Assembly: GCF_048403405.1 (NCBI RefSeq)
Contig: NZ_CP183129.1
Reading direction: 5' to 3' (one strand)
Origin: Escherichia coli
GTDB lineage: Bacteria; Pseudomonadota; Gammaproteobacteria; Enterobacterales; Enterobacteriaceae
DNA: 64,000 nucleotides
How positions within the stretch are numbered: position 1 is the first letter of the stretch; the number at the start of each line of letters is the position of its first letter. The position numbers were made by a program, and so were the translations under genes. Below are positions 1 to 64,000 of this stretch, one piece after another. Under the pieces are notes generated by a model. That model ran no database searches and was not told the DNA's origin. It saw only the letters and a list, made by a program, of their open reading frames with translations.

Positions 1-8
1 GGATTGAG

Positions 9-833
9 TTATCGCATTATGCCCATGAAGCCATGTACGCCCATATACACACCAACTAAGCCAATCAACAGACTGGAAAAATAGGGGGCGCGTTTAGCGA
101 GAGTGTTAAATCCGCTCCAGCGTTTTGCGACCTGCTGAACGCTGATTGCTGCGCCAACGCCTACGGTGACAAGCGTTAACGCCAGGCCAATGCTGAAACT
201 GACGACCAGTGTTGCGCCCAGTGTCAGGGCTTTCAACTGAATGCATATCAACAGCACGGTAATTGCTGCCGGGCAGGGGATAAGGCCACCGGTTAAGCCA
301 AATAGCAAAATTTGCCAGTTGGTGACCTCTCTACCATCAAAGCGTCGTTTAATGTCATTGGCATGGGCTCGTGCATGGGCATCCTGATACTCGCCATGTT
401 CGTGATGGTGATGATGTCCATGGTCGTGGTGATCTTCGTGATCGTGGTGATGATGCTCATGATCATGCTCGTGCATATTCTCCAGCCAGTTTCGTTCGCC
501 GCGCCAGGTACGCCAGAACATCCAGAACGCGGTGCCAATAATGATCACTGCGGAAATCAACTGGAGCCACGGTTCTGCTGATTGAGCAGTAAAGCGCTTG
601 CTGATCACCATCCCGCCAAAGGCAATCAACCAGACCACTGCGGTATGCGAAATGGTTGCTGCCAGTCCGAGCATCACCGCCTGTTTAATGGTGCCTTTGA
701 TGGCGATGATAAACGCCGCCATCATCGTTTTTGAGTGCCCTGGTTCCAGGCCATGAAGCGCACCAAGTAAGATGGCGCTGGGGATGAAGAACCAGGCGTT
801 TCCTTGCTGAAGAAGAGTTGTAAATTCGGTCAT
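9..833 (-). CDS. rcnA: Ni/Co efflux permease RcnA, 274 aa, with a His-rich cytoplasmic loop
   Basis: ORF track 9..833 (-); sequence recognised as E. coli RcnA including the HEHDHEHHHHDHEDHHDHGHHHHHEH tract; divergent from rcnR. Confidence 0.9.
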   Translation of the reverse strand: MTEFTTLLQQGNAWFFIPSAILLGALHGLEPGHSKTMMAAFIIAIKGTIKQAVMLGLAATISHTAVVWLIAFGGMVISKRFTAQSAEPWLQLISAVIIIGTAFWMFWRTWRGERNWLENMHEHDHEHHHHDHEDHHDHGHHHHHEHGEYQDAHARAHANDIKRRFDGREVTNWQILLFGLTGGLIPCPAAITVLLICIQLKALTLGATLVVSFSIGLALTLVTVGVGAAISVQQVAKRWSGFNTLAKRAPYFSSLLIGLVGVYMGVHGFMGIMR

Positions 834-870
834 GATAATAATTCTTAGTATTAATTCGGCAATCTGATTC

Positions 871-905
871 TACTCCCCCCCAGTACCTGATACTACCCCC
901 CAGTA
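871..905. promoter_or_regulatory. Two RcnR operator-like sites, TACT-C7-AGTA (871..885) and TACT-A-C6-AGTA (891..905), in the rcnA-rcnR divergent promoter region
   Basis: Motifs read directly in the intergenic sequence; RcnR is known to bind TACT-G6-N-AGTA type sites. Confidence 0.6.
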
Positions 906-953
906 GATTAATAGTGCTATGATTTTTCATATTCTTATTAACCAGGTGTTGCC

Positions 954-1226
954 ATGTCTCATACCATCCGTGATAAACAGAAACTGAAAGCGCGTGCCAG
1001 TAAGATTCAGGGCCAGGTCGTGGCGCTCAAGAAAATGCTCGACGAGCCGCACGAATGCGCTGCAGTTTTACAACAGATTGCTGCTATCCGTGGCGCGGTA
1101 AACGGTCTGATGCGGGAAGTGATTAAAGGTCATCTGACGGAACACATCGTTCACCAGGGGGATGAGCTAAAACGTGAAGAAGATCTGGATGTCGTTCTGA
1201 AGGTGCTGGATTCTTATATCAAATAA
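954..1226 (+). CDS. rcnR: Ni/Co-responsive transcriptional repressor RcnR, 90 aa
   Basis: ORF track 954..1226 (+); CsoR/RcnR-family sequence; divergent from rcnA. Confidence 0.9.
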
Positions 1227-1317
1227 TTTATTAACGCGATTGTAAAACTGCGGTTTTTACTCGTTTACAACGCGTGCGCTGGACATTACCATCCTCCTCT
1301 GCGATTTATCATCGCAA

Positions 1318-1448
1318 TCAAACGACTCGGGGTGCCCTTCTGCGTGAAGGCTGAGAAATACCCGTATCACCTGATCTGGATAATGCCAGCGTAGGGAAGT
1401 CACGGACCACCAGGTCATTGCTTCTTCACGTTATGGCAGGAGCAAACT
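1318..1448 (+). promoter_or_regulatory. TPP (thi-box) riboswitch in the thiM leader
   Basis: Sequence ...CGACUCGGGGUGCCCUUCUGCGUGAAGGCUGAGAAAUACCCGUAUCACCUGAUCUGGAUAAUGCCAGCGUAGGGAAGUC... matches the E. coli thiM TPP aptamer as recalled; it ends at the thiM SD and ATG (1449). Confidence 0.85.
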
Positions 1449-2237
1449 ATGCAAGTCGACCTGCTGAGTTCCGCGCAATCTGCGCACGCGTTACATCTTT
1501 TTCACCAACATTCCCCTCTTGTGCACTGCATGACCAACGATGTGGTGCAAACCTTTACTGCCAATACCTTGCTGGCGCTCGGTGCATCCCCAGCGATGGT
1601 TATCGAAACCGAAGAGGCCAGTCAGTTTGCGGCTATCGCCAGTGCGTTGCTGATTAACGTTGGCACGCTGACGCAGCCACGCGCACAGGCGATGCGTGCC
1701 GCCATTGAACAGGCAAAACGCTCTCAAACACCCTGGACGCTTGATCCAGTAGCGGTGGGTGCACTCGATTATCGCCGCCGTTTTTGTCTGGAACTTCTGT
1801 CTCATAAGCCAACCGCCATACGTGGTAATGCTTCGGAAATCATGGCATTAGCTGGCGTTGCTAATGGTGGACGGGGAGTGGATACCACTGACGCCGCAGC
1901 TAATGCGATACCCGCTGCACAAACACTGGCACGGGAAACTGGCGCAATCGTCGTGGTCACTGGCGAGATGGATTATGTTACCGATGGACATCGTATCATT
2001 GGTATTCACGGTGGCGATCCGTTAATGACCAAAGTGGTAGGAACTGGCTGTGCATTATCGGCGGTTGTCGCTGCCTGTTGTGCGCTACCAGGCGATACGC
2101 TGGAAAATATCGCATCTGCCTGTCACTGGATGAAACAAGCCGGAGAACGCGCAGTCGCCAGTAGCGAGGGGCCAGGCAGTTTTGTTCCACATTTCCTTGA
2201 TGCGCTCTGGCAATTGACGCCGGAGGTGCAGGCATGA
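1449..2237 (+). CDS. thiM: Hydroxyethylthiazole kinase, 262 aa
   Basis: ORF track; recognised ThiM sequence; stop overlaps thiD start (ATGA). Confidence 0.9.
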
Positions 2238-3034
2238 AACGAATTAACGCTCTGACGATTGCCGGTACTGATCCGAGTGGTGGTGCGGGGATTCAGGCCG
2301 ATCTTAAAACCTTCTCGGCACTTGGCGCTTATGGTTGCTCAGTGATTACTGCACTGGTGGCGCAAAATACCCGTGGCGTACAGTCGGTGTATCGCATTGA
2401 GCCTGATTTTGTCGCCGCCCAGCTCGATTCGGTGTTCAGCGATGTGCGAATCGACACCACTAAAATCGGTATGTTGGCGGAAACCGATATTGTTGAAGCG
2501 GTGGCAGAAAGGTTGCAACGTTATCAGATCAAAAACGTGGTACTTGATACCGTTATGCTGGCAAAAAGCGGCGACCCGCTGCTTTCACCTTCGGCGGTTG
2601 CTACGCTGCGCAGTCGATTATTGCCACAGGTTTCATTAATAACGCCAAACTTGCCCGAAGCTGCCGCCTTGCTCGACGCGCCACACGCGCGCACCGAACA
2701 GGAAATGCTGGAACAAGGGCGATCGCTGTTGGCGATGGGCTGTGGCGCAGTGCTAATGAAAGGTGGTCATCTGGATGATGAGCAAAGCCCGGACTGGCTG
2801 TTTACCCGCGAGGGTGAACAACGGTTTACCGCACCGCGCATTATGACCAAAAACACCCACGGCACTGGTTGTACACTCTCTGCGGCGTTGGCTGCACTAC
2901 GCCCGCGCCATACAAACTGGGCAGACACCGTCCAGGAGGCAAAAAGCTGGCTTTCATCGGCGTTAGCCCAGGCCGACACGCTGGAAGTTGGTCACGGTAT
3001 TGGTCCGGTTCACCACTTCCACGCGTGGTGGTGA
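2234..3034 (+). CDS. thiD: Hydroxymethylpyrimidine/phosphomethylpyrimidine kinase, 266 aa
   Basis: ORF track; recognised ThiD sequence; translationally coupled to thiM. Confidence 0.9.
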
Positions 3035-3098
3035 GCACCTTACTATAGCTGCTTTGGTTATTGTCAGTATTTGGCGCTGACATTCAGGGATGAAACCA

Positions 3099-3917
3099 AT
3101 GCAGCTGAGAATCATCAGTCGAAAAAAATTCACCGCTTTATTATGCGCTCTTGGGCTAATTTCCATCGTTGCAATTTATCCGCGTCAGACGGTGAATTTT
3201 TTCTACTCGACAGCAATTCAGATTAAAGACTACATCCACTTCTACGGTTATCGCCCGGTTAAATCTTTCGCTATTCGCATTCCTGCCAGTTACACCATTC
3301 ATGGTATTGATGTTTCACGCTGGCAGGAGCGAATCGACTGGCAGCGGGTGGCAAAAATGCGCGACAACGGTATTCTCTTGCAGTTTGCCTTTATCAAGGC
3401 GACGGAAGGCGAAAAGCTGGTGGACCCCTATTTTTCGCGTAACTGGCAACTAAGCCGCGAAAATGGCCTGCTGCGCGGGGCGTATCATTATTTCTCCCCG
3501 TCGGTATCCGCTTCAGTTCAGGCGCGATTATTTCTGCAAACGGTGGATTTTGCCCACGGCGATCTCCCTGCCGTGCTGGACGTAGAAGAACGGGGAAAAT
3601 TATCGGCAAAAGAATTACGCAAGCGGGTAAGTCAGTGGCTAAAAATGGTCGAAAAACGCACGGGAAAAAAGCCAATTATTTACTCAGGAGCCGTTTTTTA
3701 TCACACGAATCTGGCGGGCTATTTTAATGAATATCCGTGGTGGGTGGCTCACTATTATCAACGTCGCCCGGACAATGACGGCATGGCCTGGCGCTTCTGG
3801 CAGCATTCCGACCGTGGACAGGTAGATGGCATTAATGGTCCGGTGGATTTTAATGTGTTTAATGGCACGGTGGAGGAGTTGCAGGCATTCGTTGATGGGA
3901 TTAAAGAAACGCCTTAA
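3099..3917 (+). CDS. yegX: GH25-family lysozyme-like muramidase with N-terminal hydrophobic anchor
   Basis: ORF 3090..3917; matches E. coli YegX as recalled; start placed at the second Met (MQLRII) to give 272 aa, start uncertain. Confidence 0.75.
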   Translation: MQLRIISRKKFTALLCALGLISIVAIYPRQTVNFFYSTAIQIKDYIHFYGYRPVKSFAIRIPASYTIHGIDVSRWQERIDWQRVAKMRDNGILLQFAFIKATEGEKLVDPYFSRNWQLSRENGLLRGAYHYFSPSVSASVQARLFLQTVDFAHGDLPAVLDVEERGKLSAKELRKRVSQWLKMVEKRTGKKPIIYSGAVFYHTNLAGYFNEYPWWVAHYYQRRPDNDGMAWRFWQHSDRGQVDGINGPVDFNVFNGTVEELQAFVDGIKETP

Positions 3918-3968
3918 ATAAGAAGCAGTGATATACTCCCACCAGATTCCCCGGCAGGAAAAAGACAA

Positions 3969-4715
3969 ATGGAACAAGCGCATACCCAGCTGATTGCCCA
4001 ACTGAACGAACGTATTTTAGCGGCGGATAACACGCCGCTTTATATTAAGTTTGCCGAAACGGTAAAAAATGCCGTGCGCAGCGGGGTGCTGGAGCATGGC
4101 AATATTTTACCCGGTGAGCGTGATTTAAGTCAGTTAACCGGCGTTTCGCGCATTACGGTGCGCAAGGCGATGCAGGCGCTGGAAGAAGAGGGCGTGGTGA
4201 CGCGTTCGCGTGGTTACGGTACGCAGATCAACAACATCTTCGAATACTCGTTGAAAGAAGCGCGAGGTTTTTCTCAGCAGGTGGTATTGCGCGGGAAAAA
4301 GCCCGATACGCTATGGGTTAACAAGCGTGTCGTGAAATGTCCCGAAGAAGTCGCGCAGCAGCTGGCGGTCGAAGCAGGAAGTGATGTCTTTTTGCTTAAG
4401 CGTATTCGCTATGTCGATGAAGAAGCGGTATCGATTGAGGAATCGTGGGTTCCGGCGCATTTAATTCATGATGTTGATGCCATCGGAATTTCTCTTTATG
4501 ACTACTTCCGCAGCCAGCACATTTACCCACAACGTACGCGTTCCCGCGTTAGCGCCCGGATGCCGGATGCCGAGTTTCAGTCACATATTCAGTTAGATAG
4601 CAAAATACCGGTGCTGGTGATCAAGCAAGTGGCGCTTGACCAACAGCAACGGCCTATTGAGTACAGCATCAGCCACTGTCGCAGCGATCTATACGTTTTT
4701 GTGTGCGAGGAGTAG
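3969..4715 (+). CDS. yegW: GntR/HutC-family transcriptional regulator, 248 aa
   Basis: ORF track; N-terminal HTH and C-terminal UTRA-like region; matches YegW as recalled; 3' end overlaps convergent yegV. Confidence 0.8.
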   Translation: MEQAHTQLIAQLNERILAADNTPLYIKFAETVKNAVRSGVLEHGNILPGERDLSQLTGVSRITVRKAMQALEEEGVVTRSRGYGTQINNIFEYSLKEARGFSQQVVLRGKKPDTLWVNKRVVKCPEEVAQQLAVEAGSDVFLLKRIRYVDEEAVSIEESWVPAHLIHDVDAIGISLYDYFRSQHIYPQRTRSRVSARMPDAEFQSHIQLDSKIPVLVIKQVALDQQQRPIEYSISHCRSDLYVFVCEE

Positions 4716-5654
4716 TTCCTCGCGCGTTGGCGCACAATCACCGCCCCGATGCCCGACAACCCACGACGCCACTGCATTGCCCAGTAATACGGCATCCGCC
4801 AGTGGCAGACCAGAGGCCAGCCCGGCAAGTACGCCACCTGCATGACTGTCGCCCGCCCCAATGGTGTCTACAACTTGCGTTGGAAATGCCGGAATGCAGC
4901 CAGAAGCGTCGTTGCTGAAATACCATGCGCCCTCTTTATCGAGACGAATGATCAACGGCGCGGCAAATTTCTCCTGCCATTGCTTGCCAAGTGTTGTTAT
5001 CTCTGCGGATAAAGCAAAACGTTCGGCGGCAATCTCAGCCTCCTGACGATTGAGTGACACTAAAGGTCGACAGGCCATGATCCGCGCCAGTAATGCGTCC
5101 GGGATATCGCCAATACGTGGGCCAAAATCGATAAACGGCGTCACGTCTTGCAGCTTTTCCAGCCATTCCACTAACAATTCGCCGCAGGGCGAGGCCAGTT
5201 GATAACCGGAAAAATAGAGCAGGCTGCCAGGTGCAACGGTTAATCGCGCCAACCATTGGCGATTCCACTGATTTTCCACACCGCTGAACGACATAAACGT
5301 GCGTTCACCATCCGGCTCAACCAGCGCCAGACACCAGCCGTTATCGCCTTCGGCGTTATCGATCAGGCTGATTAAGCCCTCTTTTGCCATCCGGTTGCGA
5401 ATAATCTCCGCCCACACGCCCTGACCGAGCGGCAAGGCATTACCCGCTTCGATGCCGAGGCGCTTTAACGCCACGACAATATTCAGTGCGCAGCCGCCAA
5501 CGTTAACGCTCTGCTGTTTCAGTTCGATATCGCACCCACGCCAGGGGAGGGCATAAGCGTCGGCGATCACATCAATGACCGCCGCGCCGACGACCATCAC
5601 CGACTGACGCGTGGTTAATTCAGGCAGCAGCGTGTGTAATCGAGCGCCGCTCAT
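4689..5654 (-). CDS. yegV: PfkB-family carbohydrate/nucleoside kinase, 321 aa
   Basis: ORF track; ribokinase-like motifs (DTIGAGD near C-terminus); matches YegV as recalled. Confidence 0.8.
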   Translation of the reverse strand: MSGARLHTLLPELTTRQSVMVVGAAVIDVIADAYALPWRGCDIELKQQSVNVGGCALNIVVALKRLGIEAGNALPLGQGVWAEIIRNRMAKEGLISLIDNAEGDNGWCLALVEPDGERTFMSFSGVENQWNRQWLARLTVAPGSLLYFSGYQLASPCGELLVEWLEKLQDVTPFIDFGPRIGDIPDALLARIMACRPLVSLNRQEAEIAAERFALSAEITTLGKQWQEKFAAPLIIRLDKEGAWYFSNDASGCIPAFPTQVVDTIGAGDSHAGGVLAGLASGLPLADAVLLGNAVASWVVGHRGGDCAPTREELLLAHKNV

Positions 5655-6655
5655 ACCGCCTCCCGTTGTTGACGATATTTCGCCAGCGCTGTGGCATAGC
5701 GGTTGAAATCAAGCTGATTTACCGCATCCAGTTCCGCCTTTAACGCAGGATCGATAGCGTTAACGCCATGCAACGCGCCACAAATTGCTGTCGCCATAGC
5801 ACCGATGGTGTCTGTGTCGCCGCCAAGGTTAGCGCACAGGACGGCGCAACGGTTCGGGGCGGTTTGTGCCAGTTCAACCAGCGCAATGGCGCACGGAACG
5901 GACTCAATAGTGCTGGTACCTGCGCCAACGACCTGGTAAAGCTGTTCGCTGGCGGATTCGGTGCCGTCGGCATTGCGCACAATTTTCAGCGCAATCTCCA
6001 GACGTGCTGCCAGTGAGGCGCTGAAGGTAGTGATGCGTTTTTGTTGAGCATGTCGCGCAATTGAAGGCAGTGAATCAACAATTGCTGACCAGCTTTCTCC
6101 GTCAATGGCACGAGAAATCGCCCATGCGATGACTACCGCCCCCGCAACCGCCAGATCGGATTTATGTGTCGGGCTGGAGGCCAGCGCCACATCATCAATA
6201 AAGGAATCAACATCACGCGCCGGAAGCAAACAACCTAATGGCGAGACGCGCATCGCTGCGCCGTTGGTCACGCCGTTATTTTCCAGTTCAGCAACGGGTT
6301 TACCGTCGCGAATGGCGTTAAGCGCAATCTTCGAGGTCGGACCTAGTACGTTTTTGTTAAAGGCGTCGAAACGCAGCGCCCAGTCGAGAATATTACGCCC
6401 AATCAGATCCGGATCGATCTTGCCTTCACGTTCCAGTAACGCATCTGCCAGACACAGCGCCATCGAGGTATCGTCGGTGAATTCGGCGCGGTTAAAATAA
6501 CAGGCTGCGTTATTCTCCTTTGGTCCAGGCAGAAAACGATCAATCCAGCCAAAGTGTGCTTTAACGCGGCTGCGTGGCCAAAGCTCGGAGGGCATCCCCA
6601 TCGCATCCCCTAACGCCTGCCCATAAAGAGCACCGAGAATACGTTCTGTTTTCAT
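5651..6655 (-). CDS. yegU: ADP-ribosylglycohydrolase-family protein, 334 aa
   Basis: ORF track; matches YegU as recalled; stop/start overlaps with yegV and yegT. Confidence 0.8.
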   Translation of the reverse strand: MKTERILGALYGQALGDAMGMPSELWPRSRVKAHFGWIDRFLPGPKENNAACYFNRAEFTDDTSMALCLADALLEREGKIDPDLIGRNILDWALRFDAFNKNVLGPTSKIALNAIRDGKPVAELENNGVTNGAAMRVSPLGCLLPARDVDSFIDDVALASSPTHKSDLAVAGAVVIAWAISRAIDGESWSAIVDSLPSIARHAQQKRITTFSASLAARLEIALKIVRNADGTESASEQLYQVVGAGTSTIESVPCAIALVELAQTAPNRCAVLCANLGGDTDTIGAMATAICGALHGVNAIDPALKAELDAVNQLDFNRYATALAKYRQQREAV

Positions 6656-7929
6656 TTAACTTCCCCTTGTGTCAACGCAATATCGCGATCATCGACCTTG
6701 ATAGCCGTAATTTCGTTGTCGGATTCGCGGAAAAAAATCATGAACAGCACGGCGATAATGGCAATCATCACCGCGCCAAAAGTCCACATCCCGGACCAGT
6801 TGAAAGTCAGTCCGTTTACCGGTTCCTGATAAGCGAACATCTTTTCCATCATCACACCGCCAAGACGATAGCCGAGCAAACTGCCGAAGCCCTGGCAGCA
6901 GAGCGTGATCAGCCCCTGCGCAGCGGTACGCATATGCACGGGGGCTTTTTTATCGACATAGATGTAAGCGGTAACGTAGTAAAAATCGTAACTTACTCCA
7001 TGCAGCAAAATGCCGAGGAACAGTAACGCGTAGGTGAAATATTCATCCGCACTACCGTAAATAAAGAAGCCATAGCGGATCGCAGCGGTGACCAGACCAA
7101 GTAATAATACCTTTTTGATACCAAAGCGTTTGGTAAAAAACGGCAATGCCAGCATAAAGAAGATTTCAGAAAACTGGCCGAGCGTCATCCAGCCAGTGGC
7201 GTTTTTCATACCGACTTCGGTCAGATAACCGTTGGCAAAGATGTAATAGAACGCCAGTGGCATCGCAAACAGGAATGAACAGAAGAAAAAGACGAGGAAG
7301 TTTTTATCGCGCAGCAGGATCAGCGCATCCAGGCCGAGCATGACTTTAATGTCCATTTTGCCGGTGCTTTTTGGCGGCGTGTCGGGCAGGAAAAACGCAA
7401 ACACACCGAGCAGAGCAGAACTTCCGGCGGTAATCAGCAGCGGGATGTTAGTCGGAGAGATATCGGCATAACCCAGCATTTGCGGCAAAAATCCACATGC
7501 CAGACCGGAGGCAATCCAGCCGATAGTGCCCATCACACGAATGCGTGGGAAATCACGCTCCACATCCGGCACGTTGGCAAAAGCGATACTGTTAGTCAGC
7601 GCAATGGTCGGCATATAGGTTAGCGAGTAGGCCAGCAGTAACGGGAAGAACCCGGCAAAAGTGGTCTGTTGCGCAGCGAAATACATCAGCGCCGCACCAG
7701 CGAACATCAATACCGCCAGCACTTTCTGCGCCGAGAAAAAGCGGTCAGTGATGGAGCCAACCAGAATTGGCGACAGGATCGCCGCAATGGCGGTACAGGC
7801 ATACGACCAGCCAATTTCTCCGGCACTAAAACCGCTTTTACTTAACCACAACCACAATGGCACAAACCACGCGCCCCAGATAAACCATTCAACAAACATC
7901 ATGAACGACAGCTTTGCTGTTGTTTTCAT
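6652..7929 (-). CDS. yegT: MFS nucleoside:H+ symporter-family transporter, 425 aa
   Basis: ORF track; polytopic membrane protein; matches YegT as recalled. Confidence 0.8.
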   Translation of the reverse strand: MKTTAKLSFMMFVEWFIWGAWFVPLWLWLSKSGFSAGEIGWSYACTAIAAILSPILVGSITDRFFSAQKVLAVLMFAGAALMYFAAQQTTFAGFFPLLLAYSLTYMPTIALTNSIAFANVPDVERDFPRIRVMGTIGWIASGLACGFLPQMLGYADISPTNIPLLITAGSSALLGVFAFFLPDTPPKSTGKMDIKVMLGLDALILLRDKNFLVFFFCSFLFAMPLAFYYIFANGYLTEVGMKNATGWMTLGQFSEIFFMLALPFFTKRFGIKKVLLLGLVTAAIRYGFFIYGSADEYFTYALLFLGILLHGVSYDFYYVTAYIYVDKKAPVHMRTAAQGLITLCCQGFGSLLGYRLGGVMMEKMFAYQEPVNGLTFNWSGMWTFGAVMIAIIAVLFMIFFRESDNEITAIKVDDRDIALTQGEVK

Positions 7930-8185
7930 CTTTTAATTCCTTCATGACAGGTAATGTAAGGTACGCGATGACAATACCATTTAATGATACCTTTTAAATA
8001 CCTTTGCGGTGAAAACTTGACCGCGGTAACATTTTTTCTGATGAATCGAGCCAACAGAAAACGCTGAAAAAACATCCAAAAGATGGAAAAACTCGCCTGT
8101 AAAGACCAGGATTATGATTGCCCGCAAAAGGTGGGCCAGGACAATCCATAGCCGATATCCAATCGGAATTTACGGGAGCATAGTA

Positions 8186-9238
8186 ATGACAGATATTGCG
8201 CAGTTGCTTGGCAAAGACGCCGACAACCTTTTACAGCACCGTTGTATGACTATTCCTTCTGACCAGCTTTATCTCCCCGGACATGACTACGTAGACCGCG
8301 TGATGATTGACAATAATCGCCCGCCAGCGGTGTTACGTAATATGCAGACGTTATACAACACCGGGCGTCTGGCTGGCACAGGATATCTTTCTATTCTGCC
8401 GGTTGACCAGGGCGTTGAGCACTCTGCCGGAGCTTCATTTGCCGCTAACCCGCTCTACTTTGACCCGAAAAACATTGTTGAACTGGCGATCGAAGCGGGC
8501 TGTAACTGTGTGGCGTCAACTTACGGCGTGCTGGCGTCGGTATCGCGGCGTTACGCGCATCGCATTCCATTCCTCGTCAAACTTAATCACAACGAGACGC
8601 TAAGTTACCCGAATACCTACGATCAAACGCTGTATGCCAGCGTGGAGCAGGCCTTCAACATGGGCGCGGTGGCGGTTGGTGCGACTATCTATTTTGGTTC
8701 GGAAGAGTCACGTCGCCAGATTGAAGAAATTTCTGCGGCTTTTGAACGTGCGCACGAGCTGGGCATGGTGACTGTGCTGTGGGCCTATTTGCGTAACTCC
8801 GCCTTTAAGAAAGATGGCGTTGATTACCATGTTTCCGCCGACCTGACTGGTCAGGCGAACCATCTTGCGGCAACCATAGGTGCAGATATCGTCAAACAAA
8901 AAATGGCGGAAAATAACGGCGGCTATAAAGCAATTAATTACGGTTATACCGACGATCGCGTGTACAGCAAGTTAACCAGCGAAAACCCGATTGATCTGGT
9001 GCGTTATCAGTTAGCTAACTGCTATATGGGCCGGGCTGGGTTGATAAACTCCGGCGGTGCTGCAGGCGGTGAAACTGACCTCAGCGATGCAGTGCGTACT
9101 GCGGTTATCAACAAACGCGCTGGCGGAATGGGGCTGATTCTTGGACGTAAGGCGTTCAAGAAATCGATGGCTGACGGCGTGAAACTGATTAACGCCGTGC
9201 AGGACGTTTATCTCGATAGCAAAATTACTATCGCCTGA
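8186..9238 (+). CDS. fbaB: Class I fructose-bisphosphate aldolase, 350 aa
   Basis: ORF 8114..9238; start moved to [10 protein letters not shown] to match the FbaB N-terminus as recalled. Confidence 0.85.
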
Positions 9239-9276
9239 TACGCCTTATACGAACAGCACTACCCCGTATGACGGAA

Positions 9277-9302
9277 AAGGCGTTTACGTCGCATCCGGCA
9301 TA
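9277..9302. repeat. REP-like palindromic element
   Basis: aggcgtttacgtcgcatccggcat resembles the E. coli REP consensus. Confidence 0.5.
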
Positions 9303-9323
9303 AAAACACGCGCACTTTGCTAC

Positions 9324-9352
9324 GGCTTCCCTATCGGGAGGCCGTTTTTTTG
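9324..9352 (+). terminator. Rho-independent terminator downstream of fbaB
   Basis: Imperfect stem cggcttccc/gggaggccg with 4-nt loop followed by T7. Confidence 0.65.
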
Positions 9353-9411
9353 CCTGTCATTCTGATTAATTTTCGAATTGTCGTTTTTGTGATCATTATC
9401 TCGACATTTGA

Positions 9412-11611
<2,200 letters not shown>

Positions 11612-11620
11612 GGACGGTAT

Positions 11621-12073
11621 ATGACTAACCTGTTTGTTCGTAGCGGAATTTCTTTTGTCGATCGTAGCGAAGTTTTAACCCATATCGGTAATGAGATGCT
11701 CGCGAAAGGTGTGGTTCATGATACCTGGCCACAGGCATTAATTGCCAGAGAAGCAGAATTCCCTACCGGGATAATGCTTGAGCAGCACGCCATTGCAATA
11801 CCGCATTGTGAGGCGATTCATGCTAAGTCGTCAGCCATTTATCTGTTAAGGCCAACAAATAAAGTTCATTTTCAGCAAGCGGATGATGATAACGACGTGG
11901 CGGTATCGTTGGTTATTGCGTTAATTGTGGAAAATCCGCAGCAGCAATTGAAACTTTTACGCTGTTTATTTGGCAAGTTACAACAGCCCGATATCGTCGA
12001 GACACTAATCACTCTTCCTGAAACCCAGTTAAAGGAATACTTCACAAAGTATGTTTTAGATTCAGACGAATAA
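11621..12073 (+). CDS. gatA: Galactitol PTS EIIA component, 150 aa
   Basis: ORF track; position and size in the gat operon. Confidence 0.85.
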   Translation: MTNLFVRSGISFVDRSEVLTHIGNEMLAKGVVHDTWPQALIAREAEFPTGIMLEQHAIAIPHCEAIHAKSSAIYLLRPTNKVHFQQADDDNDVAVSLVIALIVENPQQQLKLLRCLFGKLQQPDIVETLITLPETQLKEYFTKYVLDSDE

Positions 12074-12103
12074 ATCCCTCTGTAACAATAAAAAGGACTA
12101 TTT

Positions 12104-12388
12104 ATGAAACGCAAGATTATTGTCGCTTGCGGAGGCGCGGTTGCGACCTCTACGATGGCGGCGGAAGAAATTAAAGAGTTGTGTCAGAGTCATAATATTC
12201 CTGTTGAATTAATCCAGTGTCGGGTTAATGAAATAGAAACCTATATGGATGGTGTGCATTTGATATGTACTACCGCCAAAGTTGACCGTAGTTTTGACGA
12301 TATTCCGTTAGTTCACGGCATGCCTTTTGTTTCTGGTGTCGGTATCGAAGCATTACAAAATAAAATTCTGACTATCTTACAGGGGTGA
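12104..12388 (+). CDS. gatB: Galactitol PTS EIIB component, 94 aa
   Basis: ORF track; conserved Cys near N-terminus ([10 protein letters not shown]); operon context. Confidence 0.85.
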
Positions 12389-12391
12389 CCT

Positions 12392-13747
12392 ATGTTTTCA
12401 GAAGTCATGCGTTATATTCTCGACCTCGGCCCTACAGTGATGCTGCCGGTTGTCATCATTATTTTTTCTAAAATATTAGGCATGAAGGCAGGCGATTGCT
12501 TTAAAGCGGGTCTGCATATCGGGATTGGCTTTGTTGGCATTGGCCTTGTGATTGGCTTAATGCTGGATTCCATTGGTCCGGCGGCGAAAGCGATGGCGGA
12601 AAATTTCGACCTGAATCTGCATGTGGTCGATGTCGGCTGGCCGGGCTCTTCACCAATGACCTGGGCGTCGCAAATTGCGCTGGTGGCGATTCCGATTGCG
12701 ATTCTGGTTAACGTGGCGATGTTACTGACCCGTATGACGCGGGTGGTAAATGTTGATATCTGGAATATCTGGCATATGACCTTCACCGGCGCGTTGCTGC
12801 ATCTGGCAACCGGTTCATGGATGATAGGGATGGCGGGTGTGGTAATTCACGCGGCGTTTGTTTATAAGCTCGGCGACTGGTTTGCCCGCGATACCCGAAA
12901 TTTCTTTGAGCTGGAAGGCATTGCTATTCCGCACGGTACGTCGGCGTATCTGGGGCCGATTGCGGTGCTGGTCGATGCTATCATTGAGAAAATCCCAGGC
13001 GTTAACCGAATTAAATTTAGTGCCGATGATATTCAGCGCAAGTTTGGCCCATTTGGCGAACCTGTCACCGTGGGTTTTGTGATGGGGCTGATTATCGGCA
13101 TCCTCGCGGGTTACGATGTCAAAGGTGTATTGCAGCTGGCGGTAAAAACGGCAGCAGTTATGCTGTTGATGCCACGGGTGATTAAACCCATCATGGATGG
13201 TTTAACGCCTATCGCTAAGCAGGCCCGTAGTCGTTTACAGGCGAAGTTCGGCGGTCAGGAGTTCCTGATTGGCCTTGATCCGGCGTTGCTGCTGGGGCAT
13301 ACGGCGGTGGTATCGGCAAGCCTGATTTTTATCCCGCTCACCATTTTAATTGCTGTTTGTGTTCCGGGTAATCAGGTACTGCCGTTTGGCGACCTTGCCA
13401 CCATCGGTTTCTTTGTGGCGATGGCGGTCGCCGTGCATCGTGGAAATCTGTTCCGCACCTTAATCTCGGGTGTCATCATTATGAGCATCACCCTGTGGAT
13501 CGCGACGCAAACTATTGGTTTGCACACCCAACTGGCGGCTAACGCTGGGGCGTTAAAAGCCGGAGGCATGGTGGCATCAATGGATCAGGGCGGTTCTCCC
13601 ATTACCTGGTTACTGATTCAGGTTTTCTCCCCGCAAAATATTCCCGGTTTCATTATTATCGGTGCCATTTATCTTACCGGTATTTTCATGACCTGGCGTA
13701 GAGCGCGTGGTTTTATTAAACAAGAGAAAGCCGTTCTCGCAGAATAA
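12392..13747 (+). CDS. gatC: Galactitol PTS EIIC permease, 451 aa
   Basis: ORF track; polytopic membrane protein; operon context. Confidence 0.85.
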   Translation: MFSEVMRYILDLGPTVMLPVVIIIFSKILGMKAGDCFKAGLHIGIGFVGIGLVIGLMLDSIGPAAKAMAENFDLNLHVVDVGWPGSSPMTWASQIALVAIPIAILVNVAMLLTRMTRVVNVDIWNIWHMTFTGALLHLATGSWMIGMAGVVIHAAFVYKLGDWFARDTRNFFELEGIAIPHGTSAYLGPIAVLVDAIIEKIPGVNRIKFSADDIQRKFGPFGEPVTVGFVMGLIIGILAGYDVKGVLQLAVKTAAVMLLMPRVIKPIMDGLTPIAKQARSRLQAKFGGQEFLIGLDPALLLGHTAVVSASLIFIPLTILIAVCVPGNQVLPFGDLATIGFFVAMAVAVHRGNLFRTLISGVIIMSITLWIATQTIGLHTQLAANAGALKAGGMVASMDQGGSPITWLLIQVFSPQNIPGFIIIGAIYLTGIFMTWRRARGFIKQEKAVLAE

Positions 13748-13794
13748 TTTTTACCTGAGGGGGAGTTTATCCCCCTTAACAATCAGGAGTTTTT

Positions 13795-14835
13795 ATGAAA
13801 TCAGTGGTGAATGATACTGATGGTATCGTGCGCGTTGCAGAAAGCGTCATTCCTGAAATTAAACATCAGGATGAGGTACGGGTAAAAATTGCCAGCTCGG
13901 GCTTATGTGGTTCCGATTTACCCAGGATATTTAAAAATGGTGCACATTATTATCCAATAACGTTAGGCCATGAATTTAGCGGCTATATTGATGCGGTGGG
14001 ATCCGGTGTTGATGATTTACACCCTGGCGATGCGGTTGCCTGTGTGCCGTTATTACCCTGTTTTACTTGTCCAGAGTGTTTGAAAGGGTTTTATTCCCAG
14101 TGCGCAAAATATGATTTTATTGGCTCACGGCGTGATGGTGGGTTTGCCGAATATATTGTCGTTAAGCGGAAAAATGTCTTTGCTCTACCTGCGGATATGC
14201 CTATTGAGGATGGGGCTTTTATTGAGCCGATTACCGTTGGCCTGCATGCTTTTCATTTAGCGCAAGGTTGTGAGAATAAAAACGTTATTATTATTGGTGC
14301 CGGAACCATTGGCCTGCTGGCTATTCAGTGCGCTGTCGCGCTGGGAGCAAAGAGTGTGACGGCTATCGACATTAGCTCAGAAAAACTGGCACTGGCAAAA
14401 TCTTTCGGTGCGATGCAAACATTTAACAGCCTTGAAATGAGCGCGCCGCAAATGCAGGGCGTTTTACGCGAGCTGCGCTTTAATCAGCTTATCCTCGAGA
14501 CGGCTGGCGTCCCGCAAACCGTCGAACTGGCGGTAGAGATTGCCGGGCCTCATGCCCAGCTGGCGCTGGTGGGCACGTTGCATCAGGATTTGCATTTAAC
14601 ATCGGCAACGTTTGGCAAAATATTACGTAAAGAGCTGACGGTTATCGGCAGTTGGATGAACTACTCCAGCCCTTGGCCGGGGCAGGAGTGGGAAACGGCG
14701 AGCCGGTTGCTGACAGAACGTAAGTTAAGCCTGGAGCCATTAATCGCTCACCGTGGAAGCTTTGAAAGCTTCGCCCAGGCGGTGCGTGACATCGCTCGTA
14801 ATGCTATGCCGGGCAAAGTGTTGCTCATTCCCTGA
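13795..14835 (+). CDS. gatD: Galactitol-1-phosphate 5-dehydrogenase (Zn-dependent MDR family), 346 aa
   Basis: ORF track; Zn-ADH motifs (GHEFSG, GAGTIGL). Confidence 0.85.
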   Translation: MKSVVNDTDGIVRVAESVIPEIKHQDEVRVKIASSGLCGSDLPRIFKNGAHYYPITLGHEFSGYIDAVGSGVDDLHPGDAVACVPLLPCFTCPECLKGFYSQCAKYDFIGSRRDGGFAEYIVVKRKNVFALPADMPIEDGAFIEPITVGLHAFHLAQGCENKNVIIIGAGTIGLLAIQCAVALGAKSVTAIDISSEKLALAKSFGAMQTFNSLEMSAPQMQGVLRELRFNQLILETAGVPQTVELAVEIAGPHAQLALVGTLHQDLHLTSATFGKILRKELTVIGSWMNYSSPWPGQEWETASRLLTERKLSLEPLIAHRGSFESFAQAVRDIARNAMPGKVLLIP

Positions 14836-14840
14836 AACCG

Positions 14841-14863
14841 CGGGCCAGCGTGATGCTGGCCCG
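14841..14863 (+). terminator. Perfect 9-bp stem-loop (cgggccagc-gtgat-gctggcccg) between gatD and gatR; possible attenuator or weak terminator
   Basis: Read from sequence; no strong T-run follows, so function is uncertain. Confidence 0.35.
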
Positions 14864-14934
14864 GTATTGTGCAAAACAGATCATTCACCAATGGTCCCCC
14901 TTCGTTTACACTAGCCACAATTGAATATGGGTAA

Positions 14935-15714
14935 ATGACGATGAATTCATTCGAGCGAAGGAATAAGATCATCCAATTAGTGAATGAACAGGGAACCGTG
15001 CTTGTTCAGGATCTGGCGGGAGTATTTGCTGCCTCGGAAGCGACAATCCGTGCCGATTTGCGCTTTCTCGAACAAAAAGGCGTAGTTACGCGCTTTCATG
15101 GCGGTGCGGCGAAAATAATGTCCGGTAATAGTGAAACCGAGACTCAGGAAGTTGGGTTTAAAGAGCGATTTCAGCTCGCCAGTGCGCCAAAAAACAGAAT
15201 AGCGCAGGCGGCAGTCAAAATGATCCACGAAGGGATGACCGTTATTCTCGACAGCGGAAGTACCACAATGCTTATCGCCGAAGGTTTAATGACCGCCAAA
15301 AATATCACGGTGATTACCAACAGTCTCCCGGCGGCGTTTGCCCTTTCCGAAAATAAAGACATTACTCTGGTCGTCTGTGGTGGGACCGTCCGCCATAAAA
15401 CACGCTCGATGCATGGTTCCATTGCCGAGCGTTCATTGCAGGATATTAATGCCGATTTAATGTTTGTCGGTGCTGATGGTATTGATGCGGTTAATGGTAT
15501 TACGACCTTTAATGAAGGTTATTCGATTAGCGGGGCAATGGTCACAGCCGCAAATAAAGTGATTGCCGTTCTCGATTCATCGAAATTTAATCGTCGCGGT
15601 TTTAATCAGGTACTGCCAATCGAAAAAATCGACATTATTATTACCGACGATGCTGTGTCAGAGGTGGATAAACTGGCATTGCAGAAGACACGGGTGAAAT
15701 TAATTACGGTGTAG
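14935..15714 (+). CDS. gatR: DeoR-family repressor of the gat operon; intact here
   Basis: ORF track 259 aa (start may be 14941); N-terminal HTH and C-terminal DeoR sugar-binding domain; no IS interruption. Confidence 0.8.
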   Translation: MTMNSFERRNKIIQLVNEQGTVLVQDLAGVFAASEATIRADLRFLEQKGVVTRFHGGAAKIMSGNSETETQEVGFKERFQLASAPKNRIAQAAVKMIHEGMTVILDSGSTTMLIAEGLMTAKNITVITNSLPAAFALSENKDITLVVCGGTVRHKTRSMHGSIAERSLQDINADLMFVGADGIDAVNGITTFNEGYSISGAMVTAANKVIAVLDSSKFNRRGFNQVLPIEKIDIIITDDAVSEVDKLALQKTRVKLITV

Positions 15715-15726
15715 TATTGTTCTGTA

Positions 15727-15758
15727 TGCCGGATAAGGTTTTTACACCGCATCCGGCA
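15727..15758. repeat. REP-like palindromic element between gatR and yegS
   Basis: tgccggataaggtttttacaccgcatccggca resembles the REP consensus. Confidence 0.5.
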
Positions 15759-15795
15759 TTACGGATTCTCCCTGGTTCAAGAGAGAATAGTTTGA

Positions 15796-16695
15796 TTAAC
15801 GCAATAATGGACAATCTGGTGGTAATCGACAACGCAACGCCGCCGGAAGTATTTCAATATGGAAGTTTTGCCCACTCAACGGTTCGCCATCAAGATTAAA
15901 AGTGATTTCGTGTGGGGCTTGTATATCAAACCACGACGAAGCGCCTTCGATAATATTCGGGTTATCTTCGTCAGATTTTAAGGTTGATACGAGAGCTGGA
16001 AGAATTTCATCGCCGGTAAAAATGCGCAGTTGCAGCAGGCCATCGTTAATTAACGCGTTCGGGCACAATTGCTGACCGCCACCGGCCTGACGCCCGTTAC
16101 CAATACCAATGACCAGGGCGTCACCTTGCCAGTGAAAGTTTTCACCGCGGATCTCACAACGGTCCGGTTGCAGAGTATCCATGCGCATTAAGCCATGAAT
16201 GATGTAAGAGACGCCACCCAGCGCGGCTTTTAATTTTTCCGGCGTTTCTGTGGTAATACGCGTCCCAAATCCGCCTGTCGCCATATTAATAAAACAGGTT
16301 TGTTTGTTGACCTGCGCCATATCTATCGCAATGGCGTCACCGGCAATTGCCAGTTTCAGCGCCTTATCCAGTGCCTCAGGAATCCTTACACTGGTGGCAA
16401 AATCATTGGCGGTTCCTAATGGCAAAATTCCTAGCGCGGGTATGTCATCCCCCTCACACTGAATCAACGCCGTAGAAACTTCATTAATGGTGCCATCGCC
16501 ACCACCGGCAATCACCGTTGCGACGCTCAACTTCCGGGCCTCCTCTACATATCGTGCGGCATCGCCTTTCTCCCAAGTGACCCGCACATGGATCGTCATT
16601 CCTTCCTCACGCAACAGCATAATTGCTTCGCGCAATGGTAAATTGTCAGTACTTTTGCCATTAAGAATCAGTAAGCTGGCGGGAAATTCTGCCAT
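15796..16695 (-). CDS. yegS: Lipid kinase (DAGK-catalytic-domain family), 299 aa
   Basis: ORF track; GGDGT motif; matches YegS as recalled. Confidence 0.85.
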
Positions 16696-17109
16696 GATCG
16701 TATGTGCCTTTATGATTGGTCTGTAGATAGTGTAGAGCAGAAAAGAAAAGGTGGAGTCAGAACAGGATGAAAGTCGGAGGATAAAAAATCAGTTCAAGTA
16801 TGGAGGATTCGGTGGTTACCACCAGGAGCTTGCAATGGGGACAGTGAATGTTAACGGTAGCCATAGGTAAATTTCAAAAAAGAGCATATACCTAATATTC
16901 AACTAAACAGTGGCATCTTCAATATACTATTAAAAATATATTAACCCCCCCATGGGGTTACCCGGAAGGGCCTCCGTGTATGTAATTCCTACTTATGTAG
17001 GAAATGTTGTACAGAACATTTATTATAATCCTATTCAATTATAATAATCATGCCATTATTATATTTAAACACCAGAGCGTGTCGTTGGTATTTAATGGGG
17101 GAAGGTGAG

Positions 17110-17427
17110 ATGAAAAAGATAGCTGCTATATCATTAATTAGTATTTTTCTTATGTCTGGTTGTGCTGTGCATAATGATGAAACAAGTATCGGTAAATTTG
17201 GTCTTGCATATAAAAGTAATATTCAGCGTAAACTCGATAACCAATACTACACCGAAGCCGAAGCTTCTTTAGCCAGGGGCAGAATTTCTGGTGCAGAAAA
17301 TATAGTAAAAAATGATGCAGCTCATTTCTGTGTTACTCAGGGCAAAAAAATGCAGATAGTTGACCTGAAGACAGAAGGTGCAGGATTACATGGCGTCGCT
17401 CGTCTGACATTCAAATGTGGAGAGTGA
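17110..17427 (+). CDS. yegR: Small putative lipoprotein, 105 aa
   Basis: ORF 17050..17427; start placed at MKKIAAISL with lipobox LMSGC; AT-rich gene. Confidence 0.7.
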   Translation: MKKIAAISLISIFLMSGCAVHNDETSIGKFGLAYKSNIQRKLDNQYYTEAEASLARGRISGAENIVKNDAAHFCVTQGKKMQIVDLKTEGAGLHGVARLTFKCGE

Positions 17428-17584
17428 GAATATTTTTTGGTAAGCGTCAAACATGCGCGTTCTGATTGTGCGTAGCCGGAACCTGTACGAGCACGATGCC
17501 GTTAAGTGAAAGGCATCGTGCTATGAAGGGGGATTCTATCGATGTGGTCAATGGAAGACGGTGACCAGGATACGGCTTATGCAT

Positions 17585-17611
17585 AAAAAATAAGCCCGTG
17601 TAAGGGAGATT
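17585..17611. other. Phage P2 attB core-like sequence (aaaaaataagcccgtgtaagggagatt) at the cyaR 3' end, unoccupied
   Basis: 27-mer read from sequence; matches the P2 attachment core as I recall it; no prophage genes flank it here. Confidence 0.5.
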
Positions 17612-17671
17612 ACACAGGCTAAGGAGGTGGTTCCTGGTACAGCTAGCATTTTATGGGTTATGTTTTTCAGC
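17585..17671 (-). ncRNA. cyaR: CyaR (RyeE) Hfq-dependent sRNA
   Basis: Reverse complement reads GCUGAAAAACAUAACCCAUAAAAUGCUAGCUGUACCAGGAACCACCUCCUUAGCCUGUGUAAUCUCCCUUACACGGGCUUAUUUUUU, matching E. coli CyaR as recalled. Confidence 0.85.
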
Positions 17672-17755
17672 GAAACGGATGATAACCTTAATAAATGCAG
17701 CTGTATGTGATCGGTTTCTAAGAATTTTCCATCCGGGAAAAATAATCGAAATTAA

Positions 17756-19117
17756 TCACTTACCGTGGGGGTTACGCGTGGTTTCCCCGGAGAAATTACG
17801 CATCAGGAGCGCGTAATTTAGCTCAAGATCCTGCGGCACCGGGATCCACACAGTATAACCATCGCCTGGTGCGACCGGCATAGCTTCACCTTTGGCGTTT
17901 TCCATATGCTCAAGGGTAAAGTTAATGTTGCCTTGCGGCGTCATCAGCTCAAGGCTGTCGCCAACGGAGAATTTATTTTTCACCGCTACCGCCGCGAGGT
18001 CGCCCTTGCGCTCACCGGTAAACTCACCAACAAACTGCTGGCGGTTAGAAACTGAATAACCGTATTCGTAGTTCTGATAATCGTCGTGAGTATGACGACG
18101 CAGGAAACCTTCGGTATAGCCACGATGCGCCAGACCTTCCAGAGTTTCCAGCAGGCTGGTATCGAATGGTTTGCCCGCAGCGGCATCATCGATAGCTTTA
18201 CGATAAACCTGTGCGGTGCGTGCGCAATAGTAGAAAGATTTGGTACGGCCTTCGATTTTCAGCGAATGCACGCCCATTTTGGTCAGGCGTTCTACATGGG
18301 CGATGGCGCGCAGATCTTTCGAGTTCATGATGTAAGTGCCGTGCTCATCTTCAAACGCGGTCATATACTCGCCCGGACGCTGGGCTTCTTCGATCATAAA
18401 CACTTTGTCAGTTGGTGCGCCGATACCCAGCGTCGGCTCAACATTTTGCACCGGAATCGGCTCGTACTTGTGTACGATGTTGCCAACGTCATCTTCTTTC
18501 CCTTCCTGGACGTTGTACTCCCAGCGGCAGGCGTTGGTGCAGGTGCCCTGGTTCGGGTCGCGCTTGTTGATATAGCCAGAGAGCAGGCAGCGACCGGAGT
18601 AGGCCATGCACAGCGCGCCGTGAACGAAGATCTCGATCTCCATATCCGGCACCTGATTACGAATCTCTTCAATCTCTTCCAGCGACAGCTCGCGAGAGAG
18701 GATCACGCGGGTCAGTCCCATTTGCTGCCAGAATTTCACCGTCGCCCAGTTCACGGCGTTAGCCTGTACCGAGAGATGGATCGGCATTTCAGGGAAGTGC
18801 TCGCGCACCAGCATAATCAGCCCTGGATCGGACATAATCAGCGCATCCGGCCCCATTTCCACCACCGGTTTCAGGTCACGGATAAAGGTTTTCAGCTTGG
18901 CGTTGTGCGGTGCAATGTTGACCACGACATAAAACTTTTTCCCCAGCGCATGGGCTTCATTAATGCCGAGCTGAAGATTTTCGTGGTTGAATTCGTTGTT
19001 GCGCACACGCAGGGAGTAACGTGGCTGGCCCGCATAAACAGCATCTGCGCCATAAGCGAAAGCGTAACGCATATTTTTCAGCGTTCCCGCCGGGGAAAGG
19101 AGTTCCGGTTTAAACAT
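17756..19117 (-). CDS. yegQ: Peptidase U32-family protein (tRNA uridine hydroxylase TrhP family), 453 aa
   Basis: ORF track; matches YegQ as recalled. Confidence 0.85.
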   Translation of the reverse strand: MFKPELLSPAGTLKNMRYAFAYGADAVYAGQPRYSLRVRNNEFNHENLQLGINEAHALGKKFYVVVNIAPHNAKLKTFIRDLKPVVEMGPDALIMSDPGLIMLVREHFPEMPIHLSVQANAVNWATVKFWQQMGLTRVILSRELSLEEIEEIRNQVPDMEIEIFVHGALCMAYSGRCLLSGYINKRDPNQGTCTNACRWEYNVQEGKEDDVGNIVHKYEPIPVQNVEPTLGIGAPTDKVFMIEEAQRPGEYMTAFEDEHGTYIMNSKDLRAIAHVERLTKMGVHSLKIEGRTKSFYYCARTAQVYRKAIDDAAAGKPFDTSLLETLEGLAHRGYTEGFLRRHTHDDYQNYEYGYSVSNRQQFVGEFTGERKGDLAAVAVKNKFSVGDSLELMTPQGNINFTLEHMENAKGEAMPVAPGDGYTVWIPVPQDLELNYALLMRNFSGETTRNPHGK

Positions 19118-19264
19118 AATTCTCTCGTTCTGATGACAGGTCAGATCCGCTTCACCTGATGAAGCGGCCAGGGGAGTGCCCCCACTTTAAGGGCGGGCAT
19201 TGTAGCGCTGTAGGGGGGAGCTGGTAAAGCGCCAGACGCCAACAACACGCGCCCGGCATCGTAA

Positions 19265-19597
19265 TTACGTATTGTCTTTCACCGTCTGGCTTGTGCCATT
19301 GGCTTTAACGGAGGCAATTCCGGTTTCACGAGATTGCGCGGTGGCGTACATCTGGCTGGAGCCGATAATTTGATGATTGGCGGCTTTCAGATTGAAATAG
19401 AATTTGCCGTTGCTTGCCGTTTTTTTCTCATAGCGTTCTTCTTGCGGGCTGTTGCTACGCACCGACGCGATACCCTTTTCCGCAGAGGCTTTTGAGGTAT
19501 ACAGCTCGCTGGTGAGGATAGTCTCACCATTGCCCGCTTTTAGCACAAACCGGAACTGATTATCACTGCTCTTACTGAGTTCAAACCAACCAGCCAT
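19265..19597 (-). CDS. yegP: UPF0339/DUF1508 tandem-repeat protein, 110 aa
   Basis: ORF 19265..19636; start placed at MAGWFELSK; internal duplication visible (…FVLKAGNGETI… / …FNLKAANHQII…). Confidence 0.75.
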   Translation of the reverse strand: MAGWFELSKSSDNQFRFVLKAGNGETILTSELYTSKASAEKGIASVRSNSPQEERYEKKTASNGKFYFNLKAANHQIIGSSQMYATAQSRETGIASVKANGTSQTVKDNT

Positions 19598-19776
19598 AAT
19601 GACTCCTTGATTGAAATTGCGTATCGAAAACAGCATCTAAAGGTACTGTTTGCCAATTAAAGTATGAGCGATTTTCTGGTGCCTGCCAGGGCGGAGAGAT
19701 CATGTCAGTTTGCTGACCATGCGTGGGATAATGTTGCCGGATCTGGTCTGAAGGCCATCTCCGGCAGGTAAAAATG

Positions 19777-20499
19777 TTAAACGATGCGGCAGGCGTCGGC
19801 TTCCCAGCGGTAACCGACGCCGTAAACGGCACGGATAAAGGACTGTTCGGCGTCGAGAGATTCCAGCTTGCGACGCAGGTTTTTAATGTGGCTGTCGATG
19901 GTGCGGTCGGTTACTACGCGGTAGTCGTCATAAAGATGATTGAGCAATTGCTCGCGGGAGAACACTTTTCCTGGTTCATGAGAGAGCGTTTTCAGCAGAC
20001 GAAATTCCGCAGGCGTCAGGTCAAGCATTTTTCCGCGCCATGAAGCCTGAAAACGACCTTCGTCGATAATCAACGGGCTTTCAGCATCCTGTTGCTGCAA
20101 CTCACGCTGCGGTTTGCAACGGCGCAAAATGGTTTTGACGCGCGCTACCACTTCCCGTGGGCTGTACGGCTTGCAGATATAATCATCTGCGCCAATTTCC
20201 AGCCCCAGCAGGCGGTCGATCTCTTCGATTTTTGCTGTCACCATCACGATCGGAATGTCAGAAAAACGACGAATTTCCCGACACAGCGTCAGGCCATCGG
20301 TGCCAGGGAGCATCAGATCCAGCAGGATCAGATCCGGTGGTGTCTGGCGCACATACGGCAGTACCTGATCGCCGTGGCTAATCAACGTTGGCGCATAGCT
20401 CGCAGCACGCAGATAATCAATGAGTAACTGCCCCAGCTTCGGTTCATCTTCCACGATCAAAATACGCGGTGTGTTTTCGTCGATTGGTAACTCGGTCAT
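19777..20499 (-). CDS. baeR: OmpR-family response regulator BaeR, 240 aa
   Basis: ORF track; receiver domain plus winged-helix; operon context. Confidence 0.9.
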
Positions 20500-21899
20500 A
20501 CTTCTCTCTGTAAATCCCGTTCCAGCGGTAACTCTACTGTAATGCTTACCCCGCCAAAAGGCGAATGGGCAGCAATAATGCGGCCATTATGTGCTTCAAC
20601 AATGTTCAGGCAAATCGCCAGCCCCAGCCCGGAACCGCCGCTGGCACGGTTGCGGGAGCCTTCGGTGCGATAAAAACGTTCAAACAATTTTTGTAGTTGA
20701 TCGTCACTGACACCCGGCGCACTGTCGGCAAAGGTCAGGCGCACCGTTTTGTCGTGCTGCCCGGCAGAGATTTTCAGGCTGCCGCCGCTGTCAGTGTAGC
20801 GCAGGCTGTTTTCAAGTAAGTTATTGAATAACTGCATTAAACGGTCGCGATCGCCAAATACAGTAATACTGTCTGGCAGGGAAAATTGCAGTTTCAGGCC
20901 ACGGCTGGCGAATCGTTCGCGAAATGCGCCGCCCGCCACTTCCAGCAGTGGGATCAAATCTACCGGTGCTTTTTGATAGGCGAGAGCGCCTTCATCAGAC
21001 ATCGACAACTGATGAAGATCGTCAACCAGTTTGGTCAGTGTACCGACCTCCGCCTGTAAAGACGCCACCGTCTCCGGCGTGAATTTACGCACGCCATCCT
21101 GAATGGCTTCCAGTTCACCGCGCAGCACCGCTAATGGCGTACGCAGTTCGTGAGAAATATCGGCCATAAAATCGCGCCGCATTTGCTGGTTTTTCTCCAG
21201 CGTGCTGGCAAGCTGGTTGAAGTCTTGCGCCAGTTTGCCCAGTTCATCTTCACTGGTGGGCGTTACGCGGGTAGTGAAATCGCCCGCCGCCAGTTTGTGC
21301 GTGCCGTCCACCAGCCGTTTTACCGGTGCCAGCAAACCACGCGCCAGCAGAAAGGTAGCGAGTGCCGCGAGTAACGTTGCCAGAGCGACAATCAGCCAGC
21401 TGGTTTGCCGCTGTTGTTTATCGAAATTGATATCAGTATTGCGGGTCAGTCGCTCAACAGGGGAGGCAATCACCGCGCCCACTTCCGCACCGTTGACCAG
21501 AATGGGTCGCCGTGTACCGTCAGGTGGAATCGGCGCTCGCGGACCAACCAGCACTTTGTTGTTTTGATCAACCACCCAGAACTGGGTACGCCAGCCGTGC
21601 GGTGGCATACCCGGGCCGGGTTTATCTTCCGAATTATCGTGTTCAAATGAACGCAGGATCTGAAAGACAAAGCGATCATTGTTGCGCAGGAAGCGCCAGT
21701 TGCCATGCTGCGCATACTGCTCGCCAAGCGCATCACTTAACAGTTGTAATCGCTGTTCATTACCATGCTTGATGTAATCAATAAAGCCACGCTCAAAACT
21801 GATACGCACCGCCCAGTGCATACTGATCAGCAAGACAATGCAGGTGGCGAAAATCGCCAGAAACAGTTTGCCGGTAATACCGGGTCGCCAGAACTTCAT
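20496..21899 (-). CDS. baeS: Envelope-stress sensor histidine kinase BaeS, 467 aa
   Basis: ORF track; HAMP/HisKA/HATPase motifs (HELRTPL); overlaps baeR start. Confidence 0.9.
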
Positions 21900-23311
21900 T
21901 GCGCGCTCCTTTTTCGCCGCGAAATAGCTACATTTTGATGCGTATCGTTCGGCACTCTGGCAAAGATGAACGCCGGAAGGGCAATGATAAACGCCATGCT
22001 AAGCCAGGTGTACATAAAGACGGTTTGTGTGGTGCCGCTGTCGACGCTGACATGCTGCGAACCAAAAAGTCCCAGCAACAGCCCGGCGATGGTGACGCCG
22101 ATACTCATCGACAATTGCATAATCATCGACAGCAGGCTGTTTCCGCTGCTCGCCAGATTGTCCGGGAGATCTTTCAGCGTCAGGGTGTTCATGGAGGAGA
22201 AACGCGTCGAGTTGACCATCCCTTGTAAAAACAGGACGAACGGCAAAACGTAGTACCAGCCCAGCAGGGCGGTAGTCATAAACAACAGGGTGACCAGCGA
22301 CAGACCCAGCGTGGTCGCCACCAGTACCCGACGATAACCAAAGCGATTCACCACCTGTACCACAATTCGCTTCATCCCCATGCTGCCGAGCACCATCGGG
22401 ATCATCATCAGTCCGGCATGAAACGGTGAGAAGCCAAGGCCAATTTGCAGGAAAACCGGCGTCATAAAGGGCAACATGCCGCTACCGATACGTCCGGCAA
22501 AACTCCCCGCCAGGCCCAGCGAAAAGGTACGAGTACGGAACAGTTTCAGACTGAAAAGAGCGCGGTTGTTATTTCTGGCGTGCAGCAGATAAAGCACCAG
22601 TGCTACCACGCCAACTGCGACCAGGCCAGCAATCGCCAGCGGCGATAAACCTGTACCTTTACTGCCGTCCAGCGCCAGGGTTAATACCGCCATGCCAACC
22701 GCCAGCAATAAAAAGCCGAAGAGATCAAAGCGCCGCGTCTGCATGGTGTAGTTCGGCATTAACATCAGTGTGGCGATCGCACCGATAATCCCCACCGGAA
22801 TGTTGATCAAAAAGATCCAGTGCCAGGAGGCGTACTCCACCAGCAGGCCGCCGAGCGCCGGACCGAGCAGCGGCCCGACCTGACCGGGTAACGTGACAAA
22901 GGTCATCGCCGCCATATATTGCTCGCGCGGTACGATTTTCATCACCGTCAACCTGCCGACCGGCACCATCATCGCACCGCCAACGCCCTGTAACGCGCGT
23001 GCCAGCAACAGTTCGTTCAGCGTGCCGGAAAGCGCGCAAAACAGTGAACCGAGAGTAAACAGCACGATGGCGGTAAAGAAAATATTGCGCACGCCGACTT
23101 TGTCCGCCAGCCAGCCGCTGGCAGGCAACATCACCGCCACGGTCAGCACATAAGAGACAATGACCATGTGCATATGCAACGGACTTTCCCCGAGGCTTTG
23201 CGCCATTGAGGGAAGGGCGGTGTTAACGATGGTGGTGTCCAGCGACTGCATAAAGAAGCCGAAAGCCACAATCCACAATTGCCAGCGGGTGCTGTCGGGA
23301 AGATCTGTCAT
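21896..23311 (-). CDS. mdtD: MFS efflux transporter MdtD, 471 aa
   Basis: ORF track; polytopic MFS protein; operon context. Confidence 0.85.
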
Positions 23312-26300
23312 TTACTCGGTTACCGTTTGTTTAGGTTTACGCGAAAAACGCAGCCGCAGACGGTCGAAAAAGAGATACACCACCGGCGTGGTATACAGCG
23401 TCAGGAGCTGACTCATTACCAGACCGCCGACAATGGTGATCCCCAGGGGTTGCCGCAGCTCCGAGCCGTCACCGCCCGACAATACCAGCGGCAGCGCGCC
23501 AAACAGTGCTGCCAGGGTGGTCATCATAATCGGGCGAAAACGCAGCAGACAGGCCTGGAAAATAGCTTCCTGCGGCGTCAGGTTACCGTGCCGTTGGGCT
23601 TCAAGCGCAAAATCGACCATCATAATGGCGTTTTTCTTCACGATGCCGATTAATAGCATGATCCCTATCAGGGCGATTAGGCTGAACGGGGCATTGAACA
23701 GCTCCAGCGCCAGCAGCGCTCCAACGCCCGCCGAGGGCAGGGTGGAGAGAATCGTCAGCGGATGTACGTAACTCTCGTAAAGGATACCCAGCACGATATA
23801 CACCGTGGCGATGGCGGCGATAATCAGGATCACCTGCGAGTTCATCGTCTCCTGGAATACCTGCGCCGTGCCGGCAAAACTGCCGCGCACCGTCGAAGGC
23901 ACGCCAAGTTGCGTCATTGCGCGATCGATCGCCGCACTGGCGTCCGAGAGCGATTTCCCGGTCGGCAGGTTGAACGAGATGGTCGAGGCTGCCGATAATC
24001 CCTGATGATTCACCGATAGTGGGGCATTCGCCGGTTGCCATTTAGCGAAATACGACAGCGGGATCGCTTTTCCTTCGTTATTGATAACGAACATTTTTTC
24101 CAGCGCGCTGATGTCCTGGGTATAGCGCGGATCCACTTCCATCACCACTTTATACTGGTTCATCGGCTGGTAAATGGTCGAGATTTGCCGCTGACCGAAG
24201 GCGTTATTTAAAAGGCTGTTGGCGGCCTGTACATCGATTCCCAGCCGTGCCATGGTGTCGCGGTCGTAAACCAGATTCATCTCCGCGCCGTTATCCTGCT
24301 GATCGGAGTTCACGTCCGCCAGTTCCGGCAACGTCGCCAGTTTTTTGCGGATTTTCGGCTCCCATTCGCGCAGTGCCGCCAGGTCGTCGGATAACAACGT
24401 GTACTGGTAGCTGGCGTTCGACTGACGCCCACCAACGCGAATATCCTGTACCGCCATCAGGAACAGATTCGCCCCCGGTTCTTTCGCCAGTTTTACGCGC
24501 AGACGGTCGATAATTTGCTGCGCCGTTTCGCTGCGTTCGTCGCGTGGCTTGAGGGTGATAAACATCATCCCACTGTTCACCCGCGAACCGCCGGTAAAGC
24601 CGGTGACATTATCCACCGCCGGATCGTCACGGATAATTTTCATAAAATCCTGCAACTTACCGCGCATCGCCTGAAACGAAATACTCTGATCCGCCTGTAT
24701 CCCGCCCATCAACACGCCGGTGTCCTGCTCCGGGAAGAAGGTTTTCGGGATCGAGATATACAGCCAGATATTCAGCGCAATGGTGCCAAGCAGCACCACG
24801 CCCACCAGACGGGTATGATTGAGCACCCATTTCAGCGACTTGCCATAGCCTTGTTGCAGGGCTACCAACATGCGACCAAAACCACGCAGTCGCTTTTGCT
24901 CGCGCGGCTTGCTGGCTTTCAGCATCCAGCCACACATCATCGGCGTTAGCGTCAGGGAAACCAGCAACGAAATACCAATGGCGACAGAAAGCGTCACGGC
25001 AAACTCGCGTAACAGTCGGCCCGGCAATCCGCCCATCAACAGCAGCGGTAGGAACACCGCCACCAGTGACAGACTCATCGACAGCACCGTAAAACCGACT
25101 TCGCGAGTACCTTGTAGCGCGGCCTGTAGCGGTTTCATCCCCGCTTCCAGATGACGGGCAATGTTTTCCAGCACCACGATGGCGTCATCCACCACAAAGC
25201 CAGTGGCGATGGTGAGCGCCATTAACGAAAGGTTATTGAGACTGAATCCGCACAGGTACATCGCCGCAAACGTACCAATCAGCGAAACCGGCACCGCAAC
25301 GGCGGGAATAATAGTGGCGCGACCCGAGCGCAGGAATAAAAAGACCACCAGAATCACCAGCGCCACCGAGATAATCAGCGTTTGCTCGACTTCTTCCAGC
25401 GAGGCGCGAATGGTGGGGGAGCGATCCTGGGCAATTTGCAGATCAATTGCCGCCGGAATGGTTTCCTGCAACTCCGGTAATTTTGCCCGGATGCTGTCAA
25501 CCGTCTGGATAATATTGGCTTCCGGCAGCTTGCGGATCATCAGCAAAATAGCCGGTTTGGCGTTGGTCATCCCGGCGTTGCGCACATCCTGCACCGAGTC
25601 GGTCACCGTCGCCACATCGCCCAGACGAACCGCGCCGCCGTTGTTGTAATGAATAATCAGCGGCTGATATTCAGCGGCGGTTTTTAGCTCATCGTTGGTC
25701 TGGATCTGCCAGCGGTGAGTGCTATCTTCCAGCGCCCCCTGCGGTTTACGCACGTTGGCATTGCTGATGGCGCTGCGCACATCGTCCAGCGACACGCCCT
25801 GATTAAACAGCGCCTGCGGATTCAGCCCGACGCGTACGGCGGGCAGCGAGCTGCCGCCAACATCGACATCACCGACACCGTCGATTTGCGAAATCGTCGG
25901 AGCCAGCTGCGTCGAGGCGAAATCGTACAGTTCACCCTGCGAATAAGTATCGGACGTTAGCGTGAGGATCATAATTGGCGCATCCGACGGGTTCGCTTTG
26001 CGATAGGTCGGGCGGCTGGGCATCCCGCTGGGCAGCAAACTTTGTGCAGCGTTGATCGCCGCCTGCACATCGCGCGCTGCGCCGTTGATATCCCGGTCAA
26101 AATCAAACTGCAAAATAATGCGCGTGCTGCCGAGCGAACTACTGGAGGTCATTTCACTAACCCCGGCAATGCGCCCAAGTGAGCGCTCCAGCGGCGTGGC
26201 AACGGAAGACGCCATTGTTTCTGGTGACGCACCGGGCAGCGAGGCGCTGACCATAATCACCGGAAAATCGACCTGCGGCAGCGGGGCGACCGGCAGCATA

Positions 26301-26389
26301 CGGAAGCCCAGTATGCCGCACAGGGTAATGGCGACCGACAGTAAAATCGTCGCCACCGGGCGGTAAATGAAGAGGGCAAAAAACTTCAC
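23312..26389 (-). CDS. mdtC: RND multidrug efflux pump subunit MdtC, 1025 aa
   Basis: ORF track; AcrB-like sequence; abuts mdtD and mdtB. Confidence 0.9.
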
Positions 26390-29300
26390 TTACGCCTCCT
26401 CTTCATGACGGGCAAAGCGGCTTTTGGTCCACAATGCCAGGCGGTCGAATAGCAGATAAATCACTGGCGTGGTAAACAGAGTCAGCACCTGGCTGACAAT
26501 CAGACCGCCGACCATGCCGATACCTAACGGACGACGCAGTTCCGCGCCGACCCCGGTACTCAACATCAGCGGCAGCGCGCCAAGCAGTGCCGCCAGAGTG
26601 GTCATCAGGATCGGACGAAAACGCAACAGACAAGCCTGGTAAATAGCTTCGCGCGGCGACATGCCTTGCTCGCGCTCAGCAGCCAGCGCGAAGTCGATCA
26701 TCATGATGGCGTTCTTCTTCACGATACCGATTAGCAAAATAATGCCGATAATTGCAATCACATCCAGTTCGCTACCGGCAATCATTAACGCCAGCAGTGC
26801 GCCGACCCCTGCGGTGGGTAGCGTCGAGAGAATGGTGATCGGGTGAATAAAGCTCTCGTACAGAATGCCGAGCACGATATACATCGCCACCACCGCCGCG
26901 ACAATCAGCCAGACAGTGCTGCCCAGCGCCGACTGGAAGGCGAGGGTGCTGCCCTGGAACTGCGTGGTGATATCCACTGGCAGATTCAGCGTCTTTTCGG
27001 TGTCCATAATCGCCTGCACCGCATCGCCCAGCGAATAGTTATCCGGTACGTTAAAGGAGATGGTCGTTACCGGGAACTGATCCAGATGGTTGATGGAAAG
27101 CGGCGCAAAACGCTGCTCAATTTTGGCAATTGAGCTTAACGGCACCACGCCACCGTCGCTGCTGGTCAGGCGAATGGTATCCAGCGCCGCAAGCCCTGGG
27201 GTATTTTCGGTATTGTGCTCCAGCACCACGCGATACTGGTTGGCCTGAGTATAAATGGTGGAAATCAGCCGCTGACCAAACGCGTTGTACAGGGCGTTAT
27301 CGACATCCGCCATACTGATCCCCAGACGGCTGGCGCTGTCCCTGTCGACATTGACATACGCCACCAGCCCTTTGTCCTGCCAGTCGCTGGAGACATCAGA
27401 AAGCTGTGGCAGCTGCTGGAGTTTTTCCATCAACTGTGGCACCCAGGTACTGAGCGCATCCAGTGACGTGGCCTGCAAGGTAAACTGGTACTGGGTGCGG
27501 CTGACCTGAGTATCGATGGTCAGGTCCTGCGTTGGTTGCAGGAAGAGATCGACGCCCGGCACTTTATCCACCGCCGTTTGCAGACGGGCGATGACTTTTT
27601 GCACCCGGTCATCTCGTTCATCCAGTGGTTTGAGGTTGATCTGCAAACGCGCACTGTTCAGCGACGGGTTAGTGCCATCAACGCCAACAAATGAGGTCAG
27701 GCTTTGCACTGCCGGATCCTGCAAAATCACATCCGCGACCTGGCGTTGCCGCTGGGCCATATTGGCAAAGGAGCTGGATTGCGGTGCCTGCAAAGTGCCC
27801 TGAATAATGCCGTTGTCCTGTACCGGGAAGAAACCTTTCGGAATGAATACCCACAAGAGAACACTAAGCAGCAGCGTGCTGAGTGCCACGCTTAAGGTCA
27901 GCCACGGATGATTCAGCACTTTCGCCAGTCCACGACCATAGGCGGCGATTATCCTGTCGAACATTTTCTCCGAGGCTCGGGAGAAGCGATTCTGTTTACG
28001 CAGCGACTCCTGGCTGAGCATCCGCGCGCACATCATCGGCGTCAGAGTCAGCGACACCACGGCTGAGATCAAAATCGCGACTGCCAGAGTAATAGCAAAT
28101 TCGCGGAACAGTCGCCCGACGATATCGCCCATAAATAGCAGTGGGATCAACACTGCAATCAGTGAGAAGGTCAGCGAGATAATGGTAAAGCCGATTTCAC
28201 CCGCGCCTTTGAGCGCCGCCGCCAACGGTTTTTCGCCTTTTTCGATATAGCGGGAAATGTTTTCGATCACCACGATGGCGTCATCGACCACAAATCCGGT
28301 GGCGATAGTTAACGCCATCAGCGTCAGGTTATTGATTGAAAAATCGAGAAACACCATGACCGCGAAGGTGCCGATTAACGACAGCGGCACTGCGACGCCG
28401 GGAATGATAGTCGCCGGAATATTACGCAAAAACAGGTAGATAATCATGACTACCAGCGCGATAGCCATCATCAATTCAAACTGAGTATCATCGACGGATG
28501 CGCGAATATTGGTGGTACGGTCAGAAAGTACCGTCACTTTTACCGATTTCGGCAAACTCTCGGTGAGTTGTGGCAGCATCTGCCGGATGCTGTCGGCGGT
28601 GGAGATAATGTTAGCACCGGGCTGGCGCTGAACATTCATCACGATGGCCTGTTCTTTGTTCGCCCACGCGCCGAGCCAGCTGTTTTCTGCGCCTTGTTCT
28701 ACGGTTGCGACATCGCCAAGACGAATCGGCGCGCCGTTCTGGTAGGCGATGATCAGCTGGCGATACTCTTCGGCGGATTGCATCTGGTCGTTCGCGGAAA
28801 GCGTGACCGCACGGGAAGGGCCGTCGAGGCTACCTTTTGCCGAGTTAACGTTAGCGCCGGTAATAGCGGTGCGCACGGTTTCGCTGGTCAGGCCGAGGGC
28901 GGCAATCGCCTGAGCGTTAAGTTTGACACGAACAGCCGGACGCTGGCCGCCGGAAAGCGTCACCAGGCCGACACCGGAAATCTGCGAGATTTTCTGCGCG
29001 ACGCGGGTTTCCACCATATCTTCCACTTGCGTCATTGGCATGGCGGTTGAGGTGACGGCGAGCGTCATGATTGGTGGATCTGCCGGGTTCACTTTGCTGT
29101 AAACCGGCGGGTTAGGCAGATCGCTCGGCAACAAGTTGGTCGCAGCGTTAATCGCGGCCTGCACTTCCTGCTCGGCGACATCCAGCGGTAATGTTAGCTG
29201 GAACTGTAAGGTGATAACTGACGCACCGCCGGAACTTTGCGACGACATCTGTTTCAGGCCAGACATCTGCCCAAACTGGCGTTCAAGCGGCGCGGTAACG

Positions 29301-29512
29301 GCAGAGGTCATGACATCCGGGCTCGCACCTGGGTAGAGCGTGACTACCTGAATGGTCGGATAGTCCACTTCCGGCAGCGCCGAAACGGGCAGGGCTCTAT
29401 AACCGATAATCCCAGCGAGTAAGATCGCCACCATCAGCAGCGTGGTGGCGACAGGACGCATAATAAACAGGCGCGACGGGCCGCCTGTGCTGCTCGGGGG
29501 TAACACCTGCAT
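26390..29512 (-). CDS. mdtB: RND multidrug efflux pump subunit MdtB, 1040 aa
   Basis: ORF track; AcrB-like paralogue of mdtC. Confidence 0.9.
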
Positions 29513-30759
29513 CAGGAGCGTGCTCCTTTTTTCGCGTATTCGCGGCTGGTGGCTTTCTCTTCCGGAGTGGTGGCGCTCTGGGCTTCCACTACTTCCACTT
29601 TCGCCCCTTCGGTCAGGCGATCAATGCCGTCTGTCACTACGCGGTCGCCCGCAGAAATACCTGCGCGGATCACCACTTTCTGACTGTCCTGAATGCCCGG
29701 CGTCACCAGATGTTTGCTGACCTTGTTTTCGCTATTCAGCACCCAGACAAAATGGCCTTCGTTGCCCATTTGCAGAGCGGCGGTGGGGATCACCACGGCG
29801 TTTTGTTCGGTGTCGACTAACATACGCGCGTTAACAAACTGATTGGGAAACAGCGCATCATCCTGATTATTAAAGCGTGCTTTCACTTTAATCGTACCGG
29901 TAGTGGCATCGATTTGGTTATCGAGGCTTAACAGCGTGCCTTCACTTAATTTCTTCGAGTTGGTGCGATCCCAGGCTTCTACCACCAGCGGTTTTCCGGT
30001 TTTTTGCGCCTGTACTACGGTAGCGATATCGCTTTCCGGCAGGGTAAAGAGCAAATCGATAGGATGCGTCTGGGTGATCACCACAATCCCGGTGGTATCA
30101 CCACTGGAGATTTGGTTACCAACATCAACCTGCTTGAGACCAACGCGACCATCGATTGGTGCGGTGATGCGGCTCCAGTCGAGCTGCAGCTGCGCGCTGG
30201 CGACGCTTGCTTCATCAGCCTTAATGGTGCCTTCGGTTTCACTGACCAGCGCCTGTTGGGCATCCAGCTCCTGGCGGGAGACAAGATTGGTTTTTGCCAG
30301 TTGTTGATAACGCGCCAGGTCACGGCGGGCGTTGGCAAGCGTGGCTTTATCTTTTGCCAGTTGGCCCTGGGCTTGTGCTAATGCAACTTTGAACTGGCTT
30401 GGGTCAATTTCTGCCAGTAAATCGCCTGCTTTGACCTGCTGGCCTTCCTGGAAATGTAACGCCATCAGTTGACCGTCCACGCGGCTGCGCACCGTAACGG
30501 TATTAGCGGCGGTAATGGTGCCAAGCCCGGTGAGATAACGTGGCACAGCTTGTTCTACGGCAGTCGCCGCCTGAACCGGGGCTAATGGGCCGGCACGCAT
30601 ACCACGGCGACCACCCGCTGGCGATTGCTGCGCTTGTTTCGTCGCCCCTGGGGCTGCACTCTGGGAGTCATTGCGGCCTTGCCAGAACCAGAATGCGGCG
30701 ATGGCGGCGATAACCAACACGATTACGATTACCCAACGGGATTTATAACTGCCTTTCAT
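29512..30759 (-). CDS. mdtA: Membrane fusion (periplasmic adaptor) protein MdtA, 415 aa
   Basis: ORF 29512..30906; start moved to MKGSYKSRW to match MdtA length as recalled. Confidence 0.85.
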
Positions 30760-30812
30760 CGTTAAGAGTTTCTCTTCCTGAAACGTTTCACGGAATGATA
30801 CTAGTGTAGCCA

Positions 30813-30830
30813 GCCAATAAGGGAGAAAAA
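30813..30830 (-). promoter_or_regulatory. BaeR box upstream of mdtA (TTTTTCTCCCTTATTGGC on the minus strand)
   Basis: 17/18 match to the BaeR consensus TTTTTCTCCATDATTGGC as recalled; about 55 bp upstream of the mdtA start. Confidence 0.6.
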
Positions 30831-30989
30831 TGGAGGAATTATGAAACACTGTCGGGAATCGTCTGAATGACGGGCACATTTGCGAGCACGCATCCAGTAA
30901 TAACACATGAAACTATTTTATCTGCAAGTTAGCGATAGACTGCTTGCATGGCGAAAGGAGGTAAGCCGCCGTTTTCAGCGGGACGCTGA

Positions 30990-31128
30990 AACGGGAAAGC
31001 CCCTCCCGAGGAAGGGGCCTTAAATAAGGAAAGGGTCATGATGAAGCTACTCATCATCGTGGTGCTCTTAGTGATTAGCTACCCAGCATACTAAGACTAC
31101 CAGGGCGGGGGAAACCCCGCTCTACCCT
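30990..31128 (-). ncRNA. Sib-family antisense sRNA (type I antitoxin), copy 1; ends approximate
   Basis: Minus-strand promoter-like TTGACA-17-TACTTT near 31135..31165 and hairpin gcccct/aggggc plus U-rich tail near 30995..31018; fully overlaps ibs copy 1. Confidence 0.5.
31038..31094 (+). CDS. Ibs-family type I toxin peptide, copy 1 (MMKLLIIVVLLVISYPAY)
   Basis: 18-codon ORF with SD aaggaaagggtc upstream; Ibs-like hydrophobic peptide. Confidence 0.75.
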   Translation: MMKLLIIVVLLVISYPAY

Positions 31129-31317
31129 CACTCCTGAAAGTATGCCTTCACGATAAGATTGTCAATCTGCAGGCTTTGCAGTCTGCGATCCTGCCAGCAA
31201 ATATTCTTTGCGAGACGTTACGCAATAATCACACTGGAAACTATTTTATCCGCAAGTCAGCGATAGACTGCATACAGGGCGAAAGGAGGTAAGCCGACGA
31301 TTTCAGCGGGACGCTGA

Positions 31318-31456
31318 AACGGGAAAGCCCCTCCCGAGGAAGGGGCCTTAAATAAGGAAAGGGTCATGATGAAGATACTCATCATCGTGGTGCTCTTAGT
31401 GATTAGCTACCCAGCATACTAAGACTACCAGGGCGGGGGAAACCCCGCTCTACCCT
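31318..31456 (-). ncRNA. Sib-family antisense sRNA, copy 2; ends approximate
   Basis: Same elements at equivalent positions in repeat unit 2. Confidence 0.5.
31366..31422 (+). CDS. Ibs-family type I toxin peptide, copy 2 (MMKILIIVVLLVISYPAY)
   Basis: Same position within repeat unit 2. Confidence 0.75.
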   Translation: MMKILIIVVLLVISYPAY

Positions 31457-31646
31457 CACTCCTGAAAGTATGCCTTCACGATAAGATTGTCAATCCGCAG
31501 GCTTTGCAGTCTGCGATCCTGCCAGCAAATATTCTTTGCGAGTCGTTACGCAATAATCACAGAGGAAACTATTTTGGTCACGCGTTAGCGATAGACTGCA
31601 TTCAGGGCGAAAGGAGGTAAGCCGACGATTTCAGCGGGACGCTGAA

Positions 31647-31790
31647 ACGGGAAACCCTCTCCCGGAGAAGAGGGCTTTTAATAAGGAAAGGGTTATGATG
31701 AAGCACGTCATCATACTGGAGATACTCTTAGTGATTAGCTTCCAGGCTTACTAAGAACACCAGGGGGAGGGAGAAACCTCTCCCTAACCC
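31647..31790 (-). ncRNA. Sib-family antisense sRNA, copy 3; ends approximate
   Basis: Equivalent position in unit 3; minus-strand TTGACA-17-TAATTT promoter-like element near 31800..31830. Confidence 0.45.
31695..31754 (+). CDS. Ibs-family type I toxin peptide, copy 3 (MMKHVIILEILLVISFQAY), IbsA-like but with an internal Glu
   Basis: 19-codon ORF in repeat unit 3; GAG codon read directly from sequence. Confidence 0.7.
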   Translation: MMKHVIILEILLVISFQAY

Positions 31791-31974
31791 TCACTCCTGA
31801 AATTATGTCACTCCGCCCTTAGTGTCAATCGACGGCTCTCCGTTCTTGCGAGGCGAATAGCAAAATTTTCTGCGCCGCCGGGCCTAATTCTGAAAGTTTC
31901 TTCGTTTGCTCTTATTTCATTATTGCAATCGGTATGATACCGGGCCTCAATAATTCTCTAAGAAAGGATTTCTT

Positions 31975-32634
31975 ATGAGCGAACAAATCACGTTTGCCAC
32001 CAGCGATTTTGCCAGTAACCCGGAACCACGTTGCCCCTGCATTTTGCTGCTGGATGTTTCTGGTTCTATGAACGGTAGACCTATTAATGAACTTAACGCC
32101 GGATTGGTTACCTTTCGCGATGAGCTGCTTGCCGATTCGCTGGCCTTAAAAAGAGTGGAACTCGGCATTGTGACGTTCGGCCCGGTGCATGTGGAACAAC
32201 CCTTTACCAGCGCCGCTAATTTTTTCCCGCCCATCCTGTTTGCCCAGGGCGATACACCAATGGGCGCTGCCATTACCAAAGCCCTGGATATGGTAGAGGA
32301 GCGGAAACGTGAGTATCGTGCAAATGGTATTTCGTATTATCGCCCGTGGATTTTCCTGATCACCGATGGCGCTCCAACCGATGAGTGGCAGGCTGCCGCC
32401 AACAAAGTGTTTCAGGGGGAAGAAGATAAGAAGTTTGCCTTCTTTTCCATCGGTGTTCAGGGGGCGGATATGAAGACTTTGGCACAAATCAGCGTTCGTC
32501 AGCCTTTGCCACTGCAGGGATTACAATTCCGTGAACTGTTTAGCTGGTTATCCAGTTCGCTGCGTTCGGTTTCCCGCTCCACGCCGGGAACGGAAGTTGT
32601 GCTGGAAGCGCCAAAAGGCTGGACGTCAGTGTGA
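31975..32634 (+). CDS. yegL: von Willebrand factor A (TerY-like) domain protein with MIDAS motif, 219 aa
   Basis: ORF track; DVSGS MIDAS motif at nt 32053..32067; matches YegL as recalled. Confidence 0.8.
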
Positions 32635-33392
32635 GCTGGCGTCTGGTCTATGCATCAACCGTTGGAACGTCGCACATCAGCGCGGACTTGCCTTGCCAGG
32701 ATGCCTGCCAGATGCAGGTTGCCTGGTTAAATGACCAGCAGCCATTATTGTCGGTATTTGTCGCCGATGGCGCAGGTAGCGTCTCGCAGGGTGGCGAAGG
32801 TGCGGAGCTTGCCGTTAATGAAGCGATGGCTTATATGATGCAAAAATTGCAGGGCGGGGAATTGGGGCTTAATGATGTCCTCGCAACGGATATTGTGCTG
32901 ACCGTTCGTCAGCGACTTTTTGCCGAGGCGGAAGCCAAAGAATTAGCTGTTCGCGATTTTGCCTGCACGTTTATGGGATTGATTTCATCAGCTAATGGCA
33001 CCCTGATTATGCAGATTGGCGATGGCGGCGTGGTGGTAGATTTGGGGCACGGTCTGCAACTGCCGCTCACGCCGATGGTAGGTGAATATGCCAATATGAC
33101 ACACTTCATTACTGATGAAGATGCCGTTTCCAGACTGGAAACTTTCACCAGCACTGAGCGTGCGCATAAAGTTGCAGCATTTACGGATGGTATCCAGCGG
33201 CTGGCGTTAAATATGCTGGATAATTCTCCCCATGTGCCTTTCTTTACCCCGTTTTTCAATGGGCTGGCGTCAGCAACGCAGGAACAACTCGATTTATTAC
33301 CTGAATTGTTAAAGCAGTTTTTGTCCAGCCCGGCGGTAAACGAGCGTACGGATGATGATAAAACGTTGGCACTGGCGCTGTGGTTACCATGA
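32631..33392 (+). CDS. yegK: PP2C-family Ser/Thr protein phosphatase, 253 aa, GTG start
   Basis: ORF track; GTGA overlap with the yegL stop; PP2C-like Asp-rich motifs (VADGAGS, GDGG); YegK (PphC) as recalled. Confidence 0.8.
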
Positions 33393-35329
33393 AACCCACT
33401 TTATATACTGCTACTGGTGAGTGCGTTACGCCAGGCTGTGAACTGGGCAAAGGTGGCGAAGGCGCGGTTTATGATATCGAGGAGTTTGTCGATAGCGTCG
33501 CCAAGATTTATCACACGCCGCCACCCGCCTTAAAACAGGACAAACTTGCCTTTATGGCTGCGACAGCTGACGCACAGTTGCTGAATTATGTCGCCTGGCC
33601 GCAGGCAACGCTTCACGGTGGACGAGGCGGAAAAGTTATCGGTTTTATGATGCCAAAAGTTTCTGGTAAAGAACCGATTCATATGATCTATAGCCCGGCA
33701 CATCGTCGCCAGAGTTACCCTCATTGTGCGTGGGATTTTCTACTCTATGTTGCGCGTAATATTGCTTCATCTTTTGCTACGGTTCACGAGCACGGGCATG
33801 TCGTGGGTGACGTAAACCAGAACAGCTTTATGGTAGGCCGTGACAGCAAAGTGGTGTTGATTGATAGCGACTCCTTTCAGATTAACGCCAACGGCACACT
33901 GCATTTATGCGAAGTCGGCGTGTCGCATTTTACGCCGCCAGAGCTGCAAACCTTGCCATCATTTGTCGGCTTTGAACGCACCGCGAATCACGATAATTTT
34001 GGCCTTGCGTTGCTGATTTTTCACGTCTTGTTTGGTGGTCGGCATCCTTATTCCGGTGTACCGCTTATCTCTGATGCGGGTAATGCGCTGGAGACGGATA
34101 TTGCCCATTTCCGTTATGCCTACGCGTCAGATAATCAGCGACGTGGTTTAAAACCGCCGCCACGATCTATTCCGCTGTCGATGTTACCGGGCGATGTTGA
34201 AGCCATGTTTCAGCAGGCATTCACGGAAAGTGGCGTGGCAACCGCGCGTCCGACGGCAAAAGCGTGGGTAGCGGCACTTGATTTACTACGCCAACAGTTA
34301 AAGAAATGTACCGTTTCGGCAATGCATGTTTACCCCGGTCATTTGACTGACTGCCCGTGGTGTGCGCTGGATAATCAAGGCGTTATCTATTTTATTGATC
34401 TCGGCGAAGAGGTCATTACCACCGGCGGTGATTTTGTGCTGGCGAAAGTCTGGGCAATGGTGATGGCGTCAGTAGCACCACCAGCATTGCAACTGCCATT
34501 ACCCGATCATTTCCAACCGACTGGCAGGCCGCTTCCTTTAGGCCTGTTACGGCGTGAATACATCATTCTGATTGAGATCGCACTGTCAGCGTTATCGCTG
34601 CTGCTTTGCGGCCTTCAGGTAGAACCGCGTTATATCATTTTGGTTCCCGTGCTGGCGGCTATCTGGATTATTGGCAGCCTGACAAGCAAAGCGTACAAAG
34701 CAGAAATCCAGCAACGTCGTGAGGCGTTTAATCGCGCGAAAATGGACTATGACCATTTAGTAAGCCAGATCCAACGGCTGGGCGGGCTGGAAGGTTTTAT
34801 CGCCAAACGGGCGATGATCGAAAAAATGAAGGACGAAATTCTCGGGTTACCGGAAGAGGAGAAACGCGCTCTGGCAGCACTTCATGACACTGCAAGGGAA
34901 CGGCAGAAGCAGAAGTTTCTGGAGGGATTTTTTATTGATGTTGCCTCTATTCCCGGCGTTGGCCCTGCGCGTAAAGCGGCGTTACGGTCTTTTGGTATTG
35001 AAACAGCCGCAGATGTTACCCGTCGTGGCGTTAAGCAAGTGAAAGGGTTTGGCGACCATCTGACCCAGGCGGTTATCGACTGGAAAGCGAGTTGTGAACG
35101 CCGTTTTGTGTTCAGGCCGAACGAAGCGGTAACGCCTGCAGACAGACAAGCGGTACTGACTAAAATGGCCGCCAAACGACATCGGCTGGAATCGACGTTG
35201 ACTGTCGGCGCGACAGAGTTGCAGCGATTCCGCCTTCAAGCTCCAGCACGGACCATGCCGTTGATGGAACCGTTACGTCAGGCGGCAGAAAAACTGGCTC
35301 AGGCGCAGGCTGAATTAAGCCGTTGCTGA
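33380..35329 (+). CDS. yegI: Atypical membrane Ser/Thr protein kinase with C-terminal helix-hairpin-helix region, about 646-649 aa
   Basis: ORF track; start may be 33380, 33383 or 33389, all overlapping the yegK stop; Gly-rich loop GKGGEGAVY, VAKIY Lys, HGHVVGDVNQN catalytic-loop-like, DSDSF; two predicted TM helices; HhH-like IPGVGPARKAALRSFGI. Confidence 0.8.
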   Translation: MVTMKPTLYTATGECVTPGCELGKGGEGAVYDIEEFVDSVAKIYHTPPPALKQDKLAFMAATADAQLLNYVAWPQATLHGGRGGKVIGFMMPKVSGKEPIHMIYSPAHRRQSYPHCAWDFLLYVARNIASSFATVHEHGHVVGDVNQNSFMVGRDSKVVLIDSDSFQINANGTLHLCEVGVSHFTPPELQTLPSFVGFERTANHDNFGLALLIFHVLFGGRHPYSGVPLISDAGNALETDIAHFRYAYASDNQRRGLKPPPRSIPLSMLPGDVEAMFQQAFTESGVATARPTAKAWVAALDLLRQQLKKCTVSAMHVYPGHLTDCPWCALDNQGVIYFIDLGEEVITTGGDFVLAKVWAMVMASVAPPALQLPLPDHFQPTGRPLPLGLLRREYIILIEIALSALSLLLCGLQVEPRYIILVPVLAAIWIIGSLTSKAYKAEIQQRREAFNRAKMDYDHLVSQIQRLGGLEGFIAKRAMIEKMKDEILGLPEEEKRALAALHDTARERQKQKFLEGFFIDVASIPGVGPARKAALRSFGIETAADVTRRGVKQVKGFGDHLTQAVIDWKASCERRFVFRPNEAVTPADRQAVLTKMAAKRHRLESTLTVGATELQRFRLQAPARTMPLMEPLRQAAEKLAQAQAELSRC

Positions 35330-35341
35330 GCCAGTTTTCAA

Positions 35342-36694
35342 TTAACGAAACACCACTTCCGCCCAGCGTGCCAGCCCGGCGGTGACGGAGCCAAAGTCAT
35401 CGCCGCCTGCAATCGGAATGCCCGGCAACTGTTCTGCCAGCGCCTTTTTAATCAGCGGTGAACGGGCGCTACCGCCGGTCAGGTAGATAACGTCCGGTTT
35501 TTCCTGGGCGTTATCCAGGGCCAGTTGCACCTGTTCCAGAATCCGCGCCAGTGGCTGGCTGAGGGCGCTTTCCAGCCCTTGCTGGCTAATCAGCGTAGCC
35601 AGTTCATCGCTGATAAACGGCAGTGAGGCGCGGGTTTCCGCTACGCTTGAAAGCGCAATTTTGCTCTCTTCTGCGCTACGTACCAGGCGATAGCTTAAAC
35701 GCTGACGCCAGACTTTCTGTAACAGGGCCACTTTTTCCGGTTCGCGGGCATCGCGTACCAGATCGTTAAGCAGACGACCGTTGGCACTACTGTAGAAATC
35801 ACTTTGCGCAGGGACGTCGTTGATGGCAACCGCATTCCACCACGGCAGAATCGGCAGGGCGATGCCTTTTTCGGTTTCGCCCCCCATGCCCAGTAACGGC
35901 ATCAGGTTTTTAAACGCCAGTGCGATATCCAGATCGTTACCGCCAATACGGCAACCACTGTGACCCAGCAGGCTGGCTTCACGATCGAGACGCGAACGCC
36001 ACTGCGGCCCCATCAGCAGCAATGAACAGTCAGTCGTACCACCGCCGATATCCACCACCAGCACCCGTTTTTCTTCCTGCAAGGTGGCTTCGTAATCCAG
36101 CCCAGCCGCGACCGGCTCGTACTGGAATACCACATCCTTAAACCCGGCACGCTTCGCCGCGCGTTCCAGAATCCCCTGCGCCTGGGTGTTTGCTTCATCG
36201 CCGCCAAGCCCCTGGAAGTTGATAGGGCGACCAATTACCGCCTGAGTAATCGCATCCGGCAGCTGTGCCTGCGCCTGCTGGCGAATGTGCAACATCATTG
36301 CGCAGACCAGATCCTCAAACAGCGCTACCTGCTGCGGTTTTAAGCCGCTGGCACCGAGGAACGATTTTGGTGATTTCACAAACCACACTTCTTCTGGATC
36401 ATCAATGTACTGTGCCAGTGAGGAAAGACCGAACTGCACGCTTTTCGCCGTAACATCGATATCTTCTTCGCGGTTATAACGAATCGCCCGACGCAACAGC
36501 GCCTGCGTTTCATCGTCGTCTGCCGGAACATCATGATGGCGGTACAGCCATTCGCTTACCGCTTCACGCGTTGGCGCGCAAAGCATTGAAGGCAGCAGCG
36601 TGCTGTCGTTTTCCATTTTCAGTAATTGCGGCTTACCGTCGCGCATGACCGCCACTGAACAGTTTGCTGTACCGTAATCAAAACCAATAAACAC
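35342..36694 (-). CDS. yegD: Hsp70/actin-fold ATPase-domain protein, 450 aa, GTG start
   Basis: ORF 35342..36757; start moved to GTG (VFIGFDYGTANC) to match YegD length as recalled; convergent with yegI with a 12-bp gap. Confidence 0.8.
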   Translation of the reverse strand: MFIGFDYGTANCSVAVMRDGKPQLLKMENDSTLLPSMLCAPTREAVSEWLYRHHDVPADDDETQALLRRAIRYNREEDIDVTAKSVQFGLSSLAQYIDDPEEVWFVKSPKSFLGASGLKPQQVALFEDLVCAMMLHIRQQAQAQLPDAITQAVIGRPINFQGLGGDEANTQAQGILERAAKRAGFKDVVFQYEPVAAGLDYEATLQEEKRVLVVDIGGGTTDCSLLLMGPQWRSRLDREASLLGHSGCRIGGNDLDIALAFKNLMPLLGMGGETEKGIALPILPWWNAVAINDVPAQSDFYSSANGRLLNDLVRDAREPEKVALLQKVWRQRLSYRLVRSAEESKIALSSVAETRASLPFISDELATLISQQGLESALSQPLARILEQVQLALDNAQEKPDVIYLTGGSARSPLIKKALAEQLPGIPIAGGDDFGSVTAGLARWAEVVFR

Positions 36695-36766
36695 GAAATA
36701 ATCCCCATGCCGGTGAAGAAGGGGCGTGACTTTAGCGAAATGTTGCCGTCGCGACAACCGGAATAT

Positions 36767-36779
36767 GAAAGCAAAGCGT
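36767..36779 (+). promoter_or_regulatory. Ada-box-like motif (aaagcaaagcgta) upstream of alkA
   Basis: Read from sequence about 50 bp upstream of the alkA ATG; alkA is Ada-regulated in E. coli; exact consensus match not verified. Confidence 0.35.
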
Positions 36780-36827
36780 AGCGTCTGAATAACGTTTATG
36801 CTGAAAGCGGATTAACAAGGAGATGCG

Positions 36828-37685
36828 ATGTATACCCTGAACTGGCAGCCGCCGTATGACTGGTCGTGGATGTTGGGATTTCTCGCCGCCCGTGCGGTGA
36901 ACGGTGTGGAAACGGTCGCTGACGATTATTATGCCCGTAGTCTGGCGGTGGGCGAATATCGCGGCGTGGTGACTGCTATTCCGGATATAGCCCGCCATAC
37001 TCTGCACATAAATTTAAGTGCAGGTTTAGAACCTGTTGCCGCAGAGTGTCTGGCGAAAATGAGCCGCCTGTTTGATCTGCAATGTAACCCGCAGATTGTT
37101 AACGGTGCGTTGGGCAAGTTAGGCGCGGCGCGGCCCGGATTGCGTTTACCCGGCAGTGTTGATGCTTTTGAGCAGGGCGTGCGGGCGATTTTAGGCCAAC
37201 TGGTGAGCGTGGCGATGGCGGCAAAATTGACCGCCAGAGTGGCACAGCTTTATGGCGAACGGCTGGATGATTTTCCGGATTATGTCTGCTTCCCCACGCC
37301 TCAGCGGCTGGCAGCAGCCGACCCGCAGGCATTAAAAGCGTTAGGTATGCCGTTGAAACGGGCAGAGGCGCTGATTAATCTGGCAAATGCGGCGCTGGAG
37401 GGCACCTTACCAATGACAATTCCGGGCGACGTAGAGCAAGCGATGAAAACGCTGCAAACTTTTCCGGGTATCGGGCGCTGGACGGCGAATTATTTCGCCT
37501 TACGTGGCTGGCAGGCGAAAGATGTTTTCCTGCCGGATGATTATCTGATTAAACAGCGATTTCCGGGAATGACACCGGCACAAATCCGCCGTTATGCCGA
37601 ACGCTGGAAGCCCTGGCGTTCTTATGCGCTGTTGCATATCTGGTATACGGAAGGCTGGCAACCAGACGGAACGGACGAATTGTAG
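36828..37685 (+). CDS. alkA: 3-methyladenine DNA glycosylase II, 285 aa
   Basis: ORF track; recognised AlkA sequence; C-terminus (…WQPDGTDEL) differs slightly from the K-12 protein as recalled. Confidence 0.9.
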   Translation: MYTLNWQPPYDWSWMLGFLAARAVNGVETVADDYYARSLAVGEYRGVVTAIPDIARHTLHINLSAGLEPVAAECLAKMSRLFDLQCNPQIVNGALGKLGAARPGLRLPGSVDAFEQGVRAILGQLVSVAMAAKLTARVAQLYGERLDDFPDYVCFPTPQRLAAADPQALKALGMPLKRAEALINLANAALEGTLPMTIPGDVEQAMKTLQTFPGIGRWTANYFALRGWQAKDVFLPDDYLIKQRFPGMTPAQIRRYAERWKPWRSYALLHIWYTEGWQPDGTDEL

Positions 37686-37708
37686 GCCTGATACGCCGCA
37701 TCAGGCGA
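37681..37708. repeat. REP-like hairpin (gcctgat-acgccgc-atcaggc) between convergent alkA and dgcE
   Basis: Perfect 7-bp inverted repeat read from sequence; REP-like. Confidence 0.5.
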
Positions 37709-37722
37709 TGGGGAAGCACGCC

Positions 37723-40700
37723 TCAGTTAATCGCGAAATAACTGCTATTCACCAGCAAATCCAGCGGTTGGGCATCGGCAATCACATCGCCATAAATCAG
37801 ATCGACGCCGATGCCAGAAAGCGTATCCATCACCAGGGGTAAAACTACTGGCCCGGCGATGGTCTTCATCCCGAGCCGCTGAGCGTGCCCCTGAATGATC
37901 GTAATCAGCATCTCATCCATCAAATTTCCCTGCACGTTGGCGCATAACTCACCATCAAGTAGCAGGTAATCTGCCATATTCGCTTTCAGCGAGTTGAAGA
38001 TTTGCAGATCGCGGCCCACCTGACTGAATACGATCCGACATCCCGCCAGCCGCAGTTTTTGCACGTTTTCTGCGTGATCTAAAATCGCGTCTGCCGGAAT
38101 AATCAGATGTAATAACCGTGGTGGTAGAGGGCTATTTTCCAGCTGCTCAATTAGTTCATTCACCAGCGTGGCGCTACTCAAACCGGCAACGGAAAGCGGG
38201 AGGGCGATGCTTATACCTTTACTGGCAACCGCTTTGGCGGCCTGCTGGAAAAAATCGTGGAATACCCGTCGGTCAAGAGCATGGCTAAGTGCCGGATCGC
38301 TGAAGCTACGACGAAATGTTTGTTCATCAATAATCTCGCCTTCGCAACTCCAGAGCTTAAGTGAAATCAGCCACAAATTACGCGCTTGCGGGATCCGCGG
38401 CGAAGCGACACCGTGGGCGATCATCATCAACTGATTCTCTTTAATCATCCGCCACTGTTCATCAAGCGACATCACCGCCCGTTCGCTATTTGTGGCAGCT
38501 TGCTGCGGTTCGTAAACCGTCACCCGGCCCCGTCCACCATTTTTGGAGGCATAACAGGCGATATCGGCCTGCGACATCACTTCAGCCGCCTGATGATTGT
38601 TGTCATCAATCAAGGTAATCCCGGCACTGGCACCTACCCGATGTACTCGTCCTTCCCAGATAAAGTGATAGTCATTCACGGCGCTGATAATGCGTGTAGC
38701 GATAAAACGCGCACTTTCGACATTACAATCTGGCAGCAGCAGACCAAATTCATCGCCACCGAGTCGCGCCAGCACGTCGCTGGAGCGCAGCATACTCAGC
38801 ATCAATGACGCCAGTTCGCGCAGTAAAGCGTCGCCAGCGGCGTGCCCGGCGCTGTCATTCACCGCTTTAAAGCGATCAAGATCGATAAACACCAGTGCAT
38901 GTCGCTGATGTGTACTGTTTACCGTTTGCAGCAGGATGCGTAGTTGCTTCTCAAAACTGGCGCGATTGGCGAGATGCGTCAGTGCATCATGGGAGGCGCT
39001 GTAGCTCAGCTGGCGCAGCATTTTGCGCGATTCGGTGACGTCCTGAATCACCAGAACCGAACCAATATTGCTGCCGTCCAGAGTACTTAACGGCGTAATA
39101 CTGTAATGCACGTCGTAGCTGCCGCCGCTTCGGCAGTGCAACACCACATCTTGTTCAATCGCGGAACGTGAGGTGTCGGCACTGTAAATGTTCTCCATTA
39201 ATGGTCCGTTGTCGCCAAAAGTAATATGCAACACCGTCAGGAGCGGAACACCTAACGCTTCTTCCTGCGTCCAGCCGCTCATCTTCTCCGCCACCGGATT
39301 CATAAAGGTAATTTTCATCGCCATATCAATACAGACCACGGCTTCACCGATGGAATCAAGCGTAATGTGCAGGCGCTCTTTTTCCTGAAACAATGCCTCG
39401 TTAAGCTGTTTAACCTCGGTCATATCCATATTAATGCCGAGCAGACGTTCGACTTCGCCTTCTTTATTCAGTACCCGGTTGGCGAGGGCGCGGATATGGC
39501 GGATGCCATCTTTCACGGCAATGCGAAATTCCAGCTTAAAGGGCGAGCGTGATTGCAATGAATCGCGAATCACTTTTTCGGCGTGCTGGCGATCTTCCGG
39601 CAGCACGCACTCGTACCACACCTGCCAGTTCGGTTTGATATGCGGAGGAATTTCATACAGCTCGAACATCCGCTTATCCCAGCTAAAAATATTCGGCTTT
39701 AGCTCCCACTCCCAGATGCCAATCCCGCCCGCTTCGTTAGCCAGCGTGATGCGCTCCATCAGTTGCTGATTCACCTGTTCGGTGCGTTTTAGCTCGTTAA
39801 TGTCTTCAATCTGAGCGATAAAATAGAGCGGCGTACCATCGGTGTGGCGCACCAGTGAGACGGCAAGCAACGCCCAGACAACATCGCCATTGCGGTTGTA
39901 GTAGCGTTTTTCCATTGAATAGGTGTTTATTTCACCGCTGATCAGCTTTTCAACCTGTTGCAGATCTTTATTGAGATCCTCCGGCCAGGTCAGTTGCTGA
40001 AAGGTGAGTCCGCGCAGCTCTTCCTGACTGTAACCGAGAAACTGGCAGAGTGCTTTGTTGGATTGCAGCCATTGCCCCTCGGTGCCCACTAATGCCATGC
40101 CGATGGCGGAATATTCCATGGCGTTACGAAAACGGGTTTCGCTTTCGGAAATGTGTTTGCGTTCCGCACGAAAGGCATACATCACCATGGTCATGATGTT
40201 GGCGGGCAGCAGGATCAGCAAAAACGGTAGCCACGGCATATGGCTCATCAGGTATGTACGCGGCGTAGCAAGCAGGGAGGGATCCGCGGCCATCATCAGT
40301 GACACCATCATCACCGTGGTAAGGAAGATCAAAAAGGCTTCCATTCGTGGCAGGCGCACGGCGCTCCACATCAACAGCACAATAATGAAAGTAAAAGGCC
40401 ACGGCAGATACAGCATCGAAAGCCAGCTTAACGTCAGTGTGATGGCTAACGTGAGCAGCGACTCAAAAAGCAACCGTGGGTTGCGATGGCGCAGCAGATA
40501 GTGTGGTTTAAATAACAATCCCAGCGGCACCAGTGCCAGTGCGCCGATGGATTCTGACAGTACCCATATCAAAAATGCCCTGAGAGGATCGTCTCCGGGC
40601 GTCAGCAGGATAACCAGAACACCCCCTAACAGAGGTGGAACAATGGCGCTGCCGAGTGCCAGACGCAGCCAGTCAGCCAGATTTTGCAATGGGTTATACC

Positions 40701-41040
40701 ACGGCAGCAATTTACGCAGTAGCACTGCCCCGACCACGGCTTCAACAATATTGATGGTCGTCCAGGTCATGTTCAGCGAGCTGGTGGAAAAAAGCAGGAT
40801 GGATGCGGCGATATTTCCCAGCGAGCAGCTCAGCGCAATCCCCGGCCACATGCGCCCGGCATGGCGATAAAACGCCACCATCATGATGGACGTCGGGAAC
40901 CACAGTGGGGCGAGTTGGGTGCCAAACTGCGAAAGCTCAAGCGAGAAAAGGGTAAAGATAAACGAGACTAAACCTAAACTGACCAGGTGAAGCAGCGGGT
41001 GGGGCAGGGCAATTAATACATGCTGTGATTGTTTGCTCAT
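37723..41040 (-). CDS. dgcE: Multidomain c-di-GMP protein (membrane sensor, PAS, GGDEF, EAL), 1105 aa
   Basis: ORF track; GGDEF motif (RLGGDEFGLLL) present; matches YegE/DgcE as recalled. Confidence 0.9.
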   Translation of the reverse strand: MSKQSQHVLIALPHPLLHLVSLGLVSFIFTLFSLELSQFGTQLAPLWFPTSIMMVAFYRHAGRMWPGIALSCSLGNIAASILLFSTSSLNMTWTTINIVEAVVGAVLLRKLLPWYNPLQNLADWLRLALGSAIVPPLLGGVLVILLTPGDDPLRAFLIWVLSESIGALALVPLGLLFKPHYLLRHRNPRLLFESLLTLAITLTLSWLSMLYLPWPFTFIIVLLMWSAVRLPRMEAFLIFLTTVMMVSLMMAADPSLLATPRTYLMSHMPWLPFLLILLPANIMTMVMYAFRAERKHISESETRFRNAMEYSAIGMALVGTEGQWLQSNKALCQFLGYSQEELRGLTFQQLTWPEDLNKDLQQVEKLISGEINTYSMEKRYYNRNGDVVWALLAVSLVRHTDGTPLYFIAQIEDINELKRTEQVNQQLMERITLANEAGGIGIWEWELKPNIFSWDKRMFELYEIPPHIKPNWQVWYECVLPEDRQHAEKVIRDSLQSRSPFKLEFRIAVKDGIRHIRALANRVLNKEGEVERLLGINMDMTEVKQLNEALFQEKERLHITLDSIGEAVVCIDMAMKITFMNPVAEKMSGWTQEEALGVPLLTVLHITFGDNGPLMENIYSADTSRSAIEQDVVLHCRSGGSYDVHYSITPLSTLDGSNIGSVLVIQDVTESRKMLRQLSYSASHDALTHLANRASFEKQLRILLQTVNSTHQRHALVFIDLDRFKAVNDSAGHAAGDALLRELASLMLSMLRSSDVLARLGGDEFGLLLPDCNVESARFIATRIISAVNDYHFIWEGRVHRVGASAGITLIDDNNHQAAEVMSQADIACYASKNGGRGRVTVYEPQQAATNSERAVMSLDEQWRMIKENQLMMIAHGVASPRIPQARNLWLISLKLWSCEGEIIDEQTFRRSFSDPALSHALDRRVFHDFFQQAAKAVASKGISIALPLSVAGLSSATLVNELIEQLENSPLPPRLLHLIIPADAILDHAENVQKLRLAGCRIVFSQVGRDLQIFNSLKANMADYLLLDGELCANVQGNLMDEMLITIIQGHAQRLGMKTIAGPVVLPLVMDTLSGIGVDLIYGDVIADAQPLDLLVNSSYFAIN

Positions 41041-41357
41041 TACCGCTTTATCCGCAAGACCAGGTCGCCAGTATTCGTTTCTGTGTTTATGCTAGTACAA
41101 AAGTTTTACATTTTATATGCGAATTGCTCATAAAGTGACGTAAAGGCGGATAATTTGCGCAACTGCGTATAACAATTTTTACCTTGTATAAAACTGATCA
41201 ACGTAATTTGCCACCGGGAATTCTTCGTCAACAATTAACTCTGAGCGCGCGGCAACGCTATTCGACTGGTATCAGGCGGATGAAATCCCTATAATTGCCG
41301 CGTTTGGCGCTTCGTCGCCCCCTTCCTAACATCCAGGTTAATCAGGTCGCTAAATAT

Positions 41358-41999
41358 ATGACTGATCAGTCTCATCAGTGCGTCATTATCGGTATCGCTG
41401 GCGCATCGGCTTCCGGCAAGAGTCTTATTGCCAGTACCCTTTATCGTGAATTACGTGAGCAAGTCGGTGATGAACACATCGGCGTAATTCCCGAAGACTG
41501 CTATTACAAAGATCAAAGCCATCTGTCGATGGAAGAACGCGTTAAGACCAACTACGACCATCCCAGCGCGATGGATCACAGCCTGCTGCTTGAGCATTTA
41601 CAAGCGTTGAAACGCGGCTCGGCAATTGACCTGCCGGTTTACAGCTATGTTGAACATACGCGTATGAAAGAAACGGTGACGGTTGAGCCGAAGAAGGTCA
41701 TCATTCTCGAAGGCATTTTGCTGCTGACGGATGCGCGTTTGCGTGACGAACTTAACTTCTCAATTTTCGTTGATACCCCGCTGGATATCTGCCTGATGCG
41801 CCGCATTAAGCGTGACGTTAACGAGCGTGGGCGTTCAATGGATTCAGTGATGGCGCAATATCAAAAAACCGTGCGTCCGATGTTCCTGCAATTCATTGAG
41901 CCTTCTAAACAATATGCGGACATTATCGTGCCGCGCGGCGGGAAAAACCGCATCGCCATCGATATATTGAAAGCGAAAATAAGTCAGTTCTTTGAATAA
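41358..41999 (+). CDS. udk: Uridine/cytidine kinase, 213 aa
   Basis: ORF 41295..41999; start moved to MTDQSHQC; P-loop [11 protein letters not shown]. Confidence 0.9.
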
Positions 42000-42090
42000 G
42001 CTTGATAAATTGTGTACCGTTCAGTGATAACCTGGTATGCCCTTGACGTAATTGGCGTTAAGGGAGTGATGCGCGAAAGGAGAAAATGCC

Positions 42091-42672
42091 ATGCGTCTGT
42101 GTGACCGAGATATTGAAGCCTGGCTTGATGAAGGCCGTTTGTCGATCAACCCACGTCCGCCAGTGGAGCGTATTAACGGCGCGACGGTGGATGTGCGCCT
42201 GGGCAATAAATTTCGTACCTTCCGTGGTCACACGGCAGCGTTTATCGATCTGAGCGGTCCCAAAGATGAAGTGAGCGCCGCGCTTGACCGCGTGATGAGC
42301 GATGAGATCGTTCTCGATGAAAGCGAGGCGTTCTATCTTCACCCAGGAGAGCTGGCGCTGGCGGTGACGCTGGAGTCGGTGACGCTGCCAGCCGATCTGG
42401 TGGGCTGGCTGGACGGGCGTTCTTCACTGGCGCGTCTGGGGCTGATGGTGCACGTCACCGCGCACCGTATCGATCCGGGCTGGTCTGGCTGCATTGTGCT
42501 GGAGTTCTACAACTCCGGTAAGCTGCCGCTGGCGCTGCGTCCGGGCATGTTAATTGGTGCGCTGAGCTTTGAGCCGCTTTCCGGCCCGGCGGCGCGACCT
42601 TACAACCGCCGTGAAGATGCGAAATATCGCAACCAGCAGGGCGCGGTAGCCAGCCGAATCGATAAAGACTAA
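42091..42672 (+). CDS. dcd: dCTP deaminase, 193 aa
   Basis: ORF track; recognised Dcd sequence. Confidence 0.9.
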
Positions 42673-42693
42673 TTCAGGCCCATTGAGGATACC

Positions 42694-44547
42694 ATGAGAC
42701 GATTTCTGACGACGCTGATGATACTCCTGGTCGTGCTGGTGGCCGGGTTATCTGCGTTAGTGTTGCTGGTGAATCCGAATGATTTCCGCGACTATATGGT
42801 CAAGCAAGTTGCTGCACGTAGCGGTTATCAATTGCAGCTCGACGGGCCACTGCGTTGGCACGTCTGGCCGCAGCTTAGTATCCTCTCCGGGCGAATGTCT
42901 CTCACCGCCCAGGGCGCGAGCCAGCCACTGGTTCGCGCCGACAACATGCGTCTGGACGTGGCGCTTTTACCACTACTGAGTCATCAACTGAGCGTTAAGC
43001 AGGTGATGCTAAAAGGGGCAGTGATCCAACTGACGCCGCAGACGGAAGCGGTGCGCAGTGAAGACGCTCCGGTTGCACCGCGCGACAATACCTTGCCGGA
43101 TCTGTCAGACGATCGCGGATGGTCGTTTGATATATCCAGTCTTAAGATGGCGGACAGCGTGCTGGTGTTCCAGCATGAAGATGACGAGCAGGTGACAATC
43201 CGCAATATCCGCCTGCAAATGGAACAAGATCCCCAACATCGTGGCTCATTTGAGTTCTCCGGGCGGGTTAATCGCGATCAGCGCGACCTCACGATATCCC
43301 TTAACGGTACGGTAGATGCTTCTGATTATCCGCATGATTTAACGGCGGCTATTGAACAAATTAACTGGCAGTTGCAGGGTGCAGATTTACCAAAACAAGG
43401 TATTCAGGGGCAGGGGAGTTTCCAGGCCCAGTGGCAGGAGTCACATAAACGCCTTTCATTTAACCAAATTAGTTTGACCGCCAATGACAGTACGCTGAGC
43501 GGGCAAGCACAGGTCACGCTGACAGAGAAACCGGAATGGCAGCTGAGACTGCAATTCCCGCAACTGAATCTTGACAACCTCATCCCGCTTAAAGAAACAG
43601 CGAACGGTGAAAACGGTGCCGCGCAGCAAGGGCAGAGCCAATCCACGTTGCCGCGCCCGGTCATTTCTTCGCGTATTGATGAACCGGCCTATCAGGGATT
43701 GCAAGGCTTTACGGCTGATATTTTGTTGCAGGCCAGTAACGTGCGCTGGCGCGGAATGAATTTTACAGATGTTTCCACGCAAATGACCAACAAGTCGGGT
43801 TTGCTGGAAATTACTCAACTGCAGGGCAAGCTTAACGGTGGACAGGTTTCGCTGCCGGGCACGCTGGACGCGACATCAATAAATCCGCGGATAAACTTCC
43901 AGCCACGGCTGGAAAACGTTGAGATTGGCACCATTCTGAAGGCGTTTAACTATCCGATTTCGTTGACTGGAAAGATGTCACTGGCTGGTGATTTCTCCGG
44001 TGCTGACATAGATGCCGACGCATTCCGCCACAACTGGCAAGGACAGGCACATGTCGAAATGACCGACACACGCATGGAAGGGATGAACTTCCAGCAGATG
44101 ATTCAGCAAGCGGTAGAACGTAATGGTGGTGATGTGAAGGCCGCTGAAAACTTCGATAACGTAACGCGTCTTGACCGCTTTACCACCGATTTGACGTTGA
44201 AGGATGGCGTCGTGACGTTAAACGACATGCAAGGTCAATCGCCAGTGCTGGCGCTGACAGGGGAAGGCATGTTGAATCTGGCAGATCAAACCTGCGACAC
44301 CCAGTTTGACATTCGTGTGATTGGTGGCTGGAACGGAGAAAGCAAACTGATTGATTTCCTCAAAGAAACGCCAGTACCGCTGCGGGTTTATGGCAACTGG
44401 CAGCAACTCAATTACAGCCTGCAAGTGGATCAGTTACTGCGCAAACATCTACAGGACGAAGCGAAACGTCGCCTGAATGACTGGGCCGAGCGGAATAAAG
44501 ATTCCCGCAATGGCAAAGATGTGAAGAAGTTGCTGGAGAAGATGTAA
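42694..44547 (+). CDS. asmA: Outer-membrane assembly protein AsmA, 617 aa
   Basis: ORF track; N-terminal TM anchor; matches AsmA as recalled. Confidence 0.85.
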   Translation: MRRFLTTLMILLVVLVAGLSALVLLVNPNDFRDYMVKQVAARSGYQLQLDGPLRWHVWPQLSILSGRMSLTAQGASQPLVRADNMRLDVALLPLLSHQLSVKQVMLKGAVIQLTPQTEAVRSEDAPVAPRDNTLPDLSDDRGWSFDISSLKMADSVLVFQHEDDEQVTIRNIRLQMEQDPQHRGSFEFSGRVNRDQRDLTISLNGTVDASDYPHDLTAAIEQINWQLQGADLPKQGIQGQGSFQAQWQESHKRLSFNQISLTANDSTLSGQAQVTLTEKPEWQLRLQFPQLNLDNLIPLKETANGENGAAQQGQSQSTLPRPVISSRIDEPAYQGLQGFTADILLQASNVRWRGMNFTDVSTQMTNKSGLLEITQLQGKLNGGQVSLPGTLDATSINPRINFQPRLENVEIGTILKAFNYPISLTGKMSLAGDFSGADIDADAFRHNWQGQAHVEMTDTRMEGMNFQQMIQQAVERNGGDVKAAENFDNVTRLDRFTTDLTLKDGVVTLNDMQGQSPVLALTGEGMLNLADQTCDTQFDIRVIGGWNGESKLIDFLKETPVPLRVYGNWQQLNYSLQVDQLLRKHLQDEAKRRLNDWAERNKDSRNGKDVKKLLEKM

Positions 44548-44558
44548 GACAAGTTATG

Positions 44559-44588
44559 CAGATGGCGGCGTCAATTTGTCGCCATCTG
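44559..44588. terminator. Stem-loop (cagatggcg-12 nt-cgccatctg) followed by tatttat; candidate terminator between convergent asmA and the antitoxin gene
   Basis: Perfect 9-bp inverted repeat read from sequence. Confidence 0.45.
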
Positions 44589-44599
44589 TATTTATAGCA

Positions 44600-44890
44600 C
44601 TAAGCAGCATGTGGATATTGAATTTCAATACGTTGAATATGCAATCCTGCATGAGCCATCATGGTGATCAATTTATCGATACTAAAGATCTGGATCTTAC
44701 CTCTGGCAAGTTCAGATATGCGAGGTTGAGTGACCCCTAAAGCAGACGCTGCCTGGGCCTGGCTAAACCCTTGTTGTTCAATCCAGTTATTAATGATCGT
44801 TACAAGTTCGGCACGGATCCGCATATTTTCCGCTTGTTCAGGGGTGTCACTCACCGCATCCCACACACTATCAAAGGTTTCAATTTTCAT
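44600..44890 (-). CDS. HTH (XRE/Cro-C1) antitoxin, HigA-like, 96 aa
   Basis: ORF 44600..44908; ATG at 44890 (MKIETFDS) preferred over the upstream TTG; HTH segment QAQAASALGVTQPRISELARGK; overlaps toxin stop by 11 nt. Confidence 0.75.
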   Translation of the reverse strand: MKIETFDSVWDAVSDTPEQAENMRIRAELVTIINNWIEQQGFSQAQAASALGVTQPRISELARGKIQIFSIDKLITMMAHAGLHIQRIEIQYPHAA

Positions 44891-45218
44891 TTTTCCGCTC
44901 CTGAACAAGTTCTTTATAGCGTCGTTTGGCTAAATCAACATCCGATTGACTGGTAGTCTGTGTTTTCTTTTGAAAACAATGCAATACGTAAACCGCTTCT
45001 TCAAATTTTGCGATATACATGACGCGATAGATCCCATCAGCATCGCGAGTACGAATCTCTCGCACACCAGGGCCGATAGTTGAAAAAGGTTTCCAGTCGT
45101 ATGGGTTTAACCCTTGTTGGATCCTGTCGAGTTGATAGCCAATTTCCTGTCGAGACGATTCTGGAAATGCGCGTAAATCGTCAAGACTGGTATCAAGAAA
45201 AGCCAGCTTTTTTCTCAT
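44880..45218 (-). CDS. RelE/ParE-superfamily toxin (HigB/Gp49-like), 112 aa
   Basis: ORF track; small basic protein upstream of and overlapping an HTH antitoxin (toxin-first order typical of HigBA); SD aaggatggag upstream. Confidence 0.7.
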   Translation of the reverse strand: MRKKLAFLDTSLDDLRAFPESSRQEIGYQLDRIQQGLNPYDWKPFSTIGPGVREIRTRDADGIYRVMYIAKFEEAVYVLHCFQKKTQTTSQSDVDLAKRRYKELVQERKNEN

Positions 45219-45255
45219 TACTCCATCCTTAGATTATACTAAATTTTGTATAAAT

Positions 45256-45284
45256 CAAATGCGCAGTTTGAACCTGCGCATTTG
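45256..45284. promoter_or_regulatory. Perfect 11-bp inverted repeat (caaatgcgcag-7 nt-ctgcgcatttg) beside the toxin promoter (-10 TATAAT at 45233..45238, minus strand); candidate autoregulatory operator and/or yegH terminator
   Basis: Read directly from sequence; lies between the yegH stop (45293) and the toxin start (45218). Confidence 0.5.
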
Positions 45285-45292
45285 ATGTTTTA

Positions 45293-46876
45293 TCACACTT
45301 CGTACTCCATCTCGCCATCCTTACGTAGCGGAATAATTTGCACCTTCTGCACGCGATGGCTTTCCACCTGCAACGTTTTAAGCAAATAATCCCCCACCTG
45401 AACTTCTTCGCCAGGTTTTGGAATACGCTGCAAATATTCCATCAATAGCCCGGCAATGGTGTGATATTCACGTTTTTCATCCAGCGGCAGCGGCACATAT
45501 TGCACCAGATCTTCCAGCGGCATATGACCATTCGCCGTCCAGGAACCGTCGGCATTCTTCTGAATATCATGGCGGGCGTCGATCTCTTCCACTTCATTCG
45601 GTAAGTTACCGGCAATGGTTTCTGTGACGTCACTTAATGTCACAATCCCTTCCACCGAGCCAAACTCATCCACTACAAAAGCAAAGTGTGTGCGGGCATT
45701 ACGGAACTGCTCCAGGGCAGGTAACAACGGCAAGGTTTCCGGGAACACCAGCGGCTGGCGAATCAACACCCGCAGGTTGAGCGGTTCGCCGCGCAGTGAC
45801 TGTTGTAGCAGGTCGATAACGTGAACAACACCGAGCAAATCTTCCGCGTCATCGCCATCAGTAACCACCAGTCGCGTGTGCTGATTTCGCTCCAGCAACT
45901 GGCGGATCTCGTCTTCCGGCGCGTTGAGATCGATATGCTCAATATCGTGGCGCGACGTCATAATGCTGCTGACGGTACGCTGGTTAAGATTAAGTACCCG
46001 CTCAATCATCCGCCGTTCCTGCGGATTAAAGATTTGCTGGTTACCATGATCCACCAGCATAGACGCGGTTTCGGCGTCCAGTTCCGCATCTTCTTTTTGC
46101 CCGCTAAGCAGGCGCATTACCGCTTCGGTAGTCCGCTGGCGCAGCGTCTGGTTAGCGGAAAGAAAACGTCGCCGGTTAAAGATAGCCAACTGATTGAGCG
46201 CCTCGATCATCACCGAGAAACCAATAGCAGCGTACAGGTAGCCTTTCGGAATGACGAAGCCGAAACCTTCTGCCACCAGGCTAAAGCCAATCATCAACAG
46301 GAAGCTTAAGCAGAGAATAACGATCGTCGGGTGACTGTTAACAAATTGCGTTAACGGCTTGCTGGCCATCAACATCAGGCTGATAGCGATAACGACGGCG
46401 GCCATCATGACCAGTAAATGGTCGACCATCCCGACGGCGGTAATCACCGAGTCGAGTGAGAAGATGGCGTCCAGTACCACAATTTGTGTCACCACCCCCC
46501 AGAACTTCGCACCTTTGCGTTGTGTGGGGTTATTGCTGTCTTTCCCCTCCAGCCGTTCGTTCAGCTCCATCGTGGCTTTGAACAGCAGGAAGAAACCACC
46601 AAACAGCATGATTAAATCGCGGGCGCTAAAGGTAAACGAGCGGAAGCTGAACAGCGGTTGAGTCAGGGTGACCAGCCAGGAGATTGACGCCAGCAGTAAC
46701 AGGCGCATTAACATCGCCAGCAGCAGCCCGGTAACCCGTGCGCGGTCGCGCTGCTTCGGCGGTAGTTTTTCGGCGAGGATGGCAATAAAGACCAGGTTAT
46801 CAATGCCGAGGACCAGTTCGATCACAATCAGCGTGATTAACCCGGCCCAGATAGACGGATCGGCAATCCATTCCAT
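45293..46876 (-). CDS. yegH: TerC-family integral membrane protein with CBS/CorC C-terminal domains, 527 aa
   Basis: ORF 45293..46942; start moved to MEWIADPS; matches YegH as recalled. Confidence 0.8.
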
Positions 46877-47344
46877 AGTAAGTACAAAACCTATTCGTTG
46901 TATGACAAATGTCACAATTCGATCATGGATAAATCGGGGCAAAAATGCAATGTTGCAGCACTATTTATCTCATATTATTTGAGGGTAATAACCTCACATT
47001 ACCCCTGAATTAAAAGTGGTAATAATAAAACATTATTTAAGAAATATCGCATGTGGAGACACTATATTAAATATTGTCAACCTAAAGAAACTCCTAAAAA
47101 CCATATTGAATGACACTTAATATAATTCTTAAAAATAGCCAATTGCCGAATTGTTACCTTGCCTGCTATTCCGTTAGCTGTAACACTTCCTCCTGCATTA
47201 TTGGAGAGCCAATATTCAATTACCATAATGTCACCTTATATTCGGAAGTTAATTTCCGCAATAACCCTTTCTCATCAACGACTGTATGTTGAGAGGGTTT
47301 TAAAAATTAAGCTAAATCAGTGTATTGGTAGCTAAAAAGCCAGG

Positions 47345-47356
47345 GGCGGTAGCGTG
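47345..47356 (+). promoter_or_regulatory. ops element (GGCGGTAGCGTG) within a JUMPStart-like leader upstream of wza
   Basis: Exact ops 12-mer read from sequence about 180 bp upstream of the wza ATG; RfaH-dependent antitermination site in polysaccharide operons. Confidence 0.7.
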
Positions 47357-47534
47357 TCTGGATGCCTGAAAGACCAGTCTGAATTATTCTGTCAATAGCC
47401 TGCGGATGAAATCAATTTTTTTAGGACTGATGCCAGTTAAATTTTTATTCAATTAACTGCAAGGTAAATGTGCATGGCGACATTGCTATTAATAGTGCAC
47501 AGGATAATTACTCTGCCAAAGTGATAAATAAACA

Positions 47535-48674
47535 ATGATGAAATCCAAAATGAAATTGATGCCATTATTGGTGTCAGTAACCTTGATAAGCGGTTGCACA
47601 GTACTTCCGGGCAGCAATATGTCGACGATGGGGAAAGACGTCATCAAACAGCAGGACGCTGATTTCGATCTCGACAAAATGGTGAATGTTTATCCGCTGA
47701 CCCCGCGCCTGATTGATCAATTACGCCCACGCCCCAACGTAGCGCGCCCCAATATGACGCTGGAAAGCGAGATCGCGAATTACCAGTATCGCGTCGGGCC
47801 GGGGGACGTTCTTAATGTCACCGTCTGGGATCACCCGGAACTCACCACGCCAGCCGGTCAGTACCGCAGCTCCAGCGACACCGGCAACTGGGTACAGCCT
47901 GACGGCACCATGTTCTACCCGTATATCGGCAAGGTTCACGTCGTGGGGAAAACGCTCGCTGAAATCCGCAGTGATATTACCGGGCGCTTAGCGACGTACA
48001 TCGCTGACCCGCAGGTGGACGTTAATATCGCCGCCTTCCGCTCGCAAAAAGCCTATATCTCCGGTCAGGTGAATAAATCCGGTCAACAGGCGATTACCAA
48101 CGTGCCACTGACCATTCTCGATGCCATCAACGCCGCAGGTGGCCTGACCGACACCGCTGACTGGCGCAACGTGGTGCTAACACACAATGGTCGTGAAGAG
48201 CGCATTTCTTTGCAGGCGCTGATGCAAAACGGCGACCTCAATCAGAACCGACTGCTTTACCCCGGCGATATTCTTTACGTGCCACGTAATGATGATCTGA
48301 AAGTGTTTGTGATGGGTGAAGTGAAGAAACAGAGCACCCTGAAAATGGACTTTAGCGGTATGACCCTGACTGAAGCCCTGGGTAATGCTGAAGGCATCGA
48401 CATGACCACCTCCAACGCCAGCGGCATCTTTGTCATTCGTCCGCTGAAAGGCGAGGGCGGGCGTAATGGCAAGATTGCCAATATCTACCAGCTGGATATG
48501 TCCGATGCCACGTCGCTGGTGATGGCGACAGAATTCCGCCTGCAACCTTATGACGTGGTGTATGTCACCACCGCCCCGGTTTCCCGCTGGAACCGTCTGA
48601 TCAATCAGTTGCTGCCAACTATTAGCGGTGTCCGTTACATGACGGATACAGCCAGCGACATTCATAACTGGTAA
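47535..48674 (+). CDS. wza: Outer-membrane polysaccharide export lipoprotein Wza, 379 aa
   Basis: ORF track; lipobox LISGC; recognised Wza sequence. Confidence 0.9.
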
Positions 48675-48679
48675 TCGTC

Positions 48680-49123
48680 ATGTTTAACAACATCTTAGTT
48701 GTCTGTGTCGGCAATATTTGCCGTTCTCCGACGGCGGAACGCTTACTGCAACGTTATCACCCGGAGCTAAAAGTGGAGTCCGCTGGACTCGGCGCGCTGG
48801 TCGGTAAGGGCGCTGATCCTACCGCTATCAGCGTCGCCGCAGAACATCAACTGTCTCTGGAAGGTCACTGTGCACGGCAAATCAGCCGCCGCCTGTGTCG
48901 CAACTACGACCTGATTTTGACCATGGAAAAGCGCCATATCGAACGCTTATGCGAGATGGCACCCGAGATGCGCGGCAAAGTGATGCTGTTTGGTCACTGG
49001 GATAACGAATGTGAAATCCCCGATCCGTATCGCAAAAGCCGGGATACGTTTGCAGCGGTGTACACATTACTTGAACGGTCTGCCCGCCAGTGGGCGCAGG
49101 CATTGAACGCAGAGCAGGTATAA
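48680..49123 (+). CDS. wzb: Low-molecular-weight protein-tyrosine phosphatase Wzb, 147 aa
   Basis: ORF track; CVGNICRS P-loop. Confidence 0.9.
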   Translation: MFNNILVVCVGNICRSPTAERLLQRYHPELKVESAGLGALVGKGADPTAISVAAEHQLSLEGHCARQISRRLCRNYDLILTMEKRHIERLCEMAPEMRGKVMLFGHWDNECEIPDPYRKSRDTFAAVYTLLERSARQWAQALNAEQV

Positions 49124-49125
49124 GA

Positions 49126-51288
49126 ATGACAGAAAAAGTAAAACAACATGCCGCTCCGGGAACGGGCAGTGATGAAATCGATATTGGTCGCCTGGTCGGC
49201 ACCGTCATTGAAGCGCGCTGGTGGGTAATTGGCATCACCGCCGTATTTGCCCTCTGTGCCGTGGTTTACACCTTCTTCGCCACGCCGATTTATAGTGCCG
49301 ACGCACTGGTACAAATCGAGCAAAACAGCGGCAATTCGTTAGTGCAGGACATTGGTTCGGCATTAGCCAACAAACCGCCAGCATCGGACGCCGAGATCCA
49401 GTTGATTCGTTCGCGTCTGGTGCTTGGTAAAACGGTGGACGATCTCGACCTCGATATTGCAGTGAGCAAAAACACGTTCCCGATTTTCGGTGCGGGCTGG
49501 GATCGCCTGATGGGACGCCAGAACGAGACGGTAAAAGTGACCATCTTTAACCGCCCGAAAGAGATGGCGGATCAGGTGTTTACGCTTAATGTGCTGGACG
49601 ATAAAAACTACACTCTGAGCAGCGATGGCGGCTTTAGCGCCCGTGGGCAAGCGGGCCAGATGCTGAAAAAAGAAGGCGTCACGCTGATGGTTGAAGCTAT
49701 TCACGCCCGCCCGGGCAGTGAGTTTACCGTCACCAAATACTCCACGCTGGGGATGATCAATCAACTGCAAAACAGCCTGACGGTAACGGAGAACGGCAAA
49801 GACGCAGGCGTACTGAGCCTGACTTATACCGGTGAAGATCGCGAACAGATCCGCGACATTCTTAACAGCATCGCCCGTAACTATCAGGAACAAAATATTG
49901 AGCGCAAATCGGCGGAAGCGTCGAAAAGCCTCGCTTTCCTCGCGCAACAGTTACCGGAAGTACGTAGCCGCCTTGATGTTGCCGAAAACAAACTGAATGC
50001 CTTCCGTCAGGATAAAGATTCTGTTGATCTGCCGCTGGAAGCGAAAGCGGTGCTCGATTCGATGGTGAACATCGACGCGCAGTTGAACGAACTGACCTTT
50101 AAAGAGGCGGAAATCTCCAAGCTGTACACCAAAGTTCACCCGGCGTACCGCACGCTGCTGGAGAAACGGCAGGCGCTGGAAGACGAAAAAGCCAAACTTA
50201 ATGGTCGCGTAACGGCGATGCCGAAAACCCAGCAGGAAATTGTCCGTCTGACCCGCGATGTCGAGTCTGGTCAGCAGGTCTATATGCAACTGCTGAATAA
50301 AGAGCAGGAGCTGAAAATCACCGAAGCCAGCACCGTCGGCGATGTGCGCATTGTTGACCCGGCAATCACCCAGCCTGGTGTGCTAAAACCGAAGAAAGGG
50401 CTGATTATCCTTGGGGCGATTATCCTCGGCCTGATGCTCTCTATCGTGGGTGTGCTGCTGCGCTCGTTGTTTAATCGCGGCATTGAAAGCCCGCAAGTGC
50501 TGGAAGAACACGGCATTAGCGTTTATGCCAGCATCCCGCTGTCGGAGTGGCAGAAAGCGCGCGATAGCGTCAAAACCATCAAAGGGATTAAACGCTATAA
50601 ACAGAGCCAGCTACTGGCGGTGGGGAATCCAACCGATCTGGCGATTGAAGCCATCCGTAGTCTGCGTACCAGTCTGCACTTTGCGATGATGCAGGCACAG
50701 AACAATGTGTTGATGATGACCGGGGTTAGCCCGTCAATCGGTAAAACCTTTGTCTGCGCCAACCTGGCGGCGGTGATTAGCCAGACCAATAAACGGGTGT
50801 TGTTGATCGACTGCGATATGCGCAAAGGCTACACCCACGAGCTGTTGGGCACTAATAACGTTAATGGCCTGTCGGAAATTCTGATTGGACAGGGCGATAT
50901 TACTACCGCTGCTAAACCGACCTCTATTGCCAAATTTGACCTGATCCCGCGCGGTCAGGTGCCGCCAAATCCTTCTGAACTGTTAATGAGCGAACGCTTT
51001 GCCGAACTGGTGAAGTGGGCGAGTAAAAACTACGACCTGGTGTTGATTGATACGCCGCCGATTCTGGCAGTGACCGATGCGGCAATTGTTGGTCGTCATG
51101 TCGGAACCACGTTGATGGTGGCGCGTTATGCGGTCAACACATTGAAAGAAGTGGAAACCAGTCTGAGCCGCTTTGAGCAAAACGGTATTCCGGTGAAAGG
51201 GGTGATTCTGAACTCCATCTTCCGCCGCGCCAGCGCGTATCAGGATTATGGCTATTACGAATACGAATATAAGTCGGATGCGAAATAA
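49126..51288 (+). CDS. wzc: Tyrosine autokinase / polysaccharide co-polymerase Wzc, 720 aa
   Basis: ORF 49090..51288; start moved to MTEKVKQH; Walker A GVSPSIGKT; C-terminal Tyr cluster YQDYGYYEYEYKSD. Confidence 0.9.
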   Translation: MTEKVKQHAAPGTGSDEIDIGRLVGTVIEARWWVIGITAVFALCAVVYTFFATPIYSADALVQIEQNSGNSLVQDIGSALANKPPASDAEIQLIRSRLVLGKTVDDLDLDIAVSKNTFPIFGAGWDRLMGRQNETVKVTIFNRPKEMADQVFTLNVLDDKNYTLSSDGGFSARGQAGQMLKKEGVTLMVEAIHARPGSEFTVTKYSTLGMINQLQNSLTVTENGKDAGVLSLTYTGEDREQIRDILNSIARNYQEQNIERKSAEASKSLAFLAQQLPEVRSRLDVAENKLNAFRQDKDSVDLPLEAKAVLDSMVNIDAQLNELTFKEAEISKLYTKVHPAYRTLLEKRQALEDEKAKLNGRVTAMPKTQQEIVRLTRDVESGQQVYMQLLNKEQELKITEASTVGDVRIVDPAITQPGVLKPKKGLIILGAIILGLMLSIVGVLLRSLFNRGIESPQVLEEHGISVYASIPLSEWQKARDSVKTIKGIKRYKQSQLLAVGNPTDLAIEAIRSLRTSLHFAMMQAQNNVLMMTGVSPSIGKTFVCANLAAVISQTNKRVLLIDCDMRKGYTHELLGTNNVNGLSEILIGQGDITTAAKPTSIAKFDLIPRGQVPPNPSELLMSERFAELVKWASKNYDLVLIDTPPILAVTDAAIVGRHVGTTLMVARYAVNTLKEVETSLSRFEQNGIPVKGVILNSIFRRASAYQDYGYYEYEYKSDAK

Positions 51289-51317
51289 CGACGCCTGCAT
51301 TCGCACCGCCCCGTAGG

Positions 51318-51350
51318 CCGGATAAGGCGTTCACGCCGCATCCGGCAAGC
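51318..51350. repeat. REP-like element between wzc and wcaA
   Basis: aggccggataaggcgttcacgccgcatccggca resembles the REP consensus. Confidence 0.5.
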
Positions 51351-51380
51351 AAACCAGCTCATAAGCCGGGAGAACAACCT

Positions 51381-52220
51381 ATGAAAGACAATCCGCTGAT
51401 TTCAATCTATATGCCGACCTGGAACCGTCAACAACTGGCGATTCGGGCGATAAAATCGGTCCTGCGCCAGGACTACAGTAACTGGGAGATGATCATCGTG
51501 GATGATTGCTCCACCTCCTGGGAACAACTACAACAGTACGTCACCTCCCTCAACGATCCGCGTATCACTTACATTCACAACGACATTAACAGCGGGGCGT
51601 GCGCGGTACGTAACCAGGCGATTATGCTGGCGCAAGGGGAATACATCACCGGGATCGATGATGATGATGAATGGACACCCAACCGCCTGAGCGTCTTCCT
51701 CGCCCATAAACAGCAACTGGTCACTCACGCCTTTTTGTACGCTAACGACTACGTTTGCCAGGGCGAAGTCTATTCCCAACCGGCAAGCTTGCCGCTGTAT
51801 CCCAAATCGCCGTATTCACGCCGCCTGTTCTACAAACGCAATATCATTGGCAATCAGGTCTTTACCTGGGCGTGGCGTTTCAAAGAGTGCTTGTTCGATA
51901 CCAAACTGAAAGCGGCACAGGATTACGACATCTTCCTGCGGATGGTGGTGGAGTACGGCGAACCGTGGAAAGTGGAAGAGGCGACGCAGATCCTGCATAT
52001 CAATCATGGTGAAATGCAGATCACCTCGTCACCGAAAAAATTCTCCGGATACTTCCACTTTTACCGCAAGCACAAAGACAAATTCGACCGCGCCAGCAAA
52101 AAATATCAGCTGTTTACCCTCTACCAGATCCGCAATAAACGCATGACCTGGCGCACTTTGCTGACGCTGCTGTCGGTGCGTAACGGCAAACGTCTGGCTG
52201 ATGGTATTCGGGGGCGCTAA
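51381..52220 (+). CDS. wcaA: Colanic acid glycosyltransferase (GT2), 279 aa
   Basis: ORF track; recognised WcaA sequence. Confidence 0.85.
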   Translation: MKDNPLISIYMPTWNRQQLAIRAIKSVLRQDYSNWEMIIVDDCSTSWEQLQQYVTSLNDPRITYIHNDINSGACAVRNQAIMLAQGEYITGIDDDDEWTPNRLSVFLAHKQQLVTHAFLYANDYVCQGEVYSQPASLPLYPKSPYSRRLFYKRNIIGNQVFTWAWRFKECLFDTKLKAAQDYDIFLRMVVEYGEPWKVEEATQILHINHGEMQITSSPKKFSGYFHFYRKHKDKFDRASKKYQLFTLYQIRNKRMTWRTLLTLLSVRNGKRLADGIRGR

Positions 52221-52222
52221 AG

Positions 52223-52711
52223 ATGCTGGAAGATCTGCGCGCCAACAGCTGGAGTTTACGTCCGTGCTGCATGGTTCTTGCCTATCGCGTCGCTCATTTT
52301 TGTTCGGTGTGGCGCAAAAAGAACGTCCTCAACAATCTGTGGGCGGCCCCGCTGCTGGTGCTGTATCGCATTATCACCGAATGCTTTTTCGGTTATGAAA
52401 TCCAGGCCGCCGCGACCATAGGCCGACGCTTTACTATCCATCACGGTTACGCCGTGGTGATCAATAAAAACGTGGTCGCGGGGGATGATTTCACCATTCG
52501 TCACGGCGTCACTATCGGCAATCGTGGTGCCGATAACATGGCATGTCCACACATTGGCAACGGCGTCGAACTCGGTGCCAACGTCATTATTCTTGGTGAT
52601 ATCACGCTTGGTAACAACGTCACCGTGGGCGCGGGCAGCGTGGTGCTCGACTCTGTCCCGGACAACGCGCTGGTGGTGGGAGAAAAAGCGCGAGTGAAGG
52701 TAATTAAATGA
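52223..52711 (+). CDS. wcaB: Colanic acid acetyltransferase (hexapeptide repeat), 162 aa
   Basis: ORF track; left-handed beta-helix repeats. Confidence 0.85.
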   Translation: MLEDLRANSWSLRPCCMVLAYRVAHFCSVWRKKNVLNNLWAAPLLVLYRIITECFFGYEIQAAATIGRRFTIHHGYAVVINKNVVAGDDFTIRHGVTIGNRGADNMACPHIGNGVELGANVIILGDITLGNNVTVGAGSVVLDSVPDNALVVGEKARVKVIK

Positions 52712-53925
52712 ATATTCTGCAATTCAATGTGCGACTGGCGGAAGGCGGGGCAGCAGGTGTGGCGTTAGATCTCCACCAGCGTGCGCTGCAACAGGGGCTG
52801 GCATCACATTTTGTCTACGGCTACGGCAAAGGCGGCAAAGAGAGCGTCAGCCATCAGAACTATCCGCAGGTCATCAAACATACGCCGCGGATGACCGCGA
52901 TGGCGAACATTGCGTTGTTTCGTCTGCTTAATCGCGATCTGTTCGGCAATTTCAATGAGTTATATCGTACCATTACTCGCACACCGGGCCCGGTGGTTCT
53001 GCATTTTCATGTGCTGCACAGCTACTGGTTGAATCTTAACAGCGTGGTGCGCTTTTGCGAAAAAGTGAAAAACCATAAACCGGATGTCACTCTGGTCTGG
53101 ACACTGCACGACCACTGGAGCGTTACCGGACGCTGCGCCTTTACCGACGGTTGCGAAGGCTGGAAAACGGGCTGCCAGAAATGCCCGACCTTAAATAATT
53201 ATCCGCCGGTGAAGATTGATCGCGCACACCAACTGGTGGCGGGTAAACGCCAGTTATTCCGCGAGATGCTGGCACTGGGCTGTCAGTTTATTTCCCCCAG
53301 CCAGCATGTGGCTGATGCTTTCAATAGTCTGTACGGTCCAGGGCGTTGCCGGATTATCAATAACGGTATTGATATGGCAACCGAAGCGATTCTGGCGGAC
53401 TTGCCTCCGGTACGCGAAACCCAGGGCAAGCCGAAAATCGCGGTGGTGGCGCATGACCTGCGTTACGACGGCAAAACTAACCAGCAACTGGTACGCGAGA
53501 TGATGGCGCTGGGCGACAAAATCGAACTGCATACTTTCGGTAAGTTCTCGCCGTTCACCGCTGGTAACGTTGTTAATCACGGCTTTGAAACTGACAAACG
53601 TAAACTGATGAGCGCGCTCAACCAGATGGATGCGCTGGTGTTCAGTTCTCGCGTCGATAACTACCCGCTGATTTTGTGTGAGGCGCTATCAATTGGTGTG
53701 CCGGTGATTGCCACCCATAGCGATGCGGCGCGTGAAGTGCTGCAAAAATCCGGCGGTAAAACCGTCAGCGAAGAAGAGGTGCTGCAACTGGTGCAGTTAA
53801 GCAAACCGGAAATTGCGCAGGCGATATTTGGTACCACGCTGGCTGGGTTTAGCCAACGCAGCCGCGCCGCCTACAGTGGACAACAGATGCTGGAGGAGTA
53901 TGTCAACTTCTATCAGAATCTGTAG
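52708..53925 (+). CDS. wcaC: Colanic acid glycosyltransferase (GT4), 405 aa
   Basis: ORF track; overlaps wcaB stop. Confidence 0.85.
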   Translation: MNILQFNVRLAEGGAAGVALDLHQRALQQGLASHFVYGYGKGGKESVSHQNYPQVIKHTPRMTAMANIALFRLLNRDLFGNFNELYRTITRTPGPVVLHFHVLHSYWLNLNSVVRFCEKVKNHKPDVTLVWTLHDHWSVTGRCAFTDGCEGWKTGCQKCPTLNNYPPVKIDRAHQLVAGKRQLFREMLALGCQFISPSQHVADAFNSLYGPGRCRIINNGIDMATEAILADLPPVRETQGKPKIAVVAHDLRYDGKTNQQLVREMMALGDKIELHTFGKFSPFTAGNVVNHGFETDKRKLMSALNQMDALVFSSRVDNYPLILCEALSIGVPVIATHSDAAREVLQKSGGKTVSEEEVLQLVQLSKPEIAQAIFGTTLAGFSQRSRAAYSGQQMLEEYVNFYQNL

Positions 53926-55117
53926 CTACCTACTGCTGCCGCTGATTTACCTGCTGGTTAACGTCAAAATAGCCCAGCTTGGCGAAAGTTTCCCCATTAC
54001 CATCGTCACTTTTTTACCCGTCTTGTTACTGCTGTTTTTAGAGCGCATCAACGTTAAAAAATTGATGATTGCCTTAGGGGTTGGTGCGGGACTCACGGCG
54101 TTTAACTACCTGTTTGGTCAGTCGTTGGATGCCAGTAAATACGTCACTTCAACCATGCTGTTTGTCTATATTGTGATCATTATTGGCATGGTGTGGAGTA
54201 TTCGTTTTAAAACAATTTCGCCACACAACCATCGCAAGATATTACGTTTCTTTTATCTGGTGGTCGGGCTGGTGGTGGCGCTGGCGGCGGTGGAGATGGC
54301 GCAAATTATCCTCACCGGCGGTAGCAGTATTATGGAGTCGATTTCGAAATATCTGATTTACAGCAACAGCTATGTGCTGAATTTCATTAAATTCGGCGGC
54401 AAGCGCACGACAGCACTTTATTTCGAACCGGCATTTTTCGCTCTGGCATTAATCTCAATTTGGCTCAGCATCAAACAGTTTGGTATCAAAACGCCTAAAA
54501 CCGATGCTATGATTCTCGCAGGGATAATATTATCCGGATCGTTTTCAGGGGTTATGACCTTTATCCTTTTTTATTTGCTGGAGTGGGCATTTCAATATCT
54601 GAATAAAGAGGCGATTAAGAAAAAGTTACCGTTAGCATTGGTTTCTCTGGCTGTATTCCTGGTTGGTGTGGTAATCGCGTTTCCTTATATTTCCACCCGT
54701 CTGGGTGATTTAGGCACGGAAGGTTCGTCATCGTATTATCGTATTGTCGGTCCGCTGGTGATGGTCGGTTATTCTTTGACCCATATTGACGGTGTAGTCA
54801 GATTTGGCTCACTTTATGAATATGTCGCATCATTCGGAATATTTAACGGTGCGGATGTCGGAAAAACCATAGACAATGGTTTGTATCTGCTGATTATTTA
54901 TTTTTCCTGGTTCGCAGTGTTTTTATCGCTGTGGTACATGGGGAAAGTGATAAAAATGATGATCAACGCTTTTGGTGATAACCGCAATTTTCGCGTGCAA
55001 TTATATTTTTTTACTCCGGTATCGCTGTTTTTTACCGGTTCGATATTTAGCCCGGAATATGCATTTTTAATCGTCTGTCCGTTTATTTTGCGAAAAGCGT
55101 TAAATATTACGAGGTAA
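53900..55117 (+). CDS. wcaD: Colanic acid polymerase (Wzy-like), 405 aa
   Basis: ORF 53813..55117; start moved to [10 protein letters not shown]; polytopic membrane protein. Confidence 0.8.
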
Positions 55118-55127
55118 GAATAAGAAC

Positions 55128-55874
55128 ATGTTGCTTAGCATAATCACTGTCGCGTTTCGTAACCTCGAAGGGATAGTCAAAACACATGCCTCGCTGGCGC
55201 ATCTAGCGCAGGTGGACGATATCAGCTTCGAATGGATTGTTGTCGATGGCGGTTCCAACGACGGTACCCGTGAGTATCTGGAAAATCTCAAGGGTATCTA
55301 TAACCTACGCTTTGTCAGCGAGCCAGATAACGGTATCTACGACGCCATGAACAAGGGCATTGCGATGGCACAAGGCAAGTTCGCGTTGTTTCTCAACTCG
55401 GGCGATATTTTTCATCAGGATGCCGCAAATTTTGTCCGTAAGTTAAAAGTGCAAAAAGATAACGTGATGATCACCGGCGATGCGCTGCTGGATTTTGGCG
55501 ACGGGCATAAAATTAAACGTAGCGCCAAACCGGGCTGGTATATTTACCACAGCCTGCCCGCCAGTCATCAGGCGATATTTTTCCCGGTGTCCGGCTTGAA
55601 GAAATGGCGTTATGACCTGGAATATAAAGTTTCTTCCGACTACGCGCTGGCGGCCAAAATGTATAAAGCCGGTTATGCATTTAAAAAACTCAATGGCCTG
55701 GTGTCTGAATTTTCCATGGGTGGGGTATCTACCACCAATAATATGGAATTGTGTGCTGATGCCAAAAAAGTCCAACGGCAAATATTACATGTGCCTGGCT
55801 TCTGGGCAGAATTATCCTGGCATTTACGCCAGCGTACTACCTCAAAGACGAAAGCCTTATATAACAAAAGCTGA
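55128..55874 (+). CDS. wcaE: Colanic acid glycosyltransferase (GT2), 248 aa
   Basis: ORF track. Confidence 0.85.
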
Positions 55875-55889
55875 ATATAAGGGAAAACG

Positions 55890-56438
55890 ATGCAGGATTT
55901 AAGTGGGTTCTCGGTGCCGAAAGGGTTCCGGGGCAGCAATGCTATTAAAGTGCAATTATGGTGGGCGGTACAGGCAACAATATTTGCCTGGTCGCCACAA
56001 GTATTGTATCGCTGGCGGGCATTTTTATTACGTTTATTCGGCGCAAAAATAGGAAAAAACGTAGTTATTCGTCCGTCAGTAAAAATTACCTATCCGTGGA
56101 AATTAACCTTAGGTGATTACGCGTGGGTCGGCGATGAGGTCAATTTATATACCCTCGGTGAAATAACCATTGGCGCACATTCGGTGATATCGCAAAAAAG
56201 TTATTTATGCACCGGGAGCCACGACCATGCAAGTCAACATTTCACCATTAACGCCACGCCTATTGTGATTGGCGAGAAATGCTGGCTGGCGACAGATGTT
56301 TTTGTTGCCCCTGGCGTCACGATCGGCAACGGCACCGTCGTGGGTGCGCGAAGCAGTGTTTTTAAATCGCTTCCGGCAAATGTGGTTTGCCGGGGGAACC
56401 CCGCAGTGGTGATACGCAAACGCGTTGAAACTGAATAA
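55890..56438 (+). CDS. wcaF: Colanic acid acetyltransferase (hexapeptide repeat), 182 aa
   Basis: ORF track. Confidence 0.85.
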   Translation: MQDLSGFSVPKGFRGSNAIKVQLWWAVQATIFAWSPQVLYRWRAFLLRLFGAKIGKNVVIRPSVKITYPWKLTLGDYAWVGDEVNLYTLGEITIGAHSVISQKSYLCTGSHDHASQHFTINATPIVIGEKCWLATDVFVAPGVTIGNGTVVGARSSVFKSLPANVVCRGNPAVVIRKRVETE

Positions 56439-56464
56439 ATTCAAAAAATACAGAGGAATAAGAC

Positions 56465-57586
56465 ATGTCAAAAGTCGCTCTCATCACCGGCGTAACCGGA
56501 CAAGACGGTTCTTACCTGGCAGAGTTTCTGCTGGAAAAAGGTTACGAGGTGCATGGTATTAAGCGTCGCGCATCGTCATTCAACACCGAGCGCGTGGATC
56601 ACATTTATCAGGATCCGCACACCTGCAACCCGAAATTCCATCTGCATTATGGCGACCTGAGTGATACCTCCAACCTGACGCGCATTTTGCGTGAAGTGCA
56701 GCCGGATGAAGTGTACAACCTGGGCGCAATGAGCCACGTTGCGGTTTCTTTTGAGTCACCGGAATATACCGCTGACGTCGACGCGATGGGTACGCTGCGT
56801 CTGCTGGAGGCGATCCGCTTCCTCGGTCTGGAAAAGAAAACCCGTTTCTATCAGGCTTCCACCTCTGAACTGTATGGTCTGGTGCAGGAAATTCCGCAGA
56901 AAGAAACCACGCCGTTCTATCCACGCTCTCCGTATGCGGTCGCCAAACTGTACGCCTACTGGATCACCGTTAACTACCGCGAATCCTACGGCATGTACGC
57001 CTGTAACGGTATTCTCTTCAACCATGAATCCCCGCGCCGCGGCGAAACCTTCGTTACCCGCAAAATCACCCGCGCAATCGCCAACATCGCCCAGGGGCTG
57101 GAATCGTGCCTGTACCTCGGCAATATGGATTCCCTGCGTGACTGGGGCCATGCCAAAGACTACGTAAAAATGCAGTGGATGATGCTGCAACAGGAACAAC
57201 CGGAAGATTTCGTTATTGCCACCGGCGTTCAGTACTCCGTGCGTCAGTTCGTGGAAATGGCGGCAGCACAACTGGGCATCAAACTGCGCTTTGAAGGTAC
57301 GGGCGTTGAAGAGAAGGGCATTGTGGTTTCCGTCACCGGGCATGACGCGCCGGGCGTTAAACCGGGTGATGTGATTATCGCCGTTGATCCGCGTTACTTC
57401 CGTCCGGCTGAAGTTGAAACGCTGCTCGGCGACCCGACCAAAGCGCACGAAAAACTGGGCTGGAAACCGGAAATCACCCTCAGAGAGATGGTGTCTGAAA
57501 TGGTGGCTAATGACCTTGAAGCGGCGAAAAAACACTCTCTGCTGAAATCTCACGGCTACGACGTGGCGATCGCGCTGGAGTCATAA
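56465..57586 (+). CDS. gmd: GDP-mannose 4,6-dehydratase, 373 aa
   Basis: ORF track; SDR motifs GVTGQDGSY. Confidence 0.9.
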
Positions 57587-57588
57587 GC

Positions 57589-58554
57589 ATGAGTAAACAA
57601 CGCATTTTTATCGCTGGCCATCGCGGGATGGTCGGTTCCGCCATCAGGCGGCAGCTCGAACAGCGCGGTGATGTGGAACTGGTATTACGCACCCGCGACG
57701 AGCTGAACCTGCTGGACAGCCGCGCGGTGCATGATTTCTTTGCCAGCGAACGTATTGACCAGGTCTATCTGGCGGCGGCGAAAGTGGGCGGCATTGTTGC
57801 CAACAACACCTATCCGGCAGATTTCATCTACCAGAACATGATGATTGAGAGCAACATCATTCACGCCGCGCATCAGAACGACGTGAACAAACTGCTGTTT
57901 CTCGGATCGTCCTGTATCTACCCGAAACTGGCAAAACAGCCGATGGCAGAAAGCGAGTTATTGCAGGGTACGCTGGAGCCGACTAACGAGCCTTATGCTA
58001 TTGCCAAAATCGCCGGGATCAAACTGTGCGAATCTTACAACCGCCAGTATGGACGCGATTATCGCTCGGTCATGCCGACCAACCTGTATGGCCCGCATGA
58101 CAACTTCCACCCGAGTAATTCGCATGTGATCCCTGCATTGCTGCGTCGCTTCCACGAGGCGACGGCACAGAATGCACCGGACGTGGTGGTGTGGGGCAGC
58201 GGTACACCGATGCGCGAATTTCTGCACGTCGATGATATGGCGGCGGCGAGCATTCATGTGATGGAGCTGGCGCACGAAGTCTGGCTGGAGAACACCCAAC
58301 CGATGCTGTCGCACATTAACGTCGGCACGGGCGTTGACTGCACTATCCGCGAGCTGGCGCAAACCATCGCCAAAGTGGTGGGTTACAAAGGTCGGGTGGT
58401 TTTTGATGCCAGTAAACCGGATGGTACACCGCGCAAACTGCTGGATGTGACACGCCTGCATCAGCTTGGCTGGTATCACGAAATCTCACTGGAAGCGGGG
58501 CTCGCCAGCACTTACCAGTGGTTCCTTGAGAATCAAGACCGCTTTCGGGGGTAA
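57589..58554 (+). CDS. fcl: GDP-L-fucose synthase, 321 aa
   Basis: ORF track; NAD(P)-binding GHRGMVGSA. Confidence 0.9.
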
Positions 58555-58556
58555 TG

Positions 58557-59036
58557 ATGTTTTTACGTCAGGAAGACTTTGCCACGGTAGTGCGCTCTAC
58601 TCCGCTTGTCTCTCTCGACTTTATTGTCGAGAACAGTCGCGGCGAGTTTCTGCTTGGCAAAAGAACCAACCGCCCGGCGCAGGGTTACTGGTTTGTGCCG
58701 GGAGGGCGCGTGCAGAAAGACGAAACGCTGGAAGCCGCATTTGAGCGGCTGACGATGGAGGAACTGGGGCTGCGTCTGCCGATAACAGTAGGCCAGTTTT
58801 ACGGTGTCTGGCAGCACTTTTATGACGATAACTTCTCCGACACGGATTTCACCACTCACTATGTGGTGCTCGGTTTTCGCTTCAGAGTCGCTGAAGAAGA
58901 TCTGTTACTGCCGGATGAGCAGCATGACGATTACCGCTGGCTGACGCCGGACGCGTTGCTCGCCAGTGACAATGTTCACGCTAACAGCCGCGCCTATTTT
59001 CTCGCTGAGAAGCGTGCCGGAGTTCCCGGATTATGA
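58557..59036 (+). CDS. gmm: GDP-mannose mannosyl hydrolase (Nudix), 159 aa
   Basis: ORF 58554..59036; second Met chosen as start. Confidence 0.85.
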
Positions 59037-60256
59037 AAATACTGGTCTACGGCATTAACTACTCGCCGGAGTTAACCGGCATCGGCAAGTACACCGGCGA
59101 GATGGTGGAATGGCTGGCGGCACAAGGTCATGAGGTGCGGGTTATTACCGCACCGCCTTACTACCCGCAATGGCAGGTGGGCGAGAACTATTCCGCCTGG
59201 CGGTACAAACGAGAAGAGGGGGCCGCCACGGTGTGGCGCTGCCCGCTGTACGTGCCAAAACAGCCGAGCACCCTGAAACGCCTGTTGCATCTCGGCAGTT
59301 TTGCCGCCAGCAGTTTCTTTCCGCTGATGGCGCAACGTCGCTGGAAGCCGGATCGCATTATCGGCGTGGTGCCAACGCTGTTTTGCACGCCGGGAATGCG
59401 CCTGCTGGCGAAACTGTCTGGTGCGCGCACGGTGCTGCATATTCAGGATTACGAAGTGGACGCCATGCTGGGGCTGGGCCTTGCCGGAAAAGGCAAAGGC
59501 GGCAAAGTGGCACAGCTGGCGACGGCGTTCGAACGTAGCGGACTGCATAACGTCGATAACGTCTCCACGATTTCGCGTTCGATGATGAATAAAGCCATCG
59601 AAAAAGGCGTGGCGGCAGAAAACGTCATCTTCTTCCCCAACTGGTCGGAAATCGCCCGTTTTCAACATGTTGCAGACGCCGATGTTGACGACCTTCGTAA
59701 CCAGCTTGCCCTGCCGGATAACAAAAAAATCATTCTTTACTCCGGCAATATTGGTGAAAAGCAGGGGCTGGAAAACGTTATTGAAGCTGCCGATCGCCTG
59801 CGCGATGAACCGCTTATTTTTGCCATTGTCGGGCAGGGCGGCGGCAAAGCGCGGCTGGAAAAAATGGCGCAGCAGCGTGGACTGCGCAACATGCAATTTT
59901 TTCCGCTGCAATCATATGACGCTTTACCCGCACTGCTGAAGATGGGCGATTGCCATCTGGTGGTGCAAAAACGCGGCGCGGCAGATGCCGTATTGCCGTC
60001 GAAACTGACCAATATTCTGGCGGTAGGCGGTAACGCGGTGATTACTGCTGAAGCCCACACAGAACTGGGACAGCTTTGCGAAACCTTTCCGGGCATTGCG
60101 GTTTGCGTGGAACCGGAATCGGTCGAGGCGCTGGTGGCGGGGATTCGTCAGGCGCTCCTGCTGCCCAAACACAACACGGTGGCACGTGAATATGCCGAAC
60201 GCACGCTCGATAAAGAGAACGTGTTACGTCAATTTATAAATGATATTCGGGGATAA
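59033..60256 (+). CDS. wcaI: Colanic acid glycosyltransferase (GT4), 407 aa
   Basis: ORF track; overlaps gmm stop. Confidence 0.85.
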
Positions 60257-60258
60257 TT

Positions 60259-61695
60259 ATGGCGCAGTCGAAACTCTATCCAGTTGTGATGGCAGGTGGC
60301 TCCGGTAGCCGCTTATGGCCGCTTTCCCGCGTACTTTACCCCAAGCAGTTTTTATGCCTGAAAGGCGATCTCACCATGCTGCAAACCACCATCTGCCGCC
60401 TGAACGGCGTGGAGTGCGAAAGCCCGGTGGTGATTTGCAATGAGCAGCACCGCTTTATTGTCGCGGAACAGCTGCGTCAACTGAATAAACTCACCGAGAA
60501 CATTATTCTCGAACCGGCAGGGCGTAACACTGCACCTGCCATTGCGCTGGCGGCGCTGGCGGCAAAACGTCATAGCCCGGAGAGCGACCCGTTAATGCTG
60601 GTCTTGGCGGCGGATCATGTGATTGCCGACGAAGACGCGTTCCGTGCCGCCGTGCGTAATGCCATGCCGTATGCCGAAGCGGGTAAGCTGGTCACCTTCG
60701 GCATTGTGCCGGATCTACCTGAAACCGGATATGGCTATATTCGTCGCGGTGAAGTGTCGGCGGGCGAGCAGGATACGGTGGCCTTTGAAGTGGCGCAGTT
60801 TGTCGAAAAACCGAATCTGGAAACCGCTCAGGCCTATGTGGCAAGCGGCGAATATTACTGGAACAGCGGTATGTTCCTGTTCCGTGCCGGACGCTATCTC
60901 GAAGAACTGAAAAAATATCGCCCGGATATTCTCGATGCCTGCGAAAAAGCGATGAGCGCCGTCGATCCGGATCTCGATTTTATTCGTGTGGATGAAGAAG
61001 CGTTTCTGGCCTGCCCGGAAGAGTCGGTGGATTACGCGGTCATGGAACGCACGGCAGATGCCGTTGTGGTGCCGATGGATGCAGGCTGGAGCGATGTCGG
61101 CTCCTGGTCCTCTTTATGGGAGATCAGCGCCCACACCGCCGAGGGCAACGTTTGCCATGGCGATGTGATTAATCACAAAACTGAAAACAGCTATGTGTAT
61201 GCCGAATCTGGCCTGGTCACCACCGTCGGGGTGAAAGATTTGGTGGTAGTGCAGACCAAAGATGCGGTGCTGATTGCCGACCGTAATGCGGTGCAGGATG
61301 TGAAAAAAGTGGTCGAGCAGATCAAAGCTGATGGTCGCCATGAGCATCGGGTGCATCGCGAAGTGTATCGTCCGTGGGGCAAATATGACTCTATCGACGC
61401 GGGCGACCGCTATCAGGTGAAACGCATCACCGTGAAACCGGGCGAAGGCTTGTCAGTACAGATGCACCATCACCGCGCGGAACACTGGGTAGTGGTCGCG
61501 GGAACGGCAAAAGTCACTATTGACGGTGATATCAAACTGCTTGGTGAAAACGAGTCCATTTATATTCCGCTGGGGGCGACGCACTGCCTGGAAAACCCGG
61601 GGAAAATTCCGCTCGATTTAATTGAAGTGCGCTCCGGCTCTTATCTCGAAGAGGATGATGTGGTGCGCTTCGCGGATCGCTACGGACGGGTGTAG
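60259..61695 (+). CDS. cpsB: Mannose-1-phosphate guanylyltransferase, 478 aa
   Basis: ORF track; recognised ManC/CpsB sequence. Confidence 0.9.
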
Positions 61696-61795
61696 CCGTT
61701 GAATAATCAACCGGATTAATTCTCCGGTAAATAACGAAAAAACAAAATTGGCCGTTTCGGTCAGGGCCAACTATTGCCTGAAAAAGGGTAACGAC

Positions 61796-63166
61796 ATGAA
61801 AAAATTAACCTGCTTTAAAGCCTATGATATTCGCGGGAAATTAGGCGAAGAACTGAATGAAGATATCGCCTGGCGCATTGGTCGCGCCTATGGCGAATTT
61901 CTCAAACCGAAAACCATTGTGTTAGGCTGTGATGTCCGCCTCACCAGCGAAACCTTAAAACTGGCGCTGGCGAAAGGTTTACAGGATGCGGGCGTCGATG
62001 TGCTGGATATTGGCATGTCCGGCACCGAAGAGATCTATTTCGCCACGTTCCATCTCGGCGTGGATGGTGGCATTGAAGTTACCGCCAGCCATAACCCGAT
62101 GGATTACAACGGCATGAAGCTGGTGCGCGAGGGGGCCCGCCCGATCAGCGGTGATACCGGACTGCGCGATGTCCAGCGTCTGGCAGAAGCCAACGACTTC
62201 CCTCCCGTTGATGAAACCAAACGCGGTCGCTATCAGCAAATCAATCTGCGTGACGCTTACGTTGATCACCTGTTCGGTTATATCAACGTCAAAAACCTCA
62301 CGCCGCTCAAGCTGGTGATCAACTCCGGGAACGGCGCAGCGGGTCCGGTGGTGGACGCCATCGAAGCCCGCTTTAACGCCCTCGGCGCACCTGTGGAATT
62401 GATCAAAGTGCACAACACGCCGGACGGCAATTTCCCCAACGGTATTCCTAACCCGCTGCTGCCAGAATGTCGCGACGACACTCGCAATGCGGTCATTAAA
62501 CACGGCGCGGATATGGGCATTGCCTTTGATGGCGATTTTGACCGCTGTTTCCTGTTTGACGAAAAAGGGCAGTTTATCGAGGGTTACTACATTGTCGGTT
62601 TGCTGGCAGAAGCGTTCCTCGAAAAAAATCCCGGCGCGAAGATCATCCACGATCCGCGTCTCTCCTGGAACACCGTTGATGTGGTGACTGCCGCAGGCGG
62701 TACGCCGGTAATGTCGAAAACCGGACACGCCTTTATTAAAGAACGTATGCGCAAGGAAGACGCCATCTACGGTGGCGAAATGAGCGCCCACCATTACTTC
62801 CGTGATTTCGCTTACTGCGACAGCGGCATGATCCCGTGGCTGCTGGTCGCCGAACTGGTGTGCCTGAAAGGAAAAACGCTGGGCGAACTGGTGCGCGACC
62901 GGATGGCGGCGTTTCCGGCAAGCGGTGAGATCAACAGCAAACTGGCACAACCTGTTGAGGCGATTAACCGCGTGGAACAGCACTTTAGCCGCGAGGCGCT
63001 GGCGGTGGATCGTACCGATGGCATCAGCATGACCTTTGCCGACTGGCGCTTTAATCTGCGCTCCTCCAACACCGAACCGGTGGTGCGGTTGAATGTGGAA
63101 TCACGCGGTGATGTGCCGCTGATGGAAGCGCGAACGCGAACTCTGCTGACGTTGCTGAACGAGTAA
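61796..63166 (+). CDS. cpsG: Phosphomannomutase, 456 aa
   Basis: ORF 61748..63166; start moved to [10 protein letters not shown]; active-site TASHNP. Confidence 0.9.
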
Positions 63167-63220
63167 TGTCGGATCTTCCCTTACTCCACTGCGGGTAAGG
63201 GGTTAAAAACAGGAACAACG

Positions 63221-64000
63221 ATGACAAATCTAAAAAAGCGCGAGCGAGCGAAAACCAATGCATCGTTAATCTCTATGGTGCAACGCTTTTCAGATATCAC
63301 CATCATGTTTGCCGGACTATGGCTGGTTTGCGAAGTGAGCGGACTGTCATTCCTCTACATGCACCTGTTGGTGGCGCTGATTACGCTGGTGGTGTTCCAG
63401 ATGCTGGGCGGCATCACCGATTTTTATCGCTCATGGCGCGGTGTTCGGGCATCGACAGAATTTGCTCTGTTGCTACAAAACTGGACGTTAAGCGTGATTT
63501 TCAGCGCCGGACTGGTGGCGTTTAACAATGATTTCGACACGCAACTGAAAATCTGGCTGGCGTGGTATGGACTGACCAGCATCGGACTGGTGGTTTGCCG
63601 TTCGTGTATTCGCATTGGGGCGGGCTGGCTGCGTAATCATGGCTATAACAAACGCATGGTCGCCGTAGCGGGGGATTTAGCCGCCGGACAAATGCTGATG
63701 GAAAGCTTCCGTAATCAGCCGTGGTTAGGGTTTGAAGTGGTGGGCGTTTACCACGACCCGAAACCGGGCGGCGTTTCTAACGACTGGGCGGGCAATCTGC
63801 AACAACTGGTCGAGGATGCGAAAGCGGGCAAGATTCATAACGTCTATATCGCGATGCAGATGTGCGACGGCGCGCGAGTGAAAAAACTGGTCCATCAACT
63901 GGCGGACACCACCTGTTCGGTGCTGCTGATCCCCGATGTCTTTACCTTCAACATTCTCCATTCCCGTCTCGAAGAGATGAACGGCGTACCGGTGGTGCCG
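63221..64000 (+). CDS. wcaJ: Undecaprenyl-phosphate glucose phosphotransferase WcaJ, 5' portion only (runs off the window)
   Basis: Open frame from ATG 63221 to the window end (MTNLKKRERAKTNASL…); absent from the ORF track because no stop is reached. Confidence 0.8.
   Translation, partial: MTNLKKRERAKTNASLISMVQRFSDITIMFAGLWLVCEVSGLSFLYMHLLVALITLVVFQMLGGITDFYRSWRGVRASTEFALLLQNWTLSVIFSAGLVAFNNDFDTQLKIWLAWYGLTSIGLVVCRSCIRIGAGWLRNHGYNKRMVAVAGDLAAGQMLMESFRNQPWLGFEVVGVYHDPKPGGVSNDWAGNLQQLVEDAKAGKIHNVYIAMQMCDGARVKKLVHQLADTTCSVLLIPDVFTFNILHSRLEEMNGVPVVP

Follow-up and report, generated by a model that had tools for sequence, protein, structure and literature searches.

An uninterrupted gatR next to a complete gatYZABCD operon in an Escherichia coli chromosome, with a predicted operator arrangement at the gatY start site

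The stretch of Escherichia coli DNA analysed here (64 kb, hereafter the window) contains gatY, gatZ, gatA, gatB, gatC and gatD in this order, each at full length and with a single terminal stop, with gatR immediately following gatD in the same orientation and converging on yegS, and with fbaB upstream of the operon. The features of this region, apart from those of the gatY promoter, are the following:

9322-9351, + strand: fbaB terminator called by a terminator scan, a 10-bp stem plus T-run, insulating the gatY promoter from upstream transcription
9466-10320, + strand: gatY, NCBIfam 562.9 bits (cut-off 384)
10349-11611, + strand: gatZ, NCBIfam 903.3 bits (cut-off 579)
11621-12073, + strand: gatA, NCBIfam 298.7 bits (cut-off 139)
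12104-12388, + strand: gatB, NCBIfam 200.2 bits (cut-off 95)
12392-13747, + strand: gatC, NCBIfam 709.5 bits (cut-off 542.2)
13795-14835, + strand: gatD, NCBIfam 726.6 bits (cut-off 550)
14841-14863, + strand: perfect 9-bp stem-loop, an inverted repeat just after gatD with no T-run
14896-14907, + strand: candidate GatR box CCCCCTTCGTTT, matrix score 9.5, rank 17 in the window
14941-15714, + strand: gatR coding sequence, 257 aa plus stop, within the longest open reading frame from 14935
14956-15114, + strand: HTH_DeoR DNA-binding domain, residues 6-58 (Pfam PF08220, E 1.3e-16, 60.5 bits against a cut-off of 21)
15187-15648, + strand: DeoRC effector-sensing domain, residues 83-236 (Pfam PF00455, E 2.5e-51, 174.2 bits against a cut-off of 31.8)
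15237-15239, unstranded: the site (GAC) of the K-12 IS3E insertion (1,258 bp), unoccupied in the window, from the blastn break against MG1655 and the junction sequences
15726-15759, unstranded: REP-like hairpin, an inverted repeat with 14-nt arms, between the convergent gatR and yegS

All six genes score above their curated NCBIfam cut-offs, in agreement with the intact gatYZABCD operon beside gatR described in the initial annotation, and the six Gat proteins are identical to non-pseudogene copies annotated in strain TUM14771. We place the start of gatY at the ATG at 9466, which is preceded at a distance of 7 nt by the Shine-Dalgarno sequence AGGA (9455-9458); an ATG at 9460 (giving MKM...) was rejected, as it lies 1 nt from the AGGA. 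This in-frame ATG, two codons before the gatY start, is GTG in ST131, O157:H7 and strain E69. The fbaB-gat-yegS layout is shared with K-12, HS and TUM14771, and the order gatYZABCDR is kept in about 45 enterobacterial species.

The segment 14935-15714 (+) forms one uninterrupted open reading frame of 259 codons; a frameshift or premature stop was looked for across it and none was found, and the earlier reading of gatR as a gene without a break holds. The start is the one point on which that reading is revised, from 14935 to the likelier 14941: 1) there are two in-frame ATGs six bases apart, and the RefSeq start for the identical gene in TUM14771 and HS is the second, giving 774 bases and 257 aa. 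2) The ATG at 14941 is the sole one of the two conserved across other genera, the upstream ATG being replaced in Pluralibacter and C. amalonaticus. 3) A GGG at 14929-14931 lies 9 nt from the ATG at 14941 and just 3 nt from that at 14935. Conservation and Shine-Dalgarno spacing thus speak for 14941, and 14935 was rejected. The product is identical to the RefSeq protein WP_001295426.1 of TUM14771, and the exact 257-aa sequence occurs on at least 1000 contigs, some sources naming it galactitol utilization operon repressor. The scores of its two Pfam domains lie well above their cut-offs, so that the reading frame is no product of chance, and with an N-terminal HTH_DeoR domain and a C-terminal DeoRC domain GatR belongs to the DeoR family. 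Its best NCBIfam matches are AgaR (E 3e-69) and SrlR (E 4e-67), and it scores below both equivalog cut-offs (AgaR NF040755, 232.9 against 260; SrlR NF007753, 226.3 against 350); hence GatR is a DeoR-family paralogue that is neither AgaR nor SrlR. These two repressors, of N-acetylgalactosamine and glucitol systems respectively, share the two-domain architecture of GatR and likewise repress PTS sugar or sugar-alcohol operons, but differ from it in genomic context and substrate. The AgaR operators described by Ray and Larson in 2004 are said to be TTTC-rich. Among solved structures a search with GatR recovered only a distant relative, the DeoR C-terminal domain 7l6l (E 1.9e-11).

We compared this gene with K-12, in which gatR (b4498) has the same position and orientation between gatD and yegS. 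In contrast to the uninterrupted copy in the window, gatR in the MG1655 record is a two-piece pseudogene of 299 and 475 bases split by IS3E, which bears out the statement in the initial annotation that the K-12 gene is broken by IS3; gatC is a frameshifted pseudogene in the same record. The alignment between the window and MG1655 breaks exactly at 15237-15239 and the junctions display a 3-bp GAC target duplication. The window is contiguous over these positions, and the K-12-type gatR::IS3E, with its GAC duplication after codon 99, is absent from it; the alignment with the K-12 gatR region that had been proposed as a check thereby maps the IS3E interruption and finds the present copy contiguous. 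When IS3E and the 3-bp duplication are removed and the K-12 fragments joined, their translation is identical to the GatR of the window at 257/257 residues. The two genes nevertheless differ at 22 positions in DNA, all of them synonymous (dN 0, dS 0.134), and such a combination of values points to strong purifying selection on gatR. The pattern is that of a gene maintained in nature by such selection, its disruption in the K-12 line being only recent. Nobelmann and Lengeler reportedly described wild-type gatR along with the gat operon in J Bacteriol in 1996, and an intact gatR beside gatYZABCD is the already known wild-type state.

A 965-base query spanning gatR, compared with 5,426 complete E. 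coli genomes, was matched in 5109 of them, and the region is uninterrupted, as counted by match coverage (one match over at least 80% of the query), in 4756/5426 (~88%). Intact gatR is therefore the norm of the species and not a peculiarity of this strain, K-12 being the exception. Exceptions among the genomes examined include XH1815, with a K-12-type IS3 insertion, BL21(RP), in which the 5' end of gatR is lost and the remainder joined to tynA, and PCP06238, with an IS1-bounded deletion running from fbaB through gatR; F2_81 carries an internal stop in gatY. Such independent gat lesions in public genomes fit a recurrent loss or deregulation of the locus.

The constitutive gat expression of K-12 and its derivatives is attributed to the IS insertion (PMC5850726, PMC9189660, PMC4072538, PMC5094792), so that the literature (in particular PMC5850726, PMC9189660 and PMC4072538) agrees with the initial annotation on this point. 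Sousa et al. (2017) introduced gatR of E. coli HS in exchange for the K-12 pseudogene, which made gat expression regulated instead of constitutive, and new IS insertions in the restored gatR gave constitutive mutants in the mouse gut, where regulated and constitutive expression have different fitness consequences (PMC5850726). HS shares the locus layout of the window and encodes the identical GatR protein (WP_001295426.1), while its gatY promoter differs from that of the window at about ten positions. Because the GatR protein is the same as the one that restores regulation in K-12, we strongly infer, from sequence, that galactitol catabolism would be repressor-controlled in this strain. It is conceivable that the locus looks intact and is yet silent or constitutive owing to a lesion that does not show as a frameshift, such as a defect in the promoter or operator or in trans; loss or deregulation of gat recurs (the K-12 IS3 insertion, the PCP06238 deletion, the F2_81 gatY stop and the BL21(RP) gatR truncation), and in the mouse gut gatR acquires new IS insertions (PMC5850726). 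However, all seven proteins are identical to copies that carry a functional annotation in other strains, the GatR sequence is unchanged from the functional protein of HS and the conserved promoter blocks are present, and we regard such a hidden defect as highly improbable. Under the preferred reading, that of repressor control, gat expression data from constitutive K-12 should not be transferred to strains like this one; beyond correct annotation, the intact gatR matters little.

Repeated tttgaaa-like motifs upstream of gatY had been reported in the initial annotation, and we accordingly examined this region for putative operators. The elements that can be read from it are the following:

9366-9386, + strand: upstream operator-like region TTAATTTTCGAATTGTCGTTT, immediately 5' of the CRP-like site, aligning with CTTTCGATTCTTTCG repeats of other genera
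9388-9403, + strand: CRP-like site TGTGA-N6-TCTCG, read from the sequence and centred at about -41.5 from the predicted start
9401-9430, + strand: predicted gatY promoter, with -35 TCGACA (9401-9406), an 18-nt spacer and -10 CATTAT (9425-9430)
9407-9413, + strand: first TTTGAAA, in the spacer between -35 and -10, matched in the alignment by a CCGAAA(C/G) box in other genera
9431-9455, unstranded: downstream operator-like region over the predicted start, with the second TTTGAAA, the TTACTTTCGATT box and AAACGACA at 9448-9455

The two TTTGAAA copies (9407-9413 and 9433-9439, both +) lie 26 bp apart and extend to a 12-nt direct repeat. In the whole 64 kb the heptamer occurs 8 times against 14.5 expected, and from eight random sites we estimate a chance expectation of ~0.05 pairs within 60 nt, so that the clustering taken alone is weak evidence. 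We gathered the gatY upstream regions of related loci, which gave 27 non-redundant promoters, and found that their top hexamers are CTTTCG (48 against 4.9 expected) and CGAAAG (32 against 2.4), together 80 against about 7 expected, with several copies per promoter, these counts being inflated by the relatedness of the promoters. A 12-nt matrix trained on the gatY and gatR upstream regions from outside Escherichia only was used to scan both strands of the window. Its top match, ranked first among about 128,000 positions with a score of 15.2, is TTACTTTCGATT at 9438-9449 (-), which corresponds to +2..+13 of the predicted gatY promoter; a top match falling by chance in a 100-nt target is estimated at about 0.2%. 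The other E. coli boxes are degenerate, with low scores from this cross-genus matrix. A full-text literature search for published GatR binding sites yielded no operator sequence.

These data allow the TTTGAAA pair to be weighed against a chance origin in an AT-rich intergenic region, unrelated to GatR. The heptamer, as counted above, is not over-represented across the window, its exact form is missing from the orthologous promoters of other genera, and most E. coli, including K-12, HS and O157:H7, have TTTAAAA in place of the first copy. Against this, each of the two copies falls, in the alignment, where other genera have a CGAAA or TTTCGAA box, and the second adjoins the best-scoring CTTTCG box and does not vary within Escherichia, the encompassing TTTTGAAATCGAAA (9432-9445) being unchanged across 12 Escherichia alleles. 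A chance origin is accordingly possible but on the unlikely side. TTTGAAA was rejected as a definition of the operator, not being enriched in the window, and the CTTTCG/CGAAAG core is preferred; in our reading of these alignments TTTGAAA appears to be a degenerate E. coli form of the CTTTCG/CGAAAG box, with only the second copy conserved. Thus the earlier observation did pick up genuine operator-like sequence, TTTGAAA being present at 9407 and 9433, while the conserved element is the CTTTCG/CGAAAG box and the first copy is polymorphic. As a by-product, this cross-genus box model may help in RefSeq-style naming and in the design of footprinting experiments.

The remaining elements of the promoter are likewise predicted. 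A promoter consensus scan returned one site against 0.7 expected by chance, which by itself is a weak match; its -10 CATTAT is invariant in Escherichia and the predicted transcription start lies near 9437. The left half of the CRP-like site is also invariant in Escherichia, and other genera have an N6-ATCACA half-site at the same place. Expression of gatY and gatZ is ~50-fold lower in a cya mutant, and gatY, gatZ and gatD are CRP-dependent (PMC4512719). The two halves of the upstream region TTAATTTTCGAATTGTCGTTT are inverted copies of 9437-9450 and 9448-9455, that is, of parts of the downstream region.

A further candidate box precedes gatR itself, in the spacer that separates it from gatD. 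The box CCCCCTTCGTTT at 14896-14907 is the counterpart, by alignment, of the CCTTCGATTA conserved in other genera. In genera other than Escherichia and Pluralibacter, and apart from C. amalonaticus, three CTTTCG-type boxes follow a conserved GAGCCAGC...GCTGGCTC hairpin upstream of gatR; in Escherichia the last box only is present, and an unrelated CAAAACAGATCATTCACCA segment occupies the place of the others. A consensus promoter scan upstream of gatR returned nothing convincing. The hairpin at 14841-14863 was not called a terminator in a terminator scan after gatD, and a hairpin at this position 3' of gatD is conserved in other genera; it is possibly a partial terminator or an mRNA-stabilising hairpin.

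The above observations suggest the following scheme of regulation. In the absence of galactitol, an oligomer of GatR, presumed by analogy with other DeoR-family repressors, would bind boxes of the CTTTCG/CGAAAG type, most strongly at the gatY start (9431-9455) and more weakly at 9407-9413, between the -35 and the -10, and at 9366-9386, 5' of the CRP site. Joint occupation of these boxes would exclude RNA polymerase from what is predicted to be a CRP-dependent class II promoter. On induction a phosphorylated intermediate, most likely galactitol-1-phosphate generated by the GatABC PTS, would bind the DeoRC domain and cause release of the repressor, the inducer being assigned by analogy with other sugar repressors of the DeoR family. 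The similar box at 14896-14907 suggests that gatR is autoregulated, and the lack of a T-run in the gatD-gatR hairpin suggests read-through into gatR from the gatY promoter; gatR would thus probably be transcribed both by this read-through and from a separate weak promoter subject to autoregulation. With this predicted start-site operator model included, we consider it highly probable that the locus is an ordinary wild-type E. coli gat locus and that gatR encodes the DeoR-family repressor of gatYZABCD.

A comparable and independent case is offered by TagR of E. coli Nissle 1917, a DeoR-family repressor encoded beside a tagatose-bisphosphate aldolase gene (PMC12226905). The operators predicted for it, CTTTCAAAATGAAAG, cover the start site, and a CRP site lies immediately 5' of the -35, a layout like the one proposed here for gatY (PMC12226905), and CTTTCAAAATGAAAG has the same core as the CTTTCG/CGAAAG boxes. 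Unlike gat, the TagR locus is divergently oriented and encodes an ABC transporter rather than a PTS, and the proposed effector is free D-tagatose (PMC12226905).

The gatY promoter of the window is an uncommon allele. In a comparison of a 136-nt segment (window 9335-9470) across 5103 genomes, only 179 carry a version at least 99% identical to it, and 3569 of the 5103 fall at 80-90% identity. The segment is ~11% diverged from K-12, set beside a dS of 0.03-0.13 in the flanking genes; a hypervariable regulatory region was considered and ruled out, since the synonymous divergence of the flanking genes is similar. It could still be argued that gatR is intact and that this unusual promoter gives tighter repression, or a different induced level, than in HS or the reference strain. 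Three of its boxes are nearer to the CTTTCG/CGAAAG consensus, its -35, TCGACA and not TCGATA, is likewise nearer to consensus, and one REP-like segment is missing, ~80 extra REP-like bases being present in the fbaB-gatY spacer of K-12 and HS at the point corresponding to 9288-9289 and absent here and in TUM14771. Its TTTGAAA and CGAAAG are each common to only some lineages, near-identical segments are rare, as counted above, and TTTTCGAA at 9370 is unique among the 12 Escherichia alleles. On the other hand, neither the strongest box nor the CRP half-site varies, and the divergence of the promoter is about that of synonymous sites in the flanking genes, for which reason neutral drift explains the allele. 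An altered switch of this kind is in our estimation rather improbable. That the rare allele (at least 99% identity, ~3.5% of complete genomes) is a naturally selected cis-regulatory variant changing the tightness or strength of the switch seems to us very doubtful; if true, a selected promoter variant would sit at a locus under strong, fluctuating selection in the gut. We therefore retain neutral drift as the account of this allele.

The remainder of the window is ordinary E. coli chromosome. The gat region is 100% identical to TUM14771, GN02461, 3059, MS 69-1 and TUM1226, and the colanic acid end to MS 69-1, 4621 and TUM1226. Identity to TUM14771 is 99.8% over 1-31472, then 95-98% from 31472, and 85.7% over the wza-wca colanic acid genes (51366-61670). 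The last value was considered as a sign of an unusual window and dismissed, the allele in the window being the common one; this in turn implies that TUM14771 is the recombinant. The window and K-12 cease to be colinear at 17602, where the latter has the P2-like remnant ogrK/yegZ and the site in the window appears unoccupied; the CyaR sRNA lies at 17588-17673 (-). Three tandem copies of the SIB RNA (Sib/Ibs type I toxin-antitoxin) are found at 31023-31165, 31351-31493 and 31680-31828 (-), a locus at which HS and TUM14771 annotate two ibs toxin genes only, and alignments to both of these strains display an internal duplication pattern over 30895-31807. Three further RNA elements occur where they are expected: a TPP riboswitch (thiM) at 1318-1414 (+), a JUMPstart element upstream of wza at 47318-47356 (+), and an algC RNA motif in the colanic acid cluster at 61742-61791 (+).

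Follow-up and report, generated by a model that had tools for sequence, protein, structure and literature searches.

The 414-bp divergent intergenic region between yegS and yegR (positions 16696–17109 of a 64-kb stretch of Escherichia coli DNA, hereafter the window) is mostly ordinary, and combines a known EvgA site, a strain-specific palindrome without functional sign and an unannotated IS1 fossil. It very probably represents an H-NS-type, AT-rich divergent control region in which the EvgA box is the sole clearly functional dyad, the other palindrome (palindrome 1) is a product of drift, and a relic of an IS1N-type element occupies part of the spacer. The functional element was already known, being the published EvgA site of yegR, and has little significance outside annotation, to which the IS1 relic adds a small detail. 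A preliminary description, made from the letters of the sequence, had pointed to two palindromes here and had offered regulator sites, a small transcript and an old horizontal origin of yegR as explanations. One regulator site and the horizontal origin stood up, and a function for palindrome 1 and a small transcript did not, as judged by conservation, Rfam searches, covariation and folding. The main lesson is that a reader without tools was able to spot a real operator by eye. The motif match, its uniqueness, its recurrence at known EvgA targets, its invariance and the IS1 homology come from the present analysis; EvgA binding at yegR, the co-induction of yegR and the RpoD and H-NS sites are taken from the literature.

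The gene order in the window is gatD and gatR (plus strand), yegS (minus strand; 15796–16695, encoding a lipid kinase), yegR (plus strand), cyaR (minus strand) and trhP/yegQ (minus strand; 17756–19117), and the K-12 map is the reverse complement of this order. The boundaries of the intergenic region are based on open reading frames, base composition and the RefSeq annotation of the identical strain TUM14771, with which the 415 bp that were queried share 100% identity. Among the 5426 complete E. coli genomes, 5423 carry the region, at identities of mostly just 90–95%. Its GC content is 0.379, compared with 0.52 for the window as a whole, which places it within the lowest 1.4% of 415-bp windows and confirms the earlier impression of an AT-rich divergent promoter region of roughly 410 bp. 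On the far side of yegS, gatR (14935–15714) is intact in the window and encodes 259 amino acids; it is split by IS3E in K-12. A REP-like palindromic unit lies between gatR and yegS (15727–15762), where a partial Rfam naRNA4 match of 28.9 bits falls below the gathering score.

Both perfect 7-bp palindromes that had been picked out by eye are exact. Palindrome 1 (TAACCCC-CCCAT-GGGGTTA; 16942–16960) has arms at 16942–16948 and 16954–16960, separated by a 5-nt loop, and palindrome 2 has the arms TTCCTAC and GTAGGAA at 16986–16992 and 16997–17003, separated by a loop of 4 nt. The window contains a total of 55 perfect 7-bp inverted repeats with loops of 3–8 nt, or 0.36 per 415 bp, and shuffled versions of the intergenic region carry at least one in 15–17% of trials and two or more in 3–5%. 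Because single perfect 7-bp dyads are thus common by chance, palindromy alone is weak evidence.

Palindrome 2 is, on the evidence of its sequence, the already known EvgA box of the yegR promoter. The EvgA consensus, reportedly that of Masuda and Church from 2003, reads TTCYTACA-NN-TGTARGAA, an inverted repeat of 18 bp; this motif was tested here solely by its recurrence at known EvgA targets. The 18-bp inverted repeat TTCCTACTTATGTAGGAA (16986–17003) matches the consensus TTCYTACANNTGTARGAA with one mismatch. It is the sole match in the 64 kb at up to three mismatches. Seven matches at up to two mismatches were found in 54 kb of K-12 loci surrounding known EvgA targets, against approximately 0.05 expected by our own estimate, and six of them are located in promoter regions, namely those of yegR, emrK/evgA, frc, yfdX, safA and ydeP. 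The yegR box of the window is identical to the K-12 yegR site. Within the K-12 mdtE coding region (excerpt L005, 7887–7904), there is an EvgA-box-like sequence, TTCTTACGCATGAAAGAA, with two mismatches. No EvgA motif at up to two mismatches was found upstream of K-12 gadE.

Conservation of the box was assessed in 11 diverse E. coli alleles, picked across the whole identity range of the intergenic region. None of its 18 columns is variable, even with the divergent N96 allele included, compared with 34 of the 65 columns (52%) in the spacer just upstream (16921–16985), which extends from the end of the IS1 relic to the EvgA box and also contains a 9-bp indel relative to K-12. Relative to its flanks, the box therefore shows the pattern of purifying selection. 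In published work, yegR was up 11.9-fold along with yfdX, ydeO and emrK and was described as evgA-regulated, and an EvgA site was reported at all directly regulated genes. A review that cites Itou et al. (2009) describes strong EvgA binding to the yegR promoter. The proposal that the palindromes are regulator sites is thus correct for palindrome 2, on the strength of motif, recurrence and invariance, and is not supported for palindrome 1, which is unconserved and broken in K-12.

An exact 20-mer of the EvgA box was also used to scan one genome per species, a design that is uninformative on other Escherichia species. The scan returned a single contig, DXKH01000116.1, from a metagenome-assembled genome labelled Citrobacter sp.; the E. 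coli species representative was not among the matches. The contig carries gatR, yegS and yegR with the same flanking genes, and between yegS and yegR it is near-identical to the alleles of E. coli. The Citrobacter label looks wrong. A phage integrase gene is found beside yegR on this contig, at the position of the attachment site.

The end of the EvgA box and the yegR ATG downstream of it are 106 bp apart. A TATAAT hexamer (17040–17045, plus strand) begins 36 nt past the end of the box and lies approximately 58 nt upstream of the start codon, and its spacing suggests that it is the −10 element of an EvgA-dependent yegR promoter. In K-12, the ydeP gene has a promoter-like sequence, TTGAAG-16-TATATT, at the same spacing after its own EvgA box. 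Facing the other way, a consensus scan identified the promoter-like sequence TTTAAA-17-TATTAT directed towards yegS (17041–17069, minus strand), and Shimada et al. (2014) give identical hexamers for yegS. By genomic SELEX, sites for both RpoD holoenzyme and H-NS were placed in the yegS–yegR spacer (Shimada et al., 2014), in keeping with an AT-rich promoter that is silenced by H-NS and depends on an activator. Under the mechanism proposed here, mild acid would lead EvgS to phosphorylate EvgA, and an EvgA dimer would then occupy the 18-bp inverted repeat at 16986–17003. Bound EvgA would activate a weak sigma-70 promoter just downstream, with 17040–17045 as its probable −10 element, and thereby switch on yegR, a small, AT-rich and apparently horizontally acquired lipoprotein gene. 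We infer both the exact position of this promoter and the geometry of its activation.

The stretch between the EvgA box and yegR is itself rich in dyads. In the whole intergenic region, there are six matches to perfect 7-bp inverted repeats against approximately 0.2 expected, and these correspond to five distinct repeats, as the matches at 17041 and 17042 represent a single repeat read in two registers. Four of the six fall within a tract of 24% GC (17000–17075), where 0.1 would be expected and where none of 5000 shuffles reached four; the preliminary description did not list these four. The tract contains the probable yegR core promoter and the minus-strand promoter-like sites, with inverted repeats at 17002–17021, 17023–17044 and 17041–17062. 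N96 retains a dyad at the third of these positions, with different arms and spacing. The dyad excess at 17000–17075 is not explained by EvgA. A second regulatory layer might lie in either of two places: the three conserved repeats at 17002–17062 would act as an operator array for another regulator or as an H-NS nucleation structure, or palindrome 1 would act as a lineage-specific terminator or insulator. We regard such a layer as unlikely. If it were real, a terminator or insulator at palindrome 1 would uncouple yegS from the divergent yegR promoter.

Palindrome 1 is most likely incidental and, we infer, without a conserved role; it would have arisen by drift where the spacer is at its most variable. 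The repeat is perfect in the window and in the elppa4 and AF10 alleles. In K-12, O121 and AR0019 it reads TAAAGCC-CCCAT-GGAGTTA, with two central mismatches, and it is different again in CT282, CM2, W5-6 and N96; the stem is broken in all seven of these alleles. Eight of its 19 columns are variable across the 11 alleles, and in the CM2 allele one pair change (C-G to T-A) retains pairing. The exact 70-nt context of palindrome 1 occurs in at least 176 of 5426 genomes, and the true number may be higher, since related alleles were probably missed through low-complexity masking; the allele classes suggest an upper limit of approximately 13% of genomes with a perfect palindrome 1, giving a range of roughly 3–13%.

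The terminator-like appearance of palindrome 1 deserves separate consideration. A lenient terminator scan matched it on the minus strand, with seven pairs (four of them G-C) and the tail ATATATTTTT, and the extended minus-strand hairpin has a folding energy of −16.7 kcal/mol. Upstream on the same strand are promoter-like sites, one of which matches the published yegS prediction. These observations would suit an intrinsic terminator or attenuator, specific to a lineage and acting on the yegS-sense (minus) strand, which would stop transcripts arising at 17041–17085 before they reach yegS. However, most alleles have a disrupted stem, that of K-12 among them, in which the 9-bp deletion also removes part of the T-rich tail. 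The hairpin folds no better than shuffled sequences (z −0.23), and it is neither conserved nor maintained by compensatory changes among alleles. RNAalifold analysis of nine distinct alleles on the yegS-sense strand detected no covariation at palindrome 1, giving −10.7 kcal/mol with an unfavourable covariation term of +0.64. Given the shuffled controls and the covariation term, a conserved RNA structure around palindrome 1 was rejected. In addition, the Term-seq supplements examined show no yegS or yegR 3′-end and mention neither gene. We consider a terminator at this position quite improbable.

A role for palindrome 1 as the operator of a further transcription factor, acting on yegS or yegR, is more doubtful still. 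The dyad is a perfect 7 + 7 repeat, it remains unique in the window even with two mismatches allowed, and it sits 26 bp upstream of the EvgA box. Against this, the variable columns alter both half-sites in most alleles, and single perfect dyads of this length are, as the counts above show, not rare. To our knowledge, no regulator motif matches palindrome 1.

The suggestion that the palindromes mark a small non-coding transcript was not borne out and seems extremely improbable. It would draw on the length of the spacer, as 414 bp is long for a divergent promoter, on the presence of promoter-like sites on both strands together with one terminator-like site, and on the proximity of a real small RNA, cyaR. 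Nevertheless, an Rfam search of the intergenic region down to E = 10 returned only a spurious eukaryotic snoRNA match, nothing is annotated there in the K-12 RefSeq record, neither the folding nor the covariation analysis supports a structured RNA, and the IS1 relic accounts for part of the extra length. Finally, a coincidental match of palindrome 2 to the EvgA motif, with yegR responding to EvgA indirectly (for example via YdeO or GadE), can hardly be credited: although a tolerance of three mismatches yields at least one match in 35 of 100 shuffles of the window, the actual site has one mismatch, the motif at up to two mismatches is found at every known direct EvgA target examined, the box is invariant amid a hypervariable neighbourhood, and yegR is counted among EvgA-bound promoters in the literature.

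The decayed insertion sequence lies upstream of yegS and, as judged by homology, is a new, minor annotation finding. On the minus strand, it preserves the left end of an IS1N-type element, namely the terminal inverted repeat, the leader and the first 12 insA codons (16833–16920, with codons continuing to 16829). A sensitive blastn search of 16700–16985 against plasmids, among whose matches were also misfiled chromosomes, retrieved dozens of IS1N-family copies at 71–77% identity over 16833–16936, with a best E-value of 3e-7. Direct comparison with IS1N by blastn gave an 86-nt match at 73% identity, with an E-value of 3e-9 against a small database. In alignments to the IS1N elements of Shigella dysenteriae and MRE600, the terminal repeat, the leader and the insA start all match. 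The IRL-like terminus of the relic, starting at 16920, reads GAAGATGCC, compared with GGTGATGCC in IS1N. The peptide encoded from the relic insA start, MATVNIHCPHCK, aligns with MASVNIHCPRCQ of InsA at 75% identity over 12 amino acids (tblastn), and homology stops there.

A 35-codon ORF begins with MATVNIHCPHCK at the relic insA start codon (16757–16864, minus strand). The Pfam model Zn_ribbon_InsA (PF03811, a CPxC zinc ribbon) matches its residues 1–12 only, with 23.4 bits against a gathering cut-off of 26.1. The K-12 version of this ORF has a GTG start and three replacements in the first 12 codons. Both the ORF and the relic are unannotated in RefSeq, and the ORF is probably not a gene.

In comparisons with IS1N and IS1A, no insB, right end, transposase insAB′, second inverted repeat or target duplication was recognisable, and the sequence is therefore a fragment rather than an element. 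IS1A was rejected as its source, as K-12 IS1A does not resemble it significantly at the DNA level (z about 0) and the homology is to the IS1N type only. A candidate IS1 right end near 16748–16764 (GTTCTGACTCCACCTT, 13/16 against the right inverted repeat) was also discarded, as it points the wrong way and is not significant once multiple testing is allowed for. Each of the 11 E. coli alleles examined carries the relic, which argues for an old insertion; an IS1N-type element would have inserted upstream of yegS before E. coli diversified and then decayed. A shared fossil of approximately 90 bp accounts in part for how long and variable the spacer is, and may be useful to annotators. The E. coli N96 allele (excerpt L014, 2500–2981) is 482 bp long; it has many substitutions, and its IS1 relic is longer by 69 + 8 bp. 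Its EvgA box is identical, and its YegR is 95% identical. The extra 69 bp, at the inner junction of the relic, had no significant tblastn or blastn support as a continuation of insA.

The gene yegR (17110–17427, plus strand) is annotated as ‘lipoprotein YegR’ and encodes a predicted 105-aa lipoprotein with the lipobox LMSGC. Its AT-richness, also noticed by eye, is reflected in a GC content of 0.381 and a GC3 of 0.264, compared with GC3 values of 0.48–0.63 in gatD, gatR, yegS and trhP. The yegR family, PF27694, is small, with 83 clusters in a set of 5.8 billion proteins; where a cluster carries a source name, this is almost always E. coli or Shigella. Homologues with 48–82% identity occur in unrelated contexts, with one located between IS elements in Enterobacter and others beside glutaminase, nitroreductase and ivy genes. 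The EvgA-like box is absent at the distant homologue loci examined. Three metagenomic homologues (L020, 2501–3154, L021 and L022; 77–82% identity) adjoin nitroreductase and ivy genes with no EvgA-like box nearby, and are immediately followed by a conserved ORF of 108–110 aa that belongs to no Pfam family. The deviant composition, the tiny family and the non-syntenic distant homologues support the horizontal acquisition of yegR that had been suspected, and the distribution of the box suggests that it was acquired or retained at the E. coli yegR locus. An invariant EvgA box beside a hypervariable stretch is consistent with the recruitment, within the E. coli lineage, of a foreign lipoprotein gene into the acid-stress regulon.

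Downstream, the small RNA gene cyaR (17588–17673, minus strand; Rfam RF00112, 100.7 bits) converges on yegR and is separated from its stop codon by 160 bp (17428–17587). The 3′-end of cyaR is a P2-type attachment site, so that yegR had rightly been placed next to a prophage attachment site; this site is empty in the window strain. Any transcription that continued past the end of EvgA-induced yegR would be predicted to enter cyaR in the antisense direction. The spacer between the two genes contains an 11-bp perfect hairpin (17493–17525; AGCACGATGCC and GGCATCGTGCT) with an 11-nt loop and no T-run on either strand, and this hairpin is kept in K-12. At the cyaR junction, K-12 carries a PR-X remnant of approximately 630 bp (ogrK, yegZ) that is absent from the window strain, and the two loci thus differ in that yegR is followed by the yegZ/ogrK remnant in K-12 and directly by cyaR in the window strain.

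Among known systems, Rho-independent terminators share with palindrome 1 a short, G+C-containing minus-strand hairpin followed by a T-rich tail, but palindrome 1 departs from them in its seven-pair stem, its interrupted T-run, its unconserved hairpin and the lack of a known upstream transcription unit. The relic has the IRL-like terminus, leader and insA start of the left end of IS1 family elements of the IS1N type; unlike intact members of the family, it has only approximately 90 bp left, with no insB or right end. With H-NS-silenced, horizontally acquired AT-rich loci, the region shares a GC content of 0.38 in a background of 0.52, a yegR GC3 of 0.26 and a listed H-NS site. At such loci an activator counteracts silencing under stress, a role that composition and one SELEX table suggest for EvgA here. 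The yegR box is also like the other boxes of the EvgA regulon (emrK-evgA, ydeP, safA-ydeO, yfdX, frc and yegR), which have the same 18-bp TTCYTACA-NN-TGTARGAA form and precede the start codon of a gene induced by EvgA by 100–250 bp, as does the yegR box. The yegR box differs from the consensus in having T instead of A at position 8 of the left half-site, and is otherwise materially the same.

Follow-up and report, generated by a model that had tools for sequence, protein, structure and literature searches.

The 64,000-nucleotide stretch of Escherichia coli DNA that was analysed here (the window) contains the gene order gatD, gatR, yegS (minus strand), yegR (plus strand), cyaR (minus strand), yegQ/trhP (minus strand), yegP, baeR, and baeS (Table 1). 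The 2-kb stretch around the site described below was 100% identical to E. coli strain TUM14771. The small RNA gene cyaR (ryeE) lies directly between yegR and yegQ, as the initial annotation of this DNA had stated, and its product matched the Rfam family CyaR/RyeE (RF00112) over the entire model (positions 1-85 of 85) with a score of 100.7 bits (gathering threshold, 47). The 27-bp sequence AAAAAATAAGCCCGTGTAAGGGAGATT, which the initial annotation had placed in the 3' end of cyaR, is indeed located there and overlaps the last 24 nt of the gene; the terminator loop, its 3' arm, and the U-tail all fall within the 27-mer. A search of the whole window detected this 27-mer only once, on the plus strand; no second match with three or fewer mismatches was found in the window, and none was expected from shuffled sequences. 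The terminator itself was called at 17620..17593 on the minus strand with the tail TATTTTTTAT, and folding assigned a free energy of -15.9 kcal/mol to its hairpin. A pair of CRP-like half-sites, TGTGATCGGTTTCTAA, at 17706..17721 is centred approximately 42 bp upstream of the start of the cyaR RNA and represents a candidate CRP site of this gene. The transcription of cyaR is mentioned as CRP-dependent in PMC3333887, with reference to earlier literature. Two further observations concern the neighboring sequences. An imperfect 28-nt inverted repeat (71% complementary; window 17703..17763) extends across the CRP-site region of cyaR and the stop codon of yegQ, and gatR (DeoR/GlpR family; 14935..15714) is an intact ORF of 259 aa in the window, with a partial pseudogene listed at this place in the K-12 record.

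Table 1. Positions of the genes, attachment-site elements, and predicted relics around cyaR in the window.
Feature	Position	Strand	Evidence
yegS, lipid kinase; ancestral left neighbor of cyaR	15796..16695	-	ORF and annotation
Predicted ancestral B arm (original yegS-cyaR spacer)	16696..16782		Homology to E69
Putative attL relic: decayed left core copy AAAAAATCAGTTCAAGTATGGAGGATT, 19/27	16783..16809	+	Best non-self match to the 27-mer
Putative decayed P' arm relic (int-side arm of a P2-type attP)	16810..16846	+	Alignment to P2
yegR, predicted lipoprotein of 105 aa	17110..17427	+	ORF and annotation
Stable hairpin	17490..17522	+	Folding
Putative decayed P-arm relic TCGATGTGGTCAATGGAAGACGGTGACCAG	17539..17568	+	Local alignment to the P2 Int P-arm site
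att core (attB, P2 locI type), intact, 27 bp	17585..17611	+	Match to the P2 attP core
cyaR (ryeE) sRNA gene	17588..17673	-	Rfam CyaR/RyeE
cyaR terminator hairpin (U-tail 17585..17592)	17593..17620	-	Folding and terminator scan
cyaR promoter region	17674..17755	-	Read from the sequence
yegQ/trhP, right-hand neighbor (B' side)	17756..19117	-	ORF and annotation

The 27-mer, which the initial annotation had named as the attachment core of phage P2, was identical at 27 of 27 positions to the annotated attP (Int core site) of the P2 genome (AF063097, 24356..24382), and BLAST against 50,697 phage records extended the match with P2 to 28 of 28 nt (24355..24382). In the P2 record, ogr, the ogr terminator, the Int P-arm site (24293..24320), and an IHF site are annotated to the left of the attP core, and the Cox sites, the P' arm, and int to its right. 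The window shares the 27-bp core with P2 attP and presumably with locI, without any material difference, and its orientation relative to ogr and int is that of real lysogens. We take 17585..17611 to be the site named locI in the P2 literature, which P2 prefers for integration into E. coli C and whose core is reportedly identical to attP; this presumed equivalence draws on the sequence identity and on the annotation of the P2 record. The gene ryeE was already known as a phage target in E. coli (Bobay et al., PMC3603311, citing Wassarman 2001), and the title of the study by Barreiro and Haggard-Ljungquist (1992; cited in PMC8421802) refers to P2 attachment sites and a P2-like remnant in E. coli K-12 derivatives. 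The P2 site at the 3' end of cyaR is an ordinary feature that was already known, and its free state is not unusual enough to merit further attention.

Integration at this site would involve strand exchange between the attP core and the identical sequence at 17585..17611, catalysed by the P2 integrase, a tyrosine recombinase, together with IHF. Established knowledge of tyrosine integrases suggests that, in this strain as well, the Int/IHF exchange would occur within these 27 bp. The phage would bring its own copy of the core, and its insertion would rebuild an intact cyaR; the prophage would come to lie between yegR and cyaR, with D, ogr, and the P arm beside cyaR, and int beside yegR. The core alone suffices for the attB of tyrosine integrases (PMC3448106). 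The identity of the core and the occupancy of the same site in other strains suggest that the attB in the window, which is free, would be fully competent. Phages that integrate into the 3' ends of other structured RNA genes (tRNA, tmRNA, and sRNAs) likewise place the core over a terminal hairpin and restore the gene with the phage copy, whereas the cyaR target differs from the tRNA-arm targets in being the terminator of an Hfq-type sRNA. The sRNA gene ryeB/sdsR is a phage target in Salmonella (PMC3333887), and P2-type integrases are described as usually integrating between genes (PMC3448106).

The occupancy of the site was surveyed in 5,426 complete E. coli genomes using junction-sized queries. 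The uninterrupted junction (query window 17500..17680) was present in 4,217 genomes (77.7%), the attL junction (flank, core, and P2-type P' arm) in 811 (14.9%), and the K-12-type junction (flank, partial core, and D') in 356 (6.6%), in a genome set that is biased toward clinical and laboratory strains, such that these percentages describe the database and not nature. The unoccupied B-core-B' arrangement was the commonest state, and the window was collinear with the 4,217 genomes over the junction. All three occupied genomes that were opened contained a P2-like prophage with its D-ogr end adjoining cyaR; the stretch shown extended from the terminase to D-ogr in NCCP 13717 and O157:H7 TR01, and from the tail sheath gene to D-ogr in elppa10. 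In such a lysogen, CyaR was intact and kept its Rfam score of 100.7 bits, since the last 24 nt of the gene are supplied by the core that the phage brings. The 811 attL junctions and the three sampled prophages bear out the proposal that the site serves as a landing pad for P2-like elements.

Scanning IMG/VR for the core returned at least 120 stretches. Among the matches listed, there were 122 core copies, comprising approximately 79 B-core-P' junctions, 42 P-core-B' (cyaR) junctions, and one free attP. Pairs of cores on a single contig, again among the matches listed, were approximately 30-34 kb (10 pairs), 47 kb (one pair), or 10-17 kb (five pairs) apart. The spacings of 30-34 kb and 10-17 kb therefore indicate that both complete and deleted P2-like elements occur, and the pair that was 47 kb apart may represent a tandem or composite element. 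Short elements bracketed by the same core included examples with 10,168 bp and 16,070 bp between the cores. P2-type insertion at cyaR accounts for the variable length of the yegR-cyaR interval, and the site predicts where P2-like prophages would land in this strain. The cyaR att junction can also be used as a clean marker for occupancy typing, and a suitable annotation label for the interval would be a P2-type attB at the 3' end of cyaR in its free state, as found in approximately 78% of complete E. coli genomes.

Neither the ORF list nor tblastn with Int and Ogr revealed any P2 genes between yegR and cyaR in the window. The same interval in E. coli MG1655 contains yegZ, a gpD fragment annotated as a "phage late control D family" pseudogene, and ogrK, which amount to approximately 620 bp that are missing from the window. 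Alignment indicated that the K-12 layout begins with the left flank as in the window and continues with a truncated core (its first approximately 19 nt), to which the 3' portion of gene D is joined. Next come ogrK and its terminator, after which an intact P arm leads into the full core and cyaR. The MG1655 annotation and this alignment agree with the statement in the initial annotation that K-12 carries a P2-like remnant (ogrK, yegZ) at cyaR; the 27-mer matches the P2 core, and the K-12 arrangement is not empty. The cryptic remnant of K-12 shares with the window the locus, the core, and the B arm with its old P-arm relic, but it possesses its own intact terminator, P arm, and IHF site in front of the core, none of which are present in the window. 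The complete attR in K-12 is said to be the reason that P2 avoids the site there. The description of the site in the window as empty is correct with respect to recent elements, given the lack of P2 genes between yegR and cyaR and the contiguous junction, but it does not hold for the left flank, which appears to be an older P2-like fossil. The interval is very probably a chromosomal P2-type attB in the 3' end of cyaR that is free of any recent element and has an older P2-like fossil as its left flank.

Sequence comparison indicates that 16783..17584 is the remains, approximately 0.8 kb in length, of an older P2-like element that was integrated at the same core. This assignment is based on the combination of a relic of the right end, the absence of the segment in relatives, a relic of the left end, and a low GC content (30-44% in the segment vs. 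approximately 52% in the flanks). In a scan for the cyaR seed in one genome per species, E. coli E69, E. whittamii, and Escherichia sp. E1V33 lacked yegR, and their yegS started approximately 110 bp from the 3' end of cyaR. This arrangement, with the same spacing and no yegR, was also detected in Atlantibacter, Kosakonia, Klebsiella indica, Raoultella, and others. Homology to E69 ended at 16776 and restarted at 17585, the first base of the core, and 16777..17584 was missing in E69. The window sequence 16705..16776 was 97% identical to the yegS-cyaR spacer of E69, which runs directly into the core. Direct repeats of the core are present on the same strand at 16783..16809 (19/27) and 17585..17611 (27/27).

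Apart from the core itself, no sequence on the two strands of the window (128,000 positions) matched the core as well as the left copy, which sits exactly where the homology to the yegR-less locus ends. Alignment of 16783..16846 with the core and P' arm of P2 yielded 44 identical columns out of 64 and a score of 20, compared to -6 ± 3.7 for shuffled sequences (reached by 0 of 5000 shuffles), and none of 5000 shuffles attained the score of the P' part alone. When the left relic was aligned locally without a position constraint, 69 of 500 shuffles reached its score, which is not significant; the significance of the left relic depends on testing the predicted position. An undecayed attL, consisting of the ancestral spacer, the core, and TAGGGTGTCACCAGTAGGGGC, was found at the same position in modern lysogens of yegR-less strains and in E. 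albertii.

At the right end, 17539..17568 (TCGATGTGGTCAATG-GAAGACGGTGACCAG) matched the Int P-arm site of P2 (24293..24320; TCGATGTGGTCAATGTGTGGAC-GTGACCAG) with a local alignment score of 38, compared to 17 ± 2.3 for shuffled sequences (reached by 0 of 2000 shuffles), and alignment of the right flank of the core with P2 revealed nothing comparable. The P2 arm consensus is tgTGGaCa (PMC3448106). Within the P-arm relic, the Int arm-type repeat TGTGGTCA is intact at 17543..17550, the second repeat is mutated, and the stretch with the IHF site has been deleted. With one repeat and no IHF site, the relic P arm probably no longer assembles an intasome. Other E. coli copies harbored a longer version of the P arm, GGGATCAATCCGTATTTACAG, that bridges to the P2 arm. 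No coding relics of Int or Ogr were detected by tblastn in the segment (best E-value, 0.49), and the putative fossil is recognised by its ends and not by its genes. Its contents would comprise a decayed attL (core copy and P' arm), the cargo-like yegR, a hairpin, and a decayed P arm, and the attB of today would correspond to the attR end of the fossil.

The only ORF retained in the putative fossil is yegR. YegR belongs to Pfam PF27694, a predicted lipoprotein that is almost confined to E. coli and Shigella, and its few distant homologues are located in an IS-rich island or at unrelated chromosomal loci. The gene may have arrived as phage cargo, or it may have been inserted later. The designation of YegR as a phage protein, as the match to phrog_21109 would imply, was rejected, as tblastn of the 50,697 phage records detected yegR in only two records, both with host flanks. 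These records, ON470606.1 and AY639599.1, include parts of the E. coli chromosome, namely gatR-yegS-yegR in the former, and yegQ, given as a "putative protease", in the latter. The 97% match of ON470606 to the left flank was therefore not accepted as a phage P arm identical to the host, and "Phage TP" AY639599 was likewise discarded as a phage match because it also represents host flank. The host flank in these records probably explains phrog_21109, which is YegR itself, and phage records that contain host DNA can seed false phage families.

Taken over the species, it is likely that the yegS-cyaR interval of nearly all E. coli contains an unannotated P2-like prophage fossil of approximately 0.8 kb, that its sole gene yegR is domesticated cargo, and that the P2 attB is the attR end of this fossil with one Int arm-type repeat. 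In the secondary literature that was searched, we found no paper stating this reading of the fossil and of yegR. The reading would be a modest evolutionary addition, in which yegR and the left flank are phage-derived and one sRNA terminator has been reused repeatedly.

Elements at the same site were also identified in other species. Citrobacter youngae contained gpD, ogr, and a good P arm beside cyaR, and its core variant AAAAAATAAGCCTGCGTAAGGGAGATT matched its own terminator. Enterobacter sp. Bisph1 harbored an int fragment and a P-arm relic at the 3' end of cyaR, with a core variant that matched the stem of its own cyaR terminator. E. albertii NBRC 107761 carried an insert of 3.4 kb in the yegS-cyaR interval (locus coordinates 4965..8400), with a well-preserved attL relic at one end and a P-arm relic at the other. 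This insert encoded cdtB (363.9 bits vs. a cut-off of 189) and ORFs of 258 and 181 aa at the positions of cdtA and cdtC. The cyaR att site of E. albertii thus seems to contain a P2-like fossil that houses the cdt operon, and cdt-V has been reported on P2-like prophages (Svab 2013, as cited in PMC5136569). As in the window, the P-arm relic lies directly beside the cyaR core in E. albertii and Bisph1, and in E. albertii the attL relic on the ancestral B arm has also been kept. The remnants differ in age, in size (3.4 kb in E. albertii, approximately 2 kb with an int' stub in Bisph1, and 0.8 kb in the window), and in cargo, with the cdtB operon in E. albertii vs. yegR in the window. Given the remnants in C. 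youngae, Bisph1, and E. albertii, the cyaR terminator looks like a site that has long been used by the P2 family and has gathered remnants. If this is true, the K-12 remnant, the cdt island of E. albertii, and the elements of 10-47 kb would, together with the putative fossil, make the cyaR terminator a record of serial P2-like capture and erosion across Enterobacteriaceae. The cargo left behind at this site would be yegR in the case of E. coli, and the cdt operon in that of E. albertii.

Other explanations of the site and of its left flank were considered. The 27-mer might be kept merely as the terminator of cyaR, with a P2 match that is without consequence and a site that no phage can use in this strain. 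Such an explanation would agree with the constraint on the core at the RNA level, as reflected in its terminator hairpin, and with the majority of genomes being unoccupied. However, it is hardly credible, as a P2-type attL was present at this very position, with the same flanks, in 811 genomes, the prophage ends were bracketed by this same core, and the core, which is all that an attB of tyrosine integrases requires (PMC3448106), is complete in the window. The attB might also be virgin, in which case the likeness to the P2 arms would be due to chance or to phage arms copied from the host, and yegR would be part of the ordinary ancestral chromosome. The segment contains no phage genes, yegR is annotated as a normal chromosomal gene, and the left relic did not reach significance when it was first aligned without a constraint, all of which are in line with a virgin site. 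Nevertheless, this explanation is highly improbable because yegR-less Escherichia relatives and other genera lack the segment, with a breakpoint exactly at the edge of the core, and because the best core copy among 128,000 positions occurs on the same strand at the predicted left end. Furthermore, both arm relics exceeded every shuffle, less decayed intermediates are known, and the same arms surround functional attP sites in phages of other hosts.

A further explanation concerns the stretch between yegR and cyaR and its hairpin. The initial annotation had reported a hairpin with a 9-bp stem at 17501..17529; a hairpin is indeed present between the two genes, but it was found at 17490..17522 with a perfect stem of 11 bp (14-nt arms at 93%), a loop of 11 nt, a free energy of -20.8 kcal/mol, and a z-score of -4.8. 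It is located at the position of the ogr terminator of P2, and the terminator scan gave no terminator call and no T-run on either strand. The stem was conserved in 82 E. coli copies, and no compensatory changes in the stem were observed among the 14 variants in these copies. A candidate covariation (GATGTC with AAGCATC) was rejected because the changes affected adjacent base pairs and not a single pair. The hairpin may close the yegR transcript as a stem-loop at its 3' end, or it may be a terminator that has decayed. The stability and conservation of the hairpin, together with an ORF of 45 aa on the minus strand (17447..17584), would be expected if 17428..17584 were primarily an unannotated functional element, for instance a small RNA or ORF or a hairpin with a regulatory role, for which the phage history is secondary. 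This is unlikely, since Rfam detected no family besides CyaR, the hairpin has neither a U-tract nor compensatory substitutions, the 45-aa ORF came from a mechanical list without support, and the stretch aligned position for position with the part of P2 attP that extends from the terminator to the P arm.

A P2-like fossil with the attB at its right end remains the preferred reading of the interval, and several smaller features were observed within the segment. The yegR-less state was considered as a common polymorphism of E. coli and was rejected, as it was essentially absent from the RefSeq complete E. coli genomes, in which the one two-piece match represented an internal deletion of 306 bp. 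This deletion, in FDAARGOS_1077, corresponds to window 17167..17472 and has removed most of yegR, which suggests that the putative fossil is still eroding. A 171-bp AT-rich stretch that is absent from the window was found in FDAARGOS_144-type genomes (approximately one quarter of a spread sample); the position of this indel corresponds to approximately 17436 in the window, just past the yegR stop codon, within the putative fossil and away from the att core. Another terminator-like hairpin, TAACCCCATGGGGGGGTTA followed by a T-run, is located inside the segment on the minus strand (16942..16960) and points toward yegS, which it could insulate from transcription from the cyaR side.

Follow-up and report, generated by a model that had tools for sequence, protein, structure and literature searches.

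The genes that follow the mdtABCD-baeSR operon raise two questions: whether yegP is co-transcribed with this envelope-stress operon, and whether yegP and the neighbouring yegQ form a pair. A sequence-only reading of a window of 64,000 nucleotides from Escherichia coli (assembly GCF_048403405.1, contig NZ_CP183129.1) had presented the two genes as a pair and had found the transcription of yegP unclear. Our analysis of this window indicates that the minus strand very probably carries four separate units in tandem (i.e., mdtABCD-baeSR, yegP, trhP and cyaR), with the adjacency of yegP and trhP (yegQ) reflecting synteny.

Gene identities at the locus

Both yegP and yegQ are real, conserved genes, and their identities, order and strand are as first described, each ORF lying at the minus-strand positions given for it. 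According to the ORF list and the RefSeq annotation, the order is baeR, yegP, yegQ and the CyaR sRNA (Table 1). RefSeq names the genes baeR, yegP, trhP and yegR and places mdtD-baeS-baeR directly upstream on the same strand, which agrees with the earlier placement of yegP after the baeSR-mdt operon. Several complete E. coli genomes match the stretch at 100% identity, and most E. coli genomes share 95-99% identity with the window strain across yegP-trhP. Homologue searches found 3772 sequences for YegP and at least 8000 for TrhP. CyaR was the sole match when Rfam covariance models were run over 16500..20500 at E<=1 (RF00112, 100.7 bits, E=3.9e-20; terminator at 17620..17593), with none in the two intergenic regions.

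Table 1. Positions of genes, RNA and candidate regulatory features in the window, in the direction of transcription.
Feature	Positions	Strand	Description and basis
baeR	19777..20499	(-)	Last gene of mdtABCD-baeSR; ORF, RefSeq annotation
Hairpin A	19735..19766	(-)	Just after the baeR stop; UGCCGGA...UCCGGCA, then AACAUUAUCC, no U-tract
Hairpin B	19701..19721	(-)	CAUGGUCAG-CAAA-CUGACAUG, tail AUCUCUCC
yegP promoter	19661..19689	(-)	-35 CTGGCA (19689..19684), 17-nt spacer, -10 CATACT (19666..19661)
yegP	19265..19597	(-)	110-aa tandem-DUF1508 (UPF0339) protein; ORF, Pfam, PDB 2K8E, AF2 model
yegP terminator-like hairpin	19223..19257	(-)	GCCGGGCGC-GUGUUGUUG-GCGUCUGGC, tail GCUUUACC
trhP promoter-like site	19199..19228	(-)	TTTACC-18-TACAAT; promoter scan
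Leader hairpin 1	19171..19183	(-)	GGGGG-CAC-UCCCC; fold
Leader hairpin 2	19147..19167	(-)	CCGCUUCA-UCAGG-UGAAGCGG; fold
Anticodon-arm-like hairpin	19129..19145	(-)	UCUGA-CCUGUCA-UCAGA; 5-bp stem, 7-nt loop
Shine-Dalgarno and spacer to trhP ATG	19118..19126	(-)	GAGAG (19126..19122); GAGA invariant in alignments
trhP (yegQ)	17756..19117	(-)	453 aa; ORF, RefSeq, Pfam, NCBIfam, key residues
CyaR (RyeE) sRNA and terminator	17588..17673	(-)	Directly 3' of trhP; Rfam RF00112

The assignment of yegQ to the U32 family was correct, as shown by Pfam matches to Peptidase_U32 (PF01136, E=5.2e-89) and to the U32 C-terminal domain (PF16325, E=2.7e-22), but it understated what the gene is. YegQ passed the TrhP equivalog model of NCBIfam (NF011996) with 876.6 bits against a cut-off of 534, and fell below the cut-offs of the models for the TrhP paralogues UbiU (190 bits, cut-off 440) and UbiV (52 bits, cut-off 275); RlhA is a further paralogue. 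E162, C170 and C177, which are essential for ho5U34 formation in TrhP (PMC6599085), are all present. Judged by these matches, the yegQ of the window is TrhP itself, an already-known gene: it shares with K-12 TrhP the U32 and U32_C domains, the equivalog pass, the three residues and the genomic place between yegP and cyaR, and there is no difference at the protein level. TrhP of E. coli K-12 is a prephenate-dependent tRNA U34 hydroxylase, and ho5U34 formation with prephenate is established for this near-identical protein; the same study had no evidence in hand that TrhP itself catalyses the hydroxylation directly (Sakai et al. 2019, PMC6599085). TrhP carries a [4Fe-4S] cluster (bioRxiv 10.1101/2021.04.01.438105). 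The trhP product of the window would be expected to be a [4Fe-4S] enzyme of the U32 family that makes ho5U34 in six tRNAs from prephenate.

The internal duplication described for YegP is present, with two stretches matching DUF1508 (PF07411, 153 bits, E=1.7e-45) and halves that are 45% identical. The start MAGWFEL gives 110 aa, and a longer ORF of 123 aa is also open from 19636. YegP is the same protein as the E. coli structure PDB 2K8E (E=2.3e-66), a tandem beta-beta-beta-alpha pseudo-dimer, and its AF2 model (pLDDT 91.8) likewise has two beta-beta-beta-alpha units, matching the fold of the solved family members. Other UPF0339 (DUF1508) relatives in the PDB are 2K49 from Shewanella and the single-domain 6Q2Z, 3BID and 2K7I. 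Elsewhere, DUF1508 homologues lie downstream of capK-capS immune regulators, and some are fused to bacterial ubiquitin-like proteins; neither arrangement occurs at this locus, and the PADLOC defence models matched neither YegP nor TrhP. We also noticed that YegP weakly and partially matches the C-terminal part of the NCBIfam TrpRS profile (26 bits, no stretch passing alone). YegP is an already-known, uncharacterised stress protein. With low confidence, we would guess that it serves the stationary-phase response to stress as a small adaptor or binding protein built as a pseudo-dimer. As first posed, then, the finding adds nothing new, both genes being catalogued.

Transcription of yegP

The spacer between baeR and yegP holds a promoter in which the -10 element, CATACT, and the -35-like T.G.A are the same in all 14 sequences aligned (Escherichia, Citrobacter, Kluyvera, Lelliottia and one Raoultella MAG); the remainder of the spacer cannot be aligned. 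The identical CTGGCA-17-CATACT was reported between baeR and yegP in a genomic SELEX study of RpoD, which gives this entry only and no site for the yegP>yegQ spacer (PMC3946193). With an RpoS-dependence ratio of 185, listed for yegP alone, the gene ranks within the top 100 RpoS-dependent genes; the main text of that paper makes no mention of baeS, mdtA, mdtD or yegQ, and baeR appears in it solely as a listed regulator of ycaC (PMC2907692). Induction of yegP coincides with that of osmY, dps, otsB and elaB, which are classical sigma-S genes, and in this, as in its strong RpoS dependence, yegP resembles the general stress genes (osmY, dps, otsBA, elaB). In comparison with sigma-S-dependent genes, the window promoter has T at -13 (GCTCATACT), where most orthologous yegP promoters have C (CCCATACT). 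An own promoter and sigma-S-linked expression of yegP are already in the literature. We suggest that yegP would be a monocistronic general-stress gene driven by CTGGCA-17-CATACT (19689..19661), a promoter bound by the RpoD holoenzyme in vitro and probably sigma-S-dependent in stationary phase; the transcription start sites and 3' ends on which such boundaries rest are predictions, with starts at about 19654-19658 for yegP and about 19192-19194 for trhP, and ends near 19700 or 19735 for baeR and at about 19225 for yegP.

A strong terminator after baeR, together with an independent yegP promoter, had been named as evidence that would speak against co-transcription. The promoter is there, conserved and previously reported; a canonical terminator is not, since the terminator scan called none in E. 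coli across 19598..19776, which contains only two hairpins without U-tracts. Hairpin A (-18.1 kcal/mol, z = -5.15), which the scan did not call, is common to E. albertii (GCCGGA..TCCGGC) and missing from the other genera aligned. Hairpin B is weak (-7.1 kcal/mol, z = -0.88) and has no U-tract, and it aligns with the strong post-baeR hairpins of Lelliottia, Kluyvera and Citrobacter. In Lelliottia a strong hairpin with a U-run lies directly 3' of baeR; that of Kluyvera has a pyrimidine-rich tail with <=3 U in a row; and that of Citrobacter lacks a U-run. From its position in these alignments, hairpin B appears to be a degenerate counterpart of the terminators that follow baeR in other genera.

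The weakness of hairpin B, the shared strand, the gap of 179 bp and the lack of a canonical intrinsic terminator in E. coli would also fit yegP as the promoter-distal gene of an mdtABCD-baeSR-yegP operon, expressed mainly by read-through from baeR. We regard this as unlikely. A member of the operon would have no promoter of its own, and the conserved CTGGCA-17-CATACT lies within the spacer; yegP is among the top RpoS-dependent genes while baeSR and mdt are not; related genera combine strong post-baeR hairpins with the same yegP promoter; and no report of yegP as a BaeR-regulon gene was found in the literature covered. The question of co-transcription with the envelope-stress operon is thereby largely answered: yegP is mainly its own sigma-S-driven unit, and minor read-through from baeR is possible because E. 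coli has weak hairpins only in place of a canonical terminator. In the mechanism that we propose, the baeR terminator of E. coli would have decayed to these hairpins, and read-through would not be the main source of yegP mRNA, but it may be substantial under BaeR-inducing conditions.

Adjacency of yegP and trhP

Between yegP and trhP lie a covarying hairpin and then the invariant CTTTACC...GCGCTACAAT. The hairpin, terminator-like in E. coli (-17.5 kcal/mol), is kept with differing sequences in Citrobacter, Kluyvera and Lelliottia, and is followed by a T5 run in Citrobacter. CTTTACC and GCGCTACAAT of the trhP promoter-like site are invariant in Enterobacteriaceae, and the TAnAAT -10 is kept in Yersinia, Pantoea, Providencia, Morganella, Pectobacterium and Photorhabdus. 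Three Escherichia-clade loci (L003, L004 and L005) carry extra DNA between yegP and trhP, which leaves the trhP leader undisturbed; the two extra ORFs of L004 read like a putative ParD/ParE-type toxin-antitoxin pair.

The block baeSR-trhP-yegS is conserved across Enterobacterales whether yegP is present or not. yegP occurs in the block in Escherichia, Citrobacter, Kluyvera, Lelliottia, Yersinia and Photorhabdus, while Klebsiella, Pantoea, Providencia, Morganella and Erwinia have baeR-trhP-yegS without it. Among 80 YegP loci of other species, 65 lack both baeR and trhP within 6 kb, and no recurrent neighbour that could give a clue to function was found outside the enterobacterial block. In three Burkholderiales contigs the order is reversed, with trhP followed by yegP.

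Could YegP and TrhP nonetheless work together, with YegP, say, binding tRNA or acting as a chaperone alongside the hydroxylase? Adjacency in several Enterobacterales families, as distant as Yersiniaceae and Morganellaceae, and the reversed adjacency in Burkholderiales could hint at a functional yegP-trhP(-baeR) link, and the 26-bit TrpRS match of YegP would suggest that a tRNA enzyme can carry an appended DUF1508. We nevertheless consider such a partnership very improbable. An operon or pair would be expected to keep the two genes adjacent throughout with nothing regulatory inside, and what we find is a covarying hairpin and a promoter between them, yegP missing in five genera, and YegP mostly located elsewhere. 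The hairpin and the conserved promoter argue that yegP and trhP are not an operon, and the pair claimed earlier finds no support as a functional unit: their adjacency is synteny. It would stem from an ancient baeSR-(yegP)-trhP-yegS block of Enterobacterales from which yegP is often missing. Our re-examination settles co-transcription as far as sequence allows, and leaves the 'pair' as an accident of synteny in the baeSR-trhP-yegS block.

A conserved leader upstream of trhP

The re-examination also exposes a strongly conserved trhP leader, which is uncatalogued and the sole new item at the locus. A conserved promoter-like site lies before trhP itself, and the predicted structured leader spans about 75 nt. 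Leader hairpin 2 is present, with free sequence, in all 42 distinct leader variants, and shows compensatory changes at 8/9 pairs, a value reached in 0/500 shuffles. Adjoining it is the anticodon-arm-like hairpin (consensus CUGA-CYUGNNN-UCAG), which is invariant in 13 of 14 Enterobacterales taxa and ends 2-5 nt before the GAGA in those of the taxa examined that have it (2 nt in E. coli). Its stem and loop are conserved across at least six families while the neighbouring hairpin drifts. Both arms of the stem are invariant, so covariation provides no proof of RNA pairing here; in the loop, conservation is asymmetric, C, Y, T and G to the left of the centre being fixed and the three right-hand bases variable. 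The window contains the pattern CTGACYTGNNNTCAG once, with 0.00 occurrences expected. A metagenome scan with the motif returned 120 matches, of which the 55 followed by a TrhP N-terminus were kept; the other 65 fell in tRNA genes or arose by chance, as a pattern of 17 bases would lead one to expect. TrhP homologues outside Enterobacterales, at 63% and 51% identity, have no such leader in front of them, and neither do those of Burkholderiales. A leader peptide (19-codon uORF, ATG within TACAATG) was rejected because the frame is cut to 10 codons in Citrobacter and E. albertii and is shifted in Lelliottia, with variation tracking stem pairing, not codons.

We noticed that the hairpin looks, from its sequence, like the anticodon arm of a tRNA substrate of TrhP. 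Compared with positions 27-43 of E. coli thrU tRNA-Thr(UGU) (ACUGA-CUUGUAA-UCAGU), it agrees at 12/12 invariant positions (thrU 28-35/39-42) and at 13/17 overall, the next best among 27 tRNA species reaching 9/12 invariant positions. The Enterobacteriaceae loop, CCUGUCA, has C33 and C37 in place of the U33 and purine 37 of tRNAs, and the loops of Yersinia and Morganella (CUUGAAC) and of some metagenome variants (CUUGAAA) have U33 and A37. Recognition by TGT (UGU loop) or by ThrRS was rejected as a general explanation because the UGU is not conserved, being replaced by UGA or UGC in many species.

That both arms are invariant and do not covary is also what a DNA operator would show, palindromes being typical of operators, and TCTGA-N7-TCAGA might serve a dimeric transcription factor in place of an RNA function. 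We find this improbable: conservation around the palindrome centre is asymmetric, the site is only 2 nt away from the Shine-Dalgarno sequence and some 50 nt past the predicted -10, the abutting hairpin is clearly RNA given its compensatory changes, the invariant bases equal those of a tRNA anticodon arm, and no similar hairpin was found 5' of trhO, cmoA (or yecN/yecD) or rlhA in MG1655. FadR, FNR, LexA, Cra and TyrR boxes were rejected, since their consensuses gave only partial matches in the palindrome, in species-variable bases.

Another alternative is that the leader is a generic stabilising, processing or Rho-attenuation structure, or is read by a factor other than TrhP, with a coincidental likeness to tRNA. 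Hairpins with a 5-bp stem and a 7-nt loop are common by chance, the C at loop positions 2 and 6 in Enterobacteriaceae departs from the U33 and purine 37 of tRNAs, and yegQ is among the genes raised >30-fold in a Rho mutant (PMC9160355). Such a structure would not need an invariant stem and loop across at least six families beside a drifting hairpin, and the exact pattern was otherwise found, in ~1.1 Mb of loci, only in thrU and at one unrelated site. We rate this alternative as possible but doubtful.

We hypothesize only that TrhP may regulate its own gene through this leader. Tentatively, and with reserve, we propose that the hairpin would mimic the anticodon stem-loop of tRNA-Thr(UGU) or tRNA-Ser(UGA), both substrates of TrhP, and would be stacked on the free-sequence hairpin and 2 nt from the Shine-Dalgarno sequence. 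Free TrhP, carrying no unmodified tRNA, would attach to this hairpin and might even hydroxylate it; bound there, the enzyme would keep ribosomes from loading and leave the C-rich leader open to Rho. The outcome would be substrate-titrated autoregulation of a tRNA-modification enzyme across Enterobacterales.

Comparable arrangements are known. At the translational operator of thrS, ThrRS binds mimics of the anticodon arm beside its own Shine-Dalgarno sequence, and the trhP hairpin likewise resembles the anticodon arm of a cognate tRNA in shape and sequence and lies beside the Shine-Dalgarno sequence. In contrast to thrS, trhP has a free-sequence hairpin followed by a single mimic, in which positions 28-35 and 39-42 of tRNA-Thr(UGU) are kept while 36-38 vary, and encodes a modification enzyme instead of a synthetase, for which binding is predicted only. 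tRNA-modifying enzymes also act on anticodon-loop-like hairpins in mRNAs, i.e., TadA on hokB and others and TGT on virF. The trhP leader is similarly an mRNA hairpin resembling the anticodon stem-loop of the enzyme's tRNA substrate; the TadA and TGT sites lie in mRNAs of other genes and are modified, whereas the trhP site is in the enzyme's own leader and its modification is hypothetical. If TrhP does read the anticodon-arm mimic, this would be a rare instance in which a tRNA-modification enzyme autoregulates by substrate mimicry, and the leader would provide a natural RNA ligand of 17 nt for TrhP, for which direct catalysis was still to be demonstrated at the time of its description.

Gene content and the identity of yegQ and yegP

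As the sequence-only reading had it, yegP and yegQ lie downstream of baeSR; mdtD, baeS, baeR, yegP and yegQ are all on the minus strand, and the pair are known genes in a known arrangement, of low interest in itself. Several complete E. coli chromosomes, where RefSeq labels baeR, yegP, trhP/yegQ and yegR, match the interval 17400..20000 at 100% identity; roughly 5400 more match it at 95-99%. Of 5425 E. coli records, some 330 cover under 80% of this query, and certain genomes have up to four matching places, so some part of it is variable or repeated among strains. The CyaR gene directly follows trhP, and yegR comes next on the opposite strand.

Coordinates of the features discussed, with supporting evidence
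Feature	Coordinates	Strand	Evidence
mdtD	23311..21896	-	ORF listing
baeS	21899..20496	-	ORF listing
baeR	20499..19777	-	ORF listing, RefSeq
Hairpin A	19766..19735	-	Folding: -18.1 kcal/mol, z = -5.15, strong; followed by AACAUUAUCC, no U-tract
Hairpin B	19721..19701	-	Folding: -7.1 kcal/mol, weak; tail AUCUCUCC
yegP promoter -35, CTGGCA	19689..19684	-	Alignment; same hexamer in RpoD SELEX
yegP promoter -10, CATACT	19666..19661	-	Alignment; same hexamer in RpoD SELEX
yegP (110 aa)	19597..19265	-	ORF listing, RefSeq "YegP family protein", Pfam
yegP 3' hairpin, GCCGGGCGC...GCGUCUGGC	19257..19231	-	Folding, alignment
trhP promoter-like site, CTTTACC-N17/18-GCGCTACAAT	19228..19199	-	Invariant in alignment; window form TTTACC-18-TACAAT
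Spacer portion with promoter-like site and leader	19118..19228	-	Conservation above flanking genes
Anticodon-arm-like hairpin, UCUGA-CCUGUCA-UCAGA	19145..19129	-	E. coli window
trhP/yegQ (453 aa)	19117..17756	-	ORF listing, RefSeq, Pfam, NCBIfam equivalog
CyaR (RyeE) sRNA with own terminator	17588..17673	-	Rfam, 100.7 bits

The yegQ product carries Pfam Peptidase_U32 and U32_C, in agreement with its earlier placement in the U32 family; mere kinship with RNA hydroxylases understated the case, as the gene is trhP itself. Its product reaches 876.6 bits with the NCBIfam equivalog model of the prephenate-dependent tRNA uridine(34) hydroxylase (cut-off 534), the UbiU and UbiV profiles score far under their cut-offs, and E162, C170 and C177, which are essential in TrhP (Sakai et al., PMC6599085), are all retained. 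TrhP forms ho5U34, the first step to cmo5U/mcmo5U, in tRNAs Ala1, Leu3, Pro3, Ser1, Thr4 and Val1; the reaction requires prephenate, and the O2-dependent TrhO is redundant with TrhP (PMC6599085). A chemoproteomics preprint reports about one [4Fe-4S] cluster per monomer.

YegP is internally duplicated, as previously noted, with two DUF1508 stretches (Pfam) whose halves are 45% identical. Its structure has been determined (PDB 2K8E), and an AlphaFold model shows two beta-beta-beta-alpha units (pLDDT 91.8). The literature describes YegP as stress-induced, with homologues downstream of capK-capS regulators or fused to bacterial ubiquitin-like proteins; the literature searched yielded no functional assignment. 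Its first DUF1508 repeat (residues 9-56) weakly matches positions 358-405, in the C-terminal part of the tryptophan-tRNA ligase family profile PRK12284 (NCBIfam; 26 bits, E=2.9e-6; no single stretch passes alone), a hint that DUF1508 may be appended to a tRNA enzyme. Syntenic YegPs share 54% (Yersinia) and 46% (Photorhabdus) identity with the E. coli protein, less than the 65-83% of non-syntenic Pseudomonas and betaproteobacterial copies in unrelated contexts (alignment A4 of YegP proteins; loci L011-L081, L084, L103), and phage family phrog_1422 matches YegP over its full length (E=1.9e-64); together, these comparisons suggest horizontal spread or gene replacement.

Transcription of yegP and its separation from trhP

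Whether yegP is co-transcribed with the baeSR-mdt operon had been left to the presence of a strong terminator and an independent promoter in the 179-bp baeR-yegP spacer (19598..19776). No strong terminator is present in E. coli: a consensus scan of the spacer found no intrinsic terminator, and folding gave only hairpins A and B. Hairpin A, right after the baeR stop codon, is common to E. albertii and not to the other aligned genera, and may serve in stabilisation, processing or a Rho-related role. In a 14-locus alignment (Escherichia, Citrobacter, Kluyvera, Lelliottia and a Raoultella MAG), the other genera carry strong hairpins directly 3' of baeR, at the position of hairpin B: CCCGCC-UGCU-GGCGGG followed by UUUUU in Lelliottia, one with a pyrimidine-rich tail in Kluyvera, and a strong one without a U-run in Citrobacter. 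The E. coli terminator therefore appears to be a decayed version, which makes some read-through from baeR into yegP plausible.

An independent yegP promoter does exist. The only invariant elements of the alignment are CATACT, a -35-like T.G.A 17 nt upstream and the SD CAAGGAGT, and Shimada et al. gave CTGGCA-17-CATACT for this spacer from RpoD genomic SELEX (PMC3946193). In Dong and Schellhorn's list of the 100 stationary-phase genes with the strongest RpoS dependence, yegP appears by itself (ratio 185); baeS, mdtA, mdtD and yegQ are absent from their main text, where baeR appears solely as a ycaC regulator (PMC2907692). Two further papers group yegP with osmY, dps, otsB and elaB. We conclude that yegP is in essence a separate, sigma-S-linked unit with predicted transcript ends, and the co-transcription question is largely settled for independent transcription.

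Nor are yegP and yegQ likely to form a functional pair. Their 147-bp spacer contains a hairpin and a promoter-like site; the hairpin is retained in other genera with different sequences, followed by a T-run in Citrobacter, and three Escherichia-clade loci (L003, L004, L005) have extra DNA between it and the trhP -10 GCGCTACAAT. The insert of Escherichia whittamii (L004, 6370..7140) replaces the -35 region and leaves GCGCTACAAT and the leader untouched; its two ORFs read like a ParD/ParE-type toxin-antitoxin pair. Among 80 species loci anchored on YegP, baeR occurs in 15, all enterobacterial, 12 of which also show trhP, and 62 have neither gene and no other recurrent neighbour. In three Burkholderiales contigs (L055 4180..6330, L060 692..3497, L068), probably one lineage, the order seen in enterobacteria is inverted: a YegP homologue follows a same-strand TrhP homologue (55-59% identity), an adjacency compatible with chance by rough estimate. 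Anchoring on TrhP, we found baeS-baeR-trhP-yegS kept and yegP missing in Klebsiella, Pantoea, Providencia, Morganella and Erwinia, a DUF1508 gene 3' of baeR in Yersinia and Photorhabdus, and the baeSR linkage to trhP lost in Pectobacterium. Both anchors thus point to baeSR-trhP-yegS as the stable unit and yegP as an optional insert. In Klebsiella, the 318-bp baeR-trhP spacer, which takes the place of yegP, is filled by GC-rich palindromic, REP-like sequence (L082, 2683..2900).

A conserved leader upstream of trhP

From GCGCTACAAT to the ATG, the sequence is nearly invariant in Enterobacteriaceae, above the flanking coding DNA. In a wider comparison that took in Yersinia, Pantoea, Providencia, Morganella, Pectobacterium, Limnobaculum and Photorhabdus, conservation extends to a TAnAAT -10, a hairpin that varies freely in sequence and, 0-2 nt on, the invariant string CUGA-C-Y-U-G-N-N-N-UCAG, with the SD GAGA (GGAA in Morganella) 2-5 nt after it and then AUG. 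Scanning metagenomes for the motif together with the SD gave 120 loci; in 55 a TrhP N-terminus comes next, which brought the total to 42 distinct variants of one architecture. The leader is absent at TrhP homologues outside Enterobacterales, no Rfam family matches it, and the literature searched held no paper on trhP regulation. An Erwinia-type contig (L104, 2430..2500) retains the upstream hairpin and TCAGA-NN-GAGA, but its second hairpin is missing the 5' arm and the loop, in what looks like a natural loss variant.

The upstream hairpin shows compensatory changes at 8 of 9 pairs, a value reached by 0 of 500 shuffles, indicating that the element functions at the RNA level. Because the second stem is invariant, its pairing is deduced solely from self-complementarity, and the palindrome might alternatively be a DNA operator. 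The leader is a real, uncatalogued and conserved feature, and we think it quite probable that it acts as a cis-regulatory RNA.

Anticodon-arm resemblance and possible regulation

With its 5-bp stem and 7-nt loop, the second hairpin has anticodon-arm dimensions. Positions 27-43 of E. coli thrU, tRNA-Thr(UGU) (ACUGA-CUUGUAA-UCAGU), are identical to it at 12 of 12 leader-invariant positions and 13 of 17 overall; the runner-up among 27 E. coli tRNA species (from MG1655) reaches 9 of 12. In the "anticodon" position the leaders show only UGU, UGA or UGC, matching the anticodons of three TrhP substrates, Thr4, Ser1 and Ala1, and a variant loop, CUUGAAA, is identical to that of tRNA-Ser(UGA). The 64-kb window holds a single instance of the pattern (0.00 expected), and ~1.1 Mb of fetched loci yielded it, besides leaders, only at thrU and one unrelated Pseudomonas site; by rough estimate, a given 75-nt leader would match any of six substrate arms by chance at ~2e-4. 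No comparable hairpin was found 5' of trhO, cmoA or rlhA. Two metagenomic loci from unknown bacteria (L203, L204) hold tRNA-Ser(UGA)-like genes with the arm CUGA-CUUGAAA-UCAG, as in some trhP leaders; the motif thus exists as a true anticodon-arm sequence in at least two families of tRNA.

These resemblances raise the tentative, rather doubtful idea that TrhP would recognise the hairpin as a substrate mimic and block the adjoining SD and expose the C-rich leader to Rho. Against such mimicry, Enterobacteriaceae leaders carry C33 and C37 in place of the U33 and the purine found in tRNAs, TrhP prefers Leu3 and Pro3 (Sakai et al., PMC6599085), and the invariant stem offers no covariation proof. 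Another protein might read the leader instead. Together with thiC and sbp, yegQ is listed as more than 30-fold up in a Rho N340S mutant and is described as having an elemental pause sequence (PMC9160355), as would fit Rho-dependent attenuation within the leader or beyond it; the accompanying microarray values are mixed. The leader might otherwise be a generic stability or attenuation structure.

In P. aeruginosa lacking trhP and trhO, the RND efflux operon mexCD-oprJ is induced in an envelope-stress response (PMC12288880). In Enterobacterales, a stable linkage joins trhP to the RND/envelope-stress operon mdtABCD-baeSR (synteny, L082-L104), possibly a functional echo. The gene pair itself is already known; the trhP leader offers a testable and moderately surprising reading.

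Follow-up and report, generated by a model that had tools for sequence, protein, structure and literature searches.

The closest described systems are those of Escherichia coli K-12, for which the BaeR site, the mdtABCD-baeSR operon, its regulator and the adjoining sibA/sibB locus have all been reported. ChIP-exo located two BaeR peaks upstream of K-12 mdtA, at 2153931-2153967 (peak_5) and 2153972-2153998 (peak_6), and the main text of that study counts all of mdtABCD-baeSR among the direct targets of BaeR (Choudhary 2020, PMC7657598). In the same work, knockout of baeR in 5% ethanol changed mdtA expression by a log2 fold change of -4.0 (a drop of about 16-fold), with values of -3.6 to -4.6 across mdtA, mdtB, mdtC and baeS under ethanol, while basal mdtA expression in LB was BaeR-independent (log2 fold change 0.07) (PMC7657598). 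The BaeR motif, 5'-TTTTTCTCCATDATTGGC-3', is taken here second-hand, as quoted in PMC3915751, and Bury-Moné et al. (PMC2731931) list only four reported BaeR sites (spy, mdt-bae, acrD and ycaC). The neighbouring K-12 locus comprises the sibA/ibsA and sibB/ibsB pairs (QUAD repeats between yegL and mdtA; RF00113). Such ibs-sib loci are repeated within one intergenic region and have undergone lineage-specific duplication (PMC2887945), and for the K-12 pairs both the toxicity of Ibs and its repression by the cognate Sib are known (PMC2943612).

We compared with these systems a 64-kb stretch of E. coli DNA, called here the window, which carries a three-unit variant of the locus already described for K-12. 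Its minus strand encodes mdtA, mdtB, mdtC, mdtD, baeS and baeR; the last two, which specify the cognate two-component system, close the operon (19777-21899). The NCBIfam equivalog scores of MdtA, BaeS and BaeR are all above the curated cut-offs, and for BaeR the next-best models after its own are CreB and PhoB. The 1.5 kb around the BaeR box match strain GN02461 at 100% identity; against almost every other complete E. coli genome the identity is 93-98%. The features of the operon and of its upstream region are the following:

19777-20499, minus strand: baeR (NCBIfam equivalog, 450 bits; annotation)
20496-21899, minus strand: baeS (NCBIfam equivalog, 931 bits; annotation)
29512-30759, minus strand: mdtA, first gene of mdtABCD-baeSR (ORF; NCBIfam equivalog NF008589 MdtA/MuxA, 723 bits; RefSeq annotation of the identical strain GN02461)
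30760-30794, minus strand: mdtA leader with the Shine-Dalgarno-like AGGAAGAG (30779-30772) and the 12-bp palindrome TGAAACGTTTCA (30790-30779), both read from sequence and of putative function
30795-30803, minus strand: predicted mdtA -10 (overlapping TAGTAT and TATCAT), proposed from the sequence
30830-30813, minus strand (the mdtA strand): published 18-mer BaeR box TTTTTCTCCCTTATTGGC, from the motif search
30846-30826, minus strand: invariant block TTTCATAATTCCTCCATTTTT, from the cross-genus alignment, inside the equivalent of ChIP-exo peak_5
30847-30878, no strand: unique spacer that separates the repeat array from the BaeR region, part of a 119-bp segment and without homology to the inter-unit sequence

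A first-pass annotation of this DNA had placed a 17/18 match to the BaeR consensus at 30813..30830, about 55 bp before the start of mdtA. The motif search recovered the same 18-mer, TTTTTCTCCCTTATTGGC, on the minus strand, with a single mismatch (C for A at position 10), and the gap from the box to the mdtA ATG (30759..30757) was counted as 53 bases. The box is the sole match in the window at up to three mismatches, with 0.14 expected, and it ends 9 bp before the predicted mdtA -10 on the coding strand. This 17/18 score is not independent evidence, because mdtA is among the four reported BaeR sites and the motif was probably built in part from the mdtA site itself. The annotation had also proposed a comparison with published BaeR footprints, which bore it out. 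The 18-mer is identical in K-12 MG1655, at NC_000913.3 2153945-2153962, and because it falls within peak_5 the footprint does not map elsewhere. By coordinate transfer from K-12, peak_5 corresponds to 30844-30808 of the window and contains the BaeR box, and peak_6 corresponds to 30803-30777 and begins at the predicted -10. The K-12 sequence from sibB to mdtA aligns with the window without gaps; the box, the core promoter, the box-to-ATG distance and the operon are the same, whereas the flanks differ by three SNPs in 160 bp. We read the interval upstream of mdtA, with a probability of roughly 0.92, as the promoter native to the mdtABCD-baeSR operon of E. coli, including its site for activation by BaeR.

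The motif match could also be regarded as a functionless product of chance, and at up to three mismatches 14 of 100 shuffled windows did give a match somewhere in their 64 kb. At up to one mismatch, however, none of the 100 shuffles contained a match to the BaeR motif. Moreover, the box has the correct placement and orientation, the K-12 sequence in which BaeR occupancy was measured in vivo is identical, and the box is unchanged in nine of the ten other E. coli loci inspected, the one difference being a substitution that the motif permits. A chance match is thus next to impossible, and the ChIP-exo mapping effectively refutes it. The single box variant was found in strain TL-14 (T to G at motif position 12, window equivalent 30819), where the motif match is unaffected because position 12 is a degenerate D position. 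The C at motif position 10 is present in every sequence examined from E. coli, E. albertii and Citrobacter, and on this comparison it is the native state of the mdtA site. A contig scan with TTTTTCTCCNTNATTGGC, whose 16 specified bases predict about 140 chance matches over 298 Gb, returned 120 loci, nearly all in unrelated organisms; no mdtA promoter was among them, and the one relevant match was the spy promoter of E. albertii. A CpxR box (GTAAA-N5-GTAAA, up to two mismatches) was not found in 30740-30990.

The mdtA upstream region of E. coli was then aligned with those of E. albertii, two Citrobacter and one Klebsiella of the oxytoca group, which were obtained via their MdtA homologues. The best-conserved element across Escherichia, Citrobacter and Klebsiella is TTTCATAATTCCTCCATTTTT, which lies just upstream of the 18-mer and overlaps only its first five bases. 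Escherichia and Citrobacter retain the CTCCCTT of the 18-mer, which Klebsiella has replaced; the ATTGGC tail differs from genus to genus, and Klebsiella lacks the downstream half altogether. On this alignment the published 18-mer is a correct pointer to the conserved site and a poor outline of it, because its ATTGGC tail is poorly conserved and its downstream half is missing in Klebsiella. A second invariant block, ACTAGTAtCATTcCGyGAAACGtTTCAGGA (lower-case and y positions vary), covers the predicted -10, the palindrome and the Shine-Dalgarno region.

The arrangement of short motifs in and around the first block suggests how the site is built. CTCCAT (30835-30830) is positioned 10 bp upstream of the CTCCCT of the box (30825-30820), and a weaker TTTCAT (30846-30841) is found a further 11 bp upstream. 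Comparable motifs occur at other BaeR targets, with CTCCTT 11 bp upstream of the acrD box and CTCCAT 22 bp upstream of that of spy. It is likely that TTTCATAATTCCTCCATTTTT extends the BaeR site as tandem direct repeats, a reading consistent with the regulator family. The K-12 spy and acrD boxes share the 18-mer motif and the orientation to the gene with mdtA, and match the motif at 18/18 (spy) and 17/18 (acrD, as for mdtA). The gap from box to ATG differs, at 138 bp in spy, 70 bp in acrD and 53 bp in mdtA, and no BaeR ChIP-exo peak was reported for acrD (PMC7657598).

With regard to the core promoter, ACTAGTAtCATT is invariant across the five aligned taxa except at its lower-case position (T to A in E. 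albertii), and we predict the mdtA transcription start near 30788. With a start there, the region protected in ChIP-exo would span about -56 to -20. Occupancy of this kind is the usual layout for activators of the OmpR/PhoB family that substitute for a -35 element. The parallel is with PhoB at its pho boxes and with class II activation in the OmpR family, in which a winged-helix regulator occupies direct repeats with a period of about 10-11 bp that cover or stand in for a poor -35, and the same layout would apply here. On this reading phosphorylated BaeR, a response regulator of this family, binds a site at about 30846-30813 that includes the published 18-mer. The site would overlap the -35 position and reach just upstream of it, in a promoter whose -35 is weak and whose -10 is at 30803-30795. 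BaeR then recruits RNA polymerase and switches on the efflux pump together with its own two-component system, in a positive autoregulation. From sequence features we propose the exact -10 and start, a geometry of class II, and a site made of two or three direct repeats at a period of 10-11 bp.

The table of transcription starts in Kim 2012 (PMC3415461) lists no start for the BaeR-dependent mdtA promoter. A strong start (207 reads) in the sibA region, at K-12 NC_000913.2 2151394, is assigned there to mdtA with a 646-nt leader (Kim 2012). It is almost certainly a Sib-related start that was given to the nearest downstream gene, and not an mdtA promoter.

The conservation of 30846-30826 could have another origin, namely that the block supplies the -10 (CATAAT, 30843-30838; with TTCAGA, 30867-30862, as -35) of a second, BaeR-independent mdtA promoter and does not belong to the BaeR site. 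TTCAGA-18-CATAAT (9/12) was the sole sigma-70-like match of the scan, CATAAT is invariant and TTCAGA largely conserved across genera, and BaeR is dispensable for basal mdtA expression. However, 1.3 such matches are expected from shuffled sequences, and with the corresponding start, near 30831, the BaeR box would fall at +1 to +18, a repressor position, although BaeR activates the operon. In addition, the block lies inside a BaeR ChIP-exo peak, and the BaeR motif core CTCCAT occurs in it at a 10-bp register to the CTCCCT of the box. A second promoter is for these reasons an unlikely explanation of the block, which we continue to read as part of the BaeR site. TTCAGA-18-CATAAT was also considered as the main mdtA promoter and rejected, as a chance-level match with which positions +1 to +18 would be taken up by the activator site.

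Just downstream of the predicted -10, and within the equivalent of peak_6, TGAAACGTTTCA (30790-30779) forms a perfect 12-bp palindrome that is unique in the 64-kb window. Its core, GAAACGTTTC, is invariant in Citrobacter and Klebsiella and carries a 1-bp deletion in E. albertii. The palindrome is completed by the T at 30790 of this strain, which is shared with Klebsiella, whereas K-12 has a C; the C was found in all ten other E. coli loci checked, so that the common E. coli allele is CGAAACGTTTCA. The palindrome agrees with all upper-case (high-information) positions of the published Cra motif, gcTGAAtCGaTTCAgc, for which 0.22 matches per window are expected at up to one mismatch. The main text of the Cra ChIP-exo paper does not include mdtA, and our literature search returned no paper linking mdtA with Cra, FruR or RbsR. 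An assignment as a Cra or RbsR operator was dropped, as a resemblance without supporting literature. The palindrome (T/C)GAAACGTTTCA at the predicted start could nevertheless serve as an operator for a repressor of the LacI/GalR type.

On the far side of the BaeR region lies the ibs/sib array, with the following features:

30879-31206, no strand: ibs/sib unit 1, sibB type (repeats; Rfam RF00113, 141.6 bits; blastn to K-12 sibB, 95.6%)
30936-30941, plus strand: -10 (TAGACT) of the unit 1 ibs promoter, with a start at about 30948, transferred from the K-12 ibsB start
31129-30994, minus strand: unit 1 Sib RNA, by homology to annotated K-12 sibB
31038-31094, plus strand: unit 1 ibs ORF, MMKLLIIVVLLVISYPAY, antisense to Sib
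31207-31534, no strand: ibs/sib unit 2, sibB type, with 93% identity to unit 1 (repeats, Rfam, blastn)
31457-31322, minus strand: unit 2 Sib RNA
31366-31422, plus strand: unit 2 ibs ORF
31535-31830, no strand: ibs/sib unit 3, sibA type (repeats, Rfam, blastn)
31792-31649, minus strand: unit 3 Sib RNA
31695-31754, plus strand: unit 3 ibs ORF, MMKHVIILEILLVISFQAY
31975: start of yegL, beyond unit 3

The three units have a period of 328 bp, and the Rfam model SIB_RNA (RF00113) gives three minus-strand matches of 140.8-145.9 bits against a gathering score of 56. Antisense to the Sib RNAs are three hydrophobic ibs ORFs of 18-19 aa (MMKLLIIVVLLVISYPAY, MMKILIIVVLLVISYPAY and MMKHVIILEILLVISFQAY), labelled in RefSeq as Ibs family toxins. 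In position, strand layout, Sib structure model and Ibs peptides the array agrees with the K-12 sib locus; K-12 has two units (sibA and sibB), whereas this strain has three, with one extra unit of the sibB type. The array is an independent toxin-antitoxin locus of type I. That it adjoins the BaeR region, as the first-pass annotation had it, holds, and the distance of about 80 bp from the box to the first repeat does not: when the three units are aligned with their left flanks, repeat homology starts at 30879 (TTTGCGAG), 48 bp past the distal edge of the box. The earlier figure probably reflects the strongly conserved part of the unit (GAAACTATTTT), which starts near 30909.

The closest 3' end of a Sib RNA, placed at 30994 by comparison with K-12 sibB, is 164 bp from the BaeR box, and the divergent ibs promoter (-10 TAGACT at 30936-41, start 30948) sits between Sib and mdtA. 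The K-12 ibsB start that was transferred has a 90-nt leader and rests on 3 reads (Kim 2012, PMC3415461 supplement). The 5' end of ibsC overhangs SibC by 18 nt (Han 2010). Applied to unit 1, that overhang would put the ibs start near 30976 instead of 30948; the ibsB value was preferred, as it comes from the orthologous unit.

To describe the variation of the array, units were counted in 60 of the 5,422 matching E. coli records, sampled at regular intervals along their ranking. In this sample 24 records had three units, 24 had two, 7 had four or more and 1-2 had one, with a few interrupted loci (about 40% two, about 40% three and about 12% four or more). The array is therefore variable in copy number, as had been claimed, with one to four units among E. 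coli records. The extra copies are of the sibB type and are added distal to unit 1, and the yegL-proximal unit is always of the sibA type, a pattern that fits unequal crossing-over between internal units.

The further claim, that changes in copy number could alter the context of the mdtA promoter, received no support from the sequences: the geometry is constant in 12 loci with one to four units, loci with IS insertions or prophages included. Box and ATG are separated by 53 bp in all 12. Of these loci, 11 retain the repeat edge, in each case 119 bp from the ATG, and 10 retain unit 1, with the first Sib core at a distance of 284-285 bp from the ATG. Loci with 1, 2, 3, 4 and 4 units align without gaps across 340 bp. 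The unique 119-bp segment is present at 95% identity or more in 5,416 of 5,426 genomes, and its length is the same in 39 of 40 sampled rows; the remaining one is a locus interrupted by an IS. In Citrobacter one Sib unit, at an unchanged spacing of 264 bp, lies between yegD and mdtA, which indicates that the Sib-mdtA junction predates Escherichia; Klebsiella has no Sib unit. From these alignments, the first unit is a fixed neighbour of the promoter since before the divergence of Escherichia and Citrobacter, and the copy number changes distal to it.

An effect of unit number could still reach mdtA from a distance, through Sib read-through, transcription-coupled supercoiling or altered upstream DNA, and so change expression of mdtABCD-baeSR. 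Every Sib gene is oriented toward mdtA, and the Sib terminator is a strong hairpin with a broken U-tract (UUUCCCGUUU) that the terminator scan did not call. Furthermore, the variation from one to four units is real, and basal mdtA expression in LB is independent of BaeR. On the other hand, the nearest 119 bp and the entire unit 1, with its Sib terminator and divergent ibs promoter, are constant wherever present, and any added unit lies at least 330 bp further off and brings a terminator of its own. The mdtA promoter is also separated from the 3' end of Sib by two hairpins placed back to back (-33 kcal/mol, z = -3.9), and no paper linking sib copy number with mdtA was found in the searchable literature. 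We consider such an effect improbable. Its most specific form would have Sib transcription from one to four promoters, ending at interrupted U-tract terminators, feed read-through or supercoiling into the mdtA promoter, so that unit number would tune basal MdtABC and BaeSR between lineages; this, too, seems quite unlikely to us. The reading that we retain is that of a BaeR-controlled promoter with a fixed first unit as its neighbour.

Several loci carry insertions in or near the array. In strain WWCOL-315, ISCro1 (IS66 family) is inserted 21 bp upstream of the BaeR box (between 30851 and 30852), with the box and the conserved block intact, and IS elements lie close to the promoter in strains LR-31, MB07152 and WWCOL-315. 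Among other IS-bearing loci, IS150 was found inside the leader of unit 1 and IS421 between units 1 and 2. The IS-bearing strains are natural constructs for effects of upstream context.

A prophage end, with integrase and excisionase adjoining, joins an ibs/sib unit at the identical point in two species, ...CCTTAAATAAGG/TAAGTTGCATATTTAAAATC (the slash marks the junction). The junctions are at 2295-2300 of the E. coli Z1323CEC0007 locus and at 250-256 of the E. albertii locus, just upstream of the ibs start codon and inside the Sib gene; in the window this point corresponds to 31033 and 31361. The unit concerned is the second in E. coli and the first in E. albertii, where the junction lies 274 bp away from the start codon of mdtA. 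The sib/ibs unit resembles a phage attachment site. On the other flank, the Citrobacter Sib/Ibs unit (locus coordinates 1392-1537 and 1391-1537) is located between yegD and mdtA in a region that lacks yegL-pphC-yegI. Since Citrobacter does not have these genes at that place, yegL-yegI (a vWA protein, a PP2C phosphatase and a kinase) lies between yegD and the array only in Escherichia.

As it stands, the site is a re-identified textbook regulatory element next to a known repeat locus, and by itself it matters little. If unit number influenced expression of mdtABCD-baeSR, the array would provide cheap natural variation in the set-points of envelope stress and efflux; our sequence comparisons gave no hint of such an influence. 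The additions made here are modest, and consist of a cross-genus footprint of the BaeR site and of a population picture of unit number with a fixed promoter geometry. For annotators of the BaeR regulon, they mean that TTTCATAATTCCTCCATTTTT, and not the 18-mer, outlines the invariant element upstream of mdtA, and that the sib-mdtA junction is old and of fixed geometry.

What the first reader, a model, noticed from the sequence alone, without database searches (positions are those of the whole stretch)
30910..31895. Three tandem ibs/sib type I toxin-antitoxin units between mdtA and yegL
A repeat of about 329 bp occurs three times head-to-tail. Each unit has an 18-19 codon hydrophobic Ibs toxin ORF on the plus strand and, on the minus strand, a promoter-like element and terminator consistent with an antisense Sib sRNA spanning the ORF. 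K-12 has two copies at this locus (sibA/sibB) as I recall, so this is a copy-number expansion.
Basis: partly seen in the sequence, partly recalled or inferred. Interest (0 to 1): 0.55.

Follow-up and report, generated by a model that had tools for sequence, protein, structure and literature searches.

The report
Three tandem Ibs/Sib toxin-antitoxin units
This is the well-known E. coli ibs/sib small-toxin and antisense-RNA locus between mdtA and yegL, here with three repeat units, an arrangement seen in roughly 40% of complete E. coli genomes and already annotated in public records, so it is ordinary.

Summary
A 328-nt unit occurs three times head to tail (30878-31862) between mdtA (minus strand) and yegL (plus strand). 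Each unit carries an 18-19 codon Ibs ORF on the plus strand. On the minus strand each carries a full-length match to Rfam SIB_RNA (141-146 bits; threshold 56), with a perfect TTGACA -35 hexamer and a terminator hairpin.

The window is E. coli and is 100% identical here to strain GN02461, where RefSeq already annotates all three Ibs genes. K-12 has two units, O157:H7 three and BL21(DE3) four. In evenly spaced samples of 5,422 records, about 40% have three units, about 43% two and about 13% four.

In about 30 other Enterobacteriaceae species the same site beside mdtA holds a single unit. Arrays of three or four are therefore a derived expansion within E. coli. Three versus two cannot be polarised from K-12 alone.

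Two local details stand out. Units 1 and 2 give predicted Sib RNAs that differ at 1 of 142 nt, outside both published target-recognition domains, so they are probably cross-protecting duplicates. Unit 3 is ibsA with a rare V9E change in the hydrophobic core (15 of 4,489 genomes). This is a known system and a known polymorphism, of low interest.

The parts
30878..31862 (.). Whole tandem array of three units of about 328 nt (unit 1: 30878-31205; unit 2: 31206-31533; unit 3: 31535-31862)
   Evidence: TRF period 328, 2.8 copies; direct-repeat families D1-D5; 20-unit alignment A1
31038..31094 (+). ibs ORF of unit 1: 18-aa hydrophobic toxin MMKLLIIVVLLVISYPAY (RefSeq WP_001386901.1), with Shine-Dalgarno AAGGA upstream
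   Evidence: annotated 'type I toxin-antitoxin system Ibs family toxin' in the identical record NZ_CP095533
30992..31133 (-). Predicted Sib RNA of unit 1 (about 140 nt, SibB-like), antisense to the whole ibs ORF, its start codon and its Shine-Dalgarno sequence. The ends are approximate: the start is one of the Gs at 31131-31134, and the 3' end follows the terminator hairpin at 30999-31018 (stem read directly).
   Evidence: Rfam SIB_RNA 141.6 bits; fold -61.7 kcal/mol, z = -3.8, with a terminal hairpin followed by U-rich UUUCCCG; sibA/sibB start with G in K-12 (PMC12956327)
31137..31165 (-). Sib promoter of unit 1: -35 TTGACA at 31165-31160; -10 candidates CATACT (31144-31139, 15-nt spacer) or TACTTT (31142-31137, 17-nt spacer)
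   Evidence: direct reading; the TTGACA columns are invariant in all 20 aligned units; not flagged by the generic scan, which needs a 16-18 nt spacer and at least 4 of 6 matches
31366..31422 (+). ibs ORF of unit 2: MMKILIIVVLLVISYPAY (WP_012767742.1). It differs from unit 1 by one base (31375 A versus 31047 C), giving L4I.
31320..31461 (-). Predicted Sib RNA of unit 2, 141/142 identical to the Sib RNA of unit 1. The single difference lies in the hairpin loop opposite codon 4. The -35 TTGACA is at 31493-31488.
   Evidence: Rfam 140.8 bits; fold z = -4.0; pairwise comparison; promoter coordinates
31695..31754 (+). ibs ORF of unit 3: 19-aa IbsA variant MMKHVIILEILLVISFQAY (WP_072146903.1). K-12 IbsA has V at position 9 (GTG to GAG at 31719-31721).
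   Evidence: exact allele in 15 of 4,489 genomes that have an A-type unit
31648..31796 (-). Predicted Sib RNA of unit 3 (SibA-like, about 149 nt). The -35 TTGACA is at 31828-31823 and the -10 candidate CATAAT at 31807-31802. The terminator hairpin is at 31655-31674.
   Evidence: Rfam 145.9 bits; fold z = -3.9; hairpin also seen in the scan; coordinates
29512..30759 (-). mdtA (flanking gene, divergent from the ibs ORFs); not part of the array
31975..32634 (+). yegL, vWA-domain protein (flanking gene); not part of the array

Best explanation
The region is a tandem array of three ibs/sib type I toxin-antitoxin modules of E. coli. Two are B-type (ibsB/sibB-like) units and one is an A-type (ibsA/sibA) unit.

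In each unit the plus strand encodes an 18-19 residue hydrophobic membrane peptide (Ibs). The minus strand is predicted to be transcribed from a strong promoter into an RNA of about 140 nt (Sib). This RNA is perfectly complementary to the ibs ribosome-binding site, start codon and whole ORF.

By analogy with the K-12 units, Sib pairs with the ibs mRNA starting at two recognition regions. TRD1 pairs inside the ORF and TRD2 pairs at the translation-initiation region. The pairing blocks translation and leads to mRNA degradation, so the toxin is made only if Sib falls. Free Ibs depolarises the membrane and lowers ATP.

Shown here: the anatomy, family membership by covariance model, identity to annotated E. 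coli loci, and the copy-number distribution. Inferred: transcription of each unit, toxicity of each peptide, and cross-repression.

In this strain the predicted Sib RNAs of units 1 and 2 differ by 1 of 142 nt, outside both recognition regions. I therefore infer that they repress each other's mRNA and act as redundant duplicates. Unit 3 has distinct recognition regions. The array varies from two to four units (with several allele orders) among E. coli, most simply through unequal crossing-over and gene conversion between units. The three-unit state is common and already annotated.
For: - Repeat: period 328, 2.8 copies.
- Three full-length SIB_RNA matches at 141-146 bits against a threshold of 56.
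- Three Ibs ORFs with Shine-Dalgarno sequences.
- Sib folds are stable (z about -3.8 to -4.0) with terminal hairpins.
- The -35 hexamer is a perfect TTGACA in each unit.
- The 1,301-nt stretch 30700-32000 is 100% identical to strain GN02461, where three Ibs-family toxins are annotated between mdtA and yegL.
- K-12 has 2 units, O157:H7 has 3, BL21(DE3) and others have 4.
- Evenly spaced samples give 16/40 and 23/60 clear three-unit loci.
- Fozo et al. 2010 list 6 Ibs in EDL933, and Han et al. 2010 state five Ibs/Sib pairs in K-12 (PMC2887945; PMC2943612).
- Mechanism comes from Han et al. 2010 (PMC2943612) and the review PMC8309996. Ibs action on ATP and membrane potential comes from bioRxiv 10.1101/2025.05.26.656083.
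- The Sib RNAs of units 1 and 2 differ at 1 position. Units 1/2 versus unit 3 differ at 33-34 positions, with longest identical runs of 16 and 14 nt.
Against: - No expression data are available for this strain.
- The generic promoter/terminator scan did not flag the Sib promoters or two of the three terminators, because the spacers and U-tracts are non-canonical.
- I could not find a convincing sigma-70 promoter for the ibs mRNAs by eye.
- The V9E change may make the unit 3 toxin inactive.
- Cross-repression between units 1 and 2 is inferred from SibC/SibD work, not tested on B-type units.
Confidence: 0.9

Rival explanations
1. One unit is decaying. Unit 3 is an antitoxin-only or dead-toxin module, because IbsA V9E places a charged residue in the middle of the transmembrane helix. 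Functionally the locus would then be two active modules plus an orphan SibA.
For: The GTG to GAG change is at 31719-31721. Overall Kyte-Doolittle hydropathy falls from 1.98 to 1.58, and for residues 5-14 from 4.20 to 3.43. The review of the IbsC mutagenesis says toxicity needs the central hydrophobic residues (residues 6-19) and at least 10 hydrophobic residues (PMC8309996). The allele is rare, 15 of 4,489 genomes, and loses the PGAP product name 'toxin IbsA', although the gene is still labelled ibsA. K-12 cells lacking sibA are viable, so ibsA is already the least constrained pair (PMC2943612).
Against: The ORF is intact. K3 and L11 are kept; the equivalent positions (a positively charged residue 3 and Leu11) were needed in Salmonella IbsA. 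SibA and its promoter are intact and score highest of the three units. A single Glu can be tolerated in short transmembrane peptides. No toxicity data exist for this allele.
Confidence: 0.35
2. The third unit is an assembly or sequencing artefact, that is, a mis-resolved repeat rather than a real third copy.
For: Tandem repeats of about 330 nt can be mis-assembled from short reads. Units 1 and 2 are nearly identical in their cores.
Against: Units 1 and 2 differ at 21 positions, 19 of them in the 5' 95 nt, so they are distinguishable. The identical three-unit sequence is present in a complete genome. Eight further records are at least 99% identical, and roughly 40% of 5,422 complete-genome records have three units, in several allele orders.
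Confidence: 0.01
3. The extra B-type unit is maintained for a distinct function: a differently regulated toxin (L4 versus I4) with its own promoter context, rather than being a neutral, redundant duplicate.
For: The two units differ mostly upstream of the inferred ibs mRNA start (19 of 21 differences lie in 30878-30972 versus 31206-31300), which is where an ibs promoter or regulatory region would sit. Duplicated type I loci are described as evolutionarily stable (PMC2887945). Han et al. suggest that different ibs genes may be differentially regulated.
Against: Most of those 5' differences are at the edge of the array, where unit 1 abuts unique mdtA-side sequence. The copy number and allele order vary freely among strains. 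E24377A carries two identical IbsB peptides. N-terminal residues of IbsC other than V5 were dispensable for toxicity.
Confidence: 0.15

Closest known systems
E. coli K-12 ibsB/sibB-ibsA/sibA locus (SIB or 'QUAD' repeats) between mdtA and yegL
   Same: Same chromosomal site, same flanking genes and orientation, and same unit length and anatomy. The Sib promoter region around the transcription start (ACCCTCACTCCTGAAA) is identical. Unit 3 differs from the K-12 ibsA/sibA unit at 6 of about 330 positions, and unit 1 differs from the K-12 ibsB/sibB unit at 14.
   Different: K-12 has two units and this window has three. The B-type peptides here end in YPAY rather than FPAY. IbsA here carries V9E.
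Three- and four-unit arrays of other E. coli strains (O157:H7, E24377A, G3X16-2; BL21(DE3), ES4, '17a')
   Same: Same locus and the same kind of array, with the units annotated by RefSeq as Ibs family toxins. The cores of units 1, 2 and 3 match units 1, 3 and 4 of the four-unit strain '17a' at 0, 0 and 2 differences.
   Different: The order and combination of alleles differ. For example, O157 has IL..YPAY, WI..FPAY, IbsA, and E24377A has IbsB, IbsB, IbsA. Only 9 records are at least 99% identical to this window's arrangement.
Single ibs/sib unit about 195-225 nt upstream of mdtA in most sampled Citrobacter, Kluyvera, Pseudocitrobacter and Salmonella (arizonae, diarizonae) species
   Same: Orthologous position next to mdtA and the same unit anatomy. 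The peptides are 19 aa and IbsA-like, for example MMKHVIILVILLVISLPAY.
   Different: Single copy (two in P. faecalis). No yegL was found on the far side in these loci. The 18-aa B-type peptide was seen only in Escherichia.
Other tandemly duplicated chromosomal type I systems (ldr/rdl LDR repeats; zorO/orzO-zorP/orzP)
   Same: A small hydrophobic toxin plus an RNA antitoxin, duplicated within one intergenic region, with strain-to-strain copy-number variation (PMC2887945; PMC11264685).
   Different: Unrelated sequences. Sib overlaps the entire ORF in cis, whereas OrzO pairs with the 5' UTR. [quoted passage not shown]

Membership tests
Sib antitoxin RNA (Rfam RF00113 SIB_RNA) | Sequence and structure match to the family covariance model at or above the curated gathering score (56 bits), over the full model | tested here: met
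   Three matches cover model positions 1-147 of 147, at 145.9, 141.6 and 140.8 bits (repeated over the whole window).
Sib antitoxin RNA (Rfam RF00113 SIB_RNA) | [quoted passage not shown] | tested here: met
   The Sib matches at 31023-31165, 31351-31493 and 31680-31828 (minus strand) contain the ORFs at 31038-31094, 31366-31422 and 31695-31754 (plus strand) and the AAGGA Shine-Dalgarno sequence upstream of each.
Sib antitoxin RNA (Rfam RF00113 SIB_RNA) | Own promoter and Rho-independent terminator giving an RNA of about 110-150 nt | tested here: met
   Each unit has a perfect TTGACA, followed by CATACT or CATAAT. Each has a terminal GC-rich hairpin followed by a U-rich stretch, and the predicted length is 142-149 nt. 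Caveat: the generic consensus scan did not report the promoters or two of the three terminators. The spacing is 15 nt to the better -10 hexamer.
Sib antitoxin RNA (Rfam RF00113 SIB_RNA) | The transcript is actually made and represses its cognate ibs | not testable with these tools
   This needs Northern blots or RNA-seq and co-transformation assays. It has been shown for the K-12 units (PMC2943612; PMC12956327).
Ibs type I toxin family | An 18-19 residue peptide with an MMK/R N-terminus, an uninterrupted hydrophobic core and a C-terminal aromatic tail (..S[YF]xAY) | tested here: met
   Units 1 and 2 fit fully. Unit 3 fits except for E9 inside the core. The same proteins are named 'type I toxin-antitoxin system Ibs family toxin' in the identical RefSeq record. 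HMM libraries could not be used because the peptides are under 20 aa.
Ibs type I toxin family | A positively charged residue at position 3 and Leu at position 11 (required for Salmonella IbsA activity) | tested here: met
   All three peptides have K3 and L11. The requirement comes from bioRxiv 10.1101/2025.05.26.656083.
Ibs type I toxin family | Growth arrest or membrane depolarisation when over-expressed | not testable with these tools
This is doubtful for the V9E variant of unit 3.
Cognate-specific Sib/ibs pairs (Han et al. 2010 model) | Each Sib differs from its paralogues in TRD1 and TRD2, so that it represses only its own ibs | tested here: not met
   This holds for unit 3 against units 1 and 2 (33-34 differences; longest shared runs 16 and 14 nt). 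It does not hold between units 1 and 2, whose Sib RNAs differ at one base outside both regions. This bears on specificity, not on family membership.

The most novel reading that the evidence does not exclude
The mdtA-yegL array may be a recombination hot spot where RNA-level specificity cassettes are shuffled.

Among 15 B-type units from 7 loci (this window and six other strains), the sense/antisense overlap is almost invariant except for two short blocks. One block is codon 4 and the first base of codon 5, opposite a Sib hairpin loop. The other is codons 13-17, the TRD1 target. Between the two commonest versions of the second block, the changes are mostly synonymous. Different strains carry different combinations and orders of these blocks.

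This would mean selection acts on which Sib recognises which ibs rather than on the peptide. This strain would then be an unusual state: two adjacent units share one specificity, and the third toxin (IbsA V9E) is on the way to becoming an orphan-antitoxin unit.
Probability: 0.3. Interest if true: 0.3.

Novelty: already known. Interest (0 to 1): 0.1.

Why it matters
It matters little beyond correct annotation. The Sib RNA genes are not annotated in the RefSeq records I inspected, although the Ibs ORFs are. A genome scan should therefore label three sib genes here.

The practical point is that K-12 is not representative for this locus. Most sampled E. coli genomes have either two or three units, and BL21(DE3) has four. 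Units with near-identical Sib RNAs can back each other up, so single-unit deletions may be phenotypically silent in such strains.

The rare IbsA V9E allele is a ready-made natural test of whether a charged residue in the hydrophobic core abolishes Ibs toxicity.

Tried and rejected
- The generic sigma-70 and terminator scan of 30760-31975 found only the mdtA-side promoter-like site and one hairpin. It misses the Sib promoters because the best -10 hexamer sits 15 nt from the -35 hexamer. I therefore relied on direct reading, the Rfam alignment and the folds.
- I looked by eye for an ibs promoter upstream of the inferred mRNA start. That start is about 18 nt beyond the Sib 3' end, by analogy with ibsC. 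I found no convincing -35/-10 pair, and the ibs promoter is left unresolved.
- The two primary papers I most wanted are not held in the library: Fozo et al. 2008 (PMC2597788) and Mok et al. 2010 (PMC3009890), along with the MMBR review (PMC2593563). I used Han 2010, Fozo 2010 and a 2021 review instead.
- HMM family libraries need at least 20 residues, so the 18-19 aa peptides could not be scanned.
I used two evenly spaced samples (40 and 60 rows) and checked ambiguous row types by fetching loci.
- The genome-contig scan returned 84 stretches and did not include E. fergusonii or the main E. coli representative. It required an exact 18-mer, so absence from that list is not evidence of absence.
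- The assembly-artefact reading was rejected (see rivals).
- A short ORF at 17312-17359 that matched my Ibs regular expression (MMQLISVLLRAKKCR) has no Sib match opposite it, so I dismissed it as chance.
Full report
**1. The observation**

The repeat is real. Tandem Repeats Finder reports a single array at 30898-31807 with period 328, 2.8 copies, 90% matches and score 1439. The ungapped repeat finder places three copies in register with spacings of 328 and 328-335 nt. Copies 1 and 2 are 93% identical over 300 nt, and copy 3 is 72-80% identical to copy 1. I take the units as 30878-31205, 31206-31533 and 31535-31862.

Each unit has a short plus-strand ORF preceded by AAGGAAAGGGT:

| Unit | ORF | Peptide |
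|---|---|---|
| 1 | 31038-31094 | MMKLLIIVVLLVISYPAY |
| 2 | 31366-31422 | MMKILIIVVLLVISYPAY |
| 3 | 31695-31754 | MMKHVIILEILLVISFQAY |

On the minus strand, Rfam's SIB_RNA model (RF00113) matches three times over its full length. The matches are at 31023-31165, 31351-31493 and 31680-31828, scoring 141.6, 140.8 and 145.9 bits against a gathering score of 56. There are no other Sib matches in the 64-kb window. The flanks are mdtA (29512-30759, minus strand) and yegL (31975-32634, plus strand).

**2. Anatomy of a unit**

Read on the minus strand, each unit starts with a perfect TTGACA, at 31165-31160, 31493-31488 and 31828-31823. This is followed by CATACT (units 1 and 2) or CATAAT (unit 3) after 15 nt, or by TACTTT/TAATTT after 17 nt. 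A run GGAGTGAGGG follows.

K-12 sibA and sibB are reported to start with G (PMC12956327), and the sequence around the start is invariant in all 20 units I aligned. I therefore place the starts within 31131-31134, 31459-31462 and 31794-31797.

The predicted RNAs are 142, 142 and 149 nt. They fold to -61.7, -61.7 and -56.6 kcal/mol (z = -3.8, -4.0, -3.9), with a closing stem, internal hairpins and a terminal GC-rich hairpin followed by UUUCCCG.

The generic promoter/terminator scan did not flag the promoters or two of the three terminators, because the spacers and U-tracts are non-canonical. I could not identify a convincing ibs promoter. By analogy with ibsC, whose mRNA extends 18 nt beyond the SibC 3' end (PMC2943612), the ibs mRNAs would start near 30975, 31303 and 31631. 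That placement is an inference.

**3. What organism, and is this arrangement known?**

The 1,301-nt stretch 30700-32000 matches 5,419 of 5,426 complete E. coli genomes. It is 100% identical to strain GN02461 (NZ_CP095533), where RefSeq annotates three Ibs-family toxin genes between mdtA and yegL. The Sib RNA genes themselves are not annotated in the records I inspected.

Unit counts in named strains:

| Strain | Units |
|---|---|
| K-12 MG1655 | 2 (IbsB, IbsA) |
| O157:H7 | 3 |
| E24377A | 3 |
| G3X16-2 | 3 |
| BL21(DE3) | 4 |
| ES4 | 4 |
| '17a' | 4 |

Some strains have an IS421 or IS150 element inserted between two units.

I took two evenly spaced samples down the ranked list. Clear three-unit loci make up 16 of 40 and 23 of 60 rows. 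Two-unit loci make up about 17-18 of 40 and 26-27 of 60. Four-unit loci make up 5 of 40 and 8 of 60 (ambiguous row types checked). That gives roughly 40%, 43% and 13%.

Published counts fit. Fozo et al. 2010 list 6 Ibs in EDL933, 7 in S. boydii and 7 in E. fergusonii (PMC2887945), and Han et al. 2010 state five Ibs/Sib pairs in K-12 (PMC2943612). Fozo et al. also describe type I loci as evolving by lineage-specific duplication. [quoted passage not shown]

**4. Which unit is extra, and how the array varies**

I aligned 20 units from the window and six other strains (A1). Units 1 and 2 are both B-type: an 18-aa peptide and a 161-nt core. Unit 3 is A-type: a 19-aa peptide.

Units 1, 2 and 3 have cores 0, 0 and 2 differences from units 1, 3 and 4 of the four-unit strain '17a'. 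However, the 5' part of unit 2 is closer to other units, such as O157 unit 3 with 2 differences. The units are therefore mosaics.

Three-unit loci come in several allele orders:

| Strain | Order of toxins |
|---|---|
| This window | LL..YPAY, IL..YPAY, IbsA-V9E |
| O157 | IL..YPAY, WI..FPAY, IbsA |
| G3X16-2 | LL..WPAY, IbsB, IbsA |
| E24377A | IbsB, IbsB, IbsA |

About 17% of genomes (937 of 5,426) gave no match to an A-type unit. In the two such strains I examined, the last unit is a B-type core with an A-type 3' flank. Only 9 records are at least 99% identical to the window's arrangement.

All this fits repeated unequal crossing-over and gene conversion between units. That mechanism is an inference.

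Within the region where Sib and ibs overlap, variation among the 15 B-type units is confined almost entirely to two blocks. One is alignment columns 172-175 (window 31047-31050: codon 4 and the first base of codon 5), opposite a Sib hairpin loop. The other is columns 201-216 (window 31073-31088), opposite the region that corresponds by position to TRD1 of SibC.

In the second block the two commonest versions differ by four synonymous changes and one Y/F change (GTG ATT AGC TAC CCA GCA versus GTC ATA AGC TTC CCG GCT). Han et al. had already noted that TRD1 and TRD2 lie in the most variable parts of the five K-12 paralogues.

**5. Direction of change**

I scanned one genome per species for the conserved Shine-Dalgarno/start 18-mer, then ran tblastn with MdtA and YegL and nhmmer with the unit core.

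- A single ibs/sib unit lies upstream of mdtA in about 30 species of Citrobacter, Kluyvera, Pseudocitrobacter and Salmonella (arizonae, diarizonae). The gap to mdtA is about 195-225 nt in most of them. These units encode 19-aa IbsA-like peptides.
- P. faecalis has two units.
- E. albertii has one.
- Escherichia sp. MOD1-EC7003 has one, lying between mdtA and yegL.
- E. whittamii has at least one; the locus is cut off 245 nt beyond the unit.
- Escherichia sp. E1V33 has two.
- The 18-aa B-type peptide appears only in Escherichia.

Arrays of three or four units are thus a derived expansion within E. coli. Whether K-12's two units reflect loss or this strain's three reflect gain cannot be decided from these data. 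BL21(DE3), a close relative of K-12, carries K-12's two units plus two more on the mdtA side.

**6. Mechanism**

The mechanism is taken from the characterised K-12 and Salmonella units.

- Sib RNAs pair with ibs mRNAs starting at TRD1 (within the ORF) and TRD2 (at the translation-initiation region). Repression leads to degradation of the ibs mRNA, and the fully paired duplex is an RNase III substrate in vitro. Repression is specific to the cognate pair, except for ibsA (PMC2943612).
- IbsC over-expression depolarises the membrane within minutes. Toxicity needs the central hydrophobic residues and the C-terminus (review PMC8309996).
- Salmonella IbsA lowers ATP by binding the a and b subunits of the Fo sector of ATP synthase, and it needs His3 and Leu11 (bioRxiv 10.1101/2025.05.26.656083).

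Applied here:

- All three peptides have K3 and L11.
- The Sib RNAs of units 1 and 2 differ at one position of 142 (G versus U at about +87), in a hairpin loop that Han et al. regard as non-productive for recognition. Both recognition regions are identical. I infer full cross-repression, so units 1 and 2 are redundant.
- Units 1 and 2 differ from unit 3 at 33-34 positions, with longest shared runs of 16 and 14 nt. This is below the 22-25 bp helices that sufficed in the SibC/SibD swap experiments. Unit 3 is probably a separate specificity. The known exception is that ibsA may be recognised by other Sib RNAs.

**7. The one unusual detail**

Unit 3 encodes IbsA with Glu instead of Val at position 9 (GTG to GAG at 31719-31721). 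The exact 71-nt allele occurs in 15 of 4,489 genomes that have an A-type unit. PGAP keeps the gene name ibsA but drops the product name 'toxin IbsA'.

Hydropathy of residues 5-14 falls from 4.20 to 3.43. Given the reported need for the hydrophobic core, the toxin may be weakened. This is untested.

**8. Verdict**

The feature is a textbook type I toxin-antitoxin array in a common, already annotated copy-number state. Novelty: already known. Interest: low. The residual points of mild interest are the near-identical pair of units, the V9E allele, and the block-wise shuffling of the variable segments across strains.

Noticed in passing
window 31719-31721 (unit 3 ORF 31695-31754): IbsA carries V9E, a charged residue in the middle of the hydrophobic helix. 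The exact allele is present in only 15 of 4,489 E. coli genomes with an A-type unit, and PGAP withholds the product name 'toxin IbsA' for it.
   Followed up: partly
alignment A1 columns 172-175 and 201-216 (window 31047-31050 and 31073-31088, and the equivalent positions in units 2 and 3): Among B-type units from seven loci (this window and six other strains), variation inside the Sib/ibs overlap is confined to two short blocks. One is opposite a Sib hairpin loop and the other is opposite the TRD1-equivalent region. These blocks occur in different combinations and orders in different strains, and the changes between the two commonest versions of the second block are mostly synonymous.
   Followed up: partly
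L004 (NZ_CP029180) 218-1330; L094 (NZ_CP173591) 2190-3559: In some E. coli strains an IS421 or IS150 element sits between the ibsB-type and ibsA units, splitting the array.
   Followed up: no
L006, L007 (strains 317 and Ecol_244); About 17% of complete E. coli genomes gave no match to an A-type (ibsA) unit. In the two I examined, the last unit is a B-type core joined to the A-type 3' flank next to yegL, as expected from a crossover between units.
   Followed up: partly
L011, L015-L088 (genome-contig loci), about 195-225 nt upstream of mdtA in most: A single ibs/sib unit is conserved next to mdtA across Citrobacter, Kluyvera, Pseudocitrobacter and Salmonella arizonae/diarizonae. It encodes 19-aa IbsA-like peptides. 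The 18-aa B-type peptide was seen only in Escherichia.
   Followed up: partly
window 31975-35329: yegL, pphC and a 649-aa ORF (yegI kinase in the identical record) are contiguous and overlapping here. K-12 has yegJ immediately after pphC instead.
   Followed up: no
window 17588-17673 (-), 1318-1414 (+), 47318-47356 (+), 61742-61791 (+): Other Rfam matches above threshold in the window are the CyaR sRNA, a TPP riboswitch, a JUMPstart element and an algC RNA motif.
   Followed up: no
window 30838-30867 (-): The only promoter-like site the generic scan reported in the intergenic region is TTCAGA-18-CATAAT on the minus strand, upstream of mdtA and just left of the array. It may be an mdtA promoter.
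   Followed up: no
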